A DNA stretch of 20,000 nt, from the IMG/VR virus record IMGVR_UViG_3300033888_000043, one strand, 5' to 3'. Source of the stretch: an uncultured virus (IMG/VR IMGVR_UViG_3300033888_000043) (Duplodnaviria > Heunggongvirae > Uroviricota > Caudoviricetes). Below the pieces are notes generated by a model. That model made no database searches. It was given only the letters and a program-made list of their open reading frames with translations, and had not been told where the DNA came from. A program made the position numbers and the translations under genes. Of the stretch, positions 1 to 20,000 are shown in pieces. Numbering within the stretch: the first letter of the stretch is position 1; the number at the start of each line of letters is the position of its first letter.

Positions 1-864
1 CGAGTGCTTGGAGACCTTGCCCGACTCGGGTATGTGGGATGCTGGCGCTGTCTACGAGCTTCGGAGTTCGGAGCTTCCCATATTCGAAAGCGCGTCTTCA
101 TTGTGGCCTACCGCAGTGGCGAAAGACGACGGGAAGACGCCAGCGGCGCACTTGGCGATGAAACAGCGTATGGGCGAGCGCGACGGCACAGGCGCGAACC
201 GGACGGCGATAACGAGCCTTGCGGTGAAGGTGCAACAGTGGCCAACTCCACGCGAGGCAGAGCGCTGCCAGTACAACAGCCACGACGACTACGAGGCGCT
301 GAGCCTGCGAGTGCAGAATTGGCCCACTGCCCGCCAGGAAGACGGCGAGAGTTGCGGGAACCATCCGGGAGTGGTGGACTCGCTAACGGGAGCAACGAAG
401 TTGTGGTTCCCGACACCAGCGAGCAGGGATTACCGCACTCCAAACAAGCTGAGCTATCAGGACCGCTCGGGAACAACGAAGGGCGAGCAGCTTCAGAACT
501 TCGTGGAGCACAGCTTCCCCGCTTCGCTCCAGGCCCCTCAGATCCAAGATGGCCAGCCATCCTCAGAGAGCGCCCCGACCTCGCGCCAGCGCTGGGCTAC
601 CCCGACCGACAGCATGGCAACCATGCAGGATCAGGAGCAGGCGCAGACAGCGGGCAACAGCCCGGACCGCCCAAAGTACGGGAGCCTGGAGAAACGGCGG
701 CTCAATCCAAGATTTGTCTGCTGGCTGATGGGCTTCCCGCTGGGCTGGACAGAGCGATGCAAGACCGCACCAAGCGACTGAGCCGGCTGGGTAACGCGGT
801 GGTGCCAGACTGTAGTGAGTGGATCGCGCGCCGGCTTGCCGAATTCGACGAGGCGCACGCATGA
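1..864 (+). CDS. C5-cytosine DNA methyltransferase, alpha-like polypeptide (5' truncated by window edge)
   Basis: Motif VII/VIII region 'DLARLGY...LRASEFGASHIRKRVFIVAY' and C-terminal motif X 'RLSRLGNAVVP'. Motif IX is not recognisable in this frame. Confidence 0.85.
   Translation, partial: RVLGDLARLGYVGCWRCLRASEFGASHIRKRVFIVAYRSGERRREDASGALGDETAYGRARRHRREPDGDNEPCGEGATVANSTRGRALPVQQPRRLRGAEPASAELAHCPPGRRRELREPSGSGGLANGSNEVVVPDTSEQGLPHSKQAELSGPLGNNEGRAASELRGAQLPRFAPGPSDPRWPAILRERPDLAPALGYPDRQHGNHAGSGAGADSGQQPGPPKVREPGETAAQSKICLLADGLPAGLDRAMQDRTKRLSRLGNAVVPDCSEWIARRLAEFDEAHA
2..781 (+). CDS. Overlapping +1-frame methyltransferase beta-like polypeptide (tandem WPTP-type modules plus motif IX)
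   Basis: Frame open from the window edge (TTG at 8). Five W/F-P/A-T-P/A modules and C-terminal 'RLNPRFVCWLMGFPLGWT', resembling C5-MTase motif IX (R.L...E...LqGFP). Confidence 0.75.
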   Translation, partial: ECLETLPDSGMWDAGAVYELRSSELPIFESASSLWPTAVAKDDGKTPAAHLAMKQRMGERDGTGANRTAITSLAVKVQQWPTPREAERCQYNSHDDYEALSLRVQNWPTARQEDGESCGNHPGVVDSLTGATKLWFPTPASRDYRTPNKLSYQDRSGTTKGEQLQNFVEHSFPASLQAPQIQDGQPSSESAPTSRQRWATPTDSMATMQDQEQAQTAGNSPDRPKYGSLEKRRLNPRFVCWLMGFPLGWTERCKTAPSD

Positions 865-1091
865 ACGCAGCTACGCCCGTGATTGGGGTCGCTGCAGGTG
901 AAAGCCGCGGACGGTCGCCTCCGGGATAACTACCTTAGCGGTCGCCGTCGATCAAATCTTGGCAGGTGAGACTGACGGCAAACAAGCGCAAACACTTAGC
1001 GCCGGAGGCACGGCTTCCCCTTCATTTTCGCAAGCCTACCCCTGAATCGCAAGTGCTCGCGTTTCAATTTCTTGAATTTCAGGAGAAAAGC

Positions 1092-1904
1092 TTGCGCTGG
1101 ACGCCCCAAGCCATCACTAAATTGCGCGTGCTCTATCCGCACCATCCCACCTGGGCCGTGGCGGAAGTGCTGAAGCGGTCGTTCCCCTCAGTGCGAACAA
1201 AGGCAAAATTGTTGGGACTTCGCAAGCCCGGGTACCAGCCCTGGTCCACCGTAGAACTCGATCTCCTGCGCAAGCTGTACGCCGATCACTCGACGGCAGA
1301 GATTGCGGCGCTCACCGGCCGCAGCGCCGGCAAGGTTTACCAAGCCGCGGCGCGCCTGGGGCTGCAAAAGAGCGCGGAGTATTTGGCATCGGCCGAAGGG
1401 CCGAACTCGCACAAGCACGCCAACGGCGGATCTTTCCGGGCCGGCCTGGTGCCGTGGAACAAGGGCAAGCGCATGCCCGGTTATGCCCTCGGACGCATGG
1501 CCGAGACGCAATTCAAGCCGGGGCAACTCAACGGCCGCGCCGCGCAACTGCACAAGCCGGTGGGCGCCATCGTAGCCGACCCCGAAGGCTACCTGCGCAT
1601 CAAGATCCGGGAGCGGCGCCCCGGCGACGGCTGCTCCGGATGGCACAAGGATGTCTGGCCGCTGGTGCACTGGCGCGTCTGGCAGCAGCACCATGGCCCG
1701 ATCCCCGCGGGACACAAGGTTGTGTTCCGTGACTATAACCGGGCCCATTGCGAAATCGAAAACCTGGAGCTGATAACGGACGGAGAGATGATGCTCCGCA
1801 ACAGCATCCATAACCTGCCCCCCGAGCTGAAGCAGGTAATTACGCTCAACGGGGCGCTGAAACGCAGACTAAGGAGACTTTGTGGCAAAGAACACGTTGC
1901 GTGA
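1092..1904 (+). CDS. HNH endonuclease (HNH_3-like) with N-terminal helical W...L..LY repeats
   Basis: AGGAG RBS at 1081-1085 and in-frame TTG at 1092. Motifs 'PWNKG', 'FKPG', 'EGYLRIK', 'HWRVWQQHHGPIPAGHKVVFRDYNRAHCEIENLELIT'. Confidence 0.85.
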   Translation: MRWTPQAITKLRVLYPHHPTWAVAEVLKRSFPSVRTKAKLLGLRKPGYQPWSTVELDLLRKLYADHSTAEIAALTGRSAGKVYQAAARLGLQKSAEYLASAEGPNSHKHANGGSFRAGLVPWNKGKRMPGYALGRMAETQFKPGQLNGRAAQLHKPVGAIVADPEGYLRIKIRERRPGDGCSGWHKDVWPLVHWRVWQQHHGPIPAGHKVVFRDYNRAHCEIENLELITDGEMMLRNSIHNLPPELKQVITLNGALKRRLRRLCGKEHVA

Positions 1905-2136
1905 CTTGAACGACCATTTATTCGAGACCATCGAAGCGCTGAAAGATCCCGACAATCCTATGGAGATCGCGCGCGCCTTGGCTGTTACCCGCGTCGCGGA
2001 TGCGATCGTGAAAGCCGCCAAAGTGCAGCTCGATTACCACAAAACCGTGGAGCGGCTCGCCGATGAAGACATGCGGTTTTTCGATCGCGAGTCCGGCCAG
2101 AAGCGGCTGATAAACGGAAAAGCGGGCCACGCATGA
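1882..2136 (+). CDS. Conserved phage hypothetical protein of the type that follows this HNH family
   Basis: AGGAG RBS before the GTG start. 'KNTLRDLNDHLFETIEALKD...EIARA.AV..VAD.IV..AKVQ' pattern. Confidence 0.75.
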   Translation: MAKNTLRDLNDHLFETIEALKDPDNPMEIARALAVTRVADAIVKAAKVQLDYHKTVERLADEDMRFFDRESGQKRLINGKAGHA

Positions 2137-2258
2137 GACACAGCACCAGACGGTTGCCCCGCCTGATCGTAGTCGAGGTCGAGACTCAGCATGTCATCGC
2201 GCGCATCCACGAAGCGGAATGGGAGGCAGTCAACAAAATGGAGGTTTTCACACAGTGA
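2133..2258 (+). CDS. Small hypothetical protein (41 aa, MRHSTRRLPRLIVVEV...)
   Basis: ATGA overlap with the upstream gene and GTGA overlap with the downstream gene. Below the ORF-track size cutoff. Confidence 0.55.
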   Translation: MRHSTRRLPRLIVVEVETQHVIARIHEAEWEAVNKMEVFTQ

Positions 2259-3487
2259 ACACACAGACGAACCGGAAGCCGATGGCTTCCGAACAAGACG
2301 GCGACCGTCGGAATGACGGCGCATGCGCCAGGTTAATGAGGTCCCTCGGAAGCGCCACTGGCCGCTTTACGGCACATCCTCCGAGCCAGACCGACTCGGA
2401 TTTCCGGGACGGCGAAACGCCGTTGATCCGTCTCAGGGCTCTGATAACACAGGAAAGCCTCGGGCGGATCCCTCCGAGCCCCTGGGCGGTCGATGACGAT
2501 GGACACGCGCATACCACCCGGAGCTTGGCCGACAAGTTGAAGTGCACCGAGAAGCACATCGCCAACACCTTGGCCGAAGCACTCGCCTGTGGCCTGTTTC
2601 GCCGGGCGACCGCGGCCGACGGAAAGCGTCTGGCTGGCGCCATTGGAGTGAACGCCGACAAGGTAAAGTCTCGCCGGCGCGAGGATCGCTCCCCTGTACA
2701 GGGGGGATTCGTTTTTTCTTCGCCTGAGGTTTTGGCCCAAATTCATAACTTCGACCCGCCGCGGCGCGTCGCCGCCGAGGAATGGGCCGTCAGCTTCAAC
2801 CGTTGGTCCCAGGATGTTTTGAACGCCGCGACGGATAAGGCCCGTAAAATCATCGCGGAAGAGAGGTACAGCGCCTTGCGGGCCATCGGGGTGAAACTAC
2901 CCCCGAAACAGATGGAGGTAATCTCTAACGACCGGGGTGTGCAGCTCGAGTTGACGCTCGAGCCGCCGGCGATTCCGGACGTGCTTGTCTCCCCTGTAAA
3001 GGGGAAGACGATGGCCGCTGGACAGGGGAACGGTTCTCCCCTTGTACAAGCGGGTTTTCCGTCTGTACAGGTGCGACATATAAGGAATAAGAATAAAGAA
3101 GAGGCCACCCCTGTTTCCGGGGCTATTTTTGATGTCAAAAAAGAAGAGTCCAGTCCCGTCCCTTGTGAGACGACGGGACCGGACTCTCTTTTAATGGAAA
3201 GGACCGAAGCACTCCGCGAATTGCTTCTGAGATGGCTTGGAGCCAAACTCTCACCCGACATCCCTGGACCTATCGCATTACACGGAATTCTGGCAGCGCT
3301 GGGAGACGCGGATTTTGCGCTCCTCACGCAGCGCATTCAGGCCCGCATGAGTTCAATCACGTCCTACGGCATGGTTATAAACCTGGCCCGGGACGCGGCG
3401 AAGCTGGCGCGGGCGCCCAAAACCGAAGCCGGGCCGAGCCTGCTCGACTTGAAACTACAAATGCAAAGAGAGGGAAAGCTGCGATGA
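2255..3487 (+). CDS. Probable phage replication initiator (N-terminal wHTH-like region, internal iterons)
   Basis: GGAGG RBS then GTG at 2255. HTH-like 'TTRSLADKLKCTEKHIANTLAEALACGLFRR'. Iteron-like palindromes and an AT-rich tract lie inside the gene, as in lambdoid O genes. Confidence 0.6.
   Translation: MNTQTNRKPMASEQDGDRRNDGACARLMRSLGSATGRFTAHPPSQTDSDFRDGETPLIRLRALITQESLGRIPPSPWAVDDDGHAHTTRSLADKLKCTEKHIANTLAEALACGLFRRATAADGKRLAGAIGVNADKVKSRRREDRSPVQGGFVFSSPEVLAQIHNFDPPRRVAAEEWAVSFNRWSQDVLNAATDKARKIIAEERYSALRAIGVKLPPKQMEVISNDRGVQLELTLEPPAIPDVLVSPVKGKTMAAGQGNGSPLVQAGFPSVQVRHIRNKNKEEATPVSGAIFDVKKEESSPVPCETTGPDSLLMERTEALRELLLRWLGAKLSPDIPGPIALHGILAALGDADFALLTQRIQARMSSITSYGMVINLARDAAKLARAPKTEAGPSLLDLKLQMQREGKLR
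2687..2724. repeat. Copy 1 of long-range repeat containing perfect palindrome CCCCTGTACAGGGG
   Basis: CGCTCCCCTGTACAGGGGGGATT (2687-2709) is identical to 15968-15990. Similarity continues (TTTTCTTCRCC). Confidence 0.9.
2989..3147. promoter_or_regulatory. Putative replication origin: palindromic iterons plus AT-rich tract
   Basis: CCCCTGTAAAGGGG (2991), CCGCTGGACAGGGG (3015), CCCTTGTACAAGCG (3039), CGTCTGTACAGGTG (3060), spaced 24/24/21 bp. Followed by A-rich CATATAAGGAATAAGAATAAAGAAGA and a degenerate fifth copy at about 3108. Confidence 0.65.
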
Positions 3488-4077
3488 AACAGTTGACATA
3501 CGATCAAGCCCGCGAAATTGCCAATAATCTCAAGACCCTGGTATTTTGCCCCGACACAGATGGGCTGAAGGCTATAGCCGAGGACCTGGTGGGCTGGTGC
3601 CAAGGTTTCCAGGGTTGGGCACCAGACCAGCAAGCGATGTGGGTGGTACAGGAAATCCGCAACCAATGGGACAAATGGTATGGCTCGAAAGCCATGCGGG
3701 AGATGTTTGACCAGAAGTTTACGATCCATCCACCCGATCCCATTGAGGCGTGGAAAAAACAAGGGTTGAAGCCAGACCCCACTTTCGTTGAGTCGATTCT
3801 AGGCACGATCAATGGGAAATCGACGCCGGAACAACTCGACGCCTTGCGTTGGGAGAGCATCGGGGACGCGCTCGAATATCAAGGACTTCCTGAGCGGGAC
3901 AAAACCAAGGACGGGCGAAAATTCTGGCCGGACTTCCTCTTTCGGATGGAACAGGAGCATCCGACAGAAGTGGCTGCGATCCGCGCTGGTCGCCAGCCCG
4001 AGCATCCCGAGTCAGAGGCGTACAAGAATCTCTGGGATCGCCAAGGGGCTGCCAGACAACTGCGAGGTCCGGGATGA
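3484..4077 (+). CDS. Hypothetical protein, possibly a helicase loader/replication accessory
   Basis: ATGA-coupled to the putative initiator. Function inferred only from position. Confidence 0.6.
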   Translation: MKQLTYDQAREIANNLKTLVFCPDTDGLKAIAEDLVGWCQGFQGWAPDQQAMWVVQEIRNQWDKWYGSKAMREMFDQKFTIHPPDPIEAWKKQGLKPDPTFVESILGTINGKSTPEQLDALRWESIGDALEYQGLPERDKTKDGRKFWPDFLFRMEQEHPTEVAAIRAGRQPEHPESEAYKNLWDRQGAARQLRGPG

Positions 4078-4382
4078 CCGCCCTCGGGTTACTCCTCGTC
4101 CGCGGCGGCTTCGCCCCGCGCCAACTGGGTCTGAACGATGACGTATACGATCCCGGCGCGCCCCGCGGCATCCCCGCCAAAGCGCGGCTCTACGGCGACC
4201 ACCCGCGCGAGATACGTGCACGGGACGCAAATCCACGCGCCAATGCCGGCCGCGCGCCGGGTACTCCAGGGCGGTTGTGGCCGCTGACCGACCGCCAGGC
4301 GGAAGCCCAGCGGCAAAGCGAACGCGACCTGGTGCGCGGCGCGGAGCGCGAGGCCGCAGCGCGGCGGGGGGATGCCGCATGA
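4074..4382 (+). CDS. Hypothetical protein
   Basis: ATGA coupling at both ends. Confidence 0.5.
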   Translation: MTALGLLLVRGGFAPRQLGLNDDVYDPGAPRGIPAKARLYGDHPREIRARDANPRANAGRAPGTPGRLWPLTDRQAEAQRQSERDLVRGAEREAAARRGDAA

Positions 4383-5521
4383 AAGCCCCCTTTCCTTGGT
4401 TCGGCGGTAAGAGCCGCGCGGCGGAACTTGTCTGGCGGCACTTCGGCGACGTCGGCAACTACGTTGAGCCGTTTGCTGGCAGCTTGGCTGTGCTGTTGGC
4501 TAGGCCTCACGCGCCGCGGATTGAAACAGTGAATGACGCCGATGCCTACTTGGCCAACTTCTGGCGGGCACTCCAGGCGGATCCAGAAGCCGTGGCTGAG
4601 TTTGCCGACTGGCCGGTGAGCGAGGTAGACCTGCAGGCGCGGCATCGCTGGCTTACCGAACAACCGGACTTCCGCGCCAAGATGGGGACGGATCCGGACT
4701 TCTACAACGCCAAGATCGCCGGCTGGTGGGTGTGGGGTATCTCGCAATGGATCGGCGCCGGCTGGTGCTCAAGGCCGGAATGGATTGGCCGCGCGCAAGG
4801 CGGCAAGGCGCATTCCCGCGGCGTGAACGGTAGCGCCAACCTCCGCCTGAATGGCAAGATGGGCGTGCATTCGGCGGCGAGTTGGGCCGGCAAGCTCGAT
4901 GGCATGAATAAGCGGCCGGTCATCAACCGCGGCGGCCGGGGAATATCGAAGTTGCCAAAGATGAACCGTGGAGACGTAAGTAGGCTGCAGCCGGGGCGCA
5001 AGATCCGGACCCCGGAAAATCCAGACTGGCAGCATCGGCCGCAACTCACTAATGAAATGGGCGTGCATGCCAAGAATCTGCCGGGCGTCGCACTGGTGTC
5101 CTGGATGTGCGCCTTAGCCGACCGCCTGCGCCGGGTGCGCGTCTGCTGCGGCGACTGGTCCGGGATAGTCAGGCCGAGCTGCACCTGGAAGCTCGGTGGC
5201 GGCCAACTGACCGGAGTATTCTTGGATCCGCCGTACTCGCATACGATGCGCGACAACCGGCTGTACTCGGTTGAGGAAGACGTTGCGGCCGAAGTCCGCG
5301 AGTGGGCGATTGCCAACGGCGACAACCGGAACCTGCGAATAGCGCTTTGCGGACTCGGTGGCGAACATATCATGCCAGAGGGTTGGCACATGACCAGATG
5401 GAAGGCAGCACGGGGCTACTCCAACAAGGGACCACGGGATGAGGTGATCTGGTTCTCGCGGTATTGCATCCACACCGGAAACCTGTTTCAGGACGCGGAA
5501 TTAGAAAGGGCAGCCCCATGA
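4379..5521 (+). CDS. DNA adenine methyltransferase (D12/Dam-like class) with large central insertion
   Basis: 'PFPWFGGKS', 'YVEPFAGSLAVL', 'ETVND', catalytic 'VFLDPPY'. ATGA-coupled start at 4379. Confidence 0.9.
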   Translation: MKAPFPWFGGKSRAAELVWRHFGDVGNYVEPFAGSLAVLLARPHAPRIETVNDADAYLANFWRALQADPEAVAEFADWPVSEVDLQARHRWLTEQPDFRAKMGTDPDFYNAKIAGWWVWGISQWIGAGWCSRPEWIGRAQGGKAHSRGVNGSANLRLNGKMGVHSAASWAGKLDGMNKRPVINRGGRGISKLPKMNRGDVSRLQPGRKIRTPENPDWQHRPQLTNEMGVHAKNLPGVALVSWMCALADRLRRVRVCCGDWSGIVRPSCTWKLGGGQLTGVFLDPPYSHTMRDNRLYSVEEDVAAEVREWAIANGDNRNLRIALCGLGGEHIMPEGWHMTRWKAARGYSNKGPRDEVIWFSRYCIHTGNLFQDAELERAAP

Positions 5522-5703
5522 CCTGCGAACAATGCCACGGCTGGGGAGTAGTCTTATTCCCCGGGGAGCCGCCGATCTGGTGCCGATGTGCAGCAGGACG
5601 CCGGCGCGAGCAGCAGGCGCTCAATGAGATCGCCTGCAAAATCCGGCGAACAATGTCGGTACTCGCGCTGATTACCGGACTGGCCGGGCGGCCGGCGCGG
5701 TGA
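5518..5703 (+). CDS. Small Zn-finger protein (CxxCxGxG...CxC)
   Basis: MTCEQCHGWG...WCRC. ATGA-coupled. Confidence 0.65.
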   Translation: MTCEQCHGWGVVLFPGEPPIWCRCAAGRRREQQALNEIACKIRRTMSVLALITGLAGRPAR

Positions 5704-5718
5704 TAAATTTATCACCGC
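5697..5718. promoter_or_regulatory. Perfect 22-bp palindrome, candidate operator
   Basis: GCGGTGATAAATTTATCACCGC, with an AT-rich core in GC-rich DNA, at a gene junction. Confidence 0.5.
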
Positions 5719-5767
5719 CGCTTTCGAGACAAGCATGGCCGGAAACTACCCATAAGAGGACACCTCA

Positions 5768-5947
5768 ATGCACGATAGGCCACGCAGGCCCCGGCAAGAC
5801 TTGCTATTGACGCACCAACCCATACCGCTCCGCGACTGGATACGGGAGAGGCTCCGGGGTTTCGAGTTGCGCCAGAAACAGAGGGATGAAGCGCGGCGCG
5901 CCAAGAACCTCGCCATCGCCGACCGGAAGGTTTGGAAGCTGACATGA
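5768..5947 (+). CDS. Small basic hypothetical protein (59 aa, MHDRPRRPRQDLLL...)
   Basis: GAGGA RBS at 5756-5760 and ATGA coupling to the next gene. Missed by the ORF track. Confidence 0.6.
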   Translation: MHDRPRRPRQDLLLTHQPIPLRDWIRERLRGFELRQKQRDEARRAKNLAIADRKVWKLT

Positions 5948-6117
5948 CTATAGCGTTTCTCGCCGACGAACCCAAGATCGAAAAAACGTGCCACCGCTGC
6001 CACGCGGCCTATCTCTCCTCCTGCCGGAACGTCAAGTACTGCCCATCCTGCCGGGAAGTGCGGAAGATCGAGCTGCGCGTGCCGTATGCGAAGCGCAAAA
6101 AGCGGCCTGGCTCCTGA
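5944..6117 (+). CDS. Small Zn-finger protein (CxxC...YCxxC)
   Basis: KTCHRCH...KYCPSCR. Coupled start at 5944. Confidence 0.65.
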   Translation: MTIAFLADEPKIEKTCHRCHAAYLSSCRNVKYCPSCREVRKIELRVPYAKRKKRPGS

Positions 6118-6123
6118 GCGTGG

Positions 6124-6132
6124 TGGTAATCT
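6124..6132 (+). promoter_or_regulatory. Extended -10 element, probable leaderless promoter
   Basis: TGG-TAATCT lies 6 nt upstream of ATG 6139, with no Shine-Dalgarno. Confidence 0.4.
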
Positions 6133-6138
6133 AAGACC

Positions 6139-6495
6139 ATGAAACGCGCGATACTGCTACTTTTTGCGTGCGCCGGCCTCGCGGCCGCGCAACACAGCGT
6201 TACCTTGACGTGGACGGCAGGCTCCGGCGGCGGCACCACCACCGGATTTATCGTGCAGCGCGGCACCTCGACGGGCGGCCCGTACACGCAGATCGGTGCC
6301 ATCTCCTCACCGGCCCAACTCAGCTACGTCGACACGGCCGGCGCGAGCAACGCGCTGACCGAAGGGTCGACGTACTACTACGTGGTCCTGGCAACCGGCC
6401 CTGGAGGTAATTCGTTGCCCTCGCCGCAAGCCAGTGCGACGATTCCCTTTCTGCCTCCGGCGCAACCCCCTACTTTGTCGGCTGTTCCCAAGTAG
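6139..6495 (+). CDS. Secreted fibronectin type III domain protein
   Basis: Signal peptide MKRAILLLFACAGLAAA. FN3 pattern 'SVTLTW...GFIVQRGT..GGPYTQI...SYVD...L.EGSTYYYVVLA...GNS.PS'. Confidence 0.85.
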   Translation: MKRAILLLFACAGLAAAQHSVTLTWTAGSGGGTTTGFIVQRGTSTGGPYTQIGAISSPAQLSYVDTAGASNALTEGSTYYYVVLATGPGGNSLPSPQASATIPFLPPAQPPTLSAVPK

Positions 6496-6507
6496 AGTAT
6501 TCTGTCG

Positions 6508-7074
6508 ATGCGCGCAATGACCCCAGTTGCCTTTCTGGTGGGCTTTTTGCTGGCCCAGGCGCCGGCGCCGGTCACGCAGTTGACCGCCACCGCGGATTGC
6601 CCGCCGATCGGGTCCACCATCGTTGCCTCGATCACCAGCACGACCAGGCTCAACGACACGCTGTCGTTTGCCTGCAACGCGCTGCCGCCGGCGATCCCAA
6701 GCTGCCCGCCGCCGATCTCGATCCCGGCGGGCTACAGCTACTACGGCGCCGGGGTGGTGGGCGTGAGGCTGTCGTACCTGGGCGTGCCGATTGTGGCTAT
6801 GCCCGGGTTGACGGGCGGCGCGCCGACCATAATTTGCCCGACGTGCTCCTGGAGCAACAACCTCAACTCCATGCCGGGCGATTATATGGTGGCCGTGGCG
6901 CAGCTCCAGCCGGGCAACACGCCGACGTTTGCCCAGGTGACACAGGAATGGTCCGGCTACCCGGCAAGCCCCCAGGTGAGCCTCCAGTGCGCGGGAAATA
7001 TCATTCCTTTGGCGCAGTGCCAGCAGATTGTGACCGCCAACGCCTACGGGGCAGTAACGGTCAGCGTGCCGTAG
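6508..7074 (+). CDS. Secreted Cys/Pro/Thr-rich hypothetical protein
   Basis: Hydrophobic N-terminal signal-like segment, several Cys residues, beta-rich composition. Confidence 0.65.
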   Translation: MRAMTPVAFLVGFLLAQAPAPVTQLTATADCPPIGSTIVASITSTTRLNDTLSFACNALPPAIPSCPPPISIPAGYSYYGAGVVGVRLSYLGVPIVAMPGLTGGAPTIICPTCSWSNNLNSMPGDYMVAVAQLQPGNTPTFAQVTQEWSGYPASPQVSLQCAGNIIPLAQCQQIVTANAYGAVTVSVP

Positions 7075-7075
7075 T

Positions 7076-7348
7076 ATGCCTGGGCCCGCTCCAAGCGGCT
7101 GCCGCATCCACGAAGCCGACTACCTCCTCACAGTGCGCCGCGACCGCACCGGACGTCTCAGGACGCGCTGCAAGCTCTGCGCCGCCGACGCGCAACAGGC
7201 ACGTCGCGACCAGCTCGCGGAAGCGCGGGGATGGTGGGGGCGAGGGCGCCGGCCACTAAAGCACCGCACCATTGAGCGTATGGCGTGGGTTCAGCCAGAC
7301 ATCTACGTCCGCATGGAAAGCAGCCTGCCGCGCGCTGAAAGCCGATAA
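7076..7348 (+). CDS. Hypothetical protein (C..H...CxxC)
   Basis: Starts 1 nt after the upstream stop and fills the gap. Confidence 0.5.
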   Translation: MPGPAPSGCRIHEADYLLTVRRDRTGRLRTRCKLCAADAQQARRDQLAEARGWWGRGRRPLKHRTIERMAWVQPDIYVRMESSLPRAESR

Positions 7349-7390
7349 CTCTTTTCCCGTGTTACTATTTCCACAGGGAGAATCACCACC

Positions 7391-7825
7391 ATGAAAGGAC
7401 TTGCTTTATCTATTCCGTCCTCGCGTCCGTCCTCGCGGACGGAAGTCTGGCGCCACCAGCGCCTCTACGATTACATCACCACGTTGGAGATGAGTTTCGC
7501 CGAACGGCAGCGGTTTAACGCCGCGCTCAACGACAATTTGACCGAGCGCCTGCTCTCGATCGAGAATCGGACCAGCGCGCCAATCACCGGCAACGCGCCG
7601 CCGGCGCCGGCAACCGATACCGCGCGGCACAGGCGGACCAAAGCGCAGCGCGCGAAGTTGAGCCAGGCCGCGACAGCCCGCTGGGCGAAACGGAGAGCCG
7701 AGGAAGCTGGTACGGCCGCGCCGCCCGCGGTTGAGACCGGAGGCCAGCCCGTGCCGGTGGCCGCTAAGACGCGCGCGCGCCGGAAGCCCGTCGAGAAGGC
7801 GATGAGCGCCGGCGGGGGGAACTAG
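7391..7825 (+). CDS. Basic putative nucleic-acid-binding protein
   Basis: GGGAG RBS and upstream TGTTACTAT extended -10 (7360-7368). Motif 'RRTKAQRAKLSQAATARWAKRR'. Confidence 0.7.
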   Translation: MKGLALSIPSSRPSSRTEVWRHQRLYDYITTLEMSFAERQRFNAALNDNLTERLLSIENRTSAPITGNAPPAPATDTARHRRTKAQRAKLSQAATARWAKRRAEEAGTAAPPAVETGGQPVPVAAKTRARRKPVEKAMSAGGGN

Positions 7826-7831
7826 GAGAGT

Positions 7832-7909
7832 AGCTGTCAGCTTTCAGCCGTCAGCTTTCAGCCCGCGCCCGCGGGTTTGGCTGATGGCTGAGGGCTGATG
7901 GCTGAAACT
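7832..7909. terminator. Heptamer-periodic inverted repeat hairpin between convergent operons (probable bidirectional terminator/processing element)
   Basis: Left arm AGCTGTCAGCTTTCAGCCGTCAGCTTTCAGC, right arm GCTGATGGCTGAGGGCTGATGGCTGAAACT (TCAGC/GCTGA every 7 nt). Confidence 0.6.
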
Positions 7910-7960
7910 TATTGGCAGAGCGTGCGCTCGCATCGCCTAAGCCCCCCGATGGCGCCCGGA

Positions 7961-8179
7961 TCAGTTCCGGTTCTTCGCCCTTGCATCGACGGGCGGACCA
8001 GGCACGGCCGTGATGTGCCAGCGGTCGTCATCGTTCTCGCCCAGCGCCCACAGCAACGTTTTGCAAGCTGCCGCTTTAGCGAACATCATTCCACCGCGCG
8101 TCATGCCATCTGGCTGCACGCGGCCATCGATGGCAAGCAACTCAGCCAACTTGCCTCTTATTTCCGATTCGGACTTCAC
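7961..8179 (-). CDS. Hypothetical protein (MKSESEIRGKLAELL...)
   Basis: GTGA-coupled to the upstream mini-ORF, purine-rich RBS. Confidence 0.65.
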   Translation of the reverse strand: MKSESEIRGKLAELLAIDGRVQPDGMTRGGMMFAKAAACKTLLWALGENDDDRWHITAVPGPPVDARAKNRN

Positions 8180-8256
8180 GCCGCCCCCTTCCGCTTAGCA
8201 ACAGGGCGCGTCGGGTTCCACGTCACATCGGTCCATTCGATTGAGGTTTTGCTCAC
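8176..8256 (-). pseudogene. Truncated phage Gp37/Gp68 (DUF5131)-family remnant, 26 aa
   Basis: Translates as MSKTSIEWTDVTWNPTRPVAKRKGAA*. 'T.IEWTD.TWNP' is the characteristic N-terminus of this family, but the Cys motif that normally follows is missing. GGGAGG RBS and GTGA coupling on both sides. Confidence 0.65.
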
Positions 8257-8492
8257 GATGTTTGCCTCCCGCGAAAAGCGTGCACTGGACGGCGGTTTTC
8301 CGCGCGCCGTTGCGCGTCGCTTGGCTCCGTCCGACGCGCTATACTGGCTTCATATGCCGCTCCAGCCGGCCGCCCCGAATCCCCTGAAATCAGCGTTTTA
8401 CCTCTCCAGTTCGGCATTACAACAGATCTCGTTTTCGTATCCGCGCCCGCAACCCTTTTAGTTGCTTCAGCCAACTTTTTTGAGTTCGGCAT
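8253..8492 (-). CDS. Hypothetical protein
   Basis: TAATG coupling upstream and GTGA coupling downstream. Confidence 0.5.
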   Translation of the reverse strand: MPNSKKLAEATKRVAGADTKTRSVVMPNWRGKTLISGDSGRPAGAAYEASIARRTEPSDAQRRAENRRPVHAFRGRQTS

Positions 8493-8749
8493 TATGCGCG
8501 TTTTGCCGAACTCGCCGGCCTGGTTTCCGGGCCTGCTTGCTCCCCGCTTTTCCCCTGCCTTTTGGCCGCCGCGAACTCCCGCAACGCGGCTGCAGTCAGC
8601 TCCGCCAAGCGGATGCGCTCGACCGTCGCCTGCACCGAGACGCCGGCTTCGGAGCGGTCGAGCGTGGCCAGCAGCTCTTGCGCACGACGGGCATGTGCAG
8701 CCGCCGCGCGATCGAGGTCGAGCAACTCGCTGGTGGTCCAGGCCGTCAT
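8492..8749 (-). CDS. Hypothetical helical protein (MTAWTTSELLDLDRA...)
   Basis: ATGA-coupled to the upstream gene. Confidence 0.6.
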   Translation of the reverse strand: MTAWTTSELLDLDRAAAAHARRAQELLATLDRSEAGVSVQATVERIRLAELTAAALREFAAAKRQGKSGEQAGPETRPASSAKRA

Positions 8750-8949
8750 TTTGCCCACCGTGCGAGTGCAGCCGCGCGCGCCAGGGCGCTCCGCTTCTCG
8801 GCAGGAATAGCCCGACGCCCCTCGACAGCCGCGGCGCTGGCCTTTATCGCAATCGCCCGGCGCCGGCGCGGCGACAGCTTCAATGCTCTCGCTCTGCCGC
8901 CCATCCCGGCGATGCGCGTCAGGTGCTCCCGCAGTGTGATTTCTCCCAT
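8746..8949 (-). CDS. Small very basic protein with GGxARA/KLSPxRRxxIAxKA/ARW motifs
   Basis: 'GMGGRARALKLSPRRRRAIAIKAS...KRSALARAAALARWAK'. ATG at 8949 sits 7 nt downstream of an extended -10. Confidence 0.7.
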   Translation of the reverse strand: MGEITLREHLTRIAGMGGRARALKLSPRRRRAIAIKASAAAVEGRRAIPAEKRSALARAAALARWAK

Positions 8950-8956
8950 CGGCCAC

Positions 8957-8965
8957 ATCTTACCA
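8957..8965 (-). promoter_or_regulatory. Leftward extended -10 promoter (leaderless)
   Basis: TGG-TAAGAT on the minus strand, followed by 7 nt and then ATG. Confidence 0.5.
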
Positions 8966-9007
8966 TGAAAAGGTGAGTACCATATCCAAAATCAGTACGG
9001 AAAGTAC

Positions 9008-9036
9008 TTGCGTTACGTTTCGCGCCGTGGCATGAT
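9008..9036 (+). promoter_or_regulatory. Rightward sigma70-type promoter of the early operon
   Basis: TTGCGT-17 nt-CATGAT with a TG extension. Confidence 0.6.
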
Positions 9037-9047
9037 AGGCATGGAAG

Positions 9048-9089
9048 TTAAAAAGCCGCGAGGCTAAAAAGAGCGAAAGGAACAAGATG
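9048..9089 (+). repeat. Leader module copy 1 (AGCC-GCGA-GGCT hairpin, A-rich linker, GCGAAAGGA RBS)
   Basis: TTAAAAAGCCGCGAGGCTAAAAAGAGCGAAAGGAACAAGATG. Near-duplicate at 9554-9594. Confidence 0.8.
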
Positions 9090-9239
9090 AGCGACCCCAA
9101 ATCCCCCCGCGGCGGAAAGCGGCCCGGCGCCGGCCGCCCGCGCGAATTGGACCCTGTAACCTGCCCCCGTTGCGGGGCGAGCGTGGCGGCCAGCCAGATA
9201 CAGAAGCACGTCAAGGCGTGCCAAGGAGAATCACAATGA
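9087..9239 (+). CDS. 50-aa protein: AT-hook-like GGKRPGAGRP plus C2HC Zn finger
   Basis: MSDPKSPRGGKRPGAGRPRELDPVTCPRCGASVAASQIQKHVKACQGESQ. AAGGA RBS and ATGA coupling. Missed by the ORF track. Confidence 0.7.
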   Translation: MSDPKSPRGGKRPGAGRPRELDPVTCPRCGASVAASQIQKHVKACQGESQ

Positions 9240-9487
9240 AAAGCAGAATCACATACATGACGCGCGAAGAAGCGATCGAATTGCTGGACGCATACGACGC
9301 TGCCCCGGACGCACCCGAATCCTGCGACAACCTCTGCACTGTGGCTGATGCGCTGCCTGGGCAGCCGGACGACCGCCAGTACACCTCGGACGATCTCCGC
9401 GAAATGGTGGATTCCGCTTGGTGTCCGCTGTGCGGCATGATCCACCCCAAGGGCGATGGACCTGCCGGATATTCTTGCGAGGCGTGA
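9236..9487 (+). CDS. Acidic hypothetical protein with C-terminal CxxC..H motif
   Basis: AGGAG RBS, coupled start MKSRITYM... Confidence 0.65.
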   Translation: MKSRITYMTREEAIELLDAYDAAPDAPESCDNLCTVADALPGQPDDRQYTSDDLREMVDSAWCPLCGMIHPKGDGPAGYSCEA

Positions 9488-9549
9488 ATCGCAGACGACA
9501 CGCCCTCCGGGGCGTGTAATGCGGCAGCGCCGGTTCGAAGCCCGGCCAC
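9484..9549 (+). ncRNA. Twister self-cleaving ribozyme, type-P5 (circularly permuted)
   Basis: P2 CGCA(9490-93)/UGCG(9520-23). GA-CGA (9494-98). P1 hairpin CACGCCC-UCCG-GGGCGUG. Conserved UAA (9517-19). P4 GCCGG/CCGGC with loop U-UCG-AA-GC. Pseudoknot T1 UCG/CGA and T2 GC/GC. Short P5 GUG/CAC. Confidence 0.88.
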
Positions 9550-9553
9550 CACA

Positions 9554-9594
9554 TTGAAAAGCCGCGAGGCTCTAAAGCGCGAAAGGAAAATATG
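9554..9594 (+). repeat. Leader module copy 2
   Basis: TTGAAAAGCCGCGAGGCTCTAAAGCGCGAAAGGAAAATATG, directly 3' of the ribozyme. Confidence 0.8.
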
Positions 9595-9918
9595 ATTACC
9601 TGGGACCCCCCGACCGAAGAAGAAACCTACCCGATCGAGTTCCACGACTGCGAACTGCATGAGGAGCAGGAGTACTCCTGCCCCGAGTGCGGCTCCGCCA
9701 ACGTGGAGTTGCGCGAATACGATTTTGGTGCCGGCGAACAAACCGGCTACCGCGATGCCGGAGACCAGTATTACTGCCTGGAATGCTTGTCGCACGGCGC
9801 CGCCGAAGACGCCGGATGGAAAGCTGCCCCGCGCGTCGTCGCCATCCGGGCGCAGGCTGAGGACGAAATGGAGCGCGCCTTGCGCTACGGGCATGGCGAT
9901 TATCAGGAGGTGGCGTAA
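9592..9918 (+). CDS. Acidic Zn-ribbon protein
   Basis: CPECGS...YYCLEC. AAGGA RBS. Confidence 0.75.
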   Translation: MITWDPPTEEETYPIEFHDCELHEEQEYSCPECGSANVELREYDFGAGEQTGYRDAGDQYYCLECLSHGAAEDAGWKAAPRVVAIRAQAEDEMERALRYGHGDYQEVA

Positions 9919-9921
9919 GCC

Positions 9922-10137
9922 ATGCGCGAGAACGATCTGCCCAAGATGATCTGGGATATGGCCACAGCGATGAACGCTGCTATGGCCGCCACTGTGCGCC
10001 GCCTGCCCGAGGAGCCGGCCGAGGAACCGATCCGGGCGCGGCCGAACGATCTGCCCAAGATGATCTGGGATATGGCCACCCAGATGAACGTTGCTATGGC
10101 CGCCACCTCGAGGGCGGCAGAAAAGGAGACAAAGTAG
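9922..10137 (+). CDS. Small protein with internal tandem duplication
   Basis: NDLPKMIWDMATxMNxAMAAT occurs twice. AGGAGG upstream. Confidence 0.65.
   Translation: MRENDLPKMIWDMATAMNAAMAATVRRLPEEPAEEPIRARPNDLPKMIWDMATQMNVAMAATSRAAEKETK
9930..10106 (+). repeat. 63-bp direct repeat (4 mismatches), period 114 bp
   Basis: 9930-9992 versus 10044-10106; the first 36 nt are identical. Confidence 0.9.
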
Positions 10138-10139
10138 CC

Positions 10140-11243
10140 ATGGCAACTCTCGCCGCATTGAATGGAAACGGAAACGGCCACGGGCCGCACCCCATCGTCA
10201 TCAAGCCGGACGGCTCGAATCTGGCGTCCGCGCTCAGCGCCTCTCTGGCCGTCCAGCAACTCAAGAAAGATGTGAACCTGGACGCGGCTATTGCGCGTCG
10301 GCACCTCATGATCGAAGTCACCAAGCGGCTGATGATCGAAGGCACCGACTACGGCCCCATTCCCGGATCGGACAAACCAACGCTCTTGCAGCCGGGTGCC
10401 GATAAGCTCTGCAATTTGTTCTCGCTCAAGCTGGAGTACGAAGTCACCGAGAACGTCAAAGATTGGACCGGCAAGGATCACGGCGGCGAACCGTTCTTCT
10501 ACGTCGAGGTCCGCAGCTTCGCCTATCGCGGCGAGGAGTTCATGGGCGAAGGTATTGGCTCCTGCTCCTCGTGGGAAGCCAAGTACCGCTGGCGCAAGGC
10601 AGAGCGGAAATGCCCCCAGTGCAGCAAGGAGAACATCCGCAAGTCGAAACAGGGGGGCTGGTACTGCTGGAACAAGACTGGCGGGTGCGGCGCTACCTTC
10701 CCGGCCGGCGACCAGACCATCGAGTCCCAGGAAGTCGGGCGCGTTCGCAACCCGGACGTGTTCGATGTCGTGAACACGGTCCAAAAGATCGCTCTCAAGC
10801 GCGCCAAGATCAGCGCCACGATCAACGCGACTTCGGCCTCGGAGTTTTTCACCCAGGATATCGAGGAGCAGCCCGAGCCCGAACCCGAGCCTGAAACGCA
10901 AAAAGCGCAGCAACCGGCCCAAACCCTGACAGGCAAGCCGGCTGCTACGCTTCCAGATGCACAATCCCAAACTTCTTCTTCTCCGCAGTCTACCACGAAG
11001 CCCTGGCGCACCTTCGGCGAAATGGTCCGCTGCTTCGAGGCCCTCAAGTCCCAGATCCCCTGGCCGCTTTATTACGAAGTGCTCCGGCAGTTCGGCGTTG
11101 AGCACTCCAACCAGTTCGACAACGCCAAGGCGTCGTGGGCATGCTACCAGCGCCTGGAGCAACGGGTGCAAGAACACTTGCACAAGGCGGCGGACCCGCG
11201 CACCTTCGAACACTACGAAGCTGTGGAAGGAGACTGGCAATGA
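10140..11243 (+). CDS. Putative single-strand annealing/recombination protein with inserted Zn finger
   Basis: 'DYG.IPG..KPTLLQPGADKL', 'GEGIGSCSSWEAKY', CPQC...CW...GGCG, 'NTVQKIA.KRA...A.....S.FFTQDIE', then a Pro/Gln linker. Adjacent to a Gp157-like gene. Confidence 0.6.
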   Translation: MATLAALNGNGNGHGPHPIVIKPDGSNLASALSASLAVQQLKKDVNLDAAIARRHLMIEVTKRLMIEGTDYGPIPGSDKPTLLQPGADKLCNLFSLKLEYEVTENVKDWTGKDHGGEPFFYVEVRSFAYRGEEFMGEGIGSCSSWEAKYRWRKAERKCPQCSKENIRKSKQGGWYCWNKTGGCGATFPAGDQTIESQEVGRVRNPDVFDVVNTVQKIALKRAKISATINATSASEFFTQDIEEQPEPEPEPETQKAQQPAQTLTGKPAATLPDAQSQTSSSPQSTTKPWRTFGEMVRCFEALKSQIPWPLYYEVLRQFGVEHSNQFDNAKASWACYQRLEQRVQEHLHKAADPRTFEHYEAVEGDWQ

Positions 11244-11878
11244 GCGCCCTAGCTCTGGTTGAACCTCGGGAGGCTACGGCCTCCCTTTCGCTGTACGAAT
11301 TGTCCGAGGAGCTTGTCTGTCTCTTGGACACCCGCGACATGGTGGAGCAAGGCTCCGCCGACCAAGCCGACCTCGACGCGCAGATCCAGCAGTTCCAGGA
11401 CGCGCTACCGCGCAAGGTAGATAATGTCTGCCGGATGCTGGCTCACCTCGAATCGCAGGCGGCCGCAGCGAAGCTTGCGGCGAATCTCGAATTCGAACGG
11501 CTTACCAAGCGCCAGAAGCATTTCGAGTCCCAGGCGGCATCCCTCGAAGGCTACTGCGTGCGCGTGCTGGAGGCCCTGCCGGCGCCAAAGAAGGGCCCGC
11601 GCAAGCTGGAGGGCCAGTGCAACACCCTGGCGCTCTCGACCTCGGAGCGATGCAAGGTCGAGGACGCGGCGCTGGTGCCGATCGAATACAAAACGGCCGC
11701 GGCGAAGATGCCGGCGGAATTGTGGCAGCAGATCGTCGAGACGCTGTGGCCCGAAACCCTGGCGCAGATCACCGTCGATGTGTCTGTCCGGCTGGCCGAT
11801 GTCAAAAAGGCTCTCAAGGCCGGCGTGGAAATCGAAGGCGCCGACATTGAGTATCCGAAAGGAGTCAGGCGATCATGA
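11240..11878 (+). CDS. Siphovirus Gp157-family protein
   Basis: 'SLYELSEEL', 'KVDN', coiled coil, 'VEDAALVPIEY', 'VKKALKAGVEIEGA'. Confidence 0.8.
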   Translation: MSALALVEPREATASLSLYELSEELVCLLDTRDMVEQGSADQADLDAQIQQFQDALPRKVDNVCRMLAHLESQAAAAKLAANLEFERLTKRQKHFESQAASLEGYCVRVLEALPAPKKGPRKLEGQCNTLALSTSERCKVEDAALVPIEYKTAAAKMPAELWQQIVETLWPETLAQITVDVSVRLADVKKALKAGVEIEGADIEYPKGVRRS

Positions 11879-12045
11879 AATCACTGACACGGCACTACTC
11901 CTGGTGGCAGCACGTCGCCTTGTTCTGCCTGAGACTCACGAGCGGCCAGGGCGATGCCATGACTGATGCGCTGGGGCTGGGCGTGCTCTGCGCGATCGGC
12001 ATTGCCTGTTTTATCGCGCTGCTGCGCATCTGGGGAGTGAAGTGA
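11875..12045 (+). CDS. Small membrane protein (56 aa)
   Basis: Coupled at both ends. C-terminal TM 'ALGLGVLCAIGIACFIALLRIW'. Confidence 0.5.
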   Translation: MKSLTRHYSWWQHVALFCLRLTSGQGDAMTDALGLGVLCAIGIACFIALLRIWGVK

Positions 12046-12461
12046 CCTGGTGGTATGTCTCCGCTGCCGGTATTGCCATCGGAGGCCTGCTGGGCTTCCG
12101 GTGGCTTTACAATCGCAACCTGCGCTGCCGGTGCGGCCGGTTCGCCGATGCCGTGCGGGGCGGCACGCCACTCTGCTGGCACTGCGCCAATTCGCTGGCG
12201 CGGCGCGCGGCCATCGCCGCCAGGTGTCCGTGCGGCAACCACGCGGATGCCATGGTCTCGCATCACCCGGTATGCCGGCGATGCGTGCAGGCGCTCGATA
12301 GCGTGGTGGCGTCGCTGCACTTCCGCGGACTCACCGACCGGGAAATTATCCGGTACCTAGTGGAGGCTGGGCGGGATGCAGAGGCAGAGATCCTGCTAAA
12401 GAAGCTGGAGAACACCGAGGCTGCATACGAAGCCAGCTTCGGAGATAGGGAGCCAAACTGA
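12042..12461 (+). CDS. N-terminal TM protein with two CxC...CxxC Zn-binding repeats
   Basis: WWYVSAAGIAIGGLLGF, CRCG...CWHC, CPCG...CRRC. Confidence 0.65.
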   Translation: MTWWYVSAAGIAIGGLLGFRWLYNRNLRCRCGRFADAVRGGTPLCWHCANSLARRAAIAARCPCGNHADAMVSHHPVCRRCVQALDSVVASLHFRGLTDREIIRYLVEAGRDAEAEILLKKLENTEAAYEASFGDREPN

Positions 12462-12655
12462 TGAGCCAAAAATCGAAGCAATACTTCCAATGGCAGGAAG
12501 CCCAGAAGCGCGATGCGGAACTCTGCCAGCGACCAGGCTGCAAGCACCCGCGTGGGTGGCACGTCGGCGACAAGAACTGCACGGCGCGGCAGATCAACCA
12601 GTGCGACTGTCCCGAGTTTGTTCCCGCGCCGCCTGAACCGGCGAGGGCGGCATGA
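12461..12655 (+). CDS. Small Cys/His-rich protein
   Basis: C..PGC.H....H...C.....CDC..F. TGATG coupling. Confidence 0.6.
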   Translation: MSQKSKQYFQWQEAQKRDAELCQRPGCKHPRGWHVGDKNCTARQINQCDCPEFVPAPPEPARAA

Positions 12656-12795
12656 AACACGAAAACTACAAACTCACCATCACCGTCAAGGGCCATGAAC
12701 CGGTTCACACCACCACCGACGATCTCGCCAGGCTGGTGAAGATGCTCAAGCGCCAGCGCAAAGCGCGGAAGCCGAAATCCGGAGGAAAGCGATGA
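12652..12795 (+). CDS. Small hypothetical protein (47 aa, MKHENYKLTITVKG...)
   Basis: ATGA coupling at both ends. Confidence 0.55.
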   Translation: MKHENYKLTITVKGHEPVHTTTDDLARLVKMLKRQRKARKPKSGGKR

Positions 12796-13022
12796 GGCGG
12801 CCGCGGCAGAAGTCTCCAGCCGAACTCCAGAAGCAGTGCGACATCTGGAATCGAGCCTGCCCCATCGGCACGCTGGTGCAGTATCACCCTGTCATCGGTG
12901 AGCCTGCGTACCGGCTGCGCAAGACCAAGACCCAAGCCAGCATCTTGAGCGGCCATACAGCCGTGATCTGGCTGGAAGGGGAGAGCGGCTGCGTGGCGCT
13001 CGATGCGGTGGAATTCGCGTGA
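12792..13022 (+). CDS. Conserved phage hypothetical protein
   Basis: 'WN...PIGT.V.Y...T.TQA..LSGHTAVIWLEG.SGCVAL'. GGAGG RBS. Confidence 0.75.
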   Translation: MRRPRQKSPAELQKQCDIWNRACPIGTLVQYHPVIGEPAYRLRKTKTQASILSGHTAVIWLEGESGCVALDAVEFA

Positions 13023-13531
13023 AAGCCTTGACTTTGACTCAGCCCTGGGCAACGTTAGTCGCTATTTCTGCCAAGAAAATCGAAACGCGAAGCTGGTGCA
13101 CGCACTACCGCGGCCCGCTCGCTATCCACGCAGCCAAGGGCTTTCCGAAGCATGTCAAGGATGCCGTCCGCTACGACATGCGATTCTTTGCCGAATTAAA
13201 TCCGGCCTATGCGGCGCACATGGCCCGTTCCGGCATGAAGCTGCCGCCGACATCGCTCGCATTTGAGACGTTGGCGAGGTTGCCTGTCGGGGCCATCGTC
13301 GCCACATGCCGCCTTGTCAACTGCCGCGAGATCATCGCTTCGGTTTATCCGCCGATGCCCCGCGGCGAATATATGGTCTTGGGTAACCGGATCACACCTC
13401 CGCCCTCTCCCGAGCTGGACTTCGGAGATTATTCGGCTGGTCGCTGGGCTTGGATTCTCGAAGACGTGCATCCCCTCAAGCAACCCATCCCGGCAAAGGG
13501 CGCGCTCGGCCTCTGGGAGTGGACGCCATGA
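13019..13531 (+). CDS. ASCH domain protein
   Basis: 'MKALTLTQPWATLV...KKIETRSW.T.YRGPLAIHAAK', 'GAIVA', 'GRWAW.L...PIPAKGALGLW'. Confidence 0.9.
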   Translation: MKALTLTQPWATLVAISAKKIETRSWCTHYRGPLAIHAAKGFPKHVKDAVRYDMRFFAELNPAYAAHMARSGMKLPPTSLAFETLARLPVGAIVATCRLVNCREIIASVYPPMPRGEYMVLGNRITPPPSPELDFGDYSAGRWAWILEDVHPLKQPIPAKGALGLWEWTP

Positions 13532-13908
13532 TCCTGTCCTTCCACCGGCTCGCTCGCTGGCTCATGCGTGAAGTCCATGGGGTAGATATCCCCAGGAAAG
13601 CACCACGGCGCGCGCTGGGCGGGCCTACACGCTCCTGGCGATACCGGCAATGGATCAGGAGCCTACCTTGTGCCGCCTGTGGACTGGAGCCAGCCGGGGA
13701 AGCGGCACATACCGGATCTGACGGCGGGCTGCGGCAGAAAAGTAGCGACTTCTCGGCGATCCCGCTCTGCCCGGATTGTCACCGATTCGGGCCGGGAGCA
13801 TACCATGCGATCGGCCGGCGCCAGTTTGAACGGCGGCGCTCGATCGACATTGACGCCCTGGTGCGCAGGTTGAATGATCTGTGGCGGCAGGGAAGGAAGG
13901 CGGCGTAA
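13528..13908 (+). CDS. DUF968/HNH-like Zn-binding putative nuclease
   Basis: 'YRQWIRSLPCAACG...AAHT...G.RQKSSDFSAIPLCPDCH'. Confidence 0.8.
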   Translation: MILSFHRLARWLMREVHGVDIPRKAPRRALGGPTRSWRYRQWIRSLPCAACGLEPAGEAAHTGSDGGLRQKSSDFSAIPLCPDCHRFGPGAYHAIGRRQFERRRSIDIDALVRRLNDLWRQGRKAA

Positions 13909-14303
13909 TGTTGCTGGGATTCCAGAAGCGATTCGAGGCCTACGTCCGGGACGGCTCGAAGACTCATACTATCCGGGCCATGCGGAAGCGCGGGGTGCTT
14001 GTGGGGGAAATCTGCCACTGCTATGGAGACACCCGCCAGAGGACCATGCACCTGCTCGGCCGCTGGCCCTGCGTGAAGGTGGAGTACGTCGAGATTCATC
14101 CCCCAATGGGTGGGCGCCCGCAGATTTTCATCGACGGCCAGATATTGAGCCTGGACGAATGCGAAGCGCTTGCTTGGAGAGATGGCTTCAGAGACGACGG
14201 ATTCGGGGAGATGATGCACTTCTGGCGCGGCCGGCTGCCGTTTCGCGGACAGATCATTCACTGGGACTATCGGCGCCCAGTCCCTGATAGGGTGAGTCCA
14301 TGA
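13908..14303 (+). CDS. ASCH/PUA-like protein
   Basis: 'LGFQKRF...V.DGSKTHTIR', 'ALAWRDGF...M..FW'. Confidence 0.7.
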   Translation: MLLGFQKRFEAYVRDGSKTHTIRAMRKRGVLVGEICHCYGDTRQRTMHLLGRWPCVKVEYVEIHPPMGGRPQIFIDGQILSLDECEALAWRDGFRDDGFGEMMHFWRGRLPFRGQIIHWDYRRPVPDRVSP

Positions 14304-14641
14304 CGCCCCGCCAGTTGGAGATTCTCCAGCACAGCCTGGGTGTGGACCAATACGGCCAGGGCAATATGTACCGCAACCACTTCTGTGCTGGCGGCGACGA
14401 TGAAGCAATCTGCCGGGAGTTGGTGGCGATGGGGTACATGGAGACCTTCGAGCGGTCGTACCTGCCCTATTACAACTGCACCGTGACAGCAGCGGGCCGG
14501 GCGGCGATGCTGGCCGAGAGTCCGAAGCCTCCCAAGTTGTCGCGATCCCAGCATCGATACCGAGACTTTCTCAACGCCGACTTGGGCATATCGTTCCGGG
14601 AATACCTGAAGGCGCTCGATGATAGAAGGCGGCGCCCATGA
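14300..14641 (+). CDS. Conserved phage hypothetical protein (wHTH-like)
   Basis: 'ILQHSLG.D.YG....YRNHFCAG...C.ELV..GYM...VTAAGR'. Confidence 0.75.
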   Translation: MTPRQLEILQHSLGVDQYGQGNMYRNHFCAGGDDEAICRELVAMGYMETFERSYLPYYNCTVTAAGRAAMLAESPKPPKLSRSQHRYRDFLNADLGISFREYLKALDDRRRRP

Positions 14642-14922
14642 ACCACGGCAACGTAGAAGCCGCCCTAACGCTGCTCCGTAATCACCTGGCAGCCGGGCAT
14701 CCCCTGGTACTAGCGACAACTCAGCTTGTTGAGAACGGCCACATCTTTCCCGGCTTCTATTCAGTGTCGGATTTAGAGACGCATGCAGTAGCGTACATTC
14801 AACAGCCGGTGCGCGTGGTGCGGCGCCTGAGTTTTGAAGAGGCGCTGCCGCATTGGGTGGATACCTGGTCCTGGGAAGCTGGGCCAGGGAGTTATCTATT
14901 CTACGAATTGGAGAGTGACTGA
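14638..14922 (+). CDS. Hypothetical protein
   Basis: ATGA-coupled. Confidence 0.6.
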   Translation: MNHGNVEAALTLLRNHLAAGHPLVLATTQLVENGHIFPGFYSVSDLETHAVAYIQQPVRVVRRLSFEEALPHWVDTWSWEAGPGSYLFYELESD

Positions 14923-14923
14923 C

Positions 14924-15718
14924 ATGGAAAACGGAAACCAAACTGAATCGTTTCTTCGCGACGTGGCGGGGCACACAATGGCGGTCATGCAAGACAACGG
15001 CGTGTATCGGCACATCCGCTTCCGCCAAGCCTCGCCCGCATCGTGGAATATGTGGTTCGATCTCGTTACATGGCCCGGAAATCTTGCCATCCGGGGCGAC
15101 ATGGGAACGTGGGTATTCTCGCGGGTTGAGGATATGTTCACTTTCTTCCGCTCTCGGAATCGGGAGTTGCGAATAAACGCATCCTACTGGTGCGAGAAGG
15201 TCGAGAGTGAAAGCCGGTTCGGAGGGCCTTCCCGCAAGTTCGACGGGGAGTCATTCAAGGCAAACGTGCTTTTGAGCTTGGATGGCTACGGTCTCGAAGA
15301 CGAAGAAAAACAAGAAATCACGGCGGTGCTCCAGGAGGAAGTCTTCAGTCTGGAGGATGAACTGTCCGCGCGCAAGGCGCTGGCCGATTTCGAATATAAC
15401 GGATTCTCCTTTCAGGACCCTTGGGAGATCCAGGGCCAGGGCTACAGCCATCACTTCATCTGGTGCCTGCATGCGATTGTTTGGGGCATCCAGCAGTACG
15501 ACAAACTGGAAAATCTGGAACCAGCCGGGGACGCGGCGGCGGCCACGGCGGCAACAAAGGCGGATACGGAACTCGTGCGCTGCCAGTGCGGCTCCTTGGC
15601 CGTTATTGAGACTCCAGCGTATGGCGGCGCGCGGTATAAGTGCGATGAATGCGGAGCGGATTGGATCTCATCGGCGGCGGCCACGGCGGCAGTAAACAAC
15701 AAAGATTTGAAAGGTTGA
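14924..15718 (+). CDS. Conserved phage hypothetical protein with C-terminal Zn ribbon
   Basis: GGAG RBS. 'FL.DVA.H.M....D.GVYRH.RF...WFDLVTWPG.L.I.GDMGTWVFSR..DMF.FFR'. Tail CQCGS...YKCDECG. Confidence 0.8.
   Translation: MENGNQTESFLRDVAGHTMAVMQDNGVYRHIRFRQASPASWNMWFDLVTWPGNLAIRGDMGTWVFSRVEDMFTFFRSRNRELRINASYWCEKVESESRFGGPSRKFDGESFKANVLLSLDGYGLEDEEKQEITAVLQEEVFSLEDELSARKALADFEYNGFSFQDPWEIQGQGYSHHFIWCLHAIVWGIQQYDKLENLEPAGDAAAATAATKADTELVRCQCGSLAVIETPAYGGARYKCDECGADWISSAAATAAVNNKDLKG
15534..15691 (+). repeat. 20-bp exact direct repeat flanking the Zn-ribbon coding segment
   Basis: CGGCGGCGGCCACGGCGGCA at 15534-15553 and 15672-15691. Confidence 0.85.
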
Positions 15719-15721
15719 ACC

Positions 15722-15895
15722 ATGACCCTTGCCCGTCTTGTCTCCGTCCTCCACCACGACAGATTGCGGTTGCCAAGTCTCCGGGAGAAATTCTCTTCGA
15801 TGTCGCGGGCTAACGTCGGCCGCCAGGAACGGGCGCACCGCAAAGAACTCCTGAAGTCGGTGGACAAGTGGAAGAGGAGTCATCCTTCGGAGTAA
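15722..15895 (+). CDS. Possible small basic protein (57 aa)
   Basis: ATG 3 nt after the upstream stop, weak RBS. Confidence 0.35.
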   Translation: MTLARLVSVLHHDRLRLPSLREKFSSMSRANVGRQERAHRKELLKSVDKWKRSHPSE

Positions 15896-15936
15896 TAAAG
15901 GGCAGGCCTCCGGCAGGGAAGGGTGAAACATGATGG

Positions 15937-16004
15937 GGGCAAATTGTAAACCGGGCAAGATGTAAACCGCTCCCCTGTACAGGGGGGATTTACTTTTCTT
16001 CACC
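15937..16004. repeat. Tandem 16-bp repeats plus copy 2 of the replication-gene palindrome
   Basis: GGGCAAATTGTAAACC / GGGCAAGATGTAAACC (15937-15968), then CGCTCCCCTGTACAGGGGGGATT (15968-15990). Confidence 0.85.
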
Positions 16005-16024
16005 GTGCTGGACGGCGAAAGGAA

Positions 16025-16053
16025 AGAATAGCGGGTTGCTGAGAGGATGTCAA
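16025..16053 (-). promoter_or_regulatory. Near-consensus leftward sigma70 promoter
   Basis: Minus strand TTGACA-17 nt-TATTCT. Confidence 0.7.
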
Positions 16054-16085
16054 GGGGCAGTAGATAGATTGAGCGGCTTTGGTGT

Positions 16086-19000
16086 TTAATGTCCGGCAGC
16101 TTCCCGGCGCAGCGCCTTCTCGCGTTTCTCCGGGCTGGAGGCATTCTGCACGATTCCCTGGGTAATAGGGTTCAAGTCGGCCGCCATCCGCCACCAGGCG
16201 TTACCCACTTTCCCCCGGTCGCTGCCCAGGAATCCGCTCTGCTGGCCCAAATCGCCATAGAAGGCATTCAACTCACGGATTGAGGCACCGATGGTGGCGC
16301 CGACCTCCGAAGAATAGCCAGCGTGCTTCTGCGCAGGAGCCGAAGAAAACGCCGGCATCAGGCCGCCCATAAATCCGGGCTTGCGTGTGTTGGGCGTTGC
16401 GGGCATCAACTTCGGGCCGGGTTCCACGTAAGGCTCGTAGCCCTGGCCCAGCAGCCCACTGCCCAGCACGAACATGCTGCGCGCGGCGGGGCCTTCCATG
16501 GGGTGCGCCAGGCTGTTCGAGATATCCGAGAATGCGCCTTGCGCCATCTGCGCGCCGGTACCGCCAGACTGCATGGTCTGGAACATTTGCGGCACGCCGA
16601 ATAACCTGGCGCCGCGGGCCGGCAGGGGATTGTACCAGTTAAAATTGAGGTAGCCCACTTCCGGACCATTCCCCCACATGGCATCGCCCAGCTTCGAATG
16701 CCGGAACTGATCGATATATCCATTGCCACCGCCAACCGGGATAGAGAAAGCCTTGGCGCGCCTGTCTTCCAGCGGCCATTTCCCGGTGAGCAATTTGTAG
16801 CCAATCACCCACAGCGCCACAGCCATAATGCTCGAGGCTGCCCACATCCAGGCGCGCGCTTCGGGCGTCATCTGACCGTATGGTCCTTTGCCACCCGCGG
16901 CCAGGGGTGCTCCGGTGTAGGAATCCACCGCGTTCACCATGCGCGTCATGCCGGCGGTAGCGAACGGTCCCAGGCCGATGCGCTTGACGAACTTCTCGAT
17001 CTCGCCCTGGAATTCCGGGGTGTAGTTCCCGAGCTGGTTGACGAAGTGGTACAGGTTGCTGGGGGTCTGCTCCTCGGCGGGGAATGACGCCTGAAAGATG
17101 TCGTACATCAGGATGCGCGCGCGGGCGTCCAGGCCTTTCGGGCCAAACAGTAACGGGCCGAAGCTGGCGCGCTCGACCTTGGCGCCGGTGGCCTCGGCAA
17201 ATTCTTTCGAGTATGTCACTTTGCCCGACCGCGCAGGCATCGCGCCGGCCTGCGCCATCTTTTGCAGTTTGGCGATGTTCTCGGGAGTTGTGGGATCGAT
17301 GGACAGCAGCTTGCCCCGGATGGCCGCCCACTTAATGAGGGGCAAAGAAAGCGCCTTGTCCAGTCCGGACTTGCCCAGGAAAGGCGTGTTGGAATAGAGC
17401 GCGCCCATGACGCCGGACGAGTGGAACAGGAATTCGTAGGGGCCTTTGGTGGCCAGCATGTTGGCCCAGGCCATCATTTTGGCGACGTCGTTCGGATCGC
17501 TTGGCTCTTTGGCGAGGATCGGCCGCAAGCCCCGCTCCATAAACTTCGGCATGACTCCGAAGCTGGCCGGGATATGGGTAACCTTGCCGTTCTGGATAAT
17601 CAGCCGCGCCTGTCCGGTTTCGACTTGCGCGCCTTCATAGACCTCGCCGTCCGGTCCTTTGATCGTGCCGTCCCAGTTGGCGGGCTGGGGTTTCAGCCAC
17701 GCGGTCTCACGCAAGGTCTTGATGAGCACGGCCTTGTCGTTGGCGCGGATCGCGCTGGCCAGGCGCCGGGCGAAGTCCTCCATGTGGATCGAGTAGCCGC
17801 CGGACGATAAACCTGTGGCGAAGGCGTTGGCGATGTTCTTGGGCGGGTGGTACGGCAGGCGCCGGCCTGGTCCCGCTACCGTCTGTTTGTCCACGGGGAT
17901 CAGCGGGTAGTAGGTATCGAGGGGTCCCAGCGCGTCGGAAAACACGCCTTCATTGAGAGCGTGATTCCGGGCCATCACCGCTTCCACCTGGTCTTTGTAA
18001 ATGCGGTGGGCCTCAGCGACTCCCGGCTGGGATTTGATGAGATCGCAGACGTAATCGAAGGCCGGTTCGGGCATCACCTGCTGCACGCGCGCCGCGGCGT
18101 CGCGGAACGTCTGTTCCAGGAATTCGCGCAACGTGTCCCAGTCGTGTGCCTCGGCCAGAGCCGCCGCAGTCTGCCCCAAGTCCTGCGCCAGGCCGGCGCG
18201 CCCTTCGATATTCGACAGCAGTTGCAGTGTCGGGTTGGGGTGGTCGCTCGAGTACTTTCCGTAGACGAAATCCTTCAGGTCCTCTTCCGTCATCTCGGCC
18301 GCCTGGTCCGCAAAGCCGTTCCAGCGATCGCGGATGCCTTCGAGACGGGACTGATCGTAAGCCATGGCGAGCGTGTCCCAGGTGATGGGCGAGCCTTTCA
18401 GCACTTTCATGATCGCTGGCATGGCAGAATGGAGGACCGTGGAGGCCTGCGACATGGATCCGCCGGTCCGGAGAGCGGCTTCAAACACGTCCTTGGAGGA
18501 CTTCTCCACTTCGGCCAGGGATTGGCCGGGCTGTACAATGCGCTTGAGGCCGCCCATAGCGCTGTAGTTGGCTTTGGGGGCGTCGTCTTTGCCGAATTTG
18601 CGCACCAGGGCGTCGGTCAGATCGGTGAGCATGGGAGCGGAGCCGCGCTCGCCGGGATGGGACGCGGACGCATGTGGCCCGAAAACTTCTGGCTTCAGAA
18701 CGCCTATTGCCTCGTAGTGTTTACCATCATCTCCGGTTTCGTATTGCCGGAGGACATCGAACTTGCTACGTGCCAATTCCTCGGCAAGGTTGGGGGTTTT
18801 GAAGAGTTCGCGGAGACGGGCGGCTTGTGCGCCCGCTACGCGGCTGGGGCGGAAAGCGGCAGCTTCACCCTGGTCCCCTGCATTTCGATCCCGTTGCCCG
18901 ACAGCTTCACCTGCTCCAGGCCGCTCGGGGGATACAGCCTGTCCAGGGCCGCTTCGAAGACTTTGGGGTCCGTTGCTTCCAGCAGTTCCTCGAGGTTCTG

Positions 19001-20000
19001 CTGCGGCGAAGACTCGCTCGGCGATTGCGCGGGAAGATTCGGTGCCATATTCTCTCCTTAATGCTCTCACGTATTGCGCGGCGAGGTAACGGGCTTCGGT
19101 ACCAGTGATACCAAGCTCCTTGTACCCGTCCGGACGCATCAGCCGGACGCCTACCTCGGCCGCCAGCATTCCCTGGGGCAGGTATCCGTAGCGCTTGGTG
19201 ATGGTGGCCGCCGCCACTCTTCCTGGTTCAGATCCCTGTGTCAGCCACGTGGCCGAGTCTCCCAGGTGGTAGCGGGTGAGGGTCTGGGTTGAGCCAGCCT
19301 GCAAGGCGTGGTCGAGTTCTTCCCGCATGGCAATGGCCTTGTGCCAGCCGGGGAAGGTTTCATGGTCTGCAACCAGGATGAGGCTTTTGTTTTCGGCTGC
19401 CGCCCTGGCGGCAAACTGGTGCAACTGGTCCAGGGCCTCAGGCACCGTGGTGTACGGCTGCTTCATCGTGGCGCACATGGAAGCCACCTTACGCGCGTTG
19501 TGTGGGTCCATGTGGAGCCCGCGCAAGTTCATGGCTGCATCGTCCATGCTGAAGCCGGCGAAGCTCGCCGCAAAGGCCATGGCGTCCTGATTTACCACGT
19601 AGGCCTTGGCGTAGGTTGAGTCGGCGGGGCTTAAGGCGATGCGTTCGAATACCGCATTCTGAATGTGGTACCCGAGACTGCGGCTGGGCATGTAGGGCTT
19701 GGTGCGCTCGTAGTTGCTGGATAGCCGGGGGGTGGTGACGGTGGTGGGGGCGATTGGCGCATGCGGAGCCGGGATGTTGAATAGCGCCTGGCCCTGCATG
19801 ACGGATTCCCGCATGGCAGGGGTAATGTCGATCGAGTGGACGGTTTCAAATCCAGCGGGTTGAGCCGATTTTGCGAACTCGTTTGCTGCTGCTTCAGTGT
19901 CGAATTCGGCGATGGGGTCAGCGTTCAGATCGCTGCTGTTGTAAACCTGCCAGATGGTTGGCCGGCCTTCAAAGGGCTGTGCGAAGACAGAGACTTTCCC
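16086..20000 (-). CDS. Very large phage protein (C-terminal >1300 aa), probably a large polyvalent/virion-ejected protein; 5' end outside the window
   Basis: The frame stays open from 20000 through the listed ATG at 19814. 'VHSIDITPAMRESVMQGQALF' linker motif, long helical Ala-rich body, hydrophobic segment near the C-terminus. Confidence 0.7.
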   Translation of the reverse strand, partial: GKVSVFAQPFEGRPTIWQVYNSSDLNADPIAEFDTEAAANEFAKSAQPAGFETVHSIDITPAMRESVMQGQALFNIPAPHAPIAPTTVTTPRLSSNYERTKPYMPSRSLGYHIQNAVFERIALSPADSTYAKAYVVNQDAMAFAASFAGFSMDDAAMNLRGLHMDPHNARKVASMCATMKQPYTTVPEALDQLHQFAARAAAENKSLILVADHETFPGWHKAIAMREELDHALQAGSTQTLTRYHLGDSATWLTQGSEPGRVAAATITKRYGYLPQGMLAAEVGVRLMRPDGYKELGITGTEARYLAAQYVRALRREYGTESSRAIAERVFAAAEPRGTAGSNGPQSLRSGPGQAVSPERPGAGEAVGQRDRNAGDQGEAAAFRPSRVAGAQAARLRELFKTPNLAEELARSKFDVLRQYETGDDGKHYEAIGVLKPEVFGPHASASHPGERGSAPMLTDLTDALVRKFGKDDAPKANYSAMGGLKRIVQPGQSLAEVEKSSKDVFEAALRTGGSMSQASTVLHSAMPAIMKVLKGSPITWDTLAMAYDQSRLEGIRDRWNGFADQAAEMTEEDLKDFVYGKYSSDHPNPTLQLLSNIEGRAGLAQDLGQTAAALAEAHDWDTLREFLEQTFRDAAARVQQVMPEPAFDYVCDLIKSQPGVAEAHRIYKDQVEAVMARNHALNEGVFSDALGPLDTYYPLIPVDKQTVAGPGRRLPYHPPKNIANAFATGLSSGGYSIHMEDFARRLASAIRANDKAVLIKTLRETAWLKPQPANWDGTIKGPDGEVYEGAQVETGQARLIIQNGKVTHIPASFGVMPKFMERGLRPILAKEPSDPNDVAKMMAWANMLATKGPYEFLFHSSGVMGALYSNTPFLGKSGLDKALSLPLIKWAAIRGKLLSIDPTTPENIAKLQKMAQAGAMPARSGKVTYSKEFAEATGAKVERASFGPLLFGPKGLDARARILMYDIFQASFPAEEQTPSNLYHFVNQLGNYTPEFQGEIEKFVKRIGLGPFATAGMTRMVNAVDSYTGAPLAAGGKGPYGQMTPEARAWMWAASSIMAVALWVIGYKLLTGKWPLEDRRAKAFSIPVGGGNGYIDQFRHSKLGDAMWGNGPEVGYLNFNWYNPLPARGARLFGVPQMFQTMQSGGTGAQMAQGAFSDISNSLAHPMEGPAARSMFVLGSGLLGQGYEPYVEPGPKLMPATPNTRKPGFMGGLMPAFSSAPAQKHAGYSSEVGATIGASIRELNAFYGDLGQQSGFLGSDRGKVGNAWWRMAADLNPITQGIVQNASSPEKREKALRREAAGH

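Follow-up and report, generated by a model that had tools for sequence, protein, structure and literature searches.

Why does a phage genome carry the same short leader twice, once behind an early promoter and once behind a self-cleaving ribozyme? The question is raised by positions 9,008 to 9,594 of the window (the whole 20,000-nucleotide stretch of DNA from an uncultured virus that was analysed), where an earlier note, made from the sequence alone, had described a hairpin and ribosome-binding module recurring after a predicted transcription start and after a twister ribozyme, and had proposed for it a role in antitermination, translational control by an arginine-rich protein or 5′ stabilisation. 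According to the excerpted text of one study, the roles of bacterial and phage self-cleaving ribozymes are largely unknown (PMC6765202; here and below, PMC numbers refer to the excerpted part of a paper). The reading favoured here, at a probability of roughly 55%, is that the module is a clade-specific leader and ribosome-binding cassette of early operons, and that the twister cut re-creates a nearby 5′ end for its second copy.

Two Copies of a Leader Module

A repeat search of the window identified a leader repeat of 35 nt on the plus strand, with 89% identity between positions 9048–9082 (copy 1) and 9554–9588 (copy 2). The pattern AAAAGCCGCGAGGCTNNAAAGNGCGAAAGGAA matched at 9051–9082 and 9557–9588, with no third match in the window and none in any of 200 dinucleotide shuffles, and the full 32,924-base virus record contained the same two copies and no others when up to three mismatches were allowed. 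The statement that the module occurs exactly twice was thus confirmed by pattern, repeat and whole-record searches. In copy 1, the hairpin (9054–9065; AGCC-GCGA-GGCU) is followed by an A-rich linker and by GCGAAAGG at 9073–9080, which includes the Shine-Dalgarno (SD) sequence GAAAGG (9075–9080), ahead of a start codon at 9087; copy 2, which is of the consensus type, has its hairpin at 9560–9571, GCGAAAGG at 9579–9586 (SD 9581–9586) and its start codon at 9592. The spacer from GCGAAAGGA to the ATG, previously given as 5 or 6 nt, measures 5 nt in the first copy and 4 nt in the second. Both hairpins have a 4-bp AGCC/GGCU stem and a GCGA loop, with folding energies of −6.1 and −5.7 kcal/mol that are no better than those of shuffled sequences (z = −0.66 and +0.39 for the two window copies); the significance of the module hence rests on the repeated sequence and not on fold energy, and the weakness of the hairpin is a point against the favoured reading.

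Promoter and Genes around the Two Copies

Upstream of copy 1 lies a predicted early promoter on the plus strand (9008–9036), which consists of TTGCGT (9008–9013), a 17-nt spacer and CATGAT (9031–9036), and from which transcription would start near position 9043. With a score of 7/12, it falls below the threshold of the consensus scan and was thus missed there; its position is equivalent to that of the TTGACA-17/18-CATAAT/CATACT promoters of relatives. It is preceded by an AT-rich divergent control region (8959–9007) with three AGTAC motifs (8976–8980, 8994–8998 and 9003–9007), the last of which forms, on direct reading, the palindrome AAGTACTT abutting the −35 box; in the relatives, different palindromes are found between the −35 and −10 boxes.

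Three plus-strand genes follow. ORF1 (9087–9239, 50 aa) has an Arg-rich N-terminus and a zinc-ribbon-like CxxC motif, for which the Pfam zinc-finger matches were weak and sub-threshold. ORF2 (9236–9487, 83 aa), which terminates 2 nt short of the twister, was assigned to no family. Searches with tblastn detected neither gene in the fetched relative loci, the flanks of which are of limited length. ORF3 (9592–9918, 108 aa) is Cys-rich and stands where relatives have their first gene; its C-terminus reads -QEVA, with GGAGGTGGCGTAA as the coupling junction to ORF4, and among the relatives' complete first ORFs, 10 of 27 likewise end in -EVA. A weak similarity between ORF3 and the first gene of a related locus, L249 (35% over 34 aa, pairwise E = 4e-6), was not picked up by tblastn at 1e-3.

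Conservation and Distribution of the Module

At least 38 distinct copies of the module were retrieved from viral contigs, metagenomes and four Bryobacterales metagenome-assembled genomes (MAGs): 2 in the window, 8 in IMG/VR contigs, at least 25 in metagenome contigs and 3 in MAGs. Four named matches were MAGs of Bryobacterales or Bryobacteraceae with one module copy each. Retrieval was by near-exact patterns, to which diverged versions of the module are invisible. The consensus consists of the AGCC-GCGA-GGCU hairpin, two variable bases, AAAG-N-GCGAAAGG and a start codon 4–9 nt on (counted after GG), and several letters left free in the search patterns nevertheless proved constant, namely AGC on the 5′ side of the stem, T following GGC and the AA in AAAG. 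All the module copies listed share the orientation of their downstream gene, as befits a strand-specific element; the promoters, operators and first genes around them are mutually unrelated, the first genes behind the module being diverse across relatives. Near-invariance in at least 38 unrelated contexts argues for selection beyond the 6-nt SD. The earlier suggestion of a conserved cis element was in this respect borne out, and the case that was to have told against it, a neutral duplication scar betrayed by absent conservation, did not apply.

The module is also constant in its position. Among the matches listed, a promoter with a score of 7/12 or more lies within 65 nt upstream of 34 of 37 copies, and one with 8/12 or more upstream of 26 of 37, compared with 21 of 370 control windows. 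In the listed copies with a promoter, the sigma-70-type −10 box ends 7–32 nt before the hairpin (median 14.5), such that the hairpin would begin about 0–12 nt from a transcription start placed approximately 7 nt past the −10 box. Each of the complete relatives G001, G002, G006 and G009 has a single module copy; in G001, a near relative whose Gp157-like gene is 90% identical to that of the window phage, this copy is promoter-proximal. In L249, two copies stand 600 nt from one another and each is preceded by a promoter; this locus represents the architecture of the window phage with a promoter in place of the twister. Of 401 genomes sampled from the order Bryobacterales, only one contains the module, which marks it as an element of the phage and not of the host. 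A search for more distant relatives with a 367-aa protein yielded seven loci, and the module was present only at the G001 locus; the other six (GC 38–55%) have ordinary short leaders. Two modules, in the MAG locus L270, whose first ORF looks decayed, and in L202, have neither a recognisable promoter nor a recognisable ribozyme upstream, an observation that fits the favoured reading poorly.

A scan of positions 8950–9650 against Rfam 15 at E up to 10 returned the twister alone and nothing for the module, and no family was assigned at the module in the relatives scanned at Rfam gathering thresholds. The module is therefore, as had been surmised, an uncatalogued motif without a match to any Rfam 15 family, RAGATH motifs included.

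Hairpin Structure and Accessibility

An alternative fold had been proposed in which the loop CGC pairs with the GCG next to the ribosome-binding site as an H-type pseudoknot. This pairing comprises only 3 bp, one of which is broken in 3 of the 38 distinct rows, and is accompanied by no covariation; the proposal is not supported. Among 41 aligned copies, there was no informative covariation in either the hairpin or the pseudoknot. Two-sided stem changes occur only in L104 and L064, candidate variant leaders with other loops (ACGCG and GGUGAU), which were picked by hand, align poorly and are of doubtful homology to the module. Because the stem is otherwise nearly invariant, covariation cannot support an RNA structure.

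A hairpin that exposes the ribosome-binding site was also considered. The predicted opening energy from the SD to the AUG is practically identical for natural and shuffled hairpins (3.75 and 3.76 kcal/mol, respectively; n = 39, not significant), and this idea is consequently without computational support.

A Twister Ribozyme Upstream of the Second Copy

A type-P5 twister ribozyme (RF02684) was identified on the plus strand at 9490–9545 by a full-length covariance-model match (model positions 1–58 of 58; 56 bits against a gathering score of 37.6; E = 1.9e-09, or 6.5e-11 on a 701-nt stretch). As described in the excerpted text on twister cleavage, the cleavage dinucleotide is the U-A step beside P1 (PMC5408937). 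In the match, a U-A dinucleotide lies next to P1 and leads into the conserved AAUGC.GC stretch, and the alignment of GUGU-AAUGCGGC with the consensus ggU-AAUGCgGC places the predicted cut at U9517/A9518. The 5′ cleavage product is predicted to end in an 8-bp hairpin (ACACGCCC/GGGCGUGU), and the 5′ AAUG of the 3′ product would pair with CAUU at 9552–9555. The order is ribozyme, hairpin and ribosome-binding site (twister 9490–9545, predicted cut 9517/9518, hairpin 9560–9571, SD 9581–9586, ATG 9592), with 8 nt from the 3′ end of the twister (9545) to repeat copy 2 and 14 nt to its hairpin. The claim that the module follows both the promoter and the twister thus stood; copy 2 does not, as had also been envisaged, lie directly at the cleavage-made end, since the predicted ribozyme-made 5′ end is 42 nt upstream of hairpin 2.

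The placement of a ribozyme just before a ribosome site is a layout known in phages since 2011. The arrangement is common among phage twisters: 88 of 111 unique flanks place the ribozyme just before an SD and a start codon that opens a reading frame of 40 codons or more, as against 6 of 333 controls. In one locus, L379, behind each of six twister-P5 copies lies a leader with the same ribosome site, joined in at least two cases by the same hairpin; a search with the L379 leader found no contig other than L379 itself (one stretch, L494). A search of IMG/VR for a twister followed by the module (AAGCCCGG N5-30 GCCGCGAGGC) returned 76 stretches, none of them a true case and all resembling GC-rich coding sequence. 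In approximately 100 kb of the relatives' early regions, a ribozyme scan detected one ribozyme only, a hammerhead type II in G005 (L103 2308–2376), which has an A-rich ribosome-binding site downstream and no module there. Copy 2 of the window is the sole module copy behind a ribozyme among the matches listed, and as a single case it weighs against the favoured reading.

These flanks lend themselves to a plainer account, in which both copies are simply functional ribosome-binding regions, recombination at the conserved leader brought in a segment comprising the leader, ORF1 and ORF2, the twister is incidental and closeness to an RNA 5′ end is irrelevant. Such an ordinary duplication is consistent with the 88 of 111 phage twister flanks that precede ribosome sites whatever the leader, with the fact that the two copies differ solely at positions also variable across the module family, and with the absence of anything special in the hairpin energy or accessibility test. 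The RNA libraries X16–X19 (Logan contigs) cover parts of the region in fragmentary short pieces, and one RNA-library contig joins 9578 to 9073, bridging copies 2 and 1, which indicates that the copies are able to recombine or template-switch. We nevertheless consider this account rather unlikely: the module is near-invariant in at least 38 contexts with unrelated flanks; complete genomes contain it once, and it lies close to a promoter in the 34 of 37 listed copies noted above, despite the many other genes and ribosome sites of the operon; and L249, the other two-copy case, has a second promoter rather than an internal copy.

A Proposed Role in Antitermination

In phage lambda, the nut site consists of boxA followed by boxB, boxA having the consensus CGCUCUUA and boxB being a 5-bp stem with a pentaloop. 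A nut- or put-like function of the module, as had been suggested, would mean that the hairpin in the nascent RNA, either alone or together with an N-like protein and Nus factors, makes RNA polymerase resistant to terminators, with sites after the promoter and after two small genes comparable to nutL and nutR. The module resembles lambda nut in being a small promoter-proximal hairpin of early transcripts with a GNRA-type loop and in having a further copy past small early genes, and GGCUCUAA in copy 2 agrees with the boxA consensus at 6 of 8 letters. The module hairpin has a 4-bp stem and a GCGA tetraloop. However, the boxA-like GGCUCU includes two bases of the linker that are not constant between copies (CT, TT, TA, AT, CA, AA or CG), nothing 5′ of the hairpin, boxA included, is conserved across copies, and the order of the elements is opposite to that of lambda nut. 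The scan of 24 window ORFs revealed no N-like protein, and the first genes vary between phages. Convincing plus-strand terminators were located only at 2689–2706 and 15970–15987, outside the operon or at its end, and none was found within the operon between 9043 and 15970. Moreover, the module is fused to the SD and is invariably adjacent to a start codon, a feature for which nut sites have no need, and the complete relatives have a single copy instead of one per early operon arm. With no preceding boxA, no N-like protein among the scanned ORFs and no convincing internal terminator, a boxB/nut-like site is very improbable.

The Divergent Basic Protein as a Candidate Binder

On the minus strand, the gene at 8746–8958 encodes a small basic protein of 70 aa with the motif GG.ARA.KLS..R..IA.KAA.ARW, which is a candidate regulator or binder. 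No Pfam, NCBIfam or PHROG family matched this protein, and an atlas search with it returned only hypothetical proteins of Acidobacteriota and phages. The same family is encoded divergently next to the module in many relatives and was detected by HMM at 42 of 62 module loci and at 0 of 431 other fetched loci, a co-occurrence confounded by relatedness.

The module could on these grounds be an RNA operator at which a phage protein, most plausibly that of 8746–8958, binds the hairpin and/or the two GCGA motifs near the SD and represses or activates translation of the first early gene, with copy 2 extending the control to ORF3 and everything downstream. The two GCGA motifs lie 13–14 nt apart inside the module, which overlaps the SD. 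The N- and C-terminal motifs of the basic protein are conserved, whereas the promoter operators differ between phages; the protein is hence unlikely to be an operator-specific repressor and could recognise something conserved. This reading is nonetheless improbable, less so than antitermination: the association with module loci is confounded by common descent and flank length, 20 of the 62 loci have no basic-protein gene in the available DNA, the protein has no match to an RNA-binding family or fold, and the candidate variants L104 and L064, if homologous, carry other loops. Binding by the proteins of 9087–9239 or 7391–7825, which had likewise been put forward, is not supported: tblastn detected neither protein in any fetched relative locus (flanks limited).

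A Proposed Leader Cassette Served by a Promoter and a Ribozyme

Under the favoured reading, the module would be the 5′ leader and translation-initiation cassette that is standard for early operons in one clade of temperate Bryobacterales (Acidobacteriota) phages, composed of a GCGA-capped 4-bp hairpin, a short A-rich single-stranded linker and a GAAAGG SD 4–9 nt before the start codon. Its usual state would be one module per genome, beginning 7–19 nt after the −10 box of an operator-controlled early promoter. In the window phage, two extra small genes, ORF1 and ORF2, separate the promoter from the usual first-gene slot, and the leader is therefore present twice: copy 1 would serve ORF1 on the primary transcript, and copy 2 would serve ORF3 and everything downstream. 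The twister-P5 ribozyme would cut at U9517/A9518 and free an ORF1-ORF2 message with a 3′-terminal hairpin, and the second message would open with a 5′-OH and a folded remnant of the ribozyme, after which the standard leader would come. In this way the ribozyme would stand in for a promoter, supplying a defined 5′ end near the leader and uncoupling the downstream operon from ORF1 and ORF2. The two contexts differ in detail, which counts against this reading, the hairpin lying approximately 0–12 nt from the start on primary transcripts and 42 nt from the ribozyme-made end.

Of the roles proposed in the earlier note, a 5′ stabiliser or leader working together with self-cleavage would best fit the comparative pattern. 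From its interpretation, a conserved, Rfam-unmatched cis element after promoter and twister was retained, and the nut site, the pseudoknot and the 9087–9239 and 7391–7825 binders are not supported.

A stronger form, which we hold only tentatively, is that the leader works solely near an RNA 5′ end, through stability, ribosome loading or binding of the conserved basic protein, and that this end is supplied by interchangeable means. Its sources would be a promoter (34 of 37 listed copies), the twister in the window and possibly, in L202, a tRNA-like acceptor/T-loop minihelix cut by host RNases. In this L202 element, ARAGORN identified no tRNA and Rfam gave no match at E up to 1, and a 24-mer from it had 0 matches in IMG/VR. 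With only two or three internal copies, 5′-end dependence is inseparable from plain inheritance of a promoter-leader unit.

Comparison with Known Leaders and Ribozymes

Stabilisers at the 5′ end of mRNAs include the ompA 5′ hairpin of E. coli and, in the Bacillus phage SP82, a polypurine/SD element behind an RNase III site; in them, a 5′-proximal hairpin and/or a strongly bound SD protects the message. In T7, RNase III cuts the early mRNA between genes and leaves 3′ hairpins on the upstream products. The module may be comparable to the ompA and SP82 stabilisers, although its hairpin would be farther from the inferred 5′ end (mostly 5–12 nt) than in the protection rule of E. coli. The predicted twister cut is like T7 processing in falling between genes and leaving a 3′ hairpin, the cutter here being a ribozyme.

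The engineered RiboJ, as described in the excerpted text, combines the sTRSV hammerhead with a 23-nt hairpin before the ribosome-binding site and raises mRNA and protein levels (PMC6206723). Copy 2 likewise presents ribozyme, hairpin and ribosome-binding site, and in both, cleavage removes or would remove upstream RNA and leave a fixed hairpin leader (PMC6206723). The present arrangement differs in being natural, in its ribozyme, which is a twister-P5 and not a hammerhead, in its shorter hairpin of 12 nt against 23 nt, and in lying between cistrons and not after a promoter.

A likeness in working may also exist to the start-associated sequence (SAS) of Cluster K mycobacteriophages, which has the 13-nt consensus GGGATAGGAGCCC and is reported in the excerpt at 93 sites in six Cluster K genomes (PMC3203893). 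Both SAS and the extended SAS (ESAS), which adds an inverted repeat just upstream, have been proposed there to act in translation initiation or to be bound by a factor (PMC3203893). SAS/ESAS and the module are both clade-specific, asymmetric, SD-containing and located a few nucleotides before the starts of unrelated genes (PMC3203893); the Cluster K sequences lie 3–7 nt before the starts, optionally with an upstream inverted repeat, and the module has the corresponding arrangement. Its sequence differs from GGGATAGGAGCCC, however, and it is present in one or rarely two copies near the early promoter, in contrast to many across the non-structural arm, and the Cluster K system involves no ribozyme. 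By analogy, the module thus resembles SAS/ESAS in its working and is not a member of that family.

Ribozymes flank prophage genes and probably process long transcripts, and in haloviruses HF1 and HF2 a hammerhead lies 13 nt before the first start codon, with a mapped 5′ end, according to the excerpt (PMC3088659); the processing of polycistronic RNA by ribozymes is suggested and unproven in the excerpt of another paper (PMC6765202). The window is like these ribozyme-punctuated phage operons in having an intergenic self-cleaving ribozyme directly ahead of the next ribosome site of an early operon, and differs in that the leader behind the ribozyme is the conserved leader that the clade uses behind its primary promoter.

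Implications for Acidobacteria Phages

The RNA behind the twister is not an arbitrary ribosome site but the 27-nt early-promoter leader of the clade, and the general notion that ribozymes process polycistronic RNA thereby becomes a concrete prediction, namely that the cut re-creates a promoter-like 5′ context for a standard leader. If 5′-end dependence is true, the locus would represent a natural modular system composed of a 5′-end generator plus a standard leader, and would assign a defined biological role to a phage twister ribozyme. In phages of Acidobacteria, the module is a cis element that is strongly conserved and as yet uncatalogued, and since the hosts are abundant in soil and peat and poorly studied, it might offer a ready expression part for use in them.

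The Leader and Its Two Copies in the Early Control Region

The region around both copies of the hairpin and Shine-Dalgarno (SD) module is the early control region of the phage. A minus-strand gene for a 70-aa basic protein (8746–8958) is separated by an AT-rich gap, in which the motif AGTAC occurs three times, from a weak sigma-70-type promoter on the plus strand (TTGCGT-17-CATGAT, 9008–9036), which is followed on that strand by leader copy 1 (9048–9082), ORF1 (50 aa), ORF2 (83 aa), a twister ribozyme, leader copy 2 (9554–9588), ORF3 (9592–9918, 108 aa), and genes for a 367-aa protein (phrog_10048), a Gp157/Gam-like protein and other early products. Convincing plus-strand terminators in the window are confined to 2689–2706 and 15970–15987, and the early operon is therefore without an evident internal terminator. 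A terminator-like hairpin, CTCCCCTGTACAGGGGGG, with a displaced T-run occurs in two to three plus-strand copies (2687–2716, 2989–3004 and 15968–15997), and the copy at about 15970 closes the early operon, whose end is faced by the best promoter-like site of the window (16053–16025, minus strand; TTGACA-17-TATTCT, 10/12). A second minus-strand gene (8492–8749), the start of which overlaps the stop of the basic protein gene (ATGA), encodes a product beginning MTAWTTSELLDL with 52% identity to a protein encoded in the locus of the relative phage G001. ORF4 (9922–10137) contains a 63-nt direct repeat (9930–9992 and 10044–10106, plus strand; 94% identical), owing to which its 71-aa product carries the segment NDLPKMIWDMAT.MN.AMAAT twice.

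A repeat search of the window aligned the two leader copies as a 35-nt repeat with 89% identity; a 32-nt degenerate pattern matched twice in the window and in none of 200 shuffles, and no third copy was found at up to three mismatches across the whole source record (an IMG/VR virus record of 32,924 bases, about 38% complete), which bears out the claim that the module occurs exactly twice. Its order is an AGCC-GCGA-GGCU hairpin, two variable bases, AAAG, one variable base, GCGAAAGG, 5 or 4 nt, and ATG; of the spacings of 5 and 6 nt given in the earlier note, the first is correct and the second is not. Folding of both copies gave a weak hairpin (about −6 kcal/mol), not better than shuffles, and predicted SD accessibility was the same with the natural or a shuffled hairpin (3.75 vs 3.76 kcal/mol, n = 39). 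The signal of the module resides in its sequence, not in fold energy. The H-type pseudoknot suggested as an alternative fold found no support: it would comprise only 3 bp, one of which is lost in 3 of the 38 distinct rows aligned, and no covariation was found within the module in the aligned copies. Comparison of 8950–9650 with Rfam 15 returned only twister-P5, even at E up to 10, leaving the module, which had been put forward as undescribed, without a family in that collection.

Conservation of the Leader Among Related Phages

An exact-pattern scan of IMG/VR returned 30 stretches, nine of which contain the full module while the others resemble chance GC-rich matches, and a metagenome scan returned at least 120 stretches, adding at least 25 distinct copies; at least 38 distinct copies are known in all. 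In their alignment, 27 module nucleotides are nearly invariant between unrelated flanks, and positions left free by the search patterns (the 5′ stem half, the closing T and the AA of AAAG) are also constant; copy 2 equals the family consensus, and copy 1 deviates more (linker AA, A at the variable base). Every copy is oriented like the gene it precedes. The earlier note would have taken the module for a neutral duplication scar if it were unconserved in related phages and hairpin mutations left expression unchanged; it is conserved there, and is thus not such a scar. A species-representative genome collection gave four matches, all in metagenome-assembled genomes (MAGs) of Bryobacterales or Bryobacteraceae, with exactly one copy apiece in 6–9 Mb. 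The module is present in only 1 of 401 sampled Bryobacterales genomes, a rarity indicating that it belongs to phages or prophages of this group and not to the host. One copy apiece is likewise found in the four relatives whose genomes are complete or almost so. Literature searches on twister and phage ribozymes, operons and RAGATH motifs gave no description of the module, although word searches cannot reach a sequence motif.

Among the matches listed, 37 copies had enough upstream DNA for the 65 nt ahead of them to be scored out of 12 for a sigma-70-type promoter. A score of at least 7 was reached by 34 of these 37, and a score of at least 8 by 26, vs 21 of 370 control windows. From the end of the −10 box to the hairpin the median distance is 14.5 nt (range 7–32). 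The −35/−10 interval holds a separate palindrome in each phage, as expected with differing immunity specificities, and the downstream genes are highly diverse (acidic, Cys-rich and others). Given its promoter-proximal place, the varied palindromes and the diverse genes, the module is the usual leader ahead of the first early gene, tied neither to the operator nor to the coding sequence. The 3′ end of 16S rRNA has CCUUUC nearby, with which GAAAGG would pair, accounting for part, not all, of the conservation.

An operator role, in which the module would be bound by a protein, is possible but unlikely. Genes of the small basic protein family (8746–8958 in the window) adjoin the module in 42 of 62 module loci vs 0 of 431 other fetched loci, a count confounded by relatedness, and the protein sequence is conserved while the promoter operators vary; the protein itself matches no assigned family. 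The boxB/nut-like antitermination site proposed in the earlier note is very improbable, given that the aligned copies have no conserved boxA, the ORFs scanned include no N-like protein, no internal terminator is evident in the early operon, and the module always comes joined to a start site.

Two copies, in loci L270 (a decayed MAG prophage) and L202, have no recognisable promoter or ribozyme. Directly 5′ of the module in L202 (540–596), a 7-bp stem (ACGGAGA/UCUCCGU) encloses a T-loop-like hairpin (GGCGG-UUCAAUU-CCGCC), similar to the acceptor/T-arm minihelix of a tRNA or to an unusual terminator; no match to it came from ARAGORN, Rfam or a separate IMG/VR scan. In locus L104 (2510–2600, minus strand), a strong promoter (TTGACA-17-TATAAT) precedes another hairpin (AGGUC-ACGCG-GACCU), the same UAAAGCGCGAAAGG and ATG; this leader may be a diverged family member, and would then be the sole case with a changed stem.

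Origin of the Second Copy

ORF3 ends in -QEVA with an GGAGGTGGCGTAA junction to the next gene, and among the relatives' complete first ORFs, 10 of 27 have the same -EVA ending. ORF3 weakly resembles the first gene on contig L249 (pairwise E 4e-6; 35% over 34 aa), a similarity not detected by tblastn at 1e-3, and tblastn found no counterpart of ORF1 or ORF2 in any fetched locus. The near relative G001, whose Gp157-like gene is 90% identical, has a single promoter-proximal module. Copy 2 and ORF3 thus form the usual first-gene unit, ahead of which stands a block of promoter, copy 1, ORF1, ORF2 and twister. The junction is itself conserved (9901–9924): many first genes finish in Glu-Val-Ala-stop (GGAGGTNGCNTAA), within which lies the second gene's ribosome site. 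L249 also has two leaders, but with a promoter for each; among the matches listed, the window is the sole case found of a ribozyme in place of the promoter, and 76 IMG/VR pattern matches contained no other true twister-then-module case. A 156-nt RNA-library contig (run X19, depth 3.2) joins 9578 to 9073, running from the 3′ part of the twister through copy 2 into the bases that follow copy 1. A tandem duplication variant, inter-leader recombination or reverse-transcriptase template switching could account for the join.

Ribozymes Ahead of Ribosome Sites

The ribozyme at 9490–9545 is an ordinary, full-length twister-P5 (56 bits vs a gathering score of 37.6). Twisters cleave at a U-A step adjoining P1, according to PMC5408937, and Rfam alignment places the predicted cut at U9517/A9518. 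The closed P1 hairpin of 8 bp would form the 3′ end of the upstream product; the downstream one would begin at a 5′-OH, with its first four bases paired to 9552–9555, followed by the module hairpin and an open SD, a predicted fold of low ensemble frequency.

Among the IMG/VR matches listed, the 75 nt on the 3′ side of the twister hold an SD and a start codon with an ORF of 40 codons or more in 88 of 111 distinct flanks, vs 6 of 333 controls. In the IMG/VR contig L379 (5,471 bases), ribozymes punctuate an operon in which a leader is repeated: six twister-P5 copies, spaced at about 550 nt between 401 and 3083, are each followed by an GAGGAGACATCT-type ribosome-site leader, with the hairpin CCCGG-UCGCAUU-CCGGG common to at least two; a scan for this leader returned the L379 contig alone. 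In G005, a module-bearing relative, a type II hammerhead (43.5 bits; locus L103, 2308–2376) lies between early-operon genes, followed by the RBS AAAAAGGAAAG and ATG, not the module. A ribozyme directly ahead of a ribosome site is thus an ordinary arrangement in phages, described since 2011 (PMC3088659; PMC6765202, section 13); what is new here is which leader the ribozyme precedes.

Proposed Role and Known Analogues

The module is probably (probability roughly 0.55) a cassette that combines a leader with translation initiation. On the same reading, cleavage by the twister would leave ORF3 and the genes after it on a message with a 5′ end near the cassette, uncoupled from ORF1 and ORF2. This reading fits one promoter-proximal copy per genome and a second copy with a promoter or a ribozyme, a comparative pattern with two or three internal copies behind it. 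Several results weigh against it or lend it no support: the aligned copies show no covariation, the hairpin has no predicted effect on SD accessibility, L270 and L202 carry the module with neither a recognisable promoter nor a ribozyme, and the distance of the hairpin from the 5′ end differs between promoter-made and ribozyme-made ends. Contigs from RNA libraries span parts of the region, and RNA ends are not readable from them. Simple inheritance of promoter-leader units, combined with a general twister habit, would produce the same observations and is a distinctly less probable explanation.

The closest natural analogues of this cassette are the SAS/ESAS elements of Cluster K mycobacteriophages, which PMC3203893 describes as clade-specific and SD-containing, with an optional upstream inverted repeat, ahead of unrelated genes and of unknown function. 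The module is likewise clade-specific, contains an SD and precedes unrelated genes, but it differs in sequence and copy number and so does not belong to them. In function the nearest analogue is RiboJ, an engineered part of ribozyme, hairpin and RBS that does what is proposed here for the twister and module (PMC6206723). The module is an uncatalogued conserved phage leader, and its pairing with a twister gives the ribozyme a concrete, testable role.

What the first reader, a model, noticed from the sequence alone, without database searches (positions are those of the whole stretch)
9484..9549. Permuted (type-P5) twister ribozyme inside the phage early operon
Seen: every twister core element can be folded by eye. 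P2 is CGCA/UGCG, P1 is a closed hairpin, UAA marks the cleavage site (predicted cut U9517/A9518), and P4 carries a GGU-NNN-AAGCCC loop. The loop triplet UCG is complementary to the CGA that follows GCAGA. Established: characterised twisters have CCC/GGG or UAC/GUA at these T1 positions, so UCG/CGA is a compensatory variant. Inference: it cleaves the polycistronic early mRNA between gene 2 and gene 3, separating the first two small genes from the recombination genes. The biological role of phage self-cleaving ribozymes is largely unknown.
Basis: partly seen in the sequence, partly recalled or inferred. Interest (0 to 1): 0.85.

Follow-up and report, generated by a model that had tools for sequence, protein, structure and literature searches.

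The report
Twister ribozyme on an optional phage cassette
A textbook self-cutting "twister" RNA sits between two genes of a peat-soil phage, on a 506-base optional gene cassette that a nearly identical phage lacks; such ribozymes are common in phages, so the find is real but fairly ordinary.

Summary
Rfam's covariance model calls a full-length type-P5 twister at 9490-9545 (+): 56.0 bits against a gathering score of 37.6, E 1.9e-9. It is the only family over threshold in the window. P2, P1 and P4, the UAA cleavage site (U9517/A9518), both pseudoknots and every strongly conserved consensus position are present. The T1 triplets CGA/UCG are a compensatory variant. The element starts 2 nt after the stop of a small gene and ends 46 nt before the next start, in a temperate tailed-phage fragment from peat.

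New here: the twister lies on a 506-nt accessory segment made of two small zinc-finger genes, the twister and a second copy of a 35-nt leader (hairpin plus Shine-Dalgarno). A 99.9%-identical metagenome contig lacks exactly this segment, and so does a complete 87.7-kb relative.

The family is not rare. A strict pattern finds at least 123 stretches in IMG/VR. In 61 of 74 testable cases the layout is the same stop-twister-short leader-start.

Most likely it self-cleaves the early polycistronic mRNA and gives the downstream genes a native-like leader. Cleavage itself is untested.

Verdict: new member of a known kind, moderate interest.

The parts
9048..9082 (+). Leader copy 1: small hairpin AGCC-GCGA-GGCU plus Shine-Dalgarno AAAGGAA, 4 nt before the ATG of gene 1. 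Presumed native 5' UTR of the early operon.
   Evidence: Direct repeat D2, 31 of 35 identical to 9554-9588, spacing 506. The same leader follows a promoter-like TTGACA...TTATTC in the relative L005.
9087..9239 (+). Gene 1: 50-aa basic protein with a C2HC-type zinc-finger pattern, function unknown.
   Evidence: ORF with a Shine-Dalgarno in leader 1. Only sub-threshold Pfam zinc-finger hits, e.g. zf-C2HC_2 E 2.7e-4, 21 bits against a cut-off of 27.
9236..9487 (+). Gene 2: 83-aa protein with CxxxC...CxxC, function unknown. Its ATG overlaps the gene 1 stop (ATGA).
   Evidence: Three protein clusters in the 5.8-billion-protein search: its own, one at 77% and one at 71% identity. No Pfam family.
9490..9545 (+). 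Type-P5 twister ribozyme: P2 9490-9493/9520-9523; P1 9499-9505/9510-9516; P4 9530-9532/9543-9545; T1 9496-9498/9535-9537; T2 9524-9525/9540-9541.
   Evidence: RF02684, 56.0 bits, gathering 37.6, E 1.9e-9. MFE fold, z -3.1.
9517..9518 (+). Predicted scissile bond between U9517 and A9518.
   Evidence: Alignment of UAA to the conserved UAA of the model. Cleavage between the less conserved U and the conserved A is stated in PMC5408937. Not tested.
9554..9588 (+). Leader copy 2: the same hairpin plus Shine-Dalgarno, 3 nt before the ATG of gene 3. It is closer to the leader of relative L005 than copy 1 is.
   Evidence: (94.7% against 86%).
9083..9588 (+). 506-nt accessory segment (equivalently 9073-9578, because the breakpoint lies in the shared 10-mer GCGAAAGGAA): gene 1, gene 2, twister and the leader copy.
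   Evidence: L134:1-2456 equals window 6634-9090 (99.92%), and L134:2415-4999 equals window 9554-12138 (99.85%), so 506 nt are missing.
9592..9918 (+). Gene 3: 108-aa zinc-ribbon protein, the first gene after the twister. It follows leader 1 directly in the variant L134.
   Evidence: Weak sub-threshold Lar_restr_allev hit, E 0.0017, 19 bits against a cut-off of 28.6.

Best explanation
A genuine type-P5 twister self-cleaving ribozyme lies in the intercistronic gap of the rightward early operon of a temperate tailed phage from peat. The transcript that reads through gene 1 and gene 2 folds into the twister just after the gene 2 stop and cuts itself between U9517 and A9518.

The upstream product, the gene 1-gene 2 mRNA, ends in the GC-rich P1 hairpin with a 2',3'-cyclic phosphate. 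The downstream product starts with a 5'-OH, the P4 hairpin and, 36 nt further on, a second copy of the operon's own 35-nt leader (hairpin plus Shine-Dalgarno) in front of gene 3.

The twister belongs to a 506-nt optional cassette inserted into, or deleted from, that leader. Cleavage therefore uncouples the cassette mRNA from the core early genes and gives those genes a 5' region like the one they have in the cassette-free phage.

Shown: family membership, position, the cassette polymorphism and the duplicated leader. Inferred: transcription as one RNA, cleavage in vivo, and any effect on stability or translation.
For: Identity:
-, plus T1/T2 read directly.

Same-strand genes on both sides, tight spacing:
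-.

Phage context:
- HNH endonuclease, DNA methyltransferases, a Gam-like protein and several PHROG families.
- Terminase small and large subunits, integrase, antiterminator and transposase in the rest of the record.
- IMG/VR virus record of 32,924 nt.

Cassette:
- The 35-nt repeat.
- L134 is 99.9% identical but 506 nt shorter, exactly between the repeats.
- The complete relative G001 (87,751 nt, terminal repeats) has the leader but no twister-P5.

Generality of the layout:
- At least 123 stretches match a strict twister-P5 pattern in viral contigs.
- 110 of 128 distinct matches have fully complementary T1 triplets.
- 61 of 74 with enough flank have a same-strand ORF ending at the twister (median -1 nt) and an SD-preceded ORF starting a median 28.5 nt after it. 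The antisense control gives 7 of 74.
- Arrays carry a contig-specific leader after each twister.

In print:
- Hammerheads flank single genes in prophages and cut about 2-kb polycistronic RNAs in vitro (PMC3088659, passages).
- Processing of polycistronic transcripts has been suggested for bacterial twisters and hammerheads, with function otherwise elusive (PMC6765202, section 13).
Against: - No experiment or read-level RNA data shows cleavage.
- The element is dispensable. A near-identical variant and a complete relative lack it. Among 24 related loci scanned (7, 17), only one twister sequence was found. It is type-P1-like and below gathering, appears under two locus ids (L002 and L145), and sits at another position.
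- In-silico accessibility of the Shine-Dalgarno and AUG of gene 3 is the same before and after cleavage (0.75 against 0.74), so no unmasking effect is predicted.
- No sigma-70-type promoter was found by the consensus scan in 7800-10200, so where the operon starts is inferred only from the leader and from the relative L005.
- In a 186-nt context the pseudoknot-free MFE keeps P1 and P2 but pairs the P4 region elsewhere.
Confidence: 0.72

Rival explanations
1. Insulator reading, a sharper version of the best explanation. The twister plus the duplicated leader is a portable module that lets an accessory cassette be plugged into the 5' leader of an operon without changing expression of the genes behind it. 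This would be a natural counterpart of the synthetic RiboJ part. The repeated leaders also serve as the recombination sites that insert, delete or duplicate the cassette.
For: - In L134, gene 3 sits directly behind leader 1. In the window it sits behind the twister plus leader 2.
- The breakpoints fall in the shared 10-mer.
- A contig from an RNA library joins 9578 to 9073 with 10 ambiguous letters. That is the reciprocal junction of the L134 deletion, meaning a circle, a tandem duplication or a donor arrangement.
- Other phages repeat 'twister + own leader' before each gene.
- Homology between different phages breaks at the 5' edge of twisters in 3 locus pairs.
- RiboJ is a self-cleaving-ribozyme insulator that raises and standardises downstream expression (PMC6206723, abstract).
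- Repeated regulatory cassettes that mediate indels and mini-circles are known in T4-type phages (PMC2839356, abstract).
Against: - There is one polymorphism in one phage.
- The back-join comes from one low-depth contig (3.2) of an RNA library, and reverse-transcriptase template switching at a 10-nt repeat could produce it.
- A second, different back-join (9529 to 9131) in another run argues for artefacts or heterogeneity.
- No expression data exist.
- The 3 breakpoint pairs share loci, so they represent perhaps 2 independent events.
- In L036 against L012, a small-gene indel beside a twister carries no twister of its own.
Confidence: 0.3
2. The twister serves the cassette genes rather than the downstream operon. 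Cleavage gives the gene 1-gene 2 mRNA a defined 3' end, a 7-bp GC-rich P1 hairpin with a cyclic phosphate. This sets its lifetime independently of the long early transcript.
For: - In the P5 permutation the whole P1 hairpin stays on the 5' product (read; fold).
- The twister starts 2 nt after the gene 2 stop, and the median is -1 nt in 71 other cases.
- The twister travels with genes 1 and 2 in the indel.
Against: - No data on RNA stability.
- In 3 locus pairs of other phages the twister travels with its downstream gene, not the upstream one.
- This reading is not exclusive of the best explanation.
Confidence: 0.15
3. Passenger. The ribozyme is active or decaying but has no benefit for this phage. 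It came along with the cassette from a donor phage in which twisters punctuate every gene.
For: - Absent from the nearest variant and from the complete relative.
- Leader copy 2 matches the leader of the other phage lineage better than copy 1 does.
- The RNA-library contig shows twister-leader 2-gene 1 adjacency, as a donor array would.
Against: - All conserved positions and both pseudoknots are intact, with compensatory T1 changes. That points to recent selection for activity.
- The cassette-bearing form is held by 16 of 24 listed runs at half or more of the sampled words.
Confidence: 0.12
4. Circular RNA. Two twisters in a tandemly duplicated cassette release a 506-nt RNA that is ligated into a circle encoding genes 1 and 2.
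For: Back-join 9578 to 9073 in an RNA-library contig.
Against: - The record holds a single twister.
- The junction is at the leader repeat, not at the cleavage site.
- Contigs cannot show circles.
- Perreault et al. looked for circular or spliced products of hammerhead arrays and found none (PMC3088659).
Confidence: 0.03

Closest known systems
Twister ribozyme, type P5 (Rfam RF02684, clan CL00120)
   Same: Full-length match over the gathering score. P1, P2, P4, T1, T2, the UAA site and all strongly conserved positions are present. P1 is closed by a loop and there is no P3.
   Different: The T1 triplets CGA/UCG were not seen among 128 other viral matches. The host phage is high-GC (62%) and from peat. 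Activity is untested.
Clustered hammerhead ribozymes that flank genes in prophages (Perreault et al. 2011, PMC3088659)
   Same: A small self-cleaving ribozyme in phage intergenic gaps on the coding strand. The proposed role is cutting long phage transcripts into gene-length mRNAs.
   Different: A different ribozyme class. Here there is a single copy, and it lies on a demonstrably optional cassette with a duplicated leader.
RiboJ, the synthetic ribozyme insulator (PMC6206723)
   Same: The same order of parts: self-cleaving ribozyme, then a small hairpin, then a ribosome-binding site, so that the downstream gene gets a fixed 5' end whatever lies upstream (abstract; the make-up of RiboJ is recalled).
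   Different: RiboJ is engineered, as I recall from a satellite-RNA hammerhead, and it sits behind a promoter. This element is natural, a twister, and sits between cistrons. The insulating effect here is only inferred.
PeSL regulatory cassettes of T4-type phages (Arbiol et al. 2010, PMC2839356)
   Same: Short repeated regulatory sequences between small non-essential genes. Recombination between them gives insertions, deletions and mini-circles (abstract). Compare the leader repeats, the L134 deletion and the 9578-to-9073 join.
   Different: PeSLs are a promoter plus a terminator stem-loop. Here the repeat is a 5' leader (hairpin plus Shine-Dalgarno) combined with a ribozyme. Only one event has been seen.

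Membership tests
Twister ribozyme, type P5 (RF02684) | Covariance-model score at or above the curated gathering score, full length | tested here: met
   56.0 bits against 37.6, E 1.9e-9, model positions 1-58 of 58 (7.2e-13 in the record-only search).
Twister ribozyme, type P5 (RF02684) | Essential stems P1, P2 and P4 (PMC5408937) | tested here: met
   P2 4 bp, P1 7 bp, P4 3 bp with no non-standard pair flagged. All three appear in the MFE of the isolated RNA.
Twister ribozyme, type P5 (RF02684) | Pseudoknot T1: three Watson-Crick pairs between L1 and L4 | tested here: met
   C9496-G9537, G9497-C9536 and A9498-U9535, read. The same positions are complementary in 110 of 128 other matches.
Twister ribozyme, type P5 (RF02684) | Pseudoknot T2: conserved GC of L2 with GC of L4 | tested here: met
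   G9524-C9525 with G9540-C9541, read.
Twister ribozyme, type P5 (RF02684) | About ten strongly conserved nucleotides in L1 and L4, and a U-A cleavage step next to P1 | tested here: met
   All upper-case consensus positions outside T1 are identical. UAA is at 9517-9519.
Twister ribozyme, type P5 (RF02684) | P5 permutation: P1 closed by a loop, chain ends beyond P2 and P4 | tested here: met
   The best clan member is the P5 model, and the order is P2-5', P1 hairpin, P2-3', P4.
Twister ribozyme, type P5 (RF02684) | Site-specific self-cleavage giving 2',3'-cyclic phosphate and 5'-OH ends | not testable with these tools
   Only assembled contigs of RNA libraries were available. None of the listed pieces bridges or ends at 9517/9518 in an informative way.
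Ribozyme insulator of the RiboJ kind (functional analogy, not a sequence family) | Cleavage makes downstream expression independent of the upstream sequence | not testable with these tools
   Only the order of parts (ribozyme, hairpin, SD) and the cassette-plus/cassette-minus pair are shown. The folding proxy shows no change in SD accessibility.
PeSL-like mobile regulatory cassette | Repeated regulatory motif whose copies recombine to give indels and circles | tested here: inconclusive
   There is one deletion/insertion exactly between the two leader copies and one reciprocal join in an RNA-library contig. The leader pattern is found in only one other viral contig.

The most novel reading that the evidence does not exclude
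Twister-plus-leader modules are natural 'plug-in sockets' of phage operons. The ribozyme cuts off whatever was inserted upstream and restores a standard leader for the next gene. The repeated modules themselves are the homology at which small gene cassettes are inserted, lost, duplicated or released as circles. The window would then hold a caught-in-the-act example: cassette-plus (this record), cassette-minus (L134) and the reciprocal junction (an RNA-library contig).
Probability: 0.25. Interest if true: 0.65.

Novelty: new member of a known kind. Interest (0 to 1): 0.38.

Why it matters
The biological role of bacterial and phage self-cleaving ribozymes is still described as largely elusive (PMC6765202, section 13). 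This locus adds no new ribozyme class. It does offer a natural, nearly isogenic pair: the same phage with and without a 506-nt twister-bearing cassette in front of the same gene and the same leader. That makes the 'processing/insulation' idea directly testable with a few constructs. The survey done on the way suggests the layout is a common rule of phage operon design rather than a curiosity. In that survey, at least 123 stretches in viral contigs match a strict twister-P5 pattern. In 61 of the 74 testable matches the layout is stop codon, twister, short leader, start codon.

Tried and rejected
- **Chance match.** Rejected: E 1.9e-9, and T1, which the model does not score, is also complementary.
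- **Other ribozymes nearby.** The permissive Rfam scan of the window and of the rest of the record found none.
- **Conservation of the twister at this position in relatives.** Not found. It is absent in L134 and in G001. Of 24 related loci, only the type-P1-like twister of L002/L145 turned up, below gathering at 45.8 bits against 67.2, and it lies downstream of the 367-aa gene.
- **GenBank phages.** No blastn match for 8500-12500.
- **Relatives of gene 3 and gene 2 in viral contigs.** None.
- **RNA evidence.** Four metatranscriptome-labelled runs were laid, all as assembled contigs. They cover parts of 7500-12500. No listed piece has 31 or more letters on both sides of 9517/9518 and none ends there, so nothing can be said about cleavage or even about transcription, since DNA can be present in such libraries. 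Parts without cover are no evidence.
- **Unmasking of the Shine-Dalgarno by cleavage.** Not supported by folding: 0.75 against 0.74 unpaired.
- **Sigma-70 promoter or terminator near the element.** No promoter-like site, and one terminator-like site on the minus strand at 10188-10174, fewer than in shuffles.
- **tRNA or tmRNA in the window.** None.
- **Function of the 367-aa protein.** PDB sequence hits are low-complexity or repeat matches. Atlas hits are all below 0.9. It is left as unknown.
- **Earlier notes of this scan on this genome.** None exist.
- **Exact 32-mer of the hairpin at 7832-7863.** Not found in other viral contigs.

Full report
**1. The observation**

The window is 62% G+C. 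It is bases 702-20701 (minus strand) of an IMG/VR virus record of 32,924 nt, classed as linear and 38% complete.

Rfam cmscan over both strands of the window finds one family above its gathering score. It is Twister-P5 (RF02684) at 9490-9545 on the + strand, 56.0 bits against 37.6, E 1.9e-9, covering model positions 1-58 without truncation. A permissive scan (E up to 1) adds only a meaningless miRNA-model match to a hairpin at 7834-7918.

Read against the sequence:
- P2 is 9490-9493/9520-9523.
- P1 is 9499-9505/9510-9516, closed by UCCG.
- UAA is 9517-9519.
- P4 is 9530-9532/9543-9545, with the loop GUUCGAAGCC.

The covariance model does not score pseudoknots, so T1 is an independent check. 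C9496-G9497-A9498 pairs perfectly with U9535-C9536-G9537, where the consensus has GgG/CcC. T2 (G9524-C9525 with G9540-C9541) is also present. Every other strongly conserved consensus position is identical.

The 61-nt RNA alone folds into P2/P1/P4 at -31.9 kcal/mol, z -3.1.

These features are the ones the review PMC5408937 lists: three essential stems, two pseudoknots, about ten conserved nucleotides in L1 and L4, and cleavage between a less conserved U and a conserved A (passages). Its catalytic G9494 fits by position, which is my count on the Rfam type-P1 consensus against the env22 numbering in that review.

**2. Surroundings**

The record is a temperate tailed-phage fragment.
- In the window: an HNH endonuclease, two DNA methyltransferases, a Gam-like/Sipho_Gp157 protein (11135-11878) and several PHROG families of unknown function.
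- In the rest of the record: small and large terminase, integrase, antiterminator and a transposase.
- No other ribozyme lies anywhere in the record.

On the + strand:
- A 50-aa ORF (9087-9239) and an 83-aa ORF (9236-9487, with ATGA overlap) precede the twister by 2 nt.
- A 108-aa zinc-ribbon ORF starts 46 nt after it, at 9592.
- Gene 2 has two distinct homologue clusters, at 77% and 71% identity, so it is a real gene.
- None of the three small proteins has a family above threshold. They give only weak zinc-finger hits, and gene 3 a weak Lar hit.

The sequence is held by peat and permafrost metagenome runs. Twenty of 24 listed rows hold part of 8900-10200, 16 of them hold half or more of the sampled words, and two may be the source sample.

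The best bacterial relatives of the 367-aa protein are in Pyrinomonadaceae/Blastocatellia MAGs at 45-49% identity. That is only a hint at an acidobacterial host.

**3. The twister sits on an optional cassette**

A 35-nt direct repeat (31 of 35 identical, spacing 506) lies at 9048-9082 and 9554-9588. Each copy is a small hairpin (AGCC-GCGA-GGCU) plus AAAGGAA, ending 3-4 nt before the ATG of gene 1 and of gene 3 respectively. It is therefore a translation leader.

Metagenome contig L134 is the same phage. L134:1-2456 equals window 6634-9090 at 99.92%, and L134:2415-4999 equals window 9554-12138 at 99.85%. It has a single leader followed directly by gene 3. The 506 nt carrying gene 1, gene 2, the twister and one leader copy are missing, and the breakpoint lies within the shared 10-mer GCGAAAGGAA.

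A more distant relative (L005/L157, about 82-85% nucleotide identity in the downstream genes) is a complete 87,751-nt genome with terminal repeats. It carries the same leader behind a promoter-like TTGACA...TTATTC, in front of a different first gene, and it has no twister-P5. Its leader is closer to copy 2 than to copy 1 (94.7% against 86%).

So leader copy 1 is most likely the operon's native 5' UTR, and the twister is an accessory that is not conserved as part of the operon. Among 24 further loci that encode relatives of the 367-aa protein, only one twister sequence appears (in L002 and L145). It is of the P1 permutation, below that family's gathering score (45.8 against 67.2 bits, E 5e-7), and at another position. 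Its T1 is again compensatory, GUC/GAC.

**4. RNA-library contigs**

Four metatranscriptome-labelled runs were laid on 7500-12500. All are kept as assembled contigs. They give no information on cleavage, as set out under Tried and rejected.

Two contigs carry 'goes back' joints.
- One run joins 9578 to 9073 with 10 ambiguous letters. This is exactly the reciprocal of the L134 deletion. It is what a 506-nt circle, a tandem duplication or a donor arrangement 'twister-leader 2-gene 1' would give.
- Another run joins 9529 to 9131, where both sides share GCGCCGG (read).

Both contigs are low-depth (3.2 and 6.9). Reverse-transcriptase template switching at microhomology is a plain alternative. I treat the first joint as a lead and the second as unexplained.

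**5. How common is this?**

A strict pattern (GCAGA ... UAAUGC ... GGUNNNAAGCC) finds at least 123 stretches in IMG/VR.

Of 128 distinct matches:
- 110 have fully complementary T1 triplets, in more than 20 pair combinations (GUG/CAC 62, GGG/CCC 15, GGA/UCC 8, and others).
- 6 have two of the three T1 positions pairing, 7 have one and 5 have none.
- CGA/UCG does not occur.

Of the 74 matches with complementary T1 and at least 400 nt on both sides:
- 71 have a same-strand open frame of 50 or more codons ending at the twister (median -1 nt).
- 64 have an SD-preceded ORF starting after it (median 28.5 nt).
- 61 have both, against 41, 11 and 7 in the antisense control.

Matches with non-complementary T1 or short flanks were left out of that count.

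Several high-GC contigs hold arrays of 3-6 twisters about 400-600 nt apart, one per small gene. Each twister is followed by a leader that is repeated within the contig and differs between contigs. The window's element follows this common design.

Homology between different contigs stops within a few bases of the 5' edge of the twister in three locus pairs: L022/L045, L012/L075 and L074/L075. These represent perhaps two independent events. L036 has a 245-nt small-gene insertion just after twister plus leader relative to L012.

**6. Mechanism**

Shown: a complete twister core, its place between two same-strand genes, the optional cassette and the duplicated leader.

Inferred from the family's established chemistry (PMC5408937):
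- The transcript cuts itself between U9517 and A9518.
- The gene 1-gene 2 RNA is left ending in the P1 hairpin with a cyclic phosphate.
- A downstream RNA begins with a 5'-OH, P4 and the leader copy in front of gene 3.

The likely consequence is that the fate of the cassette RNA is uncoupled from the core early genes, and that gene 3 keeps a 5' region like that of the cassette-free phage.

A simple folding proxy predicts no change in Shine-Dalgarno accessibility on cleavage. Any benefit would therefore come from RNA ends and stability, or from freedom from upstream structure and ribosomes, rather than from unmasking.

That ribozymes may process polycistronic phage transcripts is already in print, for hammerheads (PMC3088659) and as a suggestion for twisters (PMC6765202).

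The resemblance to the synthetic insulator RiboJ (PMC6206723, abstract) and to the PeSL cassettes of T4-type phages (PMC2839356, abstract) is functional analogy, not membership.

**7. Verdict**

This is a real, canonical type-P5 twister and a new member of a known family, in the context typical for such ribozymes. Its functional inference is reasonable but untested, and its interest score is too high.

The added value is the cassette-plus/cassette-minus pair and the duplicated leader, which make the processing/insulation idea easy to test.

My literature checks were limited to searches and to the passages named. I did not see the original twister papers (Roth et al. 2014, Weinberg et al. 2015). 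What I say of them is recalled, and their supplements may already list arrays of this kind.

Noticed in passing
window 7834-7918: A long imperfect hairpin (arms 7842-7863 and 7886-7907, 86% complementary) built from repeated CAGC/UUUCAGCC words, right after the stop of ORF 7391-7825. In the RNA-library runs, its left arm (7832-7863) matches pieces of many otherwise unrelated contigs, one of depth 444, with loose ends on both sides. The exact 32-mer is in no other viral contig.
   Followed up: partly
window 9475-9529 joined to 9131-9239: A contig of one RNA-library run (depth 6.9) joins 9529 back to 9131. Both sides share GCGCCGG. It could be a template-switch artefact or a rearranged variant. 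Unexplained.
   Followed up: no
window 9930-9992 and 10044-10106: A 63-nt direct repeat (94% identical, spacing 114) inside the 71-aa ORF 9922-10137, which makes it an internally repeated small protein.
   Followed up: no
L025:1501-4221, L064, L031, L063, L034, L013: High-GC viral contigs with arrays of 2-6 type-P5 twisters, one between each pair of small same-strand genes. Each twister is followed by a leader repeated within the contig. In L063, L034 and L013 that leader contains GCAGAGGAG, which resembles the twister's own 5' strand.
   Followed up: partly
L022/L045, L012/L075, L074/L075; L036:1581-1825 against L012: Nucleotide homology between different phage contigs ends within a few bases of the 5' edge of the twister. 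L036 carries an extra small gene of about 245 nt just after twister plus leader. Twisters may mark mosaic junctions.
   Followed up: partly
L002:3788-3845 (same sequence as L145:4610-4667 and L231:1484-1541): A type-P1-like twister scoring 45.8 bits, below the RF03160 gathering score of 67.2 (E 5e-7), with short P1 and P3 and compensatory T1 GUC/GAC. It lies downstream of the homologue of the 367-aa protein. It is probably a real twister that Rfam's threshold misses.
   Followed up: partly
L132:1437-2543 (rest of the record): A transposase (phrog_506, E 1.5e-90) lies inside the phage record, near an integrase (5691-6818) and an antiterminator-like ORF (4962-5672). It may be an insertion sequence in the phage.
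   Followed up: no
window 16086-19814 (-): A 1242-aa ORF with no Pfam or PHROG family at the thresholds used.
   Followed up: no

Follow-up and report, generated by a model that had tools for sequence, protein, structure and literature searches.

The 20,000-nt stretch analysed here (the window) is the minus strand of G000:C1:702-20701 and lies within a 32.9-kb viral record with an estimated completeness of 38%. A long rightward gene block and a 1529-aa leftward gene meet in it at a short convergent gap, which holds C2, one of three copies of an extended palindrome (~40-50 bp) in the 32.9-kb record. All three copies have the same orientation; C1 lies inside the initiator gene and C3 outside the window (Table 1). 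The final 504 aa of the leftward gene, which converges on C2 and for which a family search found none, show 93% amino acid identity to a related phage, G008, and one portion of the 57-aa ORF on the other side of the gap is 81% identical to the same phage. The phrog_4657 gene (14924-15718) is absent from the records of five distant relatives.

Table 1. Features of the initiator gene, the convergent gap and the remote copies in window coordinates, with the equivalent positions in the related phage G008
Feature	Position	Strand	Description	Equivalent in G008
Putative O-like replication initiator gene, P0001, 422 aa	2219..3487	+	stop codon overlapping the start (ATG at 3484) of the following gene	
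C1, solitary perfect iteron palindrome with GGATTCG and T-rich flank	2687..2724	+	within the initiator ORF, 300 bp ahead of the array; CCCCTGTACAGGGG at 2691; encodes RSPVQGGFVFSSP	AAAGGTCTGTTACAGACCTTTT at 16172-16192
Array of four degenerate iterons	2991..3073	+	at 2991, 3015, 3039 and 3060; spacing 24, 24, 21	half sites GGTCTGTAAC and GTTACAGACC, ~330 bp on, before AT-rich stretch
AT-rich stretch adjoining the array, candidate unwinding element	3076..3104		~29% G+C vs 61% for the genome	
Final ORF of the long rightward block, 57 aa	15722..15895	+	stop codon 15893-15895	
Convergent gap, 190 bp	15896-16085		between rightward stop 15895 and leftward stop 16086	
Two tandem 16-bp units	15937..15969	+	GGGCAAATTGTAAACC and GGGCAAGATGTAAACC; period 16, 2.1 copies, 88% matches (Tandem Repeats Finder)	
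C2, extended imperfect palindrome, ~52 bp	15953..16004		centre CCCCTGTACAGGGG at 15972-15985; match given by the sequence-only reading, 15968-16006	GGTCTGTACAGACC at 36959-36972, A4 and T4 flanks, arms GGTC/GACC
Non-coding block conserved with G008	16007..16070		identical 16-nt core ATAGCGGGTTGCTGAG	
Putative sigma-70-like promoter	16025..16053	-	TTGACA (16053-16048), 17 nt, TATTCT (16030-16025); 10/12; predicted start ~16018; points at C2	
1529-aa leftward gene, 3' part	16086..20000	-	full extent 16086 to window coordinate 20675	
C3	window ~-2690 (G000:C1:23353-23392)		2.7 kb left of the window; between a 108-aa GerE/LuxR gene and the 3' end of a leftward TnpB gene	GGTCTGTACAGACC exact at 11783 and 11828, 45 bp apart

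The putative initiator gene and the three palindrome copies

The protein encoded by P0001 consists of a winged-helix-like N-terminal part, a low-complexity linker whose coding sequence holds the candidate origin, and a conserved C-terminal domain. The 14-mer CCCCTGTACAGGGG is exact in C1 and C2 and degenerate at the four array positions. With up to three mismatches it has six matches in the window against 0.86 expected, a number that was reached in none of 200 shuffles, and with up to two mismatches it has five sites in the whole record. Judged from the sequence, CCCCTGTACAGGGG is the phage's own ori iteron.

No Pfam or PHROG family matched P0001. All-against-all HMMER comparison yielded 43 relatives at E<=1e-3, mostly of ~400 aa. 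Pfam searches with 26 family members returned scattered single-member HTH matches, with no family in more than one of the 26, and against PDB the initiator family shows a weak match to MecI (E 0.013). The language-model neighbours of P0001, which serve as leads only, are HTH_36, Phage_rep_O (score 0.94), Phage_rep_org_N and Phg_2220_C. Phage_rep_O (PF04492) was found neither in P0001 nor in the 26 members at E<=0.01, and hhalign comparison of the initiator family with lambda O gave a probability of 0.09%. Phage_rep_org_N (PF09681) was found in 0 of 26 members, and hhalign against SPP1 gp38 gave a probability of 2% (E 0.024). Because no homology link to lambda O or gp38 was found, we call P0001 a putative O-like initiator by its gene and origin architecture together with weak HTH similarities, and not by homology. 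For the next gene (3484-4077) an atlas look-up yielded nothing of use.

The palindrome, GGATT and a T-rich flank are common to all three copies. From the palindrome onward, C1 and C3 are identical at 35 of 36 positions. C1 and C2 are 90% identical over 30 nt (2687-2716 and 15968-15997), with the 23 nt of CGCTCCCCTGTACAGGGGGGATT exact in both 2687-2709 and the C2 gap, and the similarity carries on to ~2724/16006 with a single alignment gap. An earlier reading made from the DNA letters alone (the sequence-only reading) had described this segment as a match to 2687-2724 with 23 exact nt that extends beyond the palindrome, and our alignments bear this out. It had also listed two tandem 16-bp repeats and a degenerate third; the two units are present, and the third is not supported by Tandem Repeats Finder. 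The second (right-hand) unit forms the outer arm on the left side of the extended C2 palindrome.

C2 and C3 flank the early/replication gene block and lie just beyond the 3' ends of rightward transcription units. A TnpB/IS end as the origin of C3 was considered and rejected: in a metagenome variant contig, identical over 947 nt, the 1236-bp TnpB element is missing and C3 is kept, and C3 is therefore assigned to the phage backbone.

Could the remote copies be auxiliary origins that the neighbouring leftward promoter activates or primes? A promoter does lie beside each remote palindrome, the C3 position of G008 has a pair of palindromes (Table 1), and transcription near the origin is known to activate lambda ori. 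Also, SPP1 is described in passages of PMC6316719 with two like-built origins and one binding protein. On the other side, no array of degenerate iterons lies near C2 or C3, and C2 is a single full palindrome beside which no AT-rich unwinding stretch like that at 3076-3104 was found. With array and AT-rich stretch both missing at C2, a full secondary origin is unlikely. Of the remote initiator operator or secondary origin suggested by the sequence-only reading, the second half is thus unsupported at C2, while the first, a remote binding site, fits best.

A close relative with a different iteron

The related phage G008 (87.7 kb, with terminal repeats, rated complete) came from a scan that used the C-terminal end of the large leftward gene as query. 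It is syntenic with the phage studied here, and flanking genes are 75-93% identical at the nucleotide level. In place of CCCCTGTACAGGGG its equivalent sites have the palindrome GGTCTGT(T)ACAGACC. The remote sites in each phage (two here, three in G008) carry the arms of that phage's own iteron, and four of six hairpin stem pairs are altered on both sides between the two phages. The G008 remote site is a perfect 22-bp palindrome, and beyond the palindrome it has no match to its C1. Relative to the remote sites of G008, its C1 site is longer by one central base, which would alter the half-site spacing for a rigid dimer.

The initiators of the two phages can be aligned only over their last 109 aa (63% identity), the N-terminal part being unalignable. 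Two LuxR-type regulators beside C3 are 86% and 88% identical between the same phages. Since the N-terminal part of the initiator has diverged while these regulators have remained so similar, the initiator is the protein taken to have changed with the sites. The LuxR regulators themselves were considered as palindrome binders and rejected, because they are 86-88% identical although the palindromes differ. Across two phages, i.e. one evolutionary contrast, remote sites and initiator thus co-vary. Co-variation of the two sites in relatives, named by the sequence-only reading as a check of its proposal, is found in one close relative: G008 has remote sites, and these correlate with its in-gene site, so the connection to the initiator holds.

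To the left of its C2 equivalent, G008 has a non-homologous 2-kb insert, so the G008 palindrome could have come by recombination and not by change in place. Comparison of the two phages places both remote sites at mosaic junctions. Delivery of the palindrome by recombination would still imply selection for a matched set. To the right of C2, 16000-16070 is 79% identical to G008 over 72 nt. The conserved non-coding block there is limited on its left by the swapped palindrome and on its right by unalignable sequence from ~16065, where G008 has ~55 extra nt.

One set of IMG/VR contigs yielded more distant initiator family members. The L008-L012 group uses CACCTGTACAGGTG as its iteron, and a solitary copy with a similar T-rich flank stands 325 bp before two array copies; L016/L017 have CCAGCACTGG-type sites in the same layout. 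A solitary copy is thus located 300-330 bp before the array in this phage, G008, L008-L012 and L016/L017, and ~300-360 bp before it in G009, and because it is seen across all of these the solitary upstream iteron is taken as a family feature. In the alignment of the initiator proteins SPVQ or SVT peptides recur at the iteron sites.

Remote copies are distributed differently. G009 (95% complete) has a G008-type palindrome inside its initiator gene only, and no iteron copy was found outside the initiator gene in G001, G002, G003 and G004, the last two of which are fragments (G003 18% complete, G004 64%). Counting the seven records with a known iteron (G005, without any match, was left out), remote copies are present in two, this phage and G008, and absent in five; they are therefore dispensable for the initiator family. 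The two records with remote copies are close kin and thus represent one lineage and one natural specificity swap.

Several searches for further kin were conducted. The phage collection contained no DNA match to 15600-16400, IMG/VR scans with P0001 and P0003 yielded nothing, and the 19-mer used as a probe was not found in IMG/VR. A word-based protein search returned the phage's own protein only. G008 was the sole record returned by scans with the C-terminus of the large gene, with a LuxR regulator and with the G008-type initiator alignment; a scan of GTDB genomes revealed no prophage relative. Three of the alignments made were too divergent to serve for locus searches. Scanning metagenomes with the 19-mer gave six contigs, four of which are this phage (L019, L021, L022 and L023). 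The other two, L020 and L024, match the 19-mer and have no other similarity; they were treated as chance and not as relatives.

Predicted hairpins, putative promoters and RNA data at the remote sites

All three copies score as plus-strand hairpin-plus-T-tract sites (C1 at 2689-2706, C2 at 15970-15987). The 190-bp gap has no other such candidate besides the C2 site, and the whole window has 18 against 18.2 expected, i.e. chance level. On the plus strand C2 forms a 7-bp inner stem and a 5-bp outer stem (GUAAA/UUUAC), followed by UUUUCUUC. The inner stem of C3 measures 13 bp with a single mismatch and precedes UUUUUCUU; C3 lies within a near-perfect ~60-bp palindrome (-44.1 kcal/mol for 75 nt) with G+C-rich outer arms beyond the A/T tracts. 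At C1 the terminator motif is placed inside the ORF, without the stem extension seen at C2 and C3. Since each has a G+C-rich hairpin directly before a U tract and stands where a transcription unit ends, C2 and C3 are predicted to be intrinsic terminators. Rfam searches at C1, C2 and C3 returned no family, with chance hairpin matches over C3 only.

Ten metatranscriptome RNA runs contain parts of 14500-17500, and four of these were examined as unstranded assembled contigs. Among the contigs listed, which carry no strand information, X3#23 ends at 16005 and X2#13 spans 15709-16088 across C2; C3 is bridged, too. Because X2#13 runs across C2, either termination at C2 is incomplete or the contig is DNA-derived. 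The contigs fit termination at ~16001-16005, a leftward start at ~16018, read-through and DNA carry-over alike, and they decide nothing between these.

One explanation would stop at the hairpins: C2 and C3 as ordinary intrinsic terminators, copied from the C1 segment by duplication or gene conversion, with the initiator uninvolved. Both score as terminators and stand where terminators are expected. The 35/36 identity of C1 and C3 exceeds what a binding site needs and looks like recent copying, and the mosaic junctions and the dispensability of remote copies in five of seven family records also agree with this explanation. However, the sequence of a terminator hairpin is free to vary, yet all five remote sites match the iteron arms of their own phage. 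After a swap of the initiator module only ~8 central bp would be shared, probably too short a stretch for gene conversion. The ~60-bp near-perfect palindrome at C3 exceeds the needs of a terminator, and the initiator would bind any exact copy of the best iteron, regardless of where that copy came from. We therefore regard terminators without any role for the initiator as improbable.

The sequence-only reading had also described a strong minus-strand promoter, TTGACA-17-TATTCT, facing C2. A promoter-like site is there (10/12) and is the top of five promoter matches in the window, with 4.0 +/- 2.2 expected. When the window is dinucleotide-shuffled 300 times, 40% of the shuffles contain a match of at least 10/12 (on average 0.46 per 20 kb), so that the promoter is not significant alone. 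We agree that it has no convincing downstream gene: on the minus strand below 16018 no credible ORF was found, only one 20-aa ORF and frames overlapping plus-strand genes.

Minus-strand TTGACA-17-TAnnnT sites, both scoring 10/12 or better, occur twice in the 32.9-kb record, 63 nt to the right of C2 and 111 nt to the right of C3. Both point at their palindrome, and CCCTTGACATC is common to both. A further minus-strand 10/12 match at window -719 (TTGACT, spacer 19) is not a perfect TTGACA box. At the same place as the C2 promoter G008 has TTGACA-18-TATCCT, with an identical -35 box and a spacer of 18. Two of the three promoter matches in the 30 kb of G008 scanned sit 69 and 112 nt to the right of the C2 and C3 equivalents (spacers 18 and 19). 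A module of leftward promoter and iteron hairpin, with the promoter 63-112 nt to the right, is thus found at four of four remote loci in two phages. Because the block is conserved with G008 and the module is present at all four loci, the leftward promoter is probably real.

Such a promoter (16053-16025), together with its C3 twin, could produce short RNAs that act in trans, pairing with the initiator mRNA and lowering initiator synthesis; a trans-acting antisense sRNA had been one of two proposals of the sequence-only reading. Since both copies are direct on the plus strand and the initiator ORF lies on the plus strand, a transcript reading leftward across 15968-16006 would carry the complement of initiator mRNA sequence, just as had been claimed. 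The promoter-like site is conserved in G008 within the conserved non-coding block, a like promoter stands at each of the four remote loci, and the remote sites co-vary with C1. In G008 the palindrome with T4 on the minus side makes a self-terminated leftward RNA of ~60 nt possible. Co-folding of the 16018-15930 RNA with mRNA 2640-2770 gains -42.9 kcal/mol over the separate folds, and the lambda oop RNA (PMC3349717) offers a loose precedent. Against this, co-folding a sense-strand control with the C1 region yields a gain of -25.2 kcal/mol as well, and stable hairpins lock the region in both partners. In the phage studied here the minus-strand tail past the hairpin is U-poor (AUCUUGCC) and gives no clear RNA end. 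The conserved complementarity is the palindrome alone, without strand specificity in G008: the site there being a perfect 22-bp palindrome, sense and antisense RNAs are equally complementary. With no match beyond the palindrome in G008, the antisense proposal is deprived of its main argument, and it leaves the palindromic symmetry, which is expected of a dimer-binding site, unexplained. A conserved and duplicated promoter speaks for such an sRNA; on balance we think it unlikely.

We favour, with a probability of roughly 55%, the reading that C2 and C3 are remote initiator-binding sites which double as terminators or roadblocks, like SPP1 oriR. The palindromic symmetry, the exact match to the best iteron and the co-variation of the sites with the DNA-binding part of the initiator together point to protein binding on DNA. 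The initiator would carry the origin in its own gene, with C1 followed 300 bp later by four degenerate copies and the AT-rich stretch. Initiator dimers would bind the DNA of C2 and C3, and, once occupied, these sites would serve as terminators or roadblocks, reinforced by protein, that separate convergent transcription units, each facing the conserved leftward promoter 63-111 bp to its right. Their effect may be to insulate convergent transcription or to control the facing promoters. By analogy with what has been proposed for gp38 at SPP1 oriR, C2 and C3 could also stall replication forks or loop to the origin.

A bolder extension, to which we give little credence at present, is that the initiator level gates leftward transcription via the iteron-terminators at both borders of the early region, or that short leftward RNAs pair with the C1 hairpin in the initiator mRNA. 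If gating were true, the C3 transcript would run antisense through the Cro-like LuxR gene into the CI-like LuxR gene, the NusG-like gene and the integrase, and would resemble that of lambda's establishment promoter. The initiator level would then be directly coupled both to the choice between lysis and lysogeny and to antisense control of the early operon. Under the favoured reading of remote binding sites, the combination of iteron, terminator hairpin and facing promoter could show a replication protein controlling transcription or fork traffic at module borders. Also, the natural domain swap, with two initiators and two palindromes, is a ready-made test of specificity.

Comparison with known systems

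To our knowledge, experiments have established remote initiator-binding sites for very few phages; the standard case is SPP1 oriR, whose role is still a proposal. P4, R6K and Vibrio offer precedents for a remote initiator-binding site. In P4 (ori/crr), R6K (gamma with alpha/beta) and P1 (incA), initiator-binding sequences lie kilobases from the origin and modulate replication. The same is described for RctB and crtS of Vibrio in PMC11711613. Unlike C2 and C3, the control sites of P4, R6K, P1 and Vibrio are not known to be gene-end terminator hairpins or to be paired with convergent promoters.

P1 (C4) and P4 (CI) are known to make short RNAs opposite in direction to their early genes, close to functions in replication or immunity. 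In lambda the short leftward oop RNA, together with the iterons, silences theta replication, according to PMC3349717. Compared with lambda oop, P1 C4 and P4 CI, the putative RNA here has a conserved complementarity that consists of the palindrome only.

The build of the origin finds its counterpart in lambda. Like the phage studied here, lambda has four dyad-symmetric iterons, spaced 20-24 bp, in the initiator gene, followed by an AT-rich stretch, and the stop of its initiator gene overlaps the start of the next gene (O/P), both as annotated. The lambda annotation at 38000-40400 contains iterons 1-4 only. We know of no solitary upstream iteron and no remote copies in lambda, and a family-wide solitary iteron ~300 bp upstream of the array has, as far as checked, not been described for lambda or SPP1.

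The closest parallel is SPP1. According to PMC6316719 and PMC3485210, oriL lies inside gene 38, oriR is intergenic and ~13 kb away, and gp38 binds both; stalling of forks at gp38-bound oriR is proposed there to trigger the switch to concatemer synthesis. As in the phage studied here, the SPP1 origin lies in the initiator's own gene, and the same binding sequence recurs in a distant (~13 kb) non-coding region bracketed by transcription signals (passages of PMC6316719). A barrier role is proposed for gp38 at oriR in the same source, and by analogy we propose the same role here. There are also clear differences. The initiators have no detectable sequence homology, and the sites are palindromes here and direct repeats in SPP1. 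Compared with SPP1 oriR the remote sites here are single, without repeat array and AT-rich element, and so fall short of the build of a full origin. Finally, there are two of them here, flanking the origin, placed in terminator hairpins and paired with leftward promoters. In the open-access literature on SPP1 oriL/oriR/G38P and on iterons outside the origin no such combination was found, which is not proof of its absence. The principle of remote initiator binding is already known from the SPP1 precedent; what appears to be new is an initiator family with a conserved solitary iteron ~300 bp upstream of the array, two remote copies set in terminator hairpins where the early block is bordered, and leftward promoters paired with them.

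Gene block of the initiator

The long rightward block that holds the O-like initiator gene also contains two HNH-endonuclease-like genes, together with one C5 and one N6 DNA methyltransferase gene. One of the two HNH-like genes is fused to a D5-like/sigma-70 region-4-like part. In a short gap within the same block, a match to the Type-P5 twister ribozyme covers the full model length (score 56 bits, gathering score 37.6, E 1.9e-09), and one end of a 35-nt direct repeat (89%) adjoins it. A second direct repeat of 63 nt (94% identity, copies 114 nt apart) is located where ORFs 9922-10137 and 10140-11243 meet.

Coordinates of features within and left of the window (L006, stretch of the same phage left of the window)
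Feature	L006	Window	Strand
GerE/LuxR-type HTH gene, divergent	2989-3315 (strand in L006)		-
GerE/LuxR-type HTH gene, divergent	3007-3840 (strand in L006)		+
TnpB element (OrfB_IS605 + Cas12f1-like TNB)	1537-2643	~-2542 to -1436	+ in L006, minus in window
Opposed promoter-like pair on palindrome (one is TTGACA-19-TATAAT)	820-843	~-742 to -719	
HNH-endonuclease-like genes		966-1904, 13450-13908	
C5 and N6 DNA methyltransferase genes		1-864, 4277-5521	
35-nt direct repeat		9048-9082, 9554-9588	
Type-P5 twister ribozyme match		9490-9545	+
63-nt direct repeat		9930-9992, 10044-10106	
AGCTTTC/CAGCTTT runs	2953-2985	127-164, 250-290, 7546-7589, 9339-9371 (window-orientation genome coordinates)	

TnpB element and sequence records

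The TnpB element is 1236 bp long, with terminal inverted repeats of 32 bp, and was inserted 95 bp right of C3, a remote copy of the origin iteron, directly adjoining the TTGACA box of the C3-side promoter-like site. In metagenome contig L019 this phage is present as a variant whose insertion site is empty. Several intergenic sites of the 32.9-kb viral record carry short tandem runs of AGCTTTC/CAGCTTT; these sites include the position just past the 108-aa LuxR gene as well as the empty-site junction of L019. The window differs from this record at two single positions (880 and 9223). The record of a distant relative in the initiator family, G001 (63.6 kb, rated 100% complete), carries the initiator/iteron region twice (14071-14477 and 57567-57973), 43.5 kb apart, and may be a concatemer or duplicated assembly instead of a single genome.

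Divergent regulators and candidate early promoters

In the divergent gap preceding the rightward block, two opposed and overlapping promoter-like sites are located on the palindrome AATTGACATTTCCGCCCGGAAGTCAATT; they look like an early promoter pair under operator control. Farther left, the 5' ends of the two divergent LuxR-type genes almost touch. Leftward of this pair follow a KTSC-domain gene, a NusG-like antiterminator, a tyrosine integrase and the small and large terminase genes. Transcription running leftward from the putative C3-side promoter would first read the 108-aa gene in antisense and then arrive at the larger regulator. The arrangement of the two divergent GerE/LuxR-type HTH genes resembles the Cro/CI layout.
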